A DNA stretch of 58,552 nucleotides, filler included, from Sphacelaria rigidula (taxonomy: Eukaryota), in the NCBI GenBank assembly GCA_964200075.2. It is 9 parts of 9 records of this genome, joined end to end, with 100 filler letters (N's around TTAATTAATTAA, not from the genome) between each part and the next. Parts side by side here need not be neighbours in the genome. Positions count along the whole stretch, not along the records: positions 26,070 to 32,486 come from CAXNAA020020194.1; positions 32,587 to 39,003 come from CAXNAA020020195.1; 7 more parts are not named here. One strand, 5' to 3'. Below the pieces are notes generated by a model. That model was not told the DNA's origin. It worked only from the letters and a program-made list of their open reading frames with translations, and ran no database searches. Shown here one piece after another: positions 1-58,552 of the stretch. Position 1 is the first letter of the stretch. Each line of letters starts with the position of its first letter. The position numbers and the translations under genes are program-made.

Positions 1-1204
1 CCGCTCATCATGGTGTCGGGTAACGAGCGTCGTTTCAATCGTGTAGAAGCAGTCTGAAAGATTGAACTCTTTTTTTTTCATAGGTGCTCCGAATTTGAGT
101 ACATTAGGACATGTTGTGACCGTGTGTGACATCTCGCTGACGCTCTGCAGACGCGAGTCAGTAGAGTAGAGCAACAAGGTCCAGATCGCAGCACTGACGC
201 ACCCCTCTGCACCGCGCTAGCAACAGTCAGGTCACCACCATATAGGTATATTTCTTCACTCCGCATGTCAAGAAGGTCTCCACAAGTGTGTGATCTCTCT
301 CAAACACACCCAACTGGCCTGTGGCGGGCTTTTGGGGTCGGGCGCCTGAATGGTCAGATATCTCAGGGTAGACTCAACGTTGAATGACACCCCCACGTTC
401 AAATTGGATCATCTCTTATTTTTGCCCCAGCGCACCGTCCTTGCTGGCATGTGTGTAGCAGGGAACAGTAGTAGCGGTGATGGGAACATTGCCCTGTTTT
501 TCGGCGCACAGAGGCGCGTGCTGTCCAAAAAGAGAGGCGGAGAGAAATCGATCTCGGCATTGGTGAGCTCCAGAGGCAAGAAAAGACGAAATCTCTCCGC
601 AGCTCGACGTTTTTTGGTGATACCTACCGGCAAATGAGAAATTCCGCACGTGCTGGTAACATCCATAATGCCGATCTGTCGAGCGATTGTAATCGCCCAG
701 CGAGGGCACACAAAGGACACGGGCGAGGAGCTTCCTTTCTGTCGTTGCTTCTCTCTTTGGTGGTATCGTCATCGACACGCGTGTACACCGCAGACGTTTG
801 ATGCATTCAGCCACAATTGATTCTCTGCTCCAGAGTTTTGGGTGGAAATATGGTTTCGCTGTGTTACTGTTTCGCTTCATCCCTGCAAAAAAGATATGCC
901 ACCTGAACCTCATATTTGAGATGGCCCCCATTTTTTAGGATCCGCTGTTGGTTGTCAAAAACAGGGGGGAAACTGACGGCATTATCCTCGTCGATTGATC
1001 GTTTGTTATTGAAAATGCAAGTTTGGCCAAGAACCAAACCGTGACCTACGGAAAACGCAAAGGTGCTCTGGAACGGCCTCAGCGAGTAGAGCAAGTCCTT
1101 CCAAAGTGTCAACATCCGCCTGGTCCTCTTAACGGGCGAAAAACGACGGAGAAGGGCCAAAAACGCACTTTTCAACAAGTTTGATTTTTATACGTAAGAA
1201 GTAG

Positions 1205-1975
1205 CCTAACTGCTTCGAGGGCACCTTTGGGACCCAGTAATAATCTTGTCGTATGGACCATCACGCCAGATATATATGCATCACCCACTGTTCACAGATT
1301 GAACCATGCAAACCTCGCAACACTTATTCCCGCAGCTGCCACTACAACAGCAAAGAGCACGAGTTGGATACAGGGGTATAGATACACACTGCCGTAGTCG
1401 AGTATGACGCATATCTTGTCGGTAAAAGCTTGAGCATCTTTTGTCATGGTAGGGATCGCGGCGACGGAACTGCGCGTGGTAGGGTGCGGGAAATAACCGG
1501 CGACTTCTTGCATACACACTCGTGGACAGTGCAGGCAGACCAAGCTGCGCACACACTGTACAAGTCCTTTTCACGTTGCACATTAAGCAGAAAATATATG
1601 TATAGTCCTGCGGTGTCCGTACTGCACTTTGCCCCCTTCCCTTTCACGTCCTACTGACTGCAGTTGTGCGCATGCTGCAAGAACGGGCGTCGTGATGTAT
1701 ACTGTAGCTGACGGTATGTAAGACCCCCATGCACCCAAAGTTACAGGAATCCACTTTGTTTAGCCATGCGTAGCGCATATGCCGCGCTGACTCTGGAGTA
1801 TATTGCATATAAGCACAACATGGTACTACCCTGCACGGTATTGTACAGTTCAGTACAGCACCAAGCCGTGCTTATTGTTGTGATGGTCATATCGTCATCA
1901 ACCTACAGAATAAACCGCGACAATCATAACTTTCCGCGTGTTCAATCGAAAAAGTGCTTTGGTATTGATATGGTA
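1205..1975 (+). repeat. Copy 1 of a ~770-bp diverged direct repeat (copy 2 at 2394-3439)
   Basis: Both copies start CCTAACTGCTTCGAGGGCACCTTTGG and end ...TCAATCGAAAAAGTGCTTTG.TATTGATAT; they are colinear except for a 252-bp insertion in copy 2. Confidence 0.9.
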
Positions 1976-2393
1976 CACACGCGGCCATTCGGCTACCCCC
2001 TTGAAAATCCTCTATCGCGATGTTCATCCTCTCAAGGGTAAAGTGATCCTCCGCAGGATGAAAGTACCCTCTACCCTCCGGAGGATAATAATACCCTCTA
2101 GAGGGTATTTTATACTTAGTTTCGGTCATGAACCGAACCCTCCGGAGGGCATCTGATGCTCCAGTGACTTCTGAGGTCTGAATCCCTCCAGAGAACCAAA
2201 AATATGGTGCTCTGGAGCAAGTGGTTTTCGTGAATGTCCCTTAGAGGGTAATGTAAACAGCAGAGGGGAATATGGGCATCATTCCTCTGGAGGCGGGACC
2301 GACTATGGCCTCTAGAGCATTTGTTGCGACTCCGGAGGACATAGCTGTGCAGTATCTTCCAGCGTGTACATTTACACTTGGGTGCACTTGTGT

Positions 2394-3439
2394 CCTAACT
2401 GCTTCGAGGGCACCTTTGGAACCCCAGCAATCTCATGGTATGGACCATCACGCCAGATATATATGTATCACCCGCCGTTTACAGATTAAATTGTAAACCC
2501 GACATCACTTATTCCCAGCTATAATACCACAACAATAACCCTGCAGCAAAGAGCACGAGTTGGGCACAGGGATATAGATACACACTGCCGTAGAGCCATG
2601 CTACGATAGGGGGGGGGGGGTGTTCGATTCCACGAAAACATGTGCTCATAGATGCATCAAACGACCTAAAACACTCGCGGTGCGCTTGTATTCGGGTAAA
2701 AGGGGTGTAAGGCAGTATGGACAAACGTTATTTATCGGGAGCAAGCGCGTTCGAACAACTGTGGGCTGCTTTCAACAGCGATTGAAGCAGAATTTCATGG
2801 AATAAAACGGCCCAAAATACCCCCCCCCTACCCTAGCATGACTCCGTAGTTGGGTATGATATATATCTTGTTGGTCGAAGTTTAAACTTGAGCATCTTCT
2901 TACATGGTCGCGGAGTCGCGCGGTGCCGGAACCATGCGCGGTAGGGCGCGGGCAATAACTGGCGGCTTATTGGATACACACCCATGGACAGCGCAGGCAG
3001 ACAAAGCTGTGCACATTGTTTAAGTTCTTTTCACTTCGCACTGTGAGCACAAACATATATATTATCATGCGCTGTCTGTATTGTATTTTGCCCGCTTCCC
3101 TTTCACGTCCTACTGACTGCAGTGGTGAGTATGCCGCAAGAACGGGCGTCGTGACGTACACTCAGTAGCTGACGGTATATAACACCGCCATGCACCCAAA
3201 GTTACAGGCATTCACTTTGTTTAGCCCTACGTAGCGCATATGCCGCGCTGACTCTGGAGTATATTGCACCGCACATGTATAAGCACGATATGATACTGTC
3301 CTGCACGGTATTGTACAGTTCAGTACCGCACCAAACCGTGCTTATTGTTGTTATGGTCATATCGTCGACATACAGGACAAACCGCGATCATACTTTTTCG
3401 CGTGTTCAATCGAAAAAGTGCTTTGATATTGATATCGTA
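2394..3439 (+). repeat. Copy 2 of the ~770-bp direct repeat, interrupted by a MITE
   Basis: Aligns to 1205-1975 on both sides of 2593-2844. Confidence 0.9.
2593..2844. mobile_element. 252-bp MITE, GAG...CTC termini, 4-bp TSD CGTA (Sola-like)
   Basis: TIRs GAGCCATGCTACGATAGGGGGGGG / CCCCCCCCCTACCCTAGCATGACTC; CGTA at 2589-2592 and 2845-2848; empty site TGCCGTAGTC in copy 1 (~1390); a second family member starts at 45456. Confidence 0.88.
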
Positions 3440-3548
3440 GACTCGGGACGACGGGGTTTCAAAACATGTATGTATACATCTCAGAGGTTCATGCACGCTC
3501 TACACTACTACCTCCAGCGGAAGCTGTACAGCGTGGCCATGTGAACAT

Positions 3549-4355
3549 ACACTCGCAGTGTATGGGATTTGTAACTAGCCGAGGCTGTTGAAGACTTCAA
3601 TCCCCTTGCCCAGTTGATACATTTATTCGGGGGCAAGAGGATGAGTTCTTAACAATTCCTTTCATCTCTCGATTCTCACCCACGGATGCGGTGCAGTATG
3701 TGTAACTTGAATAGCGGAAGCTGCTCGCACATAAGTTTTGTTTTGCCCGATTCCAGGCATTGGCGGGCAAAAAGGATTTATTTCGAATATAGCTTCTGGT
3801 GTACAAATCCTATTTACGAGTGTATATGGGACTCTTAGACTGGAAGCTGTTCTAAAAAAACCCTTTTTGCCCAATTCCAAATGTGGAATTATGATGTATT
3901 TCGAACAGCAGAGGCTGTGTAAATTCCAGATTCTCACAGGACTTGTGCCTTCAGAAACAATCCAGGGGATTTGAATATTGACACAGACCTTCGAGGGCCC
4001 TAACATCGAAAATCCTCTAGAGGATCATACACTCGCAACCAATGTATGGGACTTGGATGCTGCCGAGGCTGTTGAAGTATTCTATCCCCTTGCCCGATTG
4101 ATATATTAATTGAGGGGCAGGATGATGAATTTTCAACAATTTATGCTGCTCCCCGAATCTCATCCGCTGATACGGTGCAGTATGTGGAACTTGAACGTCA
4201 GAAGCTGCTCGCAAATATTTTGTTTTTGCCCAATTTCAGGTATTGGCGGGCAAAATGGGTGTTTATTTCGAACAACTCCTATAGTACGAATTCAATCTGC
4301 GAGTACATACGGGATTTGTGCACCAGAAGCTGTTCGAAATAAGTCCTTTTTAGGG
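3549..4355 (+). repeat. Two diverged ~320-bp direct repeats (3549-3870 and 4029-4355)
   Basis: Both begin ACACTCGCA..GTATGGGA.TTG...GCCGAGGCTGTTGAAG and share CGGTGCAGTATGTG, GAAGCTGCTCGCA, ATTGGCGGGCAAAA and GAAGCTGTTC in order. Confidence 0.85.
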
Positions 4356-5022
4356 CCGTGATCATCGACACATTGTTTTCGGAAATCGCCAATTATTAAG
4401 GCGTTCTCGCACCTGGCGCTTGGCGTTCTCCAAAAATGAAGCGGCTAGATTTTTCGCCAAGCCTTCACGTTTGGCGAATGCCGAACATTTCGGACCGCAG
4501 CGCAATACTTCGCAGAGCTGCCCCTGGCGACCGCCGTGGAGCTCGCAAGCATGCGAGAATCATCAGAAACCTTGCTGGTGACACCCTGGGGTATGTTGTA
4601 GAGTTAAAAGCACCGCGGGTTGGCGGTATCTATCTCCTTGAATGGTGTGTGCCCCGGCAGTGGTGTGGGAGCTGTTGGGGTCAAGCACGATGGTCGTCGT
4701 TTGCAGACATCCGCACTTTCGAAGTGAAAAGCAGAAACAATCCAGTCGCCACCTACTTGCCAGCAGTGCTGCTACGAGTGTACGCTACCGCACTGTCTGA
4801 AAAGAGTATAGCTGGTGATTTGATTGGGTGTATCTGCGCATGCAACTCACTGAAAGCAAACATGCTGCAATCTTTGCACGGGGCTTTCTACGGTCGGTAT
4901 TTTTACTCATGTATGCTGCTGCAGCATCCCGAGAGAGCCGGTCAATCACGCCCTAGCTTGTCCGACTCCCCCCCCGTGTCACAGAGAGGTTGTGAGAAAG
5001 ATGTTCACCACAGTTATGAACG

Positions 5023-5355
5023 CACACTCGGCCATTTGGCTACACCCCAAAATGCCTCCGGAGGGATGCGTGGCTCTCCAGGGGGAAAATAAGCCTCCGC
5101 AGGCTTTCAATACCTCTGGAGGAAATCAAACTCTACCGACCCTGAGGGCCGCGCACCCCTCCGGAGGAATGTGGGGGTATGCGCGGCCTTCCAGAGGCAA
5201 ACGTAAGCCTCCGGAGGCGTTTAATCTCTTTGGAAGAGGCCAAAAAATCTCCTCTGGAGGGCCACGTACCCCTCCGGAGGCGTTTAATTCCTCTGGACGC
5301 TCGAAATGTTTACCCACCTGGAGGAATTCGGGAGGTAGCCAAATGGCCGCGTGTG
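5023..5355. mobile_element. Non-autonomous TIR element, CACAC...GTGTG ends, many internal CCTCCGGAGG palindromes; related left end at 1976-2340
   Basis: CACACTCGGCCATTTGGCTAC at 5023 and GTAGCCAAATGGCCGCGTGTG ending at 5355; about ten CCTC(C/T)GGAGG-like motifs inside; same TIR and motif at 1976 onward. No TSD found. Confidence 0.7.
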
Positions 5356-5542
5356 CACCATACACGGGCAGGTAGCGTAGAACTGTCTTTATTTTGCCGG
5401 CGAAGGCAAGCGAACGACGAGATCAACTCTACCTGTAATGAGATATCTAACAGCAACAGTAGATATAGACAACAATGAGCCTTCGGCGATTGCCGAAACG
5501 TCAGACCTTTTCCATGTGTTTCATGTGTCGATAATAACGGCC

Positions 5543-5777
5543 CTTAGGGCCCTTCTTAATGAGGGGGATTACCCTCTTTTTCACAATCCCCTCTTGACAA
5601 AGGATTGACCCCAGAACAACCAGTCCCGAGTTTTATCGAGAAGCAGTTTTGAAAAAATTGGAACCATGATCTGCACGTAGGCCGAGGAATTCGGCGGGTC
5701 TGGAAGTGGTCGTTAGTCCAAGCAGGCCCAAGGCCTGTGTAGTGCTGCAGACAATGCACAACAAGGCAGCACAACAC
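5543..5777 (+). repeat. Dispersed repeat family shared with 44997-45330
   Basis: TTAGGGCCCTTCTTAA..GGGGATTA...GATCTGCACG...GTTAGTCCAAGC...TGCTGCAGAC..ACAACAAGGCA is colinear in both contigs. Confidence 0.88.
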
Positions 5778-6418
5778 TAGGCATTAGCTCCGTAAGCCCA
5801 TGAGCTCTCCAGCCTTGTTTTATGACCCACTTTAACCCTGTTGGGACCGACCCCCCACTAACACAGGGTTGACCCTGTGTCAGTGAAATAATAATAAACA
5901 AGTCTTCGAGCGATCTGCCCAATCACGGCGAGGCGAAATTTATCGACCAGACCCGAACGATCGGTGCTGGGGTTGTTGGCGAGGATGATGCCACTGTCAA
6001 GATCGTATGGGAACCCTATCCTTGGCCTAGATAAGCCTTCGCAGGTTTCCAAATGCAGGACGGTCCGAGCTTGGTATCTGATGTGACTTGCACTCAGTAT
6101 ACCTTTCCCGAGTTTTCCGGTGGGTTTTTTGGGTCTCAATTTCCTACTAAAACGTAGTAATTACATTAACACAGGGTCGACCGGAAAACCGGAAAGGAGT
6201 GTACATGCTACCATGTGGTCATTTTCACCACCCCCTAAAACCAGCTGGGCTGTCGAAACACAAAATGATCTACTGTCATGAGTCCTGCTTATCCCTCTGG
6301 CGACCTGCAGGGTGCAATCAACATGTATGTGGTGGGCGGGGATGAAGAAGCGGTATAGAGGCAGTTGATCTCGGTAGCTGAGAATTGCCCAGAACGTGCA
6401 AGGGAGTAAGCAGCGGCA

Positions 6419-6518
6419 NNNNNNNNNNNNNNNNNNNNNNNNNNNNNNNNNNNNNNNNNNNNTTAATTAATTAANNNNNNNNNNNNNNNNNNNNNNNNNN
6501 NNNNNNNNNNNNNNNNNN
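6419..6518. other. Artificial contig spacer (44 N + TTAATTAATTAA + 44 N); identical spacers at 12936-13035, 19453-19552, 25970-26069, 32487-32586, 39004-39103, 45521-45620, 52037-52136
   Basis: Eight identical 100-nt spacers with a six-frame stop linker, separating segments of 6418, 6417 (x6) and 6416 (x2) bp, i.e. a length-sorted concatenation of contigs. Confidence 0.98.
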
Positions 6519-6570
6519 TGGTCTGATGACTATGGCATGCATGATCATGAGTACACCCCCGCCCCCCCCA
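6519..6570 (+). repeat. Terminus of a high-copy repeat at contig starts (also 19553-19630, 32587-32630)
   Basis: GGTCTGATGAC.ATGGCATGCATGATCAT..GTAC followed by a C-rich tract begins three unrelated contigs. Confidence 0.85.
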
Positions 6571-7970
6571 TCACCTGTATTTGCACATTTGGAGCACCTG
6601 GCCGTTATGTGAAGTAGCCTAGTGCGAAGGCTCAGCAAATTGTACGTAGAGCACCGTATGCTCTTCTCATAGACTGCCCGAACATTAAAGCCCCACGATA
6701 AAGACCCTGTCCTGTATTACAGTGGATCTCAAGACAACACACTTCATACAGGGATCGTGCTTTGATTAGGTGCATTCTCTACAGGGCCTAATACGGCACT
6801 GATTTCCATTACAACGTGAACGCTCTCACATTCACCTCGAGGAAATGTTCGCCAACTGTGTGCGGGAACGTCCATCCCCTACTTTCGAAGTCAAATCCGA
6901 TTCAAGTTTTCGTGTGGTGAAGGTGTGTGACCATGCACGGGTCAGTAGCGAGCACATGAAGAAGCAAACAGATGTATTACGTCGCGATCAACTCGCCATC
7001 AATGAAGGTGGGACGTACATGTGCTCCTCCTGCTCAGGCGGCTTGATGCCCACCGGGACTATTTCATCAGCATAGCTTGTAGAGATGATTATATATATGC
7101 ATATATATATACATATACAAATACACGTCACGCCGCACCGGCTCAGCTCTGGGACATGAGGAATCTGATAGGAACATGATACCACTAGGGTTCAGGCTTG
7201 GGTTATACTTGAGGTGCACCCCGTTATCGCCCAGCTCTCAGCTTGATTTAAGCTGAACGGTCTTTCGTATGTGCTGTTGTGGAGACAAGGGCTCGCGAAA
7301 TACTTGTTTCTGGTGGAAAGTGACTCCGACGTGAAAGTATCTAGTGGATATGTTACCAACAAGGTACGCATCCACAGTAACCGTAGCCGGAAACGGAGAT
7401 ATATGGGTGTAGCCATCGTGTGACGCTGAGCAGGTCTCACACCAACAACATAATGGTGTCTAAACAGACCCACCTCTCGAACATGGTCCACACTTGATCA
7501 AAGTCTCTGAGTCTACACCCCCGAGTGGTACATTTTCAAAAGGCTTCAAAAGCATTCACGTCCAACTGACGTCCCCTCACACCCCTACGCCATAGGATAT
7601 TCCCCAATACTCATGCATGCGCCAACCCACCGCGGCAGTTCTATCAGACCGTCTGCGGCACAACACTCGAAATAGTCAGACAGCATGAGCGCTCGGGCGA
7701 TAAATCAACCCTTCCGACAGGGAGGCATTCATCGTCAATTCTCCAGGTCGAACACTTCGAACATTTGTACCGCGTGTTCCTACTTGTACACATGATCTCA
7801 AGAGAGGGCCAAGATAGATCTCGAAAGCCTCGCACTCAAGAACCCAACAAAAACTTCATCCTTGAGAACTCAACAAACGTTTCGTAGTCAAAGGACGAAG
7901 GTCAAGTATGCAGAGTCGAGAGATAATTGACATCGCGCGGCAACAATAACATACCCAAACCATGCCGCCG

Positions 7971-8225
7971 CGCTCCGGTGGTGTAATGGTCCGACTGTCG
8001 CCAATAGGGTGAAGAGAACAAGGGTTCGATTCCCGATAGGTCGGGTTTTTCTGTTCGTTATATCTTATTCACACCGTGGAAAGCGTGAACACGGGAGTAA
8101 ACCAAGTAGTCGACTGAGTTTGTTTGACGCGGGTTGACGGAATGCGGGAGTGCTGACCCAATCCGCGAGATCAAAATGCAAGGCGTGTACCGGGGGAGGG
8201 ATGGGATTGTCTCTTGAGACCACGG
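7971..8225 (+). mobile_element. tRNA-derived SINE, family B
   Basis: A-box-like TGGTGTAATGG (~7979), B box GGTTCGATTCC (~8022), then a ~170-bp body ending GAGACCAC; homologs on the minus strand at 17188-17365 and 23764-24019. Confidence 0.8.
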
Positions 8226-9944
8226 ACTCGTCTCGGGGAAGGGGAGGGGTTCAAAGTGTAACGAAAACAAAATGTCCAACTATCACGTACGGCTCAGCGA
8301 AGAGCACGCGAGCTCAACGTCATTTCTCATATCTCGTCTTCTTACCCCAAGCTCAGCGGTGCCACGACGCGCGCCCAGGAGTGCTCGCCCACACGCTGCA
8401 TGCACATGCCGAAGTCGACCAAGCTCAGCCACGAATCGGCACCGATCGCGGCGCCGACGCCGACGCCTTCGCCACCATCGTTCGCTTCTTCAGCGTCTGG
8501 GCTGCAAGAGCCCGCAGCAGTGATGGCCTCAGGGAGGGAGGATGACGGTGTGGATATTTTTAACGTGGGGGACAGCCTGCGAAGATTGACGAGATTGGTG
8601 AGATCGGGAAGGGCCGGGGGGGAAGGGTGGCCGGGAGCACATTGTTCATCTCACTCCGTTGTACAACTTTGCCAGAAATGCTGAATGGAGAGCTGACTAT
8701 TTTGTCTCCAATTTTGTTTATATTTCAAGTGCTGACGACACAACGATCATACTCACGACCAACCATCGTACCTCTAGGCTTATTGCAAACGCTTCACTAT
8801 CACTTCTGTGGATCCCCGTCCCCCACCGCACTACTATTCGAACCCTCGCTCGTTCCATTACTCCCGTAATCACCCCACATGTCATGAGGGGCACGTCATT
8901 TGAGACCGAGATGGGCACGGCCTGTCCCGATGAGTACACCATAGCGAAGGCTTGTCCCATCTACTGGGGACCCTCAATACACTGCGCCCCTTTAATTTGC
9001 CTGGTAGGGTGCGCAATATCGACGCAGGTAGAGGCATGTGTGCAAACATCTCAATCATGGCCTCTCGGACACGATTTGAGCAGCGATTGCAGTCATGTAC
9101 GCCCAAATAGACCGAAATCCAACTTTTCGGGTCATGGCTGAAAATACTGAAGCTGGCTCGACAATAGAGAGTTTTCTTCCCATCATAGCTTCTCGTCTGA
9201 ATGGACCAAATTTGGATTGAACAACCACTCGTGTAGGCGGTGAAGTACATGAAACACATTAGGGGTGGGTCGGCGGTTCGAGGGCATGTCTCGTTCATTT
9301 GATACGTGATCACCGATGGTGCCCTTTTTGAATCTTCCACTCATTTTTCTGGTTCCTTCATGCGTTTGCTTTTTATTTCACGTCTTTCCTCCGTGTGGTC
9401 AAAATGATCGGATTCTTCAATTCTTGTCCTTCATTAGCGACCGTTTCCGTTCCGATTTGTTCAACTTCGGTAGGTCTACCCCGTGCCCATGGCTGGGTCT
9501 CTCGGGGAACAGTGAACCCGTTGGTAACCAGAATAGGTCACCTGGGTCACGCAATGATTTCTCTAGTGAAACTGATGCCGATTCAAGAGATGATCTCCCC
9601 TGACCATGAAGAGGCTAATGTGCGACAAAACACCATATACCGGAGGTGGAGGGGGTTGTACAACGTACCCCTGAGATAGGACCAACAGCAGGTCCGACAT
9701 GACGCCAAAAATGATCGAAAGGCATCCCCGGGGGATGTCTCACGAAGTACCGCTACCGAACCACGACAAAAAGCAAGTAAAGCGCATGCTTACGCCCCGA
9801 GATTGAAGGGGAAAACCAACCAAGGTAGTGAGGATTGCAGATAATTTCTCGGTTGTTCTTCTAGCAGTTGAGGAGAAAAGGAAGGGGTCGTGTGAAGGAG
9901 GCGGGGGCGGTTGGAGTTCCCTGCAAACTTCTCTCCTTTCTCAC

Positions 9945-11992
9945 CTTAGCACTGAGAACTGCGTCGCGTTCGGACACGCTAGCAGCAGCCGATCGGCGCC
10001 TTCCCAAGGCACAATCTCCGAATCCTGCCCGAGCTTTTCGCCGATTTCCGCCTGCTTCTCTTTCGCTCCGCCAATCGAATATACATCCGCCCACTGTTCT
10101 TCCTCCTCATCATCATGATCACCTACGAACAGCGGATAGAAACAATCAATCAAGACTTGCAGGGTATTCACATCCTGTAGTAATCGCTTTTGACTACGAA
10201 GCTCTTCGGGGTCATGAATGAAAACGAAAAAGAACAAACTCGCACTTGCGCAAACATCCGATCGACTGACTGAGTGATTGTTGCTCATACACTAATCCGC
10301 CACCAGCCGTTGCCGAAAGACAGACGCGCGCAAGGAAAATGCGTTCAAGGAAATACCGTAGTCGCTGAGAAAGATTCGAGGAAGGGCAAGGATGAAGGAG
10401 GAAGAGAGGCCAAAAAGAGTAAAATGCAATATAAAATTACAGAAAACCTGCCAGTATGCAGCACCGGTCCCGGAAAATGACAAGGGAAATGGGAGGTCAC
10501 CGTCGCAGGGCTTCACGTAAGGAGACCGTACAAAGAAGTATTCAGCACGAAACACAGTGGTTGGAGCAAGGTACAGCTCAGATATCAAAGGATCACACGG
10601 ACACAAGAAGAATAAACGCTCCACCGAGCACCCGACCGTACCATAATAGGTAAAACAACGATGACGATGATGATGATGATGACGTCGCGGCACAACACGT
10701 TCTAGAGCAGCATATGCCACTGTGTCGATTAAGTCGGCGTCAAGGAGTTATTTTGGGTGGTCTGTTGCGACAGAAACGTTTTCAGCTTTCACTACGGAAA
10801 GATTGCACCGCACCAAAAATTACACGTTCTGTGCCACGTATATTACGGTCAGACGTAAACACCGAGAGAGAGCGCCCGACAATATTGCAGAACCATGATA
10901 CGTCTATCGCGCAGATACTCCCGACAAAAAAAGTATTCGAATGAAGTGAAAGCCTCCATTCTTTCCTATCCTATCCAATGTACTCGAGAGCACTTCTCCT
11001 CCAACACACGACCGGTACCCGCCGCTTCGGATATCCTCGTGATTTGAATAATTCCGAGTCTACGGTCACAGGTTGCTCCCCGCCGAGAGAGTGATTTCAG
11101 ATGGATCAGAAAGGCTCAGCTGAGCCATCAAGCCAGGCGATCATGTTGGAAGAAGCTTTCATGATGGTCGGATGAGGAAACGAGGTTGACGAATCCCAGG
11201 AACCCCAGGAACGTCACGAACGTCGAGGACGTCAGGAATGTGCCCCTTCCATCACCCTCACTATTCCGAGCATCAAAACTGGAAGTAATTGCGTATCACT
11301 ACCGATTGATGTGACGAGTGACGTCGTGCGCTCGCTGGTTGATCTCTAACGATTTTGAGGGGCAGATGCTCAGAACGCTCACGTCATGATCAGCAGCGTT
11401 ATATGCCAATTTCTGCTTTATTTCACACCCTAGACAACGGATTTCACTGGTACAAACGTGGACTGCGCAAGTATCGAATGTCTAGACGCACTATGCGATA
11501 CTGTACGCAGCATACATTTAGCCAATGTAGTCCGTTGTCCCAGGCTATGTCTTCACAAGCCATTGTTCTACCTCGCACACAGGTGACTAACTTCTTTTGC
11601 AGCAGCAGTTTAGACCAGCTTCGTCCGCTCTATAGAAGAAAGCTATCATCACTATACCTCTTGCAGCTAGGGTACTCTTTTCTCTCCACCACGGTTACAT
11701 TCTATCATATTTTACTGTAATAAAAATCGAATACATTACTATTCCGATTTTCACCTGAGAAAACAGAATAATTTGCAAGGCAACCTGCAGGTATTATCTA
11801 ACCGTTATCACAGAGTACAAATACCAGGTACAGGCAATCTTTCACCTCTAGCAGCCGACTTCTTCCTCAGCAGCACTGCATGGCCAGGCTCCAACCGCTC
11901 GGTCAGCTTGCTGCACTCGAGGAAAACCACATCTACGGAGACGCCGGCATCTGAATCTTTGGGGACACTGGTAGTGCCGCCGCTGCGCCCAT
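9945..11992 (-). CDS. Two putative internal exons of an unidentified protein (11992-11846, 10122-9945)
   Basis: CAG|AT...GAG|GTGAAA and TAG|GT...AAG|GTGAGA junctions are phase-1 compatible, giving ...DVVFLECSKLTERLEPGHAVLLRKKSAARGDHDDEEEEQWADVYSIGG...; no recognised domain. Confidence 0.5.
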
Positions 11993-13231
11993 CTGGGATG
12001 CATAAAATGAGACCGGGCAAAAGAGCAACGTGGATCGAAAAGCTCCGGGGGTTGATATCGTGCAGGCATAAACCAAGAGCACGTTGAGCACACGGGGGGG
12101 TTGCTTTTCCTGCGGCCAATCAAGCTCTAGTGTAAAACGATTGCACATTTCCTGCGATTTCTCTTGGTTCGGGAAAAGGGGGAGAGGGGATATTAACAGA
12201 GCTCAGTCTGCCCGGTAAGCTTTCATCGAGAGTTGAGCTGCCGACTATTAGCGGTACGGGGGCGGTGCGTGCGTAAACCTTGAATGTGACAAAGATAACA
12301 GTGGTGCAGTTTCGGGGGGGCGGGGGTCAATGTATCACAATGGACATGAACCGTGGCTTCGTGTGGGGAGACACAAGATGATGGGCTGTGCACAGTTTGT
12401 TTCAAGAGAAGAAGAAAAAAGACGGAAACGCTTCCCTAGAAATATGAAGAAACGAAAAAATCGAAGGGCAAGAGCATTGCGCGAACACGCTATACCTACA
12501 ACCGCAACGCATGGGAAAAGACAGAGCTTGTAATGTCATGTCTTCAATAATCGAACGTACAGTACCGCCGCCGCTACCTTTGTCCCCGCCTGATGTGGTC
12601 TGCTATATCAATAAAGCCACGCGTACGACATAACAACAAAACTTCTGCATATCCTGGACTTTCGCTGTAAGATACGCCATGCTTAAGACGAAATTGATTT
12701 TCCAGCGTGTGAGAAATATTGCTCGATACCTGACACAGCATGTGACAACGCTTCGGACGACTTGTCCTGACGACCGTGTAGTAAATATGCTCAGAACATG
12801 CTTCCTGAGGTAAACCGACGATCTCCTTTTCTGTGCTGCTGTACTTTACGTGCGTGTAAATGCTTTTTCGTGTAGATGTTTTTGTTTCTTGCCTTCTTCT
12901 GCGGGCTGTTTGGGTTATGGGTATATTGGTGGTATNNNNNNNNNNNNNNNNNNNNNNNNNNNNNNNNNNNNNNNNNNNNTTAATTAATTAANNNNNNNNN
13001 NNNNNNNNNNNNNNNNNNNNNNNNNNNNNNNNNNNCGCCCCCCCTCCCCCCCCCCTCCCTCCCTCCATCCCGAGTAGTTACTGTGCTGCTATCAGATCAA
13101 TCCTACCAAAGACATATACACCCGTACAGAAACGAGGTACATCTCTCCCTGTCCCCCACTACCTCTCTATCTCTCTCCCTCTTTACGAATTAACATCGTG
13201 CCCATTTTTGTCACGAACCATGGCTAACGCG

Positions 13232-13232
<1 letters not shown>

Positions 13233-13288
<56 letters not shown>
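13233..13288. repeat. (CTG)n microsatellite
   Basis: Perfect CTG run. Confidence 0.95.
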
Positions 13289-13290
<2 letters not shown>

Positions 13291-13757
13291 GCTCTCTATA
13301 CTGAAAGGTCGCTGGTCTAAAGGGTATGCCTGAGCTGTCGACGTCAATCTCTGACCTTTCGAAACGTTCGTCCTCACTGTATTTCTTTCCATTCCCCATC
13401 CTCAACTTTCCTCCCCGCTAGGACCCTGAGGATGGGGGATAAGGGCCATGAAAGAGCAGTGAAGCGAACTAATAGGGTCCGAAGCACTGCCTTGTGTGGT
13501 ATGTACTTGTTTGTTGGAGACGCGTACTACGCTATTGCTTGCCTTTGTTGTTTGACTATCTTCAGGAAAGCAAAAAATGAGTACCCCCCCCTCCCTCTCC
13601 CAAAGTAAAAACAAAAAAACTCCTTGTATTGGTGTGGGACTGATGAAAGCACGGCACATAAATGTGATCGCCACGGGGCGCCGGTGCGTTAATGTTCGAT
13701 ACCAGGGTTTTTCTCACCCCTTCCCGTCTTTCCTGGGGATGCCGTGAATGCCCACAG

Positions 13758-16730
13758 AAGGGAAATTCTGAAGATGATGGTGATGATGGCGGAAGGAACG
13801 GGCTGGGCATAAGCCAGGCGTGGAAGACAGGAATGGCCACCAAGGCGGCACAGCGGTACTTGCAGAGGAAGTCGCAGAACGTCAATCTGCAGGATCTCGT
13901 CTACGGCCGATCGGGTACAGGGGGCGCTACCAAGGTGCATACGAAACAACAGTTTACTGTACCGTAACTTTACTGAACTCTTTTCCGGTGTAGTGTACGA
14001 TACTGTACTCCGCTTTGGTGTACTGTACCATAACTGTGCTCTACTCTACTCTATTGTACTCTGTTCCAGTGTACTGTACTGTACTATACTGTACTCCACT
14101 TTGGTGTACTGTACCGTAATTGTGCTCTACTGTACTCTACTGTACTCCACTTCAGTGTACTCTACTCTACTCCAGTGTGCTCTACTCTACTCTACTATAC
14201 TATACTCCACTTCAGTGTACTGTACTGTACTTTATTTCAGGTCTATATGCGAGAGCTGACCTCACCTCTGTACAGTAGAGCCGATTGGGTATAGGTGGCG
14301 CTTGCTGCCCATGCACAAAAGTAGGTAATAGTTTCTCTGTGTACTACAACACGTGGGTCTTCATCCAAAGGGTGGTGAACCGACGGTCGATCCGATCGGG
14401 TACAGGTGGTATTACCAAGGTACATACAACACATACAAGCAACAGGTTAGGTCTTCGGGTGCAGGGAGTGCTGTTGTAACGAGGTACATGCAGTCAACGT
14501 GTAGTCAACTGTACGTTGTGAGTCTTCATCCAGGCTATCTGGTACTTCTAGGATTTCTTTGTAACACTGGTGTGCGAAGATTTTAGGATCTTTTCTGATT
14601 TTTCACTGGGGACATTCGTACATTCATACATCATCACCCAGCGAAAAATGTTGGTATTGGACGTCCGTGGAATTCGCCGCTGGAAAATGACCACTACTTC
14701 ACAATCAAGCGGTAGAGACGGTTGCTAGATGTACCACATTAGATCTTTGTCCGGATGTTGAACGTTAGTCTATCGGGCACAGGCGGTGCCATTAAGGTAC
14801 ATAAAATATATATTTATCTGCCCCGTGCCCTCTAAGTCTTCATTCACGGGTTGACCTATTGTACGGGCGACTGAGTATCAGTGGTGCCATCAGGGTACCC
14901 AGAGCAACTTATGCTCAACCTTAGTGCATAGGTCTTCATCCAGGGGGTGAAATTTGGCCGATCAGGTACAGCCGGTGTGATCAGGGCACAGAACAAACAG
15001 TAAACGTATTTGCCCTATACCCTATAGGTCGTCATCAAGGTAATAACCCTTCGTACGGCCGACTAAGTACCAGTTATGGCCACCAGGGTGAACAAACAAC
15101 GATGCATAGGTCTTCACCTAGGGGTTAGCGAATCGCAGACTAGGTACAGGCAGAGTGTAAAACAACTGCCTTGTGTAGATAATCACACCGGGCTTGGCCA
15201 GGTGCTGATTGGGAGGGGGTACCCATGATGCCACGAAGAGTACATCAAACCGACATTGAGATTTGTACTCACTGCACTGTGTAGGTTATAATCCAGCTTA
15301 ACCGGGCAATGTTACCACATTTTTACACTCGTGACGCTGACGGCGATATGTTTCGAATAATCTGTACCGCGCGAAGCATCGGTACATGCATCATGGCATA
15401 TATGAGGGGCAACATGTGAGCGGCGATGAATCAGCGATGGGTTGGTATACACATATATATATATATATATATGTATGGTGTACACCAGGGCATGTATGGA
15501 TTTGCTCGCGAAAGTAGTAGAGCATTGCACACGTAAAAAAAATTATGACTTCACCCAGTTATGTTGTATGGCGCAACCAGTGGAAATAGGTACCGCTGAG
15601 CTATACCTAATAAGTCATTCGTTGGAAATACGTGCTGCTGAGGTTTACCGTATAGCTCATCCGGTGGAAATACGTACCGCTGAGTAATGCCGTATGGATT
15701 ATCCAGTGGAAATACGTACCCCTGAGTTATACCGTGTAGTTCATCCAGTGGAAATACGTACCGCTGAGTTATACCGTATAGCTCATCCAGTGAGAATACG
15801 TACTGCTGAGTTATACCGCATAACTCATCCTTTGTAAATACGTACTGCTGAGTTACGCCGTATAGCTCATCCGGTGGAAATGTGTACCGCTGAGTTATGC
15901 CGTATGGATCATCCAGTGGAAATACGTACCTCTGAGTTATACCGTATAGTTCATCCAGTGGAAATAGGTATTGCTGAGATATACAATAATGAGTAAGCAG
16001 GAGTTGAGGCGAGTTGAGTTGTTCGACGGGTGAAATATTGCACGAGGCCCTTTCGAGACAGCGATTTTTATTTTTAGAGGGATTGATTTTCACTTCTTTT
16101 TTTCTTTTGCTTCCCTGTTTCTCTCCTGGGTTCCTGTCAGTAATTTGTCTTGTCTGTTTCTCCCTGTAATTTTAGTCCAATGGTTCGTTTGTGTGTTTGT
16201 TTGTGTGTTTGTTTCATCCTTGACTAATCGTTGCACATTATCTGATCTCCGAAGGATCGAGCCGGGGCAACGAGATTTTTTTTTTTTTCGTGTTGCACGT
16301 TAACTGATCTCCAAAAGATCGAGTCGTAACAACAAGATCATTATCCATTTTTAACTTCTTTTTTTTCTTTTGCTTCATAGGAGGATGCTGCCGAAGAAGG
16401 TTCCGACGAAGAGGAAGACGACGAGCTGTTCAAGATCATGGGCAGAAAAAAGAAAAAGACGAGCAAGAGGAAGGACACCATCAAGGAAGACAAAACGTCA
16501 TCATCATCGCAGCTGTTCGGAGATGATGATGACGGAGACAATGATGCTACTGATGACGGTGGTGACGATTCGTCGAATGCGGAAGATGACGAAGATGATG
16601 ATGATAATGATGATGATGATGATGATTATGGTGTGGGTGGAGACCGGTCGAAGTTCAACCCTGATTTGGAGGCGTTGCAGGACTGGGAAGGGACAGGGGA
16701 CGGATGCGCGATAGAGGCTCTGCGAAACAA
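13758..16730 (+). CDS. BMS1: Ribosome biogenesis protein BMS1, two internal exons (13758-13934, 16381-16730); gene partial
   Basis: Exon 1 WKTGMATKAAQRYLQRKSQNVNLQDLVYG matches the BMS1 WK...KAA..FL.R....NL..L.YG block. Exon 2 is acidic and then reads DRSKFNPDLEALQDWEG...IEALRNK, matching the D.SKF...DW...IR segment before the FVTG.W motif. CAG|AAG, AAG|GTGCAT, TAG|GAG and AA|GTGAGG junctions; phase-0 join. Recognition is from memory, not a database search. Confidence 0.85.
13955..14235. repeat. Degenerate (TACTG/TACTC)n pentanucleotide satellite in the BMS1 intron
   Basis: Runs such as GTACTGTACTGTACTATACTGTACTCCACT. Confidence 0.9.
14355..15160 (+). repeat. About six degenerate ~95-bp units resembling the BMS1 exon end and 5' splice site
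   Basis: GGTCTTCATCC.GG...CGGCCGATCGGGTACAGG.GG.G..ACCAAGGTACAT-like units at ~14357, 14740, 14836, 14931, 15028, 15109; the 3' half matches 13902-13945. Confidence 0.75.
15528..16032. mobile_element. Probable old CAC...GTG element whose body is a 42-bp minisatellite (10 units, 15577-15985)
   Basis: Unit CCAGTGGAAATACGTACCGCTGAGTTATACCGTATAGCTCAT repeats every 42 bp. Ends CACACGTA (15528) and TGAGTTGTTCGACGGGTG (16032) resemble the TIRs of 28580-29950. Flanks GAGCATTG/AAATATTG differ by three transitions. The array is certain; the element boundaries are inferred. Confidence 0.65.
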
Positions 16731-16744
16731 GTGAGGAATAGTTA

Positions 16745-16917
16745 GAGCCTGGAAATGGCACTAGTTATCGCTGACCATTATCATGATAATGGTGACAATG
16801 GTCATGAACATGAAACAATTGGATGGTGGTTTCAAACCATTATCTACAGTTACCGGCTACGTGAGCTACACACAGCATTTGAAAACTGGCCCAAATTTCA
16901 CGTATTTTTGAGCTCTA
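16745..16917 (+). repeat. Dispersed repeat, second copy at 19225-19398
   Basis: GGAAATGG...CCATTATCAT...GGTTTCAAACCAT...TTACCGGCTACGT.GCTACA...GGCCCAAAT...GCTCTA is shared. Confidence 0.8.
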
Positions 16918-17187
16918 GTGAAGCCAAATCGCGTAAAAACGTGCCTCCCGCACGGCACCTCCACCGGGGCCCTCCGGGGAGGCCTCCGGCGGGCCCGGCC
17001 CCCCTCTGCCGGCGGCGGCTTCTCAGCTCGAGGCTGCGCCGCCCGATGGCCAAACTATTACGTACCATTAAACTGGTCAATGGTTAGACAAAATAATCCT
17101 ATCAACTGCACCTCTTGCTATTTGTTTGGTCATATTCTACGTAGAAACGAAAACAATATGCTGTGCGATGTATCTATTATACATGGG

Positions 17188-17365
17188 GTGGTCTCAAGGG
17201 ATCAATCGACCCATCCCCCTCCCGGTACACACACGTCTTTGCATTTGGGTCATCGCGGATTGGATCATGACCAGTGCTCACGTCCGCACAGCACCGTGTC
17301 GACTCTCGTCAAACAAACTCGGTCAATTTTTTGTTTACTCGCGTACGTCGTCTCACGCTTTTTCC
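17188..17365 (-). mobile_element. SINE family B body (head not recognisable)
   Basis: Reverse complement of 8070-8223. Confidence 0.75.
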
Positions 17366-19935
17366 CGGCTCTCTGGAGTGTACTCCAACCAGCTGTTTGA
17401 CCGTCAGGAATGGTAATCTCTGTTTTTTTTTTCCCTGTTGTTTGCATTCATTTTTGGGGGAAAAGTGAAGGTGTCTTTCAAACTCGACAATGTTTGTTTT
17501 GCCCACTCTGGAGTTTTCTCTGTTCTCGGGTACGTCTACAGGCTGGTTCAGGGTAAATACCCGAGATTGATTCCCCACTAAGAGATACGGAGCGCGAAAC
17601 TGACCCAGTGGAAACATATTTGGTATTATGGTGACCCCCACGAGCAAGCGAACATTGTGACATGGCCAGATTTTTTCTTGCGTGCTTTTTCGTGGGGCTA
17701 TTAGTCAAAATGTTTCCAGGCCAATCAGCGGGCTTCAACTTGTTCTGAAATTGAAAAAGCGAACTTCCGACTCAATTTGCACCCAATCTCATGACGAATC
17801 ACACCTTAGTAACCCCATCAGCTGGGGAATCTAACGCACAAAACAGATTTCAAATCGGTCTGCATGGGATTGAGTTTTACCTGCAAAATGTGGTTGAATT
17901 TCCACTGAGAAAAATGCATCTAAGACTCAGAAGGCCTCTTTATGTTTTCTGTCGTAACTTTCGTAGTTGGCAGTTTGGTAGATATGGGTGCTACAAATCG
18001 AAAAACCAACGTTGAGGACTATTTAAAAGTGTATCCGTTCTCTATCGGCTTCCGGGGGTCCCAGCGTGAAGAGCCCCAGGAGTCGTATAGATTTCTTTAA
18101 AACTAAAAACCCGAATCCGACTCATCCCGCGGCTGTGTGAGGAACGTGTGTACAAAGGTTCGTTGCGTAACTCGGAAAACTGACCCCAAACGATCTATTT
18201 AAGCTGAAGCGCACAAGAGAAATGTCGGTAGCATTCTACAATCAGGGGGGACTCCGCGAACATCTCTTCGTGTACTTCAACGCACAAACGGCCAATTGCT
18301 CACGCCGTTTTTGGGATATATACCGTGAAATTTCGCATACGCGTTTGTGAGATACTTCAAAGGGCGACCCCCCCTCCCGAGATTCCAGATATCTGACGAG
18401 AAACAAAACAATCGAAGAACGCTATCCATACAGCCCTGTAAGATATCTCACTCAGAGCACCCGTATGCAAAATTTCACGGGTTGATTTAAAAAAAAAACG
18501 GCGTGAGCGATCGCTGGGGAGCGAAATTCGTCCGGTCGTGCACCCTGAACCGGCCTGTATCATGCTACCACGGCTAGATCAAATCCATCGATCGCTGATC
18601 CAATCAATCAAAATAAGGTTTCGGTGAGATTGAGGAGACAGACAGCGTTCGACTGAGAATGAGGAGTTTAGCCCTTGGTGGAACCGGTACCACATTCGCT
18701 TGAAAAGTTACTGCGTGACCCTGATTTACTCACCCTGGCGGTCGCAGGGTTATTATAGCATGAGTTCCAAATAGTTGGTCGTTAGATATATATCCCGGAA
18801 GCACATAGACGCCGATATACGATTCTTTGACATCGCGACGGGTCAGTACCCTCCCTACACTGACATTCAATGCATTCATCGGGAGGACATGTTTGGATGA
18901 CGTCATGTCCGACGTCCAAATCATCACCTGCACAACGTACAGCGGCGCGTTGGTGAGAGGAATGTTTCGCTGGTTGATATGCTCGTTCCCCCCTTTTTTT
19001 TTTCTCGATTCAACAACACGGATCGTTCCTACTCTTACTCATTAGTGTTTCGTCTATTCGCACAACACACACACGGAAATAGCCGGCTTGCGATTGAGAG
19101 CATTTTCTCAGTCGTCAGCTACACTCGCGATCTCACGAAAGAACTTTGTTTCAACCAAATCAGTCAGTCAGTCAATCAATCAACCAACCAACCGATTAAT
19201 CAATCGACTAGTTAGTTTAGTAAAGCTCGGAAATGGTACCAATTATAACTTGCCATTATCATTGTGATGGTGATAATAGTGATGGTTACATGAAAAAGTT
19301 GTATGACGGTTTCAAACCATGATTTACCATTACCGGCTACGTATGCTACATGCAGCTCTCGAAATGGGCCCAAATCTAACGTTTTTTTTTTCGCTCTACA
19401 GGCTGGGCCGCCCAAGAAGCTCACTTTCCTTCAGCCCGTTCTAACCGACGAGNNNNNNNNNNNNNNNNNNNNNNNNNNNNNNNNNNNNNNNNNNNNTTAA
19501 TTAATTAANNNNNNNNNNNNNNNNNNNNNNNNNNNNNNNNNNNNNNNNNNNNGTCCCGGGTTTGAAGGGATGCGAGGTCAATGGTCTGATGACCATGGCA
19601 TGCATGATCATTGGTACCCCCTCCCCCCCTTCATTTCCGCTGTAGTTTCTTGAACACGCCAAATCACTGGGCGAGATATGAGCACAGCTCCCGTTCATCA
19701 TGTACCAGCGTAGTATTTACGGTACGGCGAGCCAGCCGAACCCTCGTCCTACTGTCTGCGCCGCCTTGACAGTTCAAGCGCATTTTTTCTGAGGCAGAAT
19801 GGACTGGCGGGATAGTGATTCTGATTTCGCACGGTCGCTCTCAATCACCTGGCCTTCGACGTCTGACTGCAAATACGTTGTTCCGGAATATCCTCCGTAA
19901 TGCCATCCTCACACCTCACCGCCGCCAACGACCAG

Positions 19936-22900
19936 GTACTGTGATGCGGAATTGTTATTTAGAGAGCAGCGGCTTTTGTGCGGTGGGGATGGCACCAGCG
20001 ACGGGGTAACAGACGGCGGCAGCGGACAGGAGGTGTGTCGATGCGCGCGCGTGGAAGTGTTCCGTTTCCAGAGGCTCAACCAAAAAAGCCTCAGAAGTAA
20101 TGCGTTTCTCCTGACCCGAGCACCGCTCATGGGAACAGACAAGCTTTCGTGTGTGTCAAAGAGTGCCTGCTGTTTTTTCTGCCTCCGGTGACTTTTTTCA
20201 AGGGAAGAGAGAAAATCACTAGCTCTACTGCCTGAATGGTTTCCGGCACCATTCTGAGCTATTTTTGGTGCACGCCGTTGCACTGTTGGCTCGAACAAGC
20301 TAAACGAATGCAAATGATAAAGAGTTGGAAGATGGCAGCGCATTGACCATCATGTTGTCCCGTATATTCGTGGGTTCTTTGTATCCAGTATTCTGGGATG
20401 TTCAAACTCAAACTGCGTGTACCCAATATCGCCGAGGTGTCCCAGAGTTCTTGTAGAGCGTAAAGTCCGTGAAGCTAGTATGTCCGGGGTGACAGTGTCC
20501 ACCTGCTAGTTTCACGCGAAAAACCTCAACGGAGAAACAAAGAACATAGTTTGTACCAGCAAAACTGATTTCGATATCAATTGGTCTAATGTCTCTCCCT
20601 TTTCTTTTGTTTTTTTTTCTTTATGAAAATGACGTCACACCCAAAACATGGTACTTGTGCATTTTTGTCTTCTTCGTGCACACCCGATTGTGCGGTATGA
20701 ACAGAAAGGAAGATGCGGCTGAGAATATCACAGTTAACCTCAGTGTTGTGTTTCTCACAAAAGTGTCAGTTTTTTGTGCCTTCTTTCTTTTTGACTAGTG
20801 TTTATTATTCGCGGCGCAGCAGAGCACCGATATCAGATATGTCCGTGTTTGTTCTCCTTGTTCTTTTATCTTGCTGTGGAATTTCGTTATTGCCACTCGT
20901 GTTGCGGCACCCGCGGTACAGCGGCGGAAGAGGCAAGCGGATGGTGATTTCCCCGGCACTTAGCAAATGTGAACTGCTGTCTCGCGAGCGTGTGTTTTTT
21001 GTGTTGACGACCCTGCTCTCACTATTGGTGGTCGTAGTGTATACTCCGACAAAAACACTAAACAAAAACAGACCCCGGTCGCCGTGTGCCACATCCACCG
21101 ACGAGGACGACGAGCGGAAGCTTCCTCCTCCTGGATTCGAAGTCTATTCATGCGATGGTGGAAGCCCGATCCTAAAAGGGGCTTCGGAGAAAAACTGCTA
21201 GAGGATGGATACGGCTTTTGGCGACGCGAGCGATGGTGGGCTGAAAATTGGAGATATACTCCTGAGTCATCCGTATCTGGAGGTCGGTCTCTGGTACATG
21301 TGTGTGTCGCCCACTATTTAGGAAAAAGCGCACATGTGTTTCACTTGACTTGGAACGACAAAAAAACATGCGACAAGAGCACAGAACCCAATTTTTTTTT
21401 TTTCATGGTAGGAGACATTTGCGAGCGAAGTCGTACACCGAAACCAAGTGATTAACGATGTTTTGGCATTTTTCCGTGTTCGTTTTAGACAATTTACTAG
21501 GCAGAATAAGTGCTCGCAAGAGTCCAAACCAACGGGATCGTTGTGCAGGTGGGAACGTTGGATACGCGACGCACCGACTCTGAATTTTTGGATTAGGACG
21601 ACTTCCGCTGAAACCTCGAGGTTAGAAACATGACATTCTCTCCGGTAGGATGGATTTGGTCGGCGAGAACGTGCATTAAATATACCAGTGCGAAGTGTCC
21701 GTGTTGAAAACCAATTGACCAAGAATAACTTCGACGGCATGGTTTCATACTACCAATTCTAGGTACTCGCAAACCATACCTCGTTACCACGATTCCACGA
21801 GCTCTGGACCCACGCGGAATATGCTCATGGTTTGGTGCTTCTGGGAAGGGACGTCATTTGCCGCGTGCGGAGGGAGAGCAGAAACCGCACGAGCCCGAGT
21901 CACGTTGTGAACATGATATGTTTAGGAAGCATACCATATACGCATGAATCCCAAGTCCTCGTTCAAAACATGGCTGGCCCTTGCCCAGTTGCCAGTGCCA
22001 CGTATGGTCTGGCGGCATCTGTTTGTTATTTCAGGGGCTACTTACTGTAGGGCAGTTTGGGTGGTATGCTGCTGGGACAGAGCAAATCGCTGCTTTTTTA
22101 CCGACTGTCCCGACTATCCCGACTACTGTCTGTGCTGTCGCAAGAGCAGAGTTACTGTAATTTATCCAAGACAACTGCAGCAAGCACATGAGTTTGTACA
22201 AAGTAATGCAGACACCCCATGTCACTGACAGCGCCTTCGAGCTGCTACTGTAATGAAAACAACGGTGACACCGCCCGCTCAAGTCGTCTTCGAGAGCCCA
22301 ATTTGGGGTACGCCACCAGCGGAAACAAAGATATGAATCAGCACTCCGCTGGGGCAACGCAACGCTTGTTGCCTACGATGACAAAATAATGTACAAACTG
22401 TGCCGCTAGGATGTAGATTGCGGTTGGCTGATGGACAGGTAGAATAGGGCGGTACAGGATAGTTGACATTTGAAGGATATTCCTTACCCCGCTTCGGTCG
22501 CACTCCAAACGTTTCAGCGTATTTACCAGACACGATATTTATCGCCAAGACCGCCGACGTCTCGCTGCTCGATTCCGAGAAAGTTTGAAGTTGAACTACC
22601 GTATGGCGACACACGAGTCTTGTACATTCCTGTCAGCATCCAGGCCTATGATCGTTCGATTTTCACCGGGGAAAAAGGTGAAACACAACCGAAAAATACT
22701 TGCTCTTCGAAACAAAAATTAAGTGACGCTTTTGCATGGGACTGCATTTCAGGTGAGAGGCCGATGGCGCCGTGATGACTTACACTATGAACACGCAAAT
22801 GTTCCCAACAAACGAGCTTGGACTGCAGCGTGGTGTACAACCCGTTTTACTCAGAGTTTTGATCTTCTCAGCAACGTTGATTTCCGTTTCCTTGTTGCTG

Positions 22901-23306
22901 TGATTCGCGCAAACCGCCGCTTGCAGCCCGTGATAAACAAAGAAGTCTATCTTCATGAGAAAGCGAAAATACTAAAAAAAGCTTTTGCTCCATTCACAAA
23001 TTATATATTCGTTCTTGTGTTGAATTTTGAATAGGTGGCGAAGCCAACGAACCGAGCCCCGTATTGAAGCGCCTGTTCGAGGATATGGAGCACCTGCGGA
23101 ATGCAGAGTCAAAGGCCAGAGCGAGCCAGAAGGGCTTGTGGGAATCTCCCGCGACTGGGGAAGATGGTCAAGAAGGTGGCGAAGCTGATGCAGCGCGCAG
23201 TGGCGGGAAAGCAAGAGCACTGGGGAGTCTCGGTCGTTCGCTTTCGTCGTCCGGAAAACGTGTGTTGAAGAAAATGTCTGAAGTTGTGAATAGCAAGCGA
23301 CGATAG
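19936..23306 (+). CDS. Staphylococcal-nuclease (SNase/TNase)-like protein, last three exons (19936-20032, 21072-21282, 23035-23306)
   Basis: Spliced product YCDAELLFRE...TPVAVCHIHRRG...GFGEKLLEDGYGFW...LKRLFEDMEHLRNAESKARASQKGLWE...stop. The ..LL..G.(A/G) helix and L..AE..A+....GLW end motif are characteristic of the SNase fold C-terminus. Junction phases (0, then 1) are consistent. Confidence 0.7.
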
Positions 23307-23763
23307 TGTGCCGTGGGACATTCGATTGCTGGACATCGCGACGTGATGATGAGTATTGTGTTCCCTGTAAGTACGAGAGCTGTTCGTGCCCGCTCTCTTC
23401 CTCAATATCATTCAACATAATAGATTTATGGTAAAGTTGTACACATGTTTCTGATTGATCCAAAAGCATTCGACGGAAGACCATGATTGGCTGAAAATCC
23501 TCGATCAGCGCCGCTGAGAGACATGGCACATAAATAGTACTAATTTCGAACTCTGAGTTTTCCTTTACCGTGCGGCTATATTTCCTTCGCACGAACGCAA
23601 TCCAGTCGCCCCTCTGATGATGGTGTACTTGATGTCACGCCGGCGGAGCGCCCGCAGTTGAATATGTGCATATATATATATATATATATTCAATCATACC
23701 GCTGAAACCTAACCGCTGGCTCGTGCATTTTGTTCCCATCATACTTCTAACAGGGACGAATTC

Positions 23764-24019
23764 GTGGTCTCGAGGGATCAGCCCATATCTCCCCTGGAAC
23801 ATGCCTTGCATTTCGGTCTCGCGGAGTGGATCAGCACTCCCGTAACGCATCGACTCTCGTCAAGGAAACTGAGGCACATTGTTTTTGCTACTCACGTCCA
23901 CACACTTGAACCGGCGGAAATCAAATACTTGTGGCAAAAGTCCACACGCATCTCGCGGGAATCCAATCCCCGTTCTTTCCACACCAAAATGTCAGTCAAA
24001 CCATGAAACCGCCGGGGCG
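23764..24019 (-). mobile_element. SINE family B, full length and diverged
   Basis: Minus-strand head CGCCCCGGCGGTTTCATGG...GGATTGGATTCCC and body ending GAGACCAC, homologous to 7971-8225. Confidence 0.75.
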
Positions 24020-24119
24020 TACTTCCCAAGCTCCGATGGGAGATTGGGCATGTCAGCGAAAACAGACGAGAGTGTGTGATTTCGTGAGCTCTTCCGTGTT
24101 TTTCAACAGCTATCATCTG

Positions 24120-24855
24120 CAACATGCGGAAATCAATGTCCCGTCTCTAGGCGACCGGTGACGTGAACGACACGCTGGACCGGCCGCAGATCCTAGATTA
24201 TGTTGGAGTCGTCTTTATATCGATCTCAGCTCACGGTGTGAATCTCGCTCCACTCGATGCATCTCTGTGTAAGGAAGATGGTTTTGTGAGCTCTCCTATT
24301 TAGTTTGAGCAACCATGGTTTGCTGCGGCATGCGAGGAACGATGTTGCGCTTTCAAGTGACTGGAGAAATGCTGAACCTGCCGAAGATCCTAAATTAAAC
24401 ACGATCCTGTTACGGTCATTTTGTATCGATGGGTCACCCCTTGATCGATCAATTACCAAAGACTGATCTCAGCCCACAGTGCAAACCTTGCGCCTCTCGC
24501 TTGTGTAGGCGAGAGGATTTTGAGAGGTCTTCTGCGCTTTTTGAACAGCCATTTTCTCCGGCGTGCGAAAATCGGTGTGGCGCCTTCAGATGACCCGTGA
24601 AAGGAGAGACGCCGAACCGGCCGCGGATCCTGAAATTTAACACGATCATGATGTATCATTATCCCGATCTCAGCTCAGGGCGAATCTGGCTCCATGCGAT
24701 GCATCCATTTCTGGGCAGGATGATGATTTCTAGAGCTCTCCTCTGTCTTTTGAGCAGCAGTTGTCTCCTGTGGCATGCGAAAATCGGTGTAGAGCTTACA
24801 GGCGACAAGATAAGTGCTGAACCTCCCGCAGATCCGAAATGAAGCACGATTCTAT
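24120..24855 (+). repeat. Diverged ~200-240-bp tandem repeat, about 3.5 units
   Basis: GATCTCAGC at 24222, 24465 and 24666; recurring GCATGCGAAAATCGGTGT and GAACC.GCCGCAGATCC motifs. Confidence 0.75.
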
Positions 24856-25014
24856 TGGTGCGAGGTACCATCAAGCACGTCAGCAGCTCCATCATGAGCG
24901 GTGGCCTCTAAGCCGATCATCACAGACAACGAGCACGGGCACAAGTATCCAACCGGGACTGGGTTGCGAGACTTTCTCTCGATGCAATCCCCGATGACCA
25001 TCGTGTTTTTTCAC

Positions 25015-25406
25015 GGGTCTTGCTATTTACGTCAACGTTGACGTAATCTGTTACATCCGTCAACGTTCAGCATCCGTCCCACAAGCCCCGCATGGACACA
25101 GCAACACATTGAAAACACTCACAGTCTCTAGCTATCGTTCAAGCCATCGCAGGGAGAAAAAGGACCCGTAACGGGTGAAATTCATGCTTATGGCAGAGTG
25201 AGCACTCCTGTGGCATGCCACCATGCATCATGCATGTATCTCATCCGTTACGGGTCCTTTTTCTCCCTGCGATGGCTTGAACGATAGCTAGAGACTGTGT
25301 GAGTGTTTTCCATGTGCTGCTGTGTCCATGCGGGGCTTGTGGGACGGATGCTGAACGTTGATGGATGTATCAGATTACGTCAACGTTGACGTAAATAGCA
25401 AGACCC
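25015..25406. mobile_element. 392-bp foldback MITE with ~165-bp TIRs and 9-bp TSD (Mutator-like)
   Basis: GGGTCTTGCTATTTACG... and ...CGTAAATAGCAAGACCC are near-perfect inverted arms; flanks TTTTTTCAC (25006-25014) and CTTTTTCAC (25407-25415). Confidence 0.9.
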
Positions 25407-25639
25407 CTTTTTCACAGGTGAAAGAAAGAGGTGATGATGGTGATTTTTCTGCAACTGGGTCAGCAAGGAAGGTGGATAAGCGCTCGAGGTACGCCGTGGA
25501 GGAAAGCCCAATCCACACGGAGGCGAAAGGTACCAGTTCCACGCATTTTGTGGGCAGAAGCTCATGCGAAAGTGCCGATATCGCCGTTTTCAACTGAAAA
25601 CAAAATCATCCGTAAAAGGAATTGCCTCAAGGAGGGATG

Positions 25640-25708
25640 TTCATCGGGATTCGAACTCGTGACCCCAAATAATGGAGTCTACTGTATCACACCACCATCG
25701 GGGGGTAG
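25640..25708 (-). mobile_element. tRNA-like head (B box GAGTTCGAATCCC), probably a third SINE family
   Basis: Minus strand CCCCCGATGGTGGTGTGATACAG...GGTCACGAGTTCGAATCCCGATG; no convincing cloverleaf. Confidence 0.5.
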
Positions 25709-26069
25709 CGGTGTCACACAACACCTTGCATGATGTGACGCCAGCCAGTGGAAGAACTGCTGGATCACTGCTCTTGAGGGACTCCCCAGTCTTACTGGCC
25801 TCAGTTTCAGTTGTCAGCCTTTACAACATTCTCATTATTCAGGAGTGATCTTCCAAGGCACCAGCTTTGCAGACACGCAAGTGCCATCTCCGTGCCCCCG
25901 AAATACCCTGAAATTGGATTTTCCCGTAGGACCCCAACATTTCGGTTATTGACATCCAAATTTTTAGGANNNNNNNNNNNNNNNNNNNNNNNNNNNNNNN
26001 NNNNNNNNNNNNNTTAATTAATTAANNNNNNNNNNNNNNNNNNNNNNNNNNNNNNNNNNNNNNNNNNNN

Positions 26070-26260
26070 AAACGGGGTATCAAGTCCGTATCGCCCCGAA
26101 AACACGAACTTGAGCACTGCAGTTTGAGCGCGGCCTACGCTTTCTCCCTAAATCTACAGACGCTAGCACTTTCAAGTAGTAGTGAAGAATGGTACTCCAC
26201 AACAACTAAAAAATTAGAACAACTACAAATTATGAAAACTTCTGATGCTTACTACTATTA
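26070..26260 (+). repeat. Dispersed repeat shared with 41196-41383 and 40875-41000
   Basis: AAACGGGGTATC.AGTCCGTATCGCCC...GCAGTTTGAGCGCGGCCTACGCTTTC...GCTAGCACTTTCAAGTAGTA...CTTCTGATGCT.ACTACTAT. Confidence 0.88.
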
Positions 26261-27947
26261 TAGTAGGAAAAAACAGACAAGGGGGATGCCGGGGATTCTT
26301 GCCAACTAGTAAGCCCAGTACAGTCAGCACGGTCTGTAGATACTCGCACCCAATCCGTACTCGTGTACGACTTTTGTCGCTGGTTCAGAGGGATCACAAC
26401 GACGATCAGCGTCGTGAAAAAACGAACGAATCGATGACCCTACTGTGGCACCTTTGGCACCACTATCGTTTTCTGCAGCCATGGTTGTGTACAGCACTAA
26501 GCACTGCAGCAGTGTAGCACGAGCACACCACAACAGTAGTAGTATAGTGAGCACAGCCAGTACAGTACGAGTACAACACAGGGCAGCTGTGCCTGGAATT
26601 TGAACTGACAGTTGAGCAATTCACCTCGCGTTCCTTGGGAGCTTTCACCTCGCCAGCCCGATTGACCCACTCGCTCGTCCGTTCTGCCTGCGGACCAAGA
26701 CCAGTCATGCCTGGCCTCGAAAATACGCCCGGTTCAGCTGCTTCACCCCAAGCTGCTCCGGCCATGGGCGCACCGCCAATCTTCATGGAGAACACTTCTC
26801 ACACCACGCGGATGATGTCCGAGCGAGCAAGTGATCGATCCTCCCACAGAAATGTGTGCTTGAGGTTTTCATTGCAATAAGGCTCTGACGACTTCTCTCC
26901 GACGGAGGAAGGCGTTTGCTACAGTAGAGATCTGGCAGTGAGCTGTATACTGTGGGCTGTGGGCTATACCTGATGCACGCTTCATCAATATCCAAAATCC
27001 CCGCGAAGATCCAAACACATGACCGAAGGCGCCGCCACGATGGAACACGAATCTAGGCTTTTTAGGTGAAATATTTGTCGATATTGAATTTTCAGACCCG
27101 TAGTCGAAATATCCAAGATTCCAGCACCCATACTCGCCAAAGAATGATCACGGAAACTCGCAGACGAAAATCCTTCGCCTCGTGGGGCACCCGGAATTAC
27201 AGAGGTGACAGTGGACAACATTCTATCGTGCCAAAAGAAGTAAATTGAAAAAAAACCCATGGGTATTAAAAGGTTGTCCTGTGTGTCTTTCTAGCTCTTG
27301 TGTTCTGGAGCCTGGAGCCCTATGCATGGTCCCATTATGTTCGTGTCGCGCCATGGGAGATGACTACCAAGTATTTATAGTAGGGAACCACGGTATCCAA
27401 AGCAGCTACTGTACAGTACTGCAGCTGGGTTGTTTCGGTACATCTGCTTCGTAGTTGATACTCGTGATGGGTGGGCTATGGCGAGCACTATGCTTAATGC
27501 TTGGAGCAGCGGACGTGATAGAGGCTTTTAGCATAACCGGTAAAATGGTGCTGAAAGTGCCCCCGAACTGCCCTCCGGTGGTGATTTTGCCCGGCTTTGG
27601 AAACGACGCAAGGGACTGTGAGTGATGGAACACATGAAAACACAGGCCGTGCTGACAGTATACTTCAGATTTTCCAATGCTCGAAACGTGTGGGGGTCGC
27701 GCGCTGGTGGTGTAAGTCAATGAACCCCGAATACTCAGTGAAAAATCGGTATGGCGGACACGATGCGAAGAGTTGGTGTCCGCCAACATCGCAAGCAGTT
27801 GTGTAGACAGATGTGTCGGGAGTGCCTACGTGCCTGCCAGTTGAGGTGCAGCATGCGTACTTTCTTCGATGTTGTTGACATTTATGACCTCACATCCTTA
27901 CTGAGGTGACATATCCCTCTTCACACTTTGAACGGCAGGGTGGGTCA

Positions 27948-28144
27948 TCCGTTGAAAATCGGTGCGTCACACGTTGAATGAGCTTTGTACTTGGAAATGA
28001 GTGTGGGGTCGAGATGTCCCAGAGAGTTTACCCCTGTAGCACCCAAGGCTTTCTATTCCGAGAATATGCAGTGTTGTGTCGACAAAGAGGTCACTTTGGT
28101 TACACTCCCGATGTTTAAACGCGCGCGCGCCGATTTTCAATGGA
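27948..28144. mobile_element. 197-bp MITE with 4-bp TSD GTCA
   Basis: TIR TCCGTTGAAAATCGGTGCG / CGCGCCGATTTTCAATGGA; GTCA at 27944-27947 and 28145-28148. Confidence 0.65.
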
Positions 28145-28579
28145 GTCAATCAAGCATATAATCACCGAGAAACGGACATCTAGGAGTAGAGAATAATTGA
28201 AAGTGCGTTCTCACTGAGCTCTGACTGAATTCGATCCACTACAGCACACAAATCGCCTATAGATGTTCCGTCGAAGGCACCAACACAAGATATCGGTATT
28301 TGTACAAACCCGAAAGTCATTCTCCATTGCGCCCTCCGAGACGCGTCGCAGATTCCTCTTCCTGTGAAAAACTCCAAGGTCATGTTCTGGAGGGTGCGGG
28401 TACGCTCAGTAGGGTGTGAGATTCGTTACAGAACCAACAAAACTGTCGAGTACTGGTATGGGCGTCTAAGGAGTCTGCAGATCCTGTCGGGTAGGATATG
28501 GTTGATGTAGAGAAATTCGTATCCGCACCCGTGTATTTTCACAAGAGTATACCCGAACCTTGATTAAGTGCAACATTTT

Positions 28580-29950
28580 CACGCGTCGGACAGATCAGCT
28601 CCCTATAGCTTGGGCTAGCTCTTTTTAAGCATAGCTCCCTAGTGAGCTATGAGAGCTATATGACCTACGCATGTTTTTCCTGGGGTGAGCTATGAGAGCT
28701 GTATGAGCTGCGCGTGTTTACCGTACGTGAGCTACCAACCCGTTGCTCATCAGCTCAGATTCGTCTTGGGTGAGCTGTGAGAGCTGTTGAAGCTGCGCAT
28801 GTTTCACCTGGATAAGCTACCAAACCGTAGCTCATCAGCCCATATTCGCCCTGGGTGAGCTGTGAGAGCTGCATGAGCTACCCATGTTTGCCCCGGATAA
28901 GCTATGAGAGATGCATGAGCTGAACATCTTTGCCCTGGATGAGCTAGGAGAGCTAGGAGAGCTACGATTGCTTATCTCTTTGATCATGAGAGTAGAAGGT
29001 CTCTGCGGCATCAGTCACACCCGAAAAATATAGTGAATTATGCTAATTTATCAAATCGCCAACCCTCGCGGTCAAAGGGCTAACCGCTTGACGGCGAGCA
29101 TAAGTCATCCGTTGAATCGGCTCCAATTTCACTTGAAAAATGTATGCATAACCAGATGGACTCGTACCCTCGCGGCCAACCGATCAAGATAAATGAATCA
29201 GTCGATTATTGTAGACACTGAAAACTAATACTTTTTTTAACCATCCGACCAAGCGAACGAGGATATGTGTTGGCTTCTTTTCTTTCTATCGCGAATAGTG
29301 AGGCAAAACATCACAACCTAATGATATGTGGCGCCATCCGTTCGAACAAGAATGTTATATCATAAGCGACACGGGGTTGGCCAGGGGCGAGCTAGGCATA
29401 TGACGTGAGTGAGCCACGACCATGTGTCCCTGGGGTGAGCTACCGGACGTAGCTCATCTGCTCATGTTTTCCCCGGGTGAGCTACAAGACCTGCGTGAGC
29501 TACACATGTTTGCCTTGGGTGAGCTATCGAGCGTAGCTCATCCGCATATGTTTTCCCTGGGTGATCTGTGAGAGCTACATGAGCTGCACATGTTTGCCCT
29601 GAGTGAGCTATGAGATCTGTATGAGCTACGCACGTTTGCGATAGGTGAGCTACCAACCCATAGCTCATCAGCTCATATTCGTCCTGGGTGAGCTATGAGA
29701 GCTGTATGAGCTACGCACGTTCGCGATATGTGAGCTACCAACCCATAGCTCATCAGCTCAGATTCGTCCTGGATGAGCTATGAGACCTGCATGAGCTACT
29801 CATGTTTCCCCTGGGTGAGCTACCAACTTGTAGCTCATCAGCGCACGTTTACTTTATGTTGAGCTATCGGACGTAGCTCACATGTACACGTTTGACTACA
29901 AGTGAGCTACCGCCCCCAGATGAGCTAGCTCATGAGCTGTCCTACGTGTG
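28580..29950. mobile_element. Non-autonomous TIR element Y, copy 1 (1371 bp), 8-bp TSD AACATTTT, 42-bp GAGCT-rich subterminal arrays
   Basis: Ends CACGCGTCGGACAGATCA / TGAGCTGTCCTACGTGTG; perfect TSD at 28572-28579 and 29951-29958. Confidence 0.9.
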
Positions 29951-30012
29951 AACATTTTCACATCCTGTACAACTACAATAATGGTAGTTGTTCCCCGAAC
30001 AACCAAGTATTC

Positions 30013-31302
30013 CACACGTCGGACGGATCAGCTCCCTATAGCTCGAGCTAGCTCTTTTTGAGCGTAGCTCCCTAGTGAGCTATGAGAGCTACATGAGCTA
30101 CATATGTTTCTCCTGGGGTGAGCTATGAGAGCTGTATGAGCTACGCATGTTTACCGTACGTGAGCTACCAACCCGTAGCTCATGAGCTCATATTAGCCCT
30201 GGGTGAGCTATGAGAGCTGCATGAGCAACGCATGTTTGCCCCGGATGAGCTATGAGAGATGCATGAGCTACACATGTTTGCCCTGGATGAGCTATAAGTG
30301 ATGCATGAGCTACACATATTTGCCCTGGGTGAGCTATAACAGATGCATGAGCTACACATGTTTGCCCTGGATGAGCTAGGAGAGCTAGGAGAGCTACGAT
30401 TGCCTATCCCTTTGACCGCGAGGGTAGGAGGTCCCTGAATCGGCGTCATTCACCCCCGAAAAATCAAGTGAATTATGCTAATTTATCAAATCGCCAACCC
30501 TCGCGGTCAAAGGGCTAACCCCTTGACGGCGAGCATAAGTGATCTGTTGAATCGGCCCCAATTTCACTTGAAAAATGTATGCATAACCAGATGGACTCGT
30601 ACCCTCGCAGCCAACCGATCAAGATAAATGAATCAGTCGATTATTGTAGACACTGAAAACTAATACTTTTTTTAACCATCCGACCAAGCGAACGAGGATA
30701 TGTGTTGGCTTCTTTTCTTTCTATCGCGAAGAGTGAGGTCAAACATCACAACCTAATGATATGTGGCGCCATCCGTTCGAACAAGAATGTTGCATCATAA
30801 GCAACACGGGGTGTGCCAGCGGCGAGCTGGGCAGATGACGTGAGTGAGCCACGATCATGTGTCCCTGGGGTGAGCTACCGCGCGTAGCTCATCCGCATAT
30901 GTTTTCCCTAGGTGAGCTGTGAGAGCTACATGAGCTACACATGTTTGCCCTGAGTGAGCTACCAACCCATAGCTCATCAGCTCATATTCGCCCTGGATGA
31001 GCTATGGGAGCTGTATGAGCTACGCACGTTTGCGATAGGTGAGCTACCAACCCGTAGCTCATCAGCTCGAATTCGTCCTGGATGAGCTATGAGAGCTGCA
31101 TGAGCAACGCATGTTTGCCCTGGGTGAGCTATCAACCCGTAGCTCACCAGCTCATATTAGCCCTGGGTGAGCTACCAACTCGTAGCTCATCAGCGCACGT
31201 TCGCCTTGTGTTGAGCTATCGGACGTAGCTCACATGTACATGTTTGACTACAAGTGAGCTACCACCCGTGGATGAGCTAGCTCATGAGCTGTCCTACGTG
31301 TG
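30013..31302. mobile_element. Element Y, copy 2 (1290 bp), 8-bp TSD AAGTATTC, nested in element X
   Basis: Ends CACACGTCGGACGGATCA / TGAGCTGTCCTACGTGTG; perfect TSD at 30005-30012 and 31303-31310. Confidence 0.9.
30408..30618. mobile_element. Pair of abutting ~100-bp piggyBac-like MITEs (30408-30514, 30519-~30618) carried inside Y; equivalent pair at ~28975-29180
   Basis: Perfect 18-bp TIR CCCTTTGACCGCGAGGGT with CTAT/CTAA flanks; the second MITE is a diverged reverse-complement homolog of 45013-45111. Confidence 0.78.
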
Positions 31303-31318
31303 AAGTATTCCGAATCAT

Positions 31319-31566
31319 GTGCAAGTAGTTGTTTCCAAACAACTCATCTCTCATAATCGTGTGCAAGTGGTTGTTTCCAAACAACTAACTGTTCAGAATC
31401 GTGTGCAATTAGTTGTTTCCAAACAACTCATCTCTCAGAATCGTATACAAATAGTTGTTTCCAAACAACTCATCTCTCAGAATCGTGTACAATTAGTTGT
31501 TTCCAAACAACTCATCTCTCAAAATCGTGTGCAATTAGTTGTTTCCAAACAACTCATCTCTCAGAA
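31319..31566 (+). repeat. 42-bp tandem array, 6 units, each with hairpin AGTTGTTT-CC-AAACAACT
   Basis: GTGCAATTAGTTGTTTCCAAACAACTCATCTCTCAGAATCGT at 31319, 31361, 31403, 31445, 31487, 31529. Confidence 0.95.
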
Positions 31567-33939
31567 CATAATCCCGCACCGGCATGGTTCATGGGAGGTA
31601 TCTCGGACTCGAGGTTCCTGGCATACTTGAGTGATTTTTGATGTCGAGTATACCCGGGACCTCGAGTTTGAGATACTTGTGGACGGGTGGTGCTGCAGCT
31701 GTTGCACCCCAGCCTTCCTTAGATTTCTCCCTATCATGCAGCAGTTGTTGTGTACAACAGTTGCGTATTTGTTTCACTTGTTCAGACTAAATATGGTGGA
31801 ACTTACTTGTCACTCTGCATCCTGTGCAAGAGTGGTGGCATACTTTCACACCCTGTACAACTACAATAGTTGGTAGTTGTTTCTCAAACAACTAAATGTT
31901 CAGAATCGTGTGCAACTACTTGTTTCCAAACAACTCATCTCTCATAATCGTGTGTAACTAGTTGTTCGGGAACATTAGGCGGTAGTTGGTCGACAAACAA
32001 CTGACTTAGTTGGCTGTTAGTTACAGTTGTACAGGGTGTGAATATTTTTTTATAGAATTTACAGACCTGTCGGGTACCGATGTGGATGCTGTGCAGAAAA
32101 CCATACCCGCACTCGGATACTTTCACAAGAGTGTACCCGTGCCCCGGTTACGGGTATGAGGAGCCTTCAGAACTCATAGAAGTGTCGGATACGAGTGTAG
32201 GAGACTTACAGAACTTGAAAAACCGTCGGGTACGGGTATGGAAGGTTCACACAACTACTGAACTGTCGGGTGTGGGTAACACCTGGGTAAATACCCCGGG
32301 TATACCCGTATGTATCCCACCTTCAGGAGGCAGGCGAAAACATGCGAATGCATACCGTATACTGCGAGTGGTACAATCCATACTGATGAAGCGCCACACT
32401 GATGTTACCACTCAGCATTAAATTAGCCCTTTTGGGACTGGGCCTCCAGAACGACCAACGAGGCTGGTTAGGAATGACGTGTCCTGNNNNNNNNNNNNNN
32501 NNNNNNNNNNNNNNNNNNNNNNNNNNNNNNTTAATTAATTAANNNNNNNNNNNNNNNNNNNNNNNNNNNNNNNNNNNNNNNNNNNNGCATGCATGATCAT
32601 GAGTACACCCCCGCCCCCGCCCCCCCCCCCAGATCAACCATACGTGACTCCAGAGAAGTTTCAGGTCGAGAACAGGCCTGGAGGGAGTGGAGTCATGATT
32701 TTGACAGTTTTGATTGATCGAGGGATCCACAATGTTTCCTTGCAAATTGCCCAATATCGCCAACTTGGTGGTCAAGGTTGAATCGACGATTTGACCATTC
32801 CTGCCACAACCACCTAACTATTGGAGTACGCGATAGAAGGGCGCTTTTTTGTTGTTGGTGCAGATTTTGCGAGCTGTATACAAGTACGCTCTCTCGTGTT
32901 CTGAGGATTGCCGCGCACTGTTTGTGTGCAACAAAGAGCAGTGGTGCGGTGCTTTTTCCAAATAAAAGTGTAACTATGATCCAAGGGTAGCACGATGCCA
33001 TAGAGAGTACATTATGTGATGTGCAGTGCAAGATCAAAATATACAAGAGGTGTACCAGCATTAGGGTTCTCTTGGTAGTAGCATGTGTTGGTCGTCACCA
33101 ATATACTGCTACAATCACGTAGCAACGGCGGCAATGTACCAATCTTGTGCCACCTACTGCTTTTGTCGTTATAAAGTGAGTGCGTGCATTCTATCGTCAC
33201 TTGGTTTTGATGATCGATGATTGATTATTTCTATTCTGTTCGTGCATTGGTCGGCAGTGTGTCCGTACTGACTGCTAAACTTGGCCATGCCCCTTGGAGT
33301 TCGGTCTGTACATTCTTCGCCGATATTGCTGATTGACTATCGACCCCAACGAAATATACATTGAAGGACGCCAGGGTGTGTTCATCGTACATGTTGGTCT
33401 CCGAAGAGGAGAGGCAGTGTCTCAAAACCGCGTGTTCTTTTCCTTTTGGCACGTGCTAAAGGTAACTACTCCTGGATGATTTCGAGCAACATGCCTGTGT
33501 TTCCATTTTCAACTCATCACATAATTTCCACGAATCCACACCCACTTCGGAATATGAATACTCGTGAGAACGCAGTATCATCAAGAGTCCAAGACTCAAC
33601 AATGACAAGGGTGAACAAAGAAAACAGCCAACGGCGTTCGTTTCCTATCCCCCACCGCAATTGTACGTGAAATTCATGAATGTTAACGCGGGTAAAAGCT
33701 GTGGCGAAATTTACTCGAAAATTCCCTGCCTATGTTGACGACACGGGCTTGTACAGAATACGGAAATAAGGGAGAAGCCTGGGTCTGAAGGGTCGTCAGC
33801 CACGCGTGCCGTGTGTAGTGGATCCTTCGTGCATGCCTTGTGACGAGCAAACCTGTCGACGTCCTCGAAATGTCCTCCATTATCCGGGCCATCGTTTAAG
33901 CTGCGCACTGTACTGTTGCTGAACTCCGCGTATATGCAG

Positions 33940-36900
33940 AGGTGCTGCCTCAACCTGTCAGGGGGCGACTCGTGCGTCCTCGCCCTGCGTCCCGTCACGC
34001 GTTAAACGACACTGTCGCGACGGCGTCAGAAAATCCAGAGGACAAGAAAAGCAACATGCCAGCACCTGTGCCAAAGAGGAGCGTTCGAGCCGATATCGAC
34101 ACCCAGAGCCTGAACGTCGCTCTGCGTAGCCTATCCCAGCAGGCGCCTAGTGAGGTTGAAGAACGGGAACCGTTTCAAGGAGGACATCCGACGCACCAGT
34201 GCAAGGGTGATCGACCTGCTGTCCGACATTCTCCTGATGTACTTCTCCTACAAGAGGTTAGTGCGGCGCACTTGCTACGTGAAGTGCAGAGACTAAGTTC
34301 AAGAGGAAACGTTGCGCAGGCCGTTGCACTACTTGTCGGGACCGCATCGGCGAGAAAACGTGTGACGTCGGCGGTGGAGACGTTGACTTCCGTGTCCAAG
34401 GTATCGCCACGAGCAGTTGCTCCTGCTGCTACTAGCAATGACATCCGCGGAGAGACGGGCGGTCGCAAAACAAGTGATGAGAGCCTCCGAGCTGGGTTCA
34501 TCTCCGTGCTGAAGGGGTGCGCAAAAAGGGGCATGTGGGAAGAGGCCAGGCAGGTTGTGGTGAAGCACATGCCAGCTGCAGGACTTCGAACGCCAATGGA
34601 AGCGTGGATCATCGCCATCGACGCCTGTGCCGGGGCTGGAGGCTCGCAGCAGGCGGTGTATCTCCTCCATGAAATGCGGTCCGGGTGAGTTTTGCTGTTG
34701 TGATCATTGTCAGTGGGGTGGATCCCAACAAGTGCAGCAATCGTTCACATTTTCTAACCCCTTGGCCATCCAGGCGCGTCCGTCTGGTGCTCGGCATCAT
34801 TGTCGCTTCACAAATACTGTCAGGGTCAGGTGGTGATCTGTGAACGATCGAAGGGTTGAGGATGGACGCCTTCAATACAAGTGCTGCACCCAAGTCTGTG
34901 TTGTGTGTTTGTGTTCTCATCTCATCTATTCTGGACGTCAGTCTACCACACCTTTCGGTATATGTAGGCGCATCGGCCGGGGTCACACAGGAGGAAAGCC
35001 AACACGGGAGTTTTTTTTCATCTTGTTTTAGTACTACACCTTCCTACTGCGGTGCTTTCCTTATTTTTTTATCGTGAGAGGGGTTCAGCAGTTTATTTCC
35101 TTCGTCGACCTGGAAGTCGATTTTTTGTGTACTCACGACATGGTCGCTCTCCACTGTTGGGCATTATGTGAAAAAAAATCCCAGACCGTGTGACTGCACG
35201 GAGATCCGAACCCACGACCGAAATGTCGGAAGGTGTCGAGGTTACCAACTGAGCCTCCGGGGGGAGTCTAAACTACAGTTTGTTACAAATGCTTCTTTGG
35301 CAGGGGTGTGGAAATAACCGCGGCTGCGTACGAGGCGGCTGTGAAAGCCTGCGCTTGTAGTGGTGGCACAACGCGCGCCATTTTTCTACTGAAAGACGCA
35401 TCTAAACGCGGGGTGCCGGTACGTCCGAGTGCTGTTGCGGAAACAATAACTGCGGTCACCAAACAGAGGAGGTCCTGCTGGCAGCAGGCGCTCTCTCTCT
35501 ACGACGCGTTTGTTCAGCTTGTGGTGGATCAGGAACAACCTGGATTGGCGGGAGTACCAGCGAGTCAACCTGGCAACGACGCTGATGCCTTGAGTGGCGC
35601 GGATGGTCTTCCGAGCGCTGTCCGTCGATTGCACAGGCTATTCGAGTCTGGTTCGGTACTCGAGGAAGTTTGCCATGCGGCTTTGGCTGCGTGTGCCGCT
35701 GGCGGCCAATGGAAGCGTGCGCGCGAAGTGCTCGATACGATGAGGGCCGGCAGAACGGGTGGCAAGCTGAGCACGGCGGCGTATGACAAGACCATCGCCG
35801 TTTGTGGCCAGGCTCGCGCTTGGGATATGGTGAGTTTGGAAAATAGTAGCGTATATCAGTGAGGCGATATACCTCTGCTGAGCTTCGTTTTGAGGAGGTC
35901 GCAGGGTAGTTTTGATGAACATGTCGCACCCTATACAACGAGCAGAACGATGTGTAATTTGATAGATTTTCCACGCCCTGTATTTGTCGTCAAAGCCTGC
36001 TAACGCGAAGCGTTCACAGTGCTCAGAATGGGACATGTGGGACCGAAGAGTAGATTATTTGTCACAGGCCAAATGGTCGCTGATGATGCTGTCCGTGATG
36101 CTGGGCTTGCTTGCAGGTGCTACTGCTAGCTGCCGAAATGCGCGCTGATGATGTCGCGTTAAGCCCTGCTACCTTCGAAACAACACTCCAGGCAAGTGCT
36201 GGTTTATATTATCACAATACGCCATACCGTGCGTTGCAAGCATTAGTGAAGTTAGCTCATCAAGCGATCTCGGTTGTACAAGGAACGGTAGTCCTTCACT
36301 TGAGTTCGTTCATTCACCGTGTCAAGTGTTGAGGATGGGTAGGCAGTATGTCCCTGTTCTTGGCAACCTATGCTTCGCTAATTCGTTTTATCCTTCAACA
36401 TGGACAGGCGTGTGCTGCCATCGGGAGCTGGTCCTGGGCTCGCTCCCTGTTGCTCTCTGCGAGGGCTGGCAGCAAAGATCGCGTGTTGCTGACCCCCAAG
36501 CATTATATCCACGCGCTTAGCGCATGCGCAGGGGTTCTGAGCAAACCTGGGGGACCAGAGGCACAGGGCGCGATGAAATTCGCCCTTGCTCTTATTCAGG
36601 ACCTTCGCGATGCCGGCTGGTTGAAAGGGCAGCAAGGGGAGGACGCCTACGTGTTGGCGATGCGGACATGCGTTCCTGCTCAGGATGCGTGGAGTGCATT
36701 AGCCCTGCTCGACAATTTGGAGGACGACGGGATACCAGAAGGCCCGGCGCTAAGAAGTGCCGCAATGCAGGTAGTCTGATATAGCATCGTGCGTGCAAAA
36801 TTTTCCCAGGGAGTAATGAGGGCCTCGCTTGCTCGAGCATAACATATCGCATAAGAATCGATTTATGCCACACGGAATTGCGTCATGTCGCTGGTAGACG

Positions 36901-38718
36901 CATTTTCAACACCCGTACTAACTGTGCTGATACCAAGCAAGGCTCTAAGTGGAGCGGGCGAGTGGCGCGCTGCTCTGTCTATTCTCGACCGTGTGCTGAA
37001 GGAGGGCGAGCAGCCAGGCGGCGCCATGTATGTTGCAGCCATGGCAGCTTGTGCCAGAGGAGGCGTGTCGGACCTTGCACTCGAACTGCTTGAGAGGGTT
37101 TTGGTGGAGTACCCTGGCGATAAAGAGGTGAAGAGGTGACTACATATCCCTGTGGTTAGTCGGCTGAGGCCTGGTTGCACTCGAGCTCCAACGTGATTGC
37201 GTTGTACGATACGAAGACTTCGACTAGTGAAGAATTTCGATTAAGATTGTGAATGTGCCCTTTCGATCGAGCCATTCGATGTGTCGAACTGTAAGGAGAT
37301 GTGATCACCTGTGATACCAAATCACGAGCAGACTCGGTCACGACACCAATAGCTTGCTCCACCGCTTCACGTTCGTTCGGCCTGTACGATGCTCTTGCGC
37401 AAGATTGTGACGGCAGCGTACCATGGAGCCATCACGGCCTGCGCCGAATGCGGGCAGTGCGAGAAAGCGACTTCGTTGTTGCAGAAGATGCGTCAGGATT
37501 CTCTTGCAGTGGTGACGATCGCCGAGGTGTGTCGAAGAAGAGCGGGGAGTCACCCTGGGCGAGAAAATAAGTAATATCTAAAAGCTCAGGCCTATCTGTC
37601 CATGCTCGACAGAGCTAATGTGCACAGGGGTCATTTTCTTTACACTCTGAACGAGGATTATATGCTGTGACCAAATTCCGGCCCTTCGATAAAACGACGC
37701 GCCACGTTGTACAGCGCTTATGTCACTAGATACAGAGTGCGCTTTTTGTTCTGCTGAGCTCATACGGATGAATGACCACATCACCGACATGTAACTTCAC
37801 TGAGTAACGATCACTTCCTACTCTTCCGGCTGTGACGTTCGCGTCTTTCGCTCATTACCCATTTTCCGCAGTACAATGCAGCCATCTTGGCCTGCTGCCG
37901 AGCGCGACAGTCCTTTGCTGCTCTATCTCTACTAGGCGATATGTTCGTCGACGGGGGTATATGGCAGCCAAAAGGATCTGGGATTCACGAGAACGGCCTG
38001 AAGCCTAACGAAATGAGCTACAACCTTGTGATGCGAACGTTCGCCCAGGAAGGACGGTGAGCACGTGGCACGTACGTGTTTCGTAGTCGTGTGCTAGGTG
38101 CGCATTGGCTGCCACCGCCGGTGTGCGGACGGGACTCCCTTGCGTCAGTGCATAGAGTCACGTGGAACAGCGTTGCATTCTGTCAACGGGCATGGCTGCT
38201 CTGCAAATCTGTCCGTTTGGTATATCAACGGGGGGTGTCCAGAATGTCCTCTCCAATTGTTTACGTCATGCTTGGAACAGGTGGCAAACGGTGATGGACC
38301 TCATCTTGAGTATGCGTGACGAGGGCGGTCTGGTCCCAGGGGTGTCGAGCTACAACATTGTTGTGGATTCCTTGGCCAGGGCTGGTGAGTGGGAGCAGGC
38401 ACTTCGGGTTCTCGAGGAGATGAAGTCGATTGGCGTTCGGCCGACGGAGTTCACCTACAACTGCTGCATGGCAGGTACGATACCCAAGCAATAGTGTCAC
38501 GTGTTTCTTCGCGGACTGCTCCACGCCTGCATGGAGCGCATCGGCAGAAATTATGTCACCCTGATTTCTCTCAACTACGCTTGCATGCGCTCACAGCCTG
38601 CGAAAAAAGCGGTATGTGGGAGGAAACGATGTCTGTGATGCGGGACATGAAAGACCAGGGAGATCTCGTGCCGGACAGCTATGCGTTCAGCACTGCGATG
38701 ATGGCGTGCTCCAAAGCG
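33940..38718 (+). CDS. Pentatricopeptide repeat (PPR) protein, partial; exons 33940-34684, 35304-35829, 36117-36191, 36408-36770, 36942-37127, 37404-37526, 37872-38056, 38281-38474, 38597-38718
   Basis: Repeated 35-aa helical motifs (e.g. SYNIVVDSLARAGEWEQALRVLEEMKSIGVRPTEF, TYNCCMAACEKSGMWEETMSVMRDMKDQG). All eight junctions are GT/GC-AG and phase-consistent (2,0,0,0,0,0,2,1). Branch point TACTAAC at 36916. Confidence 0.93.
34897..35265 (-). mobile_element. tRNA-derived SINE family A, full length, antisense in a PPR intron
   Basis: Reverse complement aligns end to end with 41467-41830, including the A/B boxes and CA-rich tail. Confidence 0.88.
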
Positions 38719-38919
38719 GTGAGCGTTTGCCACGGGATTTTCATGTGCCGCCGGAGTGTATGAGTCACACCGTCGGATTAGGGGTGGTCAATTGGGCAAG
38801 TTTGCGCTCTTTAAATCCCCATTGATAGGCCACCCGCAGGATGCCTTCAAGATGTTACGACGGGATGCCCTTACATGGCGTCCTTCTTCATTCATGCATT
38901 GTTGATACTATACCACCAC

Positions 38920-38951
<32 letters not shown>

Positions 38952-39679
38952 CAATATTATTAATGACCAAAATGATCCCCCGCTCCAATACTGGGATCGA
39001 GTANNNNNNNNNNNNNNNNNNNNNNNNNNNNNNNNNNNNNNNNNNNNTTAATTAATTAANNNNNNNNNNNNNNNNNNNNNNNNNNNNNNNNNNNNNNNNN
39101 NNNAGATTTTAATCCTCCGGGTTCTCATCCTCAATGAAAATCTCCATCCTCAACATAGATGATCCGCTGTTTAACGAGCTGAGCTAGTCCGGAGCATTTT
39201 CGGGCGGTTGACCACCTTTGCACGGCCGGTCTACGAGTCGAAAGCTGAAACTTGAGGGGTACTCCTTGATGCCTTTACCGTGGTGAAACCACGCGCATGT
39301 TAATAATGGTGGCATTTTCTACAATCAGATTTCGAGTATAGGACCGAGGCGAACAAGAAAGTACAGCATGTAGAAGTGAGTTGTATTGCGTAAACACAGA
39401 AAACGTGGGAGATCCTCTTCTAGCGAACCGTCCTCTTTGTGTGTTGAATCGTGGGCTTAATTTGGATGGTGTCACCTCCTATGACAAGGTGCACCGAACA
39501 CATGCGTCAATTGGACTGGGAACTGGACCAGTTAATACTGTCTATTTCCACTGTAACTGGAGGTGAACCGGAAATGCCTACGAGAGCGCCAGTTGTTCAC
39601 TTTGACTGGGGTTTTGTCGTGACCGGGTACTTTTATAGTAGTTTTTATTATGGTGAGTTTATAACAAAGGAACAATGTA

Positions 39680-40212
39680 CTCCCTCTGTCCCACAAGTAA
39701 AGGTACCTAAATTTGTACGGGCCCTTAACGATGTCCGATCGTTTTTTTTCAATAAACTCTACGGTGTTTTTTGGGTTCAGAAAATGTGTTTCAAATTTTC
39801 AGCTCGTGCTTGACACATGCCGCCGAACAGCTGCAAAAAGAGGTAGTCGGTCCAAAAATCGCCGTTTTTTGCCCCTTTCCGAGGGGAAAAAAACTGCCGA
39901 TTTTTTTTCTCTTTTTTATCGCGTGGGGCTTACTGGCAGCAAGCCCCAGTGAAGGCGGGGGCGATTAAGAACAAGTTAAAGAAAAAATCGACACTTTTTT
40001 CCCCTCGGAAAGGGGCAAAAAATACGGCCATTTTTGGACCGACTACTTTTTTTGCAGCCGTTCGGCGGCATGGTTCACGCACGAGCTGCAAATTTTGAAC
40101 GCATTTTCATAACCCAAAATACACCGTAGAGTTCATTAAAAAAGGAAACGAAATCGGGTATCGTTAAGCGTTCGTACAAATTCAGGTACTTTTACTTATG
40201 GGACAGAAGAAG
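39680..40212. mobile_element. 533-bp Stowaway/Tc1-mariner-like foldback MITE, TA TSD
   Basis: TA|CTCCCTCTGTCCCA ... TGGGACAGAAGAAG|TA; ~230-bp diverged inverted arms around a ~70-bp core. Confidence 0.85.
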
Positions 40213-41466
40213 TATATAATTAGACTGTACGATTGAAGTCTGCACTCTACAGTAATACAGGTACCACAAACTTCGTTGGTACCTGGTTGTTCTGCAGTAT
40301 TTCATCTGATGACCATAGCGGGCAGGTCGACGGTTGGTCAGTCGGAGGAGGAAAATGAAGAAATAAACAAGAAGCGTGACTTATTTATGGTGGGACGCTT
40401 GCTGCGGAAGTCCCGACCGTCAAACCCCAACTGCCAATTGCGTGGTGACGAGCGTTCTGAACATGACGCAGTACATGCACACTGCAGTAGTCAGCGTCAG
40501 AAGTATGTGGAATTCGTGATTTCTTAGTCTCTCAGATTTTCCAAATTTGTTTCGCTTGCCACCGCTCATCACAGTGACTGCTGGATGCCAAAAAATGGGC
40601 ATCTGAAGATGTTTTAATCCTCTCGACAAATATTGAAAGAGAAAATACCTGCGATCAACATTGAGTGGCTTACGGGCTTGGCCGATCTTCGAGAGTCCTG
40701 CAAAAGTTCAACCCCAGCTTCGAGCTTTTCGGTATTTCCGGTGGACCGACTCGATTCCGATCATGTAAGTGAAGACTCAAGAAAGTTCATATTTTTGATT
40801 CTGCCTATTCACTGCGCTCAAGCCGGAAAACCATGTTTCTCGGACCATTCACGGTTAATAACACCCTCCTGATAAACGGGGTGTTTACTCCGTATCGCCC
40901 CCACAACACCAACGTGGGCATCGTGATTCGAGCACGGTCTGCATATTTTGCCAAAACTATCGACGCTAGCACTTTCGAGTGCTCATGGAAAGTACGATAA
41001 CAAAAATAACCGAAAAGAGGCCATTCGCGGAAAATGCTAGACTCGGGTCTGTGCGGGATAGAAGGAAAACACGATCTCGATCGTTATTGTAAAGAATTGT
41101 ACACGTCTCCATGAATATTCACCGTTTCGTTGCGGAAGAGCCGGAAAACTGTTTTTATTGGACCATAAACGGCCAATAACACACACCCTCCTGACAAACG
41201 GGGTATCTAGTCCGTATCGCCCTAAAAACACCAACTTGGGCACCGCAGTTTGAGCGCGGCCTACGCTTTCCCCCTAAATCTACCGGTGCTAGCACTTTCA
41301 AGTAGTAACGAAGAATAGTACTCGAGAAAACCCCAAAACGACAACAACTACGATTTCTGAAGGCTTCTGATGCTGACTACTATACACCTCGAAGTGATGA
41401 CGCAGATGCATACCTTATCCGGAAAGACAATAACAAATAGTAACCCGCGATCACAAAATACACAAA

Positions 41467-41830
41467 GCTGGTCGCCCCGGTGGATCAGTTGGTAACCTCG
41501 AAACCTCCTGACGGTTGGGTCTTGGGTTCAATTCTCGGAGCGACCTGGGGTTTTTTCTCACACAATGCCCAGCAGTGGAGAGCGACCATGTCGTAGGTAC
41601 ACAAAAATTCGACTGAACGGTCGATGATGGAAAGGGACTGTTAAACCCCTCTCGCGATAAAAAGTAAAGACGGACACCGCAGATGGAAGGTGGGGTACTA
41701 AAAACAAATTAAAAAAAAGAGCTCCTGTGTTGACCGTCCTCCTGTGTGACCCCGGTTGGTGCGCCCACATTTACCGAAAGGTGCAGACTGGCGCCCAGAA
41801 TAGACGGGACGGCAACACAACACAACACAC
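41467..41830 (+). mobile_element. tRNA-derived SINE family A, full length
   Basis: GCCCCGGTGGATCAGTTGG (A box), GGTTCAATTC (B box), ~250-bp body, (CAACA)n tail; ACACAA(A)GCT on both flanks may be a TSD. Confidence 0.88.
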
Positions 41831-42136
41831 AAGCTTTCTATTCAACGACAGGCGTGTTTTTCAGTCCGGACTTGGAGAATTTTGCACCCTTGTCCCCGAA
41901 TACTGCCAGTCTTGGCTTACTTGTTCCCATCCTCCGCTCCCCATGGAAAGTCTCGGCTGCTGCATACTACAGATGGATGATTTTCGAATCACCCACCACG
42001 TTGAATGGCATTTTCGAGCAGTACAAGCCTCTTAGCTGGTGAATGTGAGAGTGTTTACATTTTTTACAACTATTCACCATTTTAGAAGCGAAAGTAAGTC
42101 AAACACAGTGATGTTTTTGCTGTGTAGACGTCACGG

Positions 42137-42450
42137 CACTGTTGAGCATGAGAAAAAATCCCAGATTGTTCTGAGATTCGAACCCACGACCCAACCGTCA
42201 GAAGGTGTCGAGGTTACTAACTGAGCCACCGGGGCGATCGGCTGGAGCGTAGAGCGACTATGTCCTGCGTACACAAAGTTCGACTTCACGATGGACGAAG
42301 GGAGGGACTGCTGAACCCTTCTCTCGGTGAAGAGAAAGGTAAGCATCGCAGAAGGAAGGTGGAGTGCTCAAAAGAAATTGAAAAAAAAGCACCCGTGTTA
42401 GCCTTCCTCTGTGCGAAAAAGGTATCTTCACCAATATAGAGGAAAACAAG
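42137..42450. mobile_element. SINE family A with inverted 5' head (head minus 42137-42242, body plus ~42243-42450)
   Basis: Head and body are consecutive segments of 41467-41830 but in opposite orientations. Confidence 0.8.
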
Positions 42451-45012
42451 AAGCCACCCATATCTTCCCTTGCGACCTATCCCGCGTCGTTTTATTTATT
42501 CGGGAGCCCACTTTTTTACATCTGAGGCGTCAGACCAACTTGTATCGCAGCCAATCCCGAATCTGGCGGGACCCCGATTTGTGTCAAAATGGGGGGACTC
42601 ATGTTCGCCTGTACGCCCATGTGTCATGGTTTCACAGATTTTTTGAAATTGTTCTGTACACGGAGGATCATTTTCTGCAGGGGTGCTTGTCACAATGAAG
42701 CCGAAGAACAGGCAGGCAGTGAATCATCTTTCAAGAGCAGAATCGTACCGTGGTACCTAATGCAGTGCACTACACTCCACAATCACAGTACACGGTAATG
42801 CCGTGTGGTGATACATAACGATACAGTCGATAATGCGAGAACAGTGCAAAGACTGCGACAAGAGTTCACGAGTGCAGTGCCATTCATCGCCCTTCAAGTC
42901 AGCGACAGAAGACAGTAGAATAGTACAGTACCGTCTGCTATGGTACACACAGGCAGTAGCGCAGTGCAGCATAAGATCTTACCATCGCACCAGGATACGG
43001 CGTCAACACTTCTTACCCGCTTGTCAAACCCCGTGCGAAGCGCAGCCCTGCAAGCACAGGCAGTTCAGTAGTGCAAGGTTGCACATACAGACTACTGTAC
43101 TCGCGAACACATCAGGTTCCTGTACACTATAGAAAGTACAGCGGTACGAGTACACATACTCTACACCCAAAAAAGCTCGGATTTGGCAGCGGTGTTGTCG
43201 ACAATGTCTGCACCTCTACACCGTCTAACGGGAGGACTCACCTTAATATATGTTGGCATCAATTTCCTGGCCGGTTCGTGGTAGCTCTCTCCTCTATCCT
43301 TATGCAAAGCTTCACGAGGTCATGAACCGGGAAGTCGATCAAGGTTCGTGGTTGCTCTCTTCTCTATCCCTACGTAAAGCTTCACGGGTGGAAGAAACCG
43401 GGAAGTCGATCACGTACTTCAACACCCCCTCCCACCTCAGCCACGGACGGCGTCGGCACGCACAAGCGGAGACAAAGAACAAAGCAGCAATGAAGCTGAA
43501 CCTTATTGAGAATGTTTTAAGTGATTCGGAGAACCGTTTGCTGCGTGTGATGCCTCCAACCTCCAAAAGTGCCTTGTTTAAAGTTGCGACAGTCAAGCCT
43601 GAGAAGTTCGATCGAGACTCGCTCTGGTCGAAAGGGATTGAAATGGGGTGTCCTCATGTGCACCCCGAGACAATAGCGAAACACAACGCCATGAGCACCA
43701 GTGAAGCTAAAACTTGTTGAGGGTGTCTCGATTGGCGTTAGAAGAGCGAGGGGATGGTTTTTTCGCGCAGCGCGGCTTCGAATCCATTCGGGAAAAAACA
43801 GTGCGTGGTTTGGATCTTCATAGTGAGACCCGGACGGATAAGACAGGATAGGACAAAACACGTTTTTAATTTCGGTTCAGTAGATCCCTTTTCAGCCCTA
43901 ATAGGGGCCTCAAAGAAATTTTGGAACATGTGATTCGAGTTCCAAAAATGTCCACTGTACTGTGTGGGTTTATATGTTATCTAGGAGCTTGGTCTCGCAT
44001 GGTGCAGGTTACTCGAATACCAACTACGAACCACCCACGCTGTTGTAAGGGGCATGGGCTGGTACAGTTGCAGAACTGACTTGCACTTTGCCTGGGTTGA
44101 CCACTAGGAGCTACAGTGTGGTGAACACACAGCTTATGCATCCCTGTTTTTTGTCTTGGTGTGGAAAGAAAGATACCGAGATATTGGTTCTTGGCTGGTC
44201 CTATCGTTGTTGGAACAAGTGACAGAGTTTCGGGATATTACGGTGTTTTTGCGCTTCCTGGTGAAAACCATTTCATGAAAGGATACACATGTTTAATGCG
44301 CCGTGAGCGGAAGAGTTCTTGTATGGTGGATAGCTCTGTTCACTGAGTATAGTCCTTGAATCTTACCGCTGACACTCAGTTCATGGGGGGGTATTCGTGG
44401 GATGGCCGGGGTAGTCGGTAAGAGACACCTTGTCAGAATAGGGCACAAAAGTCCAGTGGCATACCTGTTTGAGTTCCGGGTACTACGCGGGATGACTTTA
44501 TACTGTGATGGTAGTGACTGGACATACGTGAGTGCGTGTGCTTGCCGTCTTGAGATATTGGCCCTTACAGAGGTTGCTCTCCCTTCCTTCCCTCTCCATC
44601 CGACAAAGCCTTATATACATTTCACCACATCCTGATCGGCAGTCAGCCGTGTCCACTGAGCGACTATCGCAGTCGAGTCTGCACCTCATCCTCTCAAGGG
44701 GGTCGCGAAGCTACAACCAATGTTTCCCTCGATGGCCACACTCGACGATAGGCGCGTCGGTGCTTGCTTCAGCCGAGCCATCTCGCTTGGATACTGTGAC
44801 CTTACAATCAGCACCATCTTCTGCACCTGGAACGCTGAATGTAGTTTATAACATTGCTCTGCTTCGCATCGCGCCTCTAATTTTTCCCATCCTTTCTTAC
44901 ATTGGAAAAATGGAAAAGGGACAGAAACGACAGACGCCTTCAATGAAGAGCGATGGGACTCGCCTTCCTTGACGGCATCGGAGCTAGCTAGAGCTGTTAG
45001 GGCCCTTCTTAA

Positions 45013-45111
45013 CCCTTAGACCGCGAAGCGGGTAGTCCATCTGGATCACGCATTTTTTTCAAGTGAAAATTGATGCCAATTCAGCAGATCACCCCCGTCG
45101 CGGTCTAGGGG
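45013..45111. mobile_element. 99-bp piggyBac-like MITE at a TTAA site
   Basis: TTAA|CCCTTAGACCGCGA...TCGCGGTCTAGGGG|CTAA; the empty site CTTCTTAATGAGGGG is present in the paralog at 5552-5566. Confidence 0.85.
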
Positions 45112-45455
45112 CTAACGAAGGGGATTATACCCTTTTTCACAATCCCCTTTTGACAGAGGATTGGCCCCAAAACGACTAGCCTCCAGTCCTGTCGACAAGC
45201 AGTTCTGTACAGATTCGAACCAGATCTGCACGCAGGTTGAGGAATGCGGCGGGTCTGGGAGTGGCTGTTAGTCCAAGCCGGTCCAAGGTCTGTGTAATGC
45301 TGCAGACGAGACACAACAAGGCAACACATCACCTGCACACCCAGCCTCGAAAAAACACGCACAGACACCCACCACTCACGCGCACTAGTTGCACTGCTGG
45401 CCCTTGCTAATCTACACCCCGTAGTTTTTGTTTGACAGAAATACGTTCTATATTG

Positions 45456-45520
45456 GAGTCATCCTACGATAGGGGGGAGGGGTATTTGGTTGCACGAAAA
45501 AAGAGGCTCATAAGTGTGTC
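45456..45520 (+). mobile_element. Left end of the GAG-terminal MITE family (cut by contig end)
   Basis: GAGTCATCCTACGATAGGGGGG...CACGAAAA...GCTCATA matches 2593-2650. Confidence 0.75.
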
Positions 45521-46264
45521 NNNNNNNNNNNNNNNNNNNNNNNNNNNNNNNNNNNNNNNNNNNNTTAATTAATTAANNNNNNNNNNNNNNNNNNNNNNNN
45601 NNNNNNNNNNNNNNNNNNNNGGAATACGACCTATTGCCCATATCACGCACATCGAGAACGCCTCCTATTTAAGCGACTAATATCCGCCGTCACAGTGGCG
45701 TTGCTTCTGCCTGTTATCGTCTGCTGTTGTTGCGGCCGCTGCGGTCGCTGCTGCTTTGCTGTGTTGCTGTCGCTTTTGGCGATACTATCAACTTTCATGT
45801 TGCTGCGGCTGTTACCCTGCAGTGTGGTTACTATTCCGCCTAAAGAACAATGCAATTTTGTTCTGCTGCTCGGCGGCTACTGTCCCGATTTTGTTTTGCT
45901 GCTCTGCGGTTACTGTCCCGCCTGAGGCGTTGCGATTGTTGACTTTACCGCCCATGGGTAGTTGTACCCTGCTGGCTATCGCACTGCCTGTTTAGCCCTC
46001 ATGTGCGCGTAATGCCTCTTACACCGGCATGTAAAGTCATGAGTAATTTCCCACTCGCGTAGCGCGTAGTTTCCCACTCTGCTGCTTGTACGGTGCCCCA
46101 CTTTGACCGCATGAGCTTTTACCGGTTAACGATTGTCATCACCATATGTGCCTAAATTGTTACACCGAGGTTCCCACGCATCTGTTCCCCTGAAATGCAC
46201 CTCTTCGTGGTGATGAAACGTTGTTCGCCGTTGTGACCTACCCGCACACTGTAGTGGCTTCCCC

Positions 46265-46620
46265 TGCATCGCGTCACCATCATCCCGTTTGGTCGGGATC
46301 ACACATGTTACTAACTGTGTGTACGGGTTGGCCGGGAATTTAGACTGCATCGCGTCACCATCATCCCTTTTGGTCGGGATCACACATGTCACTAATTGTG
46401 TGTACGGGTTGGTCGGTAATTTAGAAATTCGTTTCGAACCCGCTGCTGCCCGTACTGTTCATTACTGCGGTTGCTTTGATTGACGACAATCCTTTAATGA
46501 CCAACTTTTGAGAACTGGGTTGGCCGGTAATTTAGAAACTCGTTTTGAACCCGCTGCTGCCCGTACTGTTCAATACTGCGGTTGCTTTGATTGACGATAA
46601 TCCTTTGATGACCAACCTTT
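46265..46620 (+). repeat. Two overlapping local tandem duplications (~81 bp x2, ~110 bp x2)
   Basis: TGCATCGCGTCACCATCATCCC at 46265 and 46346; GAACCCGCTGCTGCCCGTACTGTTCA at ~46436 and ~46547. Confidence 0.9.
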
Positions 46621-46699
46621 GAGGACCGATCCTTCTCGACAACAATTGCGTCGGGGAGTTTCGAGACATCACGCTCCAGACAGCTGCGGAAGCTGTGCA

Positions 46700-46812
46700 G
46701 CCGTGTTGTTATTGTATGCTGTTGCTGCTGCTGCTGCTGTTGTCAGTTGTTGTTGTTGTTGCTGTTGCTGCTGTTGTTGTTGTTGTTGTTGTATGTTGTT
46801 GTTGCTGCTGCT
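46700..46812. repeat. Compound (CTG)/(TTG) microsatellite
   Basis: Direct reading. Confidence 0.9.
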
Positions 46813-48984
46813 TCTGTTTCCACCGTGCTTTCTGCTACCCTGGTTGGCTGTTATTGTCCCGCTTGTTGTGTTTTTGCCTCTACCACCGACTGTCGGCTAT
46901 ACTTTTCTCGCTCGCTATCACATTGCATGTTGTCAGGTGCACGTGCATTTTCCGCCCTCATGTTCTTTATGAACCTGGCTTCGATCTGATCGCACAGTCT
47001 TTTTGTTCTGTCATTTGTCGCGTGCATTGTATTACCTTCGCCTGATCTACACCTGGTCAGTCATAACATCATCGCTGTACCTTACCAGCAAAGACCGTGT
47101 TCTAGACATTCTCTATATTATCCCGGTAGTTTTATTGCAGAACAACCCACCATGATCAGTATGTTGTTTCCGGGGTTGCATTTTTATTGTGGCCATGAGG
47201 ATTTGTGGAATGCGCATGTAGTAAAGCTTCCATTTTATTTCGATCTTGTTTGCTTTCCTTTCACTTTACATACTCATATTGTCTGCATCTCCGGGTGTCG
47301 CGTCTACCATAACTGTCTTTTGAGCCCCTCGATTGCATTTCGAGTGCTCGATAGTTTTGCGCTGCACTATTTTTCATTTCATGTTCTGGTGATTTTGTAT
47401 TGTGTTTGGCGCTCGCGATGTTTTTCTTTGACCACGCAGGTGTAGGCTATCTGCAGGGCCTTGTCTGTTGCGCCGCCTGTACTCATCATGCTTGAGCAGG
47501 CTTCCGCTGGCAATCCTTTCATCTATCTGGTTCGCAAGGTCGAAACGCCGAATATACCGCCCGGCACACGACATTTCGATCTGCGTCACGTGGTAAAAAA
47601 CCGAGCCATATTTTCATGTACCCCAAGACTTCCAACGTATACTAACCACGCCCTCTATTACTTCCGCCTTTGTTTCACCCACACTCTTGTCCTGGGTGTG
47701 TCGCATCCCGCTGAGGGAGCCGGCGCTAAACGTCATCGTGTTGGGGAGGACACGCAGGAACACCGAACGGTTTGCCATTGACGGTATGTTCCCGCGTGGA
47801 GTGTCTGCAATCTGGTTTGGTTTAGCTAATACCGGGTACCTTTTTATGGAGTGTCCGCAATTTGGTTTGGTTTAGCTAATCCCGGGTACCTTTTCATAGC
47901 ATTTTGGTAGCAGGGTCATTACCTTGGTGCCATTAAATAGGATCCCCATTTTATCCCACACTGGTAATCGATTGTATGGTTTGCTATTCACCAGCTTGAC
48001 TTCTTGACGCATCCTGTACCGTCGTTGGATACTACCTTGTTCCTTCGCGGTACCGTAGTTGGATAATACATCATTCAGTTGCTTCAAACTTGGTTTTCGA
48101 TATCATGCTGCCACTCATCTTTCCGTGAATTGCCTTGTCATTACTTATTCAGTACGCAGACGTACGTTGTTGCCCTGCTTTATCTTTTTGCCCTTCATGT
48201 CTAGCGTACAATGCAAGGTGACTGCCAAATATTTTCGTGCAATGTCTTGTCATTTCTTATGCAGTACGCAGACTTAGTCGCCCTGCTTTATCTTTTTGCC
48301 CTTCATGTCTAGCGTACCATGCAAGGTGACAGCGCGACTACATACCATGTCTTCGACATTTCCTACAGACACTACTTGAGTGAGCATCAATGTACAAGTC
48401 ATGCGTGTGAGGGCATGTTTCTTGTCATTTCTGTGTTTTGTCTCGGTATATTTAGTACAACGCATATCATTATTATATTTTTACTCAGCATACCTTGTCT
48501 ATTTTTATTCTCGCCATGATTATGTCTACAGTTTCACAGGATTCGAGAACCTAGGGGGACGGCTGCTGAAAAGTTTACAGAATTGTACAAATCTTGGCCC
48601 CAGAGAGAGTACCTTTCACGCACACTCTTGCGCAATCGTACCCTACCCGACGCCCTGACGCCATGCTACCGTCTGACACATTCCCCTTCGAGCACTGGAC
48701 TGGCCGTAAACATTATACACGTACCACCGCTGTCTCAATAGCAAGAAGTTCCTTCCATATCCGCCCACCCCATCCGAAACACCTCATACCCGAAGTGTTT
48801 GCGTCACACCCTGAGGGCGACCAAACTGGAACGCCACACCCACATTCCACCTGACCCCTGAATTTGTGTCGTGTTCGACTGCATTGCCTGTATCTGTCAC
48901 CATGTTGAATTGTCGAGAACTCTACGTTGTTTCAGGCACTGACGGGTGGGGAAAAGGGAAAGACTTCATAGGGGGGGGGCGTAC

Positions 48985-49400
48985 CTATTTGTATCGAGCA
49001 TCCAAGTAATTCCCCTAGCTGCTGCAATCTGCACTGTTCCCCAACTCCTTCACCAACTTCACTTCATCCAAGTAGTGTCTGAGCTGTTGCGCTCTGTACT
49101 GTTTTCATATTCTTCACTATTTTTATTGCATCTAAGTATTCTTCTCTTTGCTGCCATTCGCACCCTTTCCGCATCAAAGTATTCTCTTAGCTGTGGCCAG
49201 CTGCACTGTTTCCAGTTGTTTCATCAACTTCACCCCTTGCTTTGCCATGTCTAATGCTTGTATCAGGTCATCAAAGAATACCTCGGTTAGAGAGGGTGAT
49301 AACGTACATCTTGGTGCGACTCCTTTCAAAATATGAAAATATTTCGATATTTCCCTGTCTAGCATCGTCGCACTTTTGGCACATTTCTTTCGTCTTAATC
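48985..49400 (-). pseudogene. Non-LTR retrotransposon (LINE) reverse transcriptase remnant; further 3' fragment at ~47940-48090
   Basis: SKYFHILKGVAPRCTLSPSLTEVFFDDLIQAL matches the LINE RT GV.QG..LSP.LF...DL motif. It is fused directly to a downstream KQLETVQ..AKRIL segment that is repeated near 49000-49060; stops and frameshifts are present. Confidence 0.75.
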
Positions 49401-50964
49401 GTTCACACCTTTCTTTTGATCACAGTTACTCGTGCGTCATGAGCCTTTTGCGCCTGTATCACCCCACAGTTTCTTCGACCCCGCCATCGCACTCGAAGCA
49501 CCCTGCTTCCCCACGTAGTTATGCCTTGAAGCTTTCGCCGTAGGTGCTACCTCCTGGGAGGGCTACAGCAGTGCCGAGCTGAAGCACCACGTGTATGATT
49601 ATGGGAATTTCTTTCGGCGAGTACGATACGAAGATGGAGACTGGACACAGCCGTCTCGCTTGAAAGTTGAGCGCCCCAAGCTGGAACGGAGGAGCCAAAG
49701 ATAGACTGCAGCCATGGACGTGTACGAATGGCTGTTGTGTGATGTGGTATACGATATCATTGCGAGAGGAATACGGTTATAAAATAAGCAAGAAGAATTG
49801 TTGATACCGTAATCTTCAATGTGAACTGCGAGTGTGCCTGTTTTTGTTTCTCTTCTTTTTGTCGTTCCTTGGCCTCGTCTGGTTCCCATTTTGTAACATG
49901 CAAATACATTTATGAGCCAAGGCGCATGGGCTCTATTCTTCGTAGCATGAACATCAGTAGTTACAGGGAAGCACTTCCCAAAAGCTGCACTCCTGTAACT
50001 ACTGATGACTTCGTGGAAAGGTTGTTTTCAGCGAATCCAACGTAAGTTGGATGTGGTTAAAGCCCCGCACTACCCTGAAATTCAGTGTAACTGATCTAGG
50101 GTGTCGACGCGCGATCACGCTGACTAGCCGATCGTTCTCCAGTCTAACTGAGATCCCGGGAAAACGACAGCGACCGTATTTGTCTGCTGTTTCTGTCGTT
50201 GGAAGGGCGTTATAGATTTTTTTCCTTTCCTAACGAATGGAGTTTTCCCCTGCTTATCAGGGCTTACCTATTCATTAGATCTGCAACGAGTTTTCCCCTG
50301 TACTGTAATTTAGCAGGTTTTTCTCGTTTTACTTTCAGGCGTATGATGCACAGGCATTGTTTTTGTTCTGGCCCTTCCAGCCCTCCAATAAATTTGTGTA
50401 TAGCCATATAAATATGGCTAGGGGGATGTTACAGATTTATTGGTCATGTTCCAGTCGACTGGGTTCCATTTGTCATACTTTGTCATGCTTGGTACCTGAT
50501 GGGTCATACTACATTGTTTGATTGAATTGAGCTGCCTGCCCCCTTTGGGTCACAGCGTTTTGGACTATGCATCTCAACTAGCAAAGCACAAGTTAGCCTG
50601 TACGCCAATAATACAAGAGCATCTACGCCATCATGGACTGCTATCTCAGAGGATTCTCTGGTCTTCACAAATGTAAGCCTGACCTTCATGCAACACATGT
50701 TGTGCTGCAGCCTGCGCGGCTCATGGCATGACACCTGACCACTGGTGCGGTGGCTGACTTTACACTCGGTAATGTCGAACTCAATGGCTTCGATACTAAT
50801 GATTGTGTTTGGGCCTGCTAGCCCCGGTGCCCACTGAACTGGCATCTTCCTACCCAGGTGGTAAGTATCGTACCATGACACAAGTGTTCCGTTTCAAACA
50901 AAACGGAAAGTTCAAGTGACATGATGCTGTAGTACATCCTGTGCTTCGAGGAGAGCGATGTTAC

Positions 50965-51920
50965 TGGTGATGCTCGAGTGCGCTGAAGATTTTGCCTCTA
51001 GATGCTGGCTTCTCGATAGTGTATGCTTTCCTCGGGCTTGCTGGTGGAGTCACTCGGGGTCGTTCCTTCTTGAAAAAGAAGGTGATAATTTTCGCTCGTT
51101 GTGCTGATTGCCCTTGCTGATGGAGATATTCTGTACCGCGTCTCCTGCGGTCGGTGTTCGTGGGATGTTGAATAGCCCCGCTTTTTATGTAGGCAGGTGA
51201 AGTAGCTATCCCCTGCTGCAGTGCTGATTTACCAGTATTCTTGATGTCAAGCACTTCTCTGATGTACCCTTTCTCCTCTCGTGTTGTTGTATCTTTGATG
51301 CCGGAATTGCCCTGACATGCTATCTTGGGCTGCTGCTGCTGCTGTTGGTGCGACTGATGGGGCTGCCGCTGCCGCTGCTGCTGACGTCGGTGCGGCTGCT
51401 GGGGCTCCGGCGGCTGTTGCTGCTGATGTTTATGATGATGATGACGACGATGGTGATGGTGATGATCACGGTTCTTCTGCTGTGAAGTTGTCAGTCTTTT
51501 CGTTGTAGACGATGGGATAACGTTGGTTCCTGTACCCCTGTCGTAATTCCCGCGCCTACTGTTGTTTGCGGTTGCAGAGTTGACGCGCTTGTGCTTTTCA
51601 TGAAATTTCAAATTTCGTGTATTATCTGTACGGATGCATGCAGCTGTAGGCTTGACCCATGAAGATATATATGTTTACTGTAGCTTCGAGTCTTCCTCAT
51701 TTTCCCGGCTGAACGGCACACTGTTTTGACGTTTTTGCCGAATGCCATCGGAGGCGGTTCTGCGATCTTGACGGCTCCTGTTGATTTGATGTCCGGTGGA
51801 GACGCTGTGGCTGACAATGCTGTGCCCATCCCTATACATTCTCCGGATACTACCTTAGTCGTGAGTGCTGGCTCGATCCTTTTGTTCAAGGTTTTCGAAG
51901 TTTGAATAACCGGCATACTC
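50965..51920 (-). CDS. Possible low-complexity (His/Gln-rich) exon(s) of an unknown protein
   Basis: 216-aa and 112-aa ORFs can be joined in phase by a short GT-AG intron (51678-51626); no domain recognised. Confidence 0.35.
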
Positions 51921-52136
51921 ATGTATAGTGTAACGTTCCACCACAAACAGAGTGGAATCGTTATTGAGGTTAAAACTTTTTATGAGGTTCAACGGACCAT
52001 CGAAATTCCATATTTTTTGTTCAAAATGCTCGGGACNNNNNNNNNNNNNNNNNNNNNNNNNNNNNNNNNNNNNNNNNNNNTTAATTAATTAANNNNNNNN
52101 NNNNNNNNNNNNNNNNNNNNNNNNNNNNNNNNNNNN

Positions 52137-52211
52137 GCTCCGGGAATCGAACCCCGCTACTTAACCATCAGAAGGTTACGAGGTTACCAACTGAGCCACC
52201 GGGGTGACCGG
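52137..52211 (-). mobile_element. SINE family A head truncated by contig start
   Basis: Reverse complement CCCCGGTGGCTCAGTTGGTAACCTCG...GGTTCGATTCCCG. Confidence 0.8.
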
Positions 52212-52451
52212 TGTCAGTGCACGGAACAAATCACAACACACTTGCCGGGCCCAAAGTCAGACCCGTCTGGTGTCTGGGGCAGTACACACAGAAACAAGTG
52301 CGAGCAGCAGCAGCTCGTAACGAACAAGGAGTACCCTCTCTGGAAGATCGCTTGCCGATGATGACATGTGGATACAGCTGACCCTTGCCACGGATTAGCA
52401 CACCTCACTGCTACGCGTACGGCTGTTCCACAGCAGTCTTGTTCCACACAC

Positions 52452-52488
<37 letters not shown>

Positions 52489-55400
52489 CAGTAGCAGCAG
52501 TGAAGACGCAGTTTCAAAACAGAGCTCTACAGTGAATGACGAAGTTGACAAATCAATGTAAAATTGTTCCGTGAGTTTGAGCGAAACGCATTGTGCAGGA
52601 ATTCGCCCTGACGGAGTCTGTATTGCTTTTTCCAGCTTCGCCTTTCAGAACAGAGGGCAACTTTGAAATTGTGTGTCAACAGCAGCACTGCATCTGTACG
52701 AATTTTACGGTGTCGCCCAGGAGGATATGGATTCATTACATACAGCACAGAACAGCTGGACATTTTCGCCCACAGCCACCGATGTGGGAAGCACGAGGAG
52801 GTTCTGGCACCACAGCAGAATACTGAGGGTTGCAAGGGGTTTGAACATTTGAAGAATAGATAGATGGGCCTTGTCAGCCGTTGTCCTTGTATACACGTGT
52901 TGACAGGTAGGTTATCGCCACGTTTTGGCAGCGCACTTCAGTGAACTCTAGGATAGGATGAATGTTAAGTTCTGATGAGTTTATCTGTAGTATAAATGAG
53001 CTGCACAACCCCCACGAAATCCACACTCATACCGAGCTGCTGCTGAAAAACAAAAATCGAGAATCGAACAGTCTTCGCACTCGATTATTTGGCCACTGTT
53101 TTTTTTTTATCGAAGCTTCATGAATCAGGAAATTTAGCCACAAGCTGATAGCCATGTAAAGGGAATGGAAACAGTGTTGCTCAGCTCTTCCATGATAAGG
53201 CACCAAAACTTGGCCCGATTTTCGGTCTCTCTGCAGCAGGCCCCTTGCGTAATTGTATCCCTCCTCCTCCTCATGCCCCTCCTCCTCCTCCTCCTCCTCC
53301 TCCTCGGGGTGAGTCCGTTGTCTCAAAAGATCGACTCTCGTCTTTCCCGGTGATTTCCACTTGCGTTTCGCGTTACGTTGTCCAGCTTCAGATCAGCACT
53401 TGCACATCTCATCGACTGTTATCGGGTTGCACTTGTGCTCACGGTGAAGGGTTTAGGGTACCCCCGGCGGAGAAAGCCCATGCTCCAAGATATACCACCA
53501 AATATCTACACTGACTTTTGGTATACGGTGAAACTACACATTCCCCTTCGCTCCCTGGTGTACCTAACATTGATGCAGGCTGCGCACGAGTGCCCCACGC
53601 CGGCCGTACGTTGCTTGAGCGATGCGCTGGCGTTTTAACTCTACATGGTGTGCGCGTTCGACAAGCATACAATTTAGCTAGCGCGAGGTTAGCGCACCGC
53701 ATGGCTGGTCTGGGCATTCGCGCTCGACGAATTTCAATGGCACACAAGAAACTGTTTCCAGTGCTCCTGTAGCAGCGAGCGCGTTTTCCGCGACCAGTTG
53801 GAGACAAAGCTGTTCTAGTTCGATTTCTCGAGCCCCACATCCCTTCAAAAACCGATCCTCCTTTCTAGTGAGAGCACGTTGCGAATCATCATGCTGCTGG
53901 TGCTCTCTCTGACGATATTTCGCGCTCTGCGACGTGTGCATGTCTGAACAGAAAGCCCATGTCCTCGACCGGCCGCATTGCTGATCAAACAAATGTCGTT
54001 TCGATGCGATGATGAGAGTGCCTCGAGTAGCCACCGCTCGACCCACATATTTCAATCGTACCCTGAGTACCCCAAAGCTACCCGCTATCTAACAGCGGTG
54101 CTTCCCCATCCGCTGTGCCTATAAAATTTCGCGAATTGCTCGCGATTGCGATCTTCAACGTGGCGTGGATGATGACGATGCGGATGGTGTTGTTAACGAT
54201 GGCGATGACCGTGACAACGTTGATGCAGAATGGAGATGCCGCCACCATGCCAGGAACCCACGAAGATCTTCGCACAGCCCTTCGGACGGTTAATCTCCGA
54301 AAATGGTTGCCGGAGCTGCTGTGCAGAGACGGCGGCGGCCACAGCGGCGAAGGATCCTGCAACACATTGGTGGAGACAGCTCTTTCACATGTCGCGGAAC
54401 CGACAGCTGCCGTCACCGTGTTCGGGGCGACTTCATCGGTAACAGTGACGTGGGTATAGGGTGTACTGGGCAGATGTCTTCATGCTTGCGTTTCGTTGAT
54501 GATCTATATGAAGGCCACAAACACGTGCTTTACTATAAACGATGGGAGGCTGAGGACGTTCATGAAAGAAGGAGGAGAGTACACAGCTTCTGCACGCCTT
54601 ATCGAATACAATTCGCCACAATTCTTCGACAGGGTGGAGTGCTGCTCGCTGTGTTTTCTTCCAAGAAAAAATAGAAGGGAGGGGGGGGGGTGGGGGGGGC
54701 GACAATTAAACGCGCTACCTCGTAGTTAACGAGAGAAAGTGGAACATTTCCGGGGGAAATCATGGCGCAGGGCGACGACACGAATTGCAAGGTACCTCAT
54801 ACTGTAAGTATGTGGCGCCGCAGTAGCGACATCGTCACGCCGCTTTGAATTACGTTTGGGAAAGCACTCTGTTTGTTCTCTGACTTGTAGTTTTTATTTT
54901 TGTCCTTCCTCAAGTTTCCTTCGGCGAGTGTTTCTGCTCCTTGACCTAGGTGTACCCACTTTGTATTCGCGGGTGGGTTCGCAGCGGGTCATTGCATGTA
55001 CGCGACAGTCGATCGATCCACTAACCCACTAATCAGTGAATCACCTACAATACCATTCAGTGCCCTTCTAAGATCACAAAAACAGAGCGCGAGCTCTACT
55101 TGTCCGGTTCTGCAGAGGATTACTCACCTAGTCTGTAATGCGGATTCCTTGGGTCTAAGCACTTTCCGTTCTTCGATTATGTAAGTGGGGTATATATATA
55201 TATATATATATATATGATTTCCCTATACTACTTATTCTCTGATGCCACGTAGGCAGGCCCTTCCATTGTGTTGGAGGTGACACGGTCTTCATGCCAATCC
55301 CTTGTTACAGGGTGGACCAACTATTTGACCCCGAAAGATACCTCCGGCGTAAATAGGAATAACACTGGCAAATAATGACAGAATAAGTCAGTCTGGGGTG

Positions 55401-56449
55401 CGCCGTGGGCGTTGATCAGTCCTGCAGGCACTGTCATTATTTCAAACTATCATGTAACACCATTTGAGGCCTGGTGGCGGCACCCGTTGGTGGTGGTTCC
55501 GTACGGACATAAAAAATACTCCAACACGTGCGTCGATTACGCTGAAGATCATGGCTTGCGTGTTTCATTAAATGGAATCTGGGTCCAGAAAAACACAAAA
55601 GACGTAGACGTGGCCTTCCAACTGTCCATGTACGCCTTTCCTCGCCGTGCCTTAAATCTCAAATGTCGCGTGAGGAATTGCCGAAGACACGCTTCTGAGT
55701 CAAGTGCTGCCTGACCTCGTTTTTTCAATTTGGCAAAGGTGGTCGAAACGATACACAGTTGATAGCTTATGCCTGTTCGATGCGCGATACACGGAGAGCG
55801 AAACGGACAACCGAATACAGGCCGTGAAGCAACTACCTCAAGGTCGACTATCAACCTTGATGTCCGTAAAAGGTACGAGCTAAGCACATTTGGTGACCAG
55901 TGCATGTTCCGTCTCCAAATATCTGTTCTCGAACATCATCTCCGCAGGGCTGCGATGGGCGATGTACCGTGGATGCAGGTATTGGAAGAATGTCAAGCGC
56001 ACCTCGACCAGCTCCAACCCTACGAGTGCGGGCCCATGGGTACTGTGATGGCAATCGAGCGCGGCACAAAGCAGATTCTACCGGCCTTGAGGTGTGCACT
56101 GAAAACGACCCGATTCCTGTGCGGGAGAGCACACCTAACCCGCAGGTCACATCGAACTGTACGTATGTCCTACAACCTACTCTGGGACATTTTGACCCTT
56201 GAAGCCTCAACGCACACCTCCGACAATTGTAACAGCCACCTGCTGCTCCTTCGACATCCGAGATCTCGTGTCCGTCCCCAAAAGCCCACTACTGGTTTAT
56301 CTGCTGCCGGGTGCCTCTCGTCCATCCCGGCGGAGCAGATCCACGCATTCCCTGTTGAACTGTCGTACTCCCCGTCGTTCTAGACTGGATTTCTTCATGG
56401 CCAATCGCACCTTACACGCTTACTGTTCATTTTGTCGGGCACATTGCAG

Positions 56450-57494
56450 GTTTATCCAGAAGGAGCAGCAGCAGCAGCATCAGCATCATCAGCAGCAGCA
56501 GCAGCAAAGAGTGCCATCATCATCAGTTACTGCTGCGATGGGTTCATATCCTGGGAGCAGCGCTGCATATGGTGACAATGACAGCAACAGCAACATCAAC
56601 AACAACATGGACGAAAATCGTACTCGGCAAGACGAGAATAATAGCAACAGTAATGGTTCTTCGCCAGGAAGCAGCACCCGGCCCATTCCTCCTCCTCCCG
56701 TTGCTGATGTCGCTGGGACTTTGACACAACGTGTGACGAAACTTCTCGACATGCTGGAACCCCCGAACGATTTCCCCTCGCTACGCGTGGAAAACCCCAA
56801 GGTTGGGACCCGTCTCCTCGGAGATGTCGTACCGGTTGTCGCTCACGTGGGTCTTGGAACTGCGATTGAAGCACGGCTTGCTGAGGGCGAGCAGGAGCAA
56901 CGTAAGCACAACAACAACGACAACGACGACGGCAACAACAAGGACAGCAACGGCGATGACAATATTCTTACACAATTGAACGAAGCCAATGCGCAGATCA
57001 AAGCAACACCGACGACATCGACAGCAACCCCAACAGCCAATCATAAACACCATACTACGACAAGCACGGCCAGAACAACTCCACTCTCAGGCGGACCGCC
57101 ACTCAGCTATTGCGAAGTTCATATTTTCATCGACGACGCCCTCGCGCACACCATTCCCGTCAGCAGAACTGCACACTCCCCGCCCCCGCCATCATCATTC
57201 CCAGAATCGGAGGCCGCCGATAATGGTAATGGCGGCAACGATGGAGTTGGCCGTGCTGCTGGTAGAAGCGACGATAGCGACGGCGGCGGGGGCAACGGCG
57301 ATCCCGCCGACAATGCGGGAATATCTTTTTTTACGAAACCGCTACTAGCGGTGTTTCCTCCCGAGTACCAGCCGCGGTGTAGCGAAAGCCCCACTCAATC
57401 AGACTGGGACAGAGATGTGAGCGTCAGGGCCTCCAGTGCGGGTGGCGTGGCCGCGGTCAAGGCACAGACGGCATGGTGGGACCAAAACAGCGAG
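56450..57494 (+). CDS. Large internal exon of an unknown protein with Gln/Asn/Thr-rich inserts and a possible Ig-like beta segment
   Basis: Lies within a 437-codon open frame; TGCAG|G acceptor at 56449; structured-looking blocks LRVENPKVGTRLLGDVVPVVAHV and CEVHIFIDDALAHTIPV; putative GAG|GCGAGT donor. Confidence 0.65.
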
Positions 57495-57549
57495 GCGAGT
57501 GCTCTTGTGTGATGTATAGACAGGGGTCGTACGGAATGGGGCTAGACGG

Positions 57550-57654
57550 ACGGGGGGGGGGGGGGGGGGGGGGGGAAAGAGTCCGGGGGGGGGGGGTTGG
57601 GACGGGGGGCGCTCGGGGTTGTGGGGGGGGTTTTCCCCTGGGTTTTGTCNNNNN

Positions 57655-57728
<74 letters not shown>
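57550..57728. repeat. Poly-G tract with a 5-N gap (low-quality assembly)
   Basis: Direct reading. Confidence 0.9.
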
Positions 57729-57729
<1 letters not shown>

Positions 57730-58552
57730 AAGGGAAAGTATCCGCAGTGTTGGGGATTCAACGCGGTGACCTCGTGATTCTAGGCGTGATTCCACTCATG
57801 CGTTATCCCGTATGTGAGCTATGACCCCGCTCAAACCTTGTTCTACGTCTGAACTGCAACGAATCAAGAACTCGTATGTGTGGAGCAAGTTCTGAAGAAC
57901 ACTACTCGCGTGGAATCTGTCTCTCGCCCCACTTTCGTGGTCTCCAGAGTAGTGGAGAAAAGAAGCACGTCTGGAGCGAAACCGGGAACACCCCGAAGTA
58001 GATCATGTGGATCAACCTTTGGTATTTTGGTGCCATCTAGCGTATTCGTTTCTCTGCTTCAACGTGTCACACGCCAACATGGCTATATTCACGCAAACAT
58101 TGGCACGGTGCCCGGACAGCGGAGTGGTACACGTGTGAACTCAAGAGAAGCAGTTTGTCGCCGGCATCGGTTATACCGAGAGCACCGACACCTTCAGGCA
58201 GGGAAAGACAAGCACATCCAGGAGAGAGTGTTGAAAGGCAGCAGCGCTGTTAGACCGATGCGTATCATGTTGCGCAGAAAATGCGAACCGCTTGGAAGCG
58301 GCGCTTGTGTGGCCGAAATATGGAGAAAGTTTTAAGGGTTGTCGAGAGACGCTAGAAAGTTGAAGAAGGGAGTTACCGAGGTGCGGAACCATATCCGATA
58401 GATTCGAGGCAGATACTCGTGCATCCGCTTAGGGAGCGGAAGAAATGATCACCTGCAAACTCCCGCTATCCCCCCCCCCCCCGCCTCCCCTGGCTTCGGG
58501 CCGAACAATCTTAGCAGGATGCAGCTCACCCTTCATGCGACTCGCCGATAAC

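Follow-up and report, generated by a model that had tools for sequence, protein, structure and literature searches.

Within a 58,552-nucleotide stretch of joined Sphacelaria rigidula sequence (GCA_964200075.2; here called the window), two copies of a CACAC...GTGTG element, Y, lie against and inside a second such element, X. The locus raises the question of what kind of transposon produces such a pile-up and whether the target site duplication (TSD) of one element serves as the landing pad of the next. The first-pass annotation had described a nest of insertions in which Y1 adjoins X through the common 8-mer AACATTTT and Y2 sits 54 bp inside X. This layout, with its coordinates and TSDs, was confirmed, and a second X left end at 31847, unseen in that annotation, was added. 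The features are listed below; the two Y copies are on the plus strand and all other features are unstranded.

28426..28571, left portion of the host repeat, an older repeat built of GGGTACGGG-type units and interrupted by the nest
28572..28579, left TSD of Y1, AACATTTT
28580..29950 (+), Y1, a 1371-bp non-autonomous hAT with ~14-bp imperfect TIRs
29951..29958, the common 8-mer AACATTTT, serving Y1 as its right TSD and X as its left TSD
29959..32040, X composite: left arm, captured DNA and complete inner X
30005..30012, left TSD of Y2, AAGTATTC, an 8-mer native to X
30013..31302 (+), Y2, the other non-autonomous hAT copy of Y, 1290 bp long and inserted 54 bp into X
31303..31310, right TSD of Y2, AAGTATTC
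31311..31566, 42-bp subterminal array of the X left arm, ~6 units
31567..31846, captured DNA, 280 bp, with an ~80-bp palindromic mini-repeat at 31598-31676
31847..32040, complete inner X of 194 bp, its TIRs CACACCCTGTACAACT near-perfect
32041..32048, right TSD of X, AATATTTT, a 7/8 match to AACATTTT
32049..32271, right portion of the host repeat

Both layers of the nest have recoverable empty sites. Deletion of Y2 and one TSD restores X, leaving a composite of 784 bp, and 17 of 17 other X copies tested span the site with a single 8-mer. Deletion of the whole nest restores the host repeat, the junction of which aligned in three places among the loci examined (67% identity).

TSDs of 8 bp were borne out genome-wide in paired copies of both elements. 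Among 28 paired Y copies, 16 have perfect 8-bp TSDs, 23 match at at least 7 of 8 positions, and none has a perfect repeat of 2 to 7 or 9 to 12 bp. Among 17 paired X copies, perfect 8-bp TSDs were found in 3 and matches at at least 6 of 8 positions in 14, with no perfect repeat at any other length. The target at X and Y ends is the palindrome V-AA-NN-TT-B: over 153 ends, positions 2, 3, 6, and 7 are A, A, T, and T in 87, 73, 66, and 86%, respectively, and position 1 is A in just 42%. The AA-N3-TT target proposed in the first-pass annotation was correct as to a preference common to X and Y, whose target matrices are nearly alike, but the motif was out of register; on either strand it matches 69 of 153 ends, and strict nAAnnTTn matches 57. 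The looser nAnnnnTn is present at 118 of these ends and the Ac-rule target nTnnnnAn at 4 (0 of 80 Y ends and 0 of 52 X ends). The sequence nnnTAnnn, given as the rule of the Buster family in the available part of the literature, occurs at just 17 of 153 ends; that rule is not followed here.

A long copy with a transposase gene had been proposed as a check, and for Y one was found. The parent is an 8,032-bp element (G000:C3058, locus L106 1624-9655) with both Y arms and, between the Y ends, a spliced hAT DDE transposase gene with a PF05699 match (E 1.7e-14). Set against this parent, Y is shown to be an internal-deletion derivative of an 8-kb hAT, with its two ends kept and the ~6.4-kb transposase gene deleted. 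The deletion joint of Y1 lies near 28966, and Y copies range from 1.1 to 1.8 kb with at least two independent deletion breakpoints. Parts of the parent occur on seven further contigs at 83 to 95% identity; C8116 extends from the hAT gene through to the Y right end (93% identity), and the PF05699 domain is joined to the Y right end in both C8116 and C23804. L106 contains two frameshifts and one stop, its flanks (GAAGTTTT and AACATATT) form no TSD, and no copy with both parent ends plus a TSD was found among the loci examined. Alignment of L106 and L205 to a brown-algal homologue, P0006, covers the DLW, VTD, CxxH, and RW motifs and the catalytic E region, and P0006 in turn aligns to Hermes across all of these motifs (E 5e-11). 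A candidate BED zinc finger lies in the L106 ORF at 3259-3750 (W-x-C..C..RH..H by eye, no Pfam match). By sequence similarity, the nearest matches of the transposase are Hermes and ZBED1/4-like clusters; the nearest Atlas clusters are ZBED1/ZBED4-like, which the available literature excerpts assign to the Ac family. The subterminal arrays of Y1 consist of 42/85-bp units rich in TGAGCTA, and the ~14-bp TIRs of Y fall within the 5 to 27 bp of hAT elements.

These results lend no support to the earlier suggestion that a mixture of hAT/P and CACTA hallmarks marks a poorly known family. The Y ends flank an ordinary hAT gene, subterminal repeats are described in the source text available as a normal feature of hAT, and the mixed hallmarks dissolve because Ectocarpus hAT-2 has already been catalogued with CACAC...GTGTG ends. 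Judged from its sequence, the pile-up is a mostly ordinary accumulation of cut-and-paste elements of a known superfamily, hAT. KDZ/Zisupton, the first lead for the nest, was replaced once the hAT gene had been found between the Y ends.

X likewise has 8-bp TSDs and short TIRs, as expected of hAT. Over the first 11 bases, its TIRs have 4 differences from those of Y, with which they share the shape CACAC....G.ACA. The composite, in which 280 bp of captured DNA separate the left arm from a whole inner X, is present at three sites; the captured DNA was found in these three composites and once without X, and the left flank of the inner X, CATACTTT, is identical in the other composites. No transposase parent for X was found at the 20 hAT loci nearest the Y transposase or at 4 others, and none of the 5 X-core matches followed, out of 47, revealed a transposase gene at X ends. 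No gene was tied to X ends in the loci examined; of the 139 PF05699 places, only a minority were covered with more than short flanks. Several candidates were rejected. On C16720, 5.6 kb separates an X copy from a hAT gene to which it is unrelated; on C13751, a hAT is accompanied by an X-like end that belongs to a separate palindromic MITE and is therefore no evidence for X; and in L186 and L191, the end lying 5' of the gene is no proven terminus, because both have the same flank. X was likely moved by a related transposase, most likely that of a sister CACAC-ended hAT.

Other accounts of the locus were weighed against this one. That the Y1-Y2 pair arose by tandem duplication or assembly error is scarcely credible: the assembly does consist of short contigs (27,214 contigs), and the two alike 1.3-kb copies are only 62 bp apart, but their TSDs are perfect and different, the copies are 9% diverged (91.2% identity over aligned columns, with 1131 matches, 109 mismatches, and 181 gap columns) and differ in array unit counts, both empty sites are recoverable, and the nest is contained in a single contig, C20194. 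Y1 and Y2 thus stand as independent insertions, as the first-pass annotation had held. It is also quite improbable that X belongs to another superfamily with 8-bp TSDs (KDZ/Zisupton or P) and converged on the same target. Zisupton does make 8-bp TSDs, Ectocarpus KDZ elements have tandem-repeat termini, and the search for a hAT parent of X was negative in the loci examined; however, the target matrix of X is nearly that of Y, the TIRs have a common shape, the Ectocarpus KDZ termini listed start with GGG or CAGTA, and P elements have CAAGG termini and 7-bp TSDs. A profile search of the genome with PF18758 (KDZ transposase) gave 0 matches, and its controls were likewise empty.

The landing-pad question bears on back-to-back end junctions. 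Among 10 such junctions, the gap is 8 bp in 5, including the Y1/X junction of the nest; gaps of 7, 8, and 9 bp were observed 2:5:1 against target-matrix weights of 17:61:14, and the 28 gaps outside 7 to 9 contain 2 junctions in total. A dedicated mechanism, in which transposase recruited by the end or subterminal array of an existing element inserts at its TSD, would account for the concentration at exactly 8 bp and for the triple-TSD structures in the window, C1520, and C23850. Target preference alone predicts 1.4 to 4.4 8-bp junctions versus the 5 observed. The strictest baseline (1.4 expected) gives P = 0.013, in favor of dedicated re-use, but the other five give P = 0.14 to 0.99, the 7- and 9-bp gaps occur in target-matrix proportions (in those checked, the target is displaced by a single base), and only ~5 of ~4,700 CACAC-type ends are involved; we consider such a mechanism unlikely. 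It is not needed, because target preference by itself predicts 8-bp junctions in the number given and also accounts for the 7- and 9-bp gaps observed. A few re-hits are to be expected, since every TSD, by the way it arises, is a good target and the genome contains thousands of ends. In the comparison of adjacent insertions with expectation, which had been proposed earlier, TSD re-use does recur, but under most baselines its frequency does not exceed that expected from target preference. The rate at which elements hit one another's insertion scars is about that expected from their common preference for one short sequence, and a few-fold extra re-use through local hopping or clustering may exist, given the strictest baseline. 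The loose pattern GTGTG-N8-CACAC carries no information on this point, with 494 occurrences per strand versus 516 for the control. With an end plus CACAY only, the first 100 of 228 matches, counted by hand, include 22, 6, and 25 at gaps of 7, 8, and 9 bp, so that a second motif this short shows no excess at 8; a weak preference for CA in flanking sequence is the probable cause of this pattern. A junction with an 8-bp gap on C21155 was rejected, its far flank being a mismatch.

Y2 inserted into X, the nest lies inside an older repeat, and X and Y make 8-bp TSDs at V-AA-NN-TT-B. For the locus as a whole, three cut-and-paste insertions of trans-mobilized non-autonomous hATs are very probably the best explanation. 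A hAT transposase supplied in trans would bind the subterminal arrays through its putative N-terminal zinc finger, cut at the CACAC ends, and integrate with an 8-bp stagger, by analogy with Hermes. Composite X would have inserted first, with Y1 landing later in its left TSD; we infer this order because the X TSD has one mismatch and the Y1 TSD none and because X TSDs are more decayed genome-wide.

The value of this abundant brown-algal repeat clan, now classed as hAT, is mainly one of annotation. In the available portion of its description, hAT-2_Ec32 (Repbase hAT-2_ESi) of Ectocarpus has CACAC-GTGTG termini, a length of 8,945 bp, a spliced gene, 92 copies or fragments, 21-bp TIRs, and an 8-bp TSD that was just assumed (PMC12477816). 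By this listed description, the elements here resemble it in termini, length (8-9 kb), spliced hAT gene, and brown-algal host; unlike in that listing, there are ~4,700 CACAC-type ends, the TIRs are ~14 bp and imperfect, and TSD length and target were measured. Neighbors with a shared TSD occur at about the rate that target preference predicts.

EnSpm/CACTA (CMCT) elements share the CAC...GTG ends and repeat-rich subtermini, and KDZ/Zisupton elements share the 8-bp TSD, but the gene between the Y ends is a hAT. CMCT TSDs are given as 2 to 5 bp in the source portion available, and no perfect repeat of that length was found in 51 paired copies. As far as the accessible parts of the reports describe them, the BuT2 short copies and mRover1, which are deletion-derived non-autonomous hATs, resemble Y in having kept their ends, lost the transposase gene, and been amplified in trans with distinct TSDs, whereas Y is larger (1.1-1.8 kb) and has long 42/85-bp arrays (PMC3942097, PMC4316626). 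Hermes and the Ac family, in the portions of their descriptions available (PMC10368747, PMC8961557, PMC4316626), share the DDE, CxxH, and RW motifs, the C-terminal dimerization domain, short imperfect TIRs, subterminal repeats, and the 8-bp TSD. In contrast to them, the gene here is spliced, the element measures 8 kb against their 2.5 to 5 kb, and the target is nAnnnnTn (118/153) rather than nTnnnnAn (4/153). The A2/T7 preference inverts the Ac-family rule, although the protein looks Ac-like; Rover and Roamer, according to the available text, also lack the nTnnnnAn rule and are still placed in Ac. This reversal is the point that a transposon specialist might pursue. We tentatively suggest, as a possibility that is somewhat doubtful, an Ac-like brown-algal hAT lineage with a reversed target rule (nAAnnTTn versus nTnnnnAn) and ~4,700 ends in this genome, whose non-autonomous members would capture flanking DNA by pairing the ends of neighboring copies. 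If so, comparison of this lineage with Hermes would offer a natural way to find which residues recognize positions 2 and 7 of the target.

The nest at 28572..32048 has the order AACATTTT-Y1-AACATTTT-X (first 54 bp)-Y2, with AAGTATTC on both flanks of Y2, followed by the remaining X and AATATTTT; this is the order of CACAC...GTGTG elements and flanking 8-mers claimed in the first-pass annotation, and all of it lies inside a single contig, G000:C20194, of a eukaryotic assembly of 244 Mb and 27,214 contigs. Over aligned columns, identity between Y1 (1371 bp) and Y2 (1290 bp) is 91.2%, and the two contain unequal numbers of array units. When Y2 and one target site duplication (TSD) were deleted in silico, X aligned across the site with 17/17 other X copies tested, and when the entire nest was deleted, its flanks aligned across the junction with three stretches of an older host repeat. 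With these empty sites, Y1 and Y2 are, as had been proposed, separate insertions rather than a tandem duplication, and the locus is confirmed as a nest of non-autonomous hAT elements. Y-in-Y nesting was also seen elsewhere, as a Y left end within another Y copy and as a Y adjoining an oppositely oriented Y fragment (loci L117, 3014-5375, and L121, 1563-3825). Other features of the window are as follows.

33900-38763, plus strand: probable exons of a PPR-repeat gene (weak PPR matches, below Pfam cutoffs, in 2 of 4 ORFs tested)
15566-15984: unrelated tandem array with 10 units of 42 bp, which is also the period of the X/Y subterminal arrays

There are 139 PF05699 matches in the genome, and in 1 of the 30 loci cut out, the Y core and right arm lie immediately downstream. 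The search for long copies with a transposase gene, as the annotation had suggested, succeeded at this locus (L106), where a wider region revealed an 8,032-bp element bounded by the Y left and right ends. Identity to this element is 89 to 93% for the first 111 bp of Y, 88 to 89% for the core, and 92% for the last 130 bp; Y lacks the middle 6.4 kb, the joint being a 2-bp GA overlap in an alignment read by eye. That middle part codes for a spliced transposase (PF05699, E value of 1.7e-14) with DLW, VTD, CFPH, RW, and ERD motifs, as located by alignment to the brown algal homologue P0006, which itself matches Hermes across these motifs (E value of 5e-11). The last exon of the copy on contig C8116 also matches Hermes (E value of 4e-7). 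In the L106 element, there are two frameshifts and one stop, and a TSD is absent. Parts of the parent occur on seven further contigs (83 to 95% identity), with continuity from gene to right end on C8116 and C23804 and from the left end inward on C173 and C2518; none of the copies examined spans both parent ends with a TSD. The host is probably a brown alga, given that the protein relatives with names belong to Ectocarpus, Hapterophycus, Scytosiphon, and Sphacelaria. Another hAT family, with 48% identity over the C-terminal part, has the same terminal motif, CACACGTCGGACAG, on C8403; from that boundary inward, two additional contigs align to it. A second Y-type deletion derivative joins parent positions ~1-962 to ~7500-8032 (L136, L137, and L139), TIR-like sequence occurs within the parent 5' region in several copies (L106, ~3255-3282; L129, 4144; L133, 2640), and the Y core has a short inverted match (77 to 79%) at window positions 45034-45114.

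Ends were paired into copies from 210 loci picked by similarity, a nonrandom sample. The paired copies carry 8-bp TSDs: those of Y are perfect in 16/28 paired copies and match at ≥7/8 positions in 23/28, and those of X are perfect in 3/17 and match at ≥6/8 in 14/17, while perfect repeats of 2 to 7 or 9 to 12 bp were absent from all paired copies. X is the older element, because its TSDs are less perfect. With positions numbered outward from 80 Y and 52 X ends (each copy contributing both, so that the ends are nonindependent), base frequencies for Y and X were 0.89 and 0.94 for A2, 0.71 and 0.83 for A3, 0.65 and 0.77 for T6, and 0.93 and 0.92 for T7. The insertion target of both is V-AA-NN-TT-B (~4 bits), and the suspected common preference thus holds. 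MITEs of 113 to 189 bp with CACACCCTGGACAA ends have 8-bp TSDs, 4/6 of them perfect (L017, 160-348 and 437-573; L040, 2472-2608; L199, 6547-6681), and this end type is the commonest among the first 100 of 5,049 genome end matches.

Those 5,049 matches were to a 13-base pattern for ends of X, Y, and MITE type, versus 373 for a control. Back-to-back ends ≤30 bp apart gave 14 rows representing 10 junctions (control, 0), with gaps of 8 bp in five, the nest included, 7 bp in two, and 9, 22, and 30 bp in one each. At gap 8, the 8-mer is present in three copies with small changes on C1520 and C23850 and in two copies followed by the contig end on C18330; C21155 is a candidate re-use site. On C8290 (gap 7) and C26558 (gap 9), the junction is a target with an offset of a single base. 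A leave-one-out target matrix assigned gaps 7, 8, and 9 mean weights of 17, 61, and 14, respectively, and the other gaps from 4 to 14 a mean weight of ≤~1. Depending on the baseline, 1.4, 2.8, or 4.4 gap-8 junctions were expected against the five observed (P[≥5] = 0.013, 0.14, and 0.45), and a 14-bp matrix gave 3.8 to 12. TSD re-use is real and recurs, but at the level that sequence preference predicts; local hopping may contribute a small residual.

X is like Y in TSD length and target, and its TIR is similar in shape. Since 4 of the first 11 TIR bases differ, X falls outside the one-mismatch rule of Repbase for non-autonomous elements, as given in the accessible part of PMC4455052, relative to Y. 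No transposase gene tied to X ends was found in the loci examined, where a minority of hAT places had long flanks. The X of the nest is a composite in which 280 bp of other DNA separate a left arm from an entire inner X that starts at 31847. The full-length 280-bp segment occurs at four genome places: in the nest; in the same composite on C5015, with a perfect TSD; in the same composite on C6518, with the outer end outside the view; and without X on C4350, where similarity ends at the would-be target. A second composite on C21355 has other inner DNA and a perfect TSD. Flanking DNA would have been captured by pairing of the ends of two neighboring copies, a process resembling the "alternative transposition" outlined in the available text of PMC4316626. 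A palindromic mini-repeat of ~80 bp at window positions 31598-31676 has at least dozens of genomic copies.

Y could already be known if it is identical to hAT-2 of Ectocarpus, with which it was compared by description. In the available text of the sources, BED domains bind the subterminal repeats of Hermes, whose target is nTnnnnAn (PMC10368747), the Buster target is nnnTAnnn (PMC3517528), and the Tip target is left uninvestigated (PMC3942097). No hAT target of A2/T7 type was found in the literature covered, which was mostly nonsubscription and available in part, with Arensburger et al. (2011), Repbase, and Dfam outside its scope. In the Atlas, P0006 is nearest to hAT/ZBED1/ZBED4-like clusters, and ZBED1 and ZBED4 are placed in the Ac family in the accessible part of PMC3606216. 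T2/A7 is termed characteristic of Ac elements in the portions available of PMC8961557, PMC4316626, and PMC8721813, whereas among 153 ends of Y, X, and the related MITE, 118 fit nAnnnnTn, 4 fit the Ac rule nTnnnnAn, and 17 fit the Buster rule. On sequence comparison, the X/Y target rule may be the reverse of the Ac T2/A7 rule in elements whose likeness to Ac is that of their nearest clusters.
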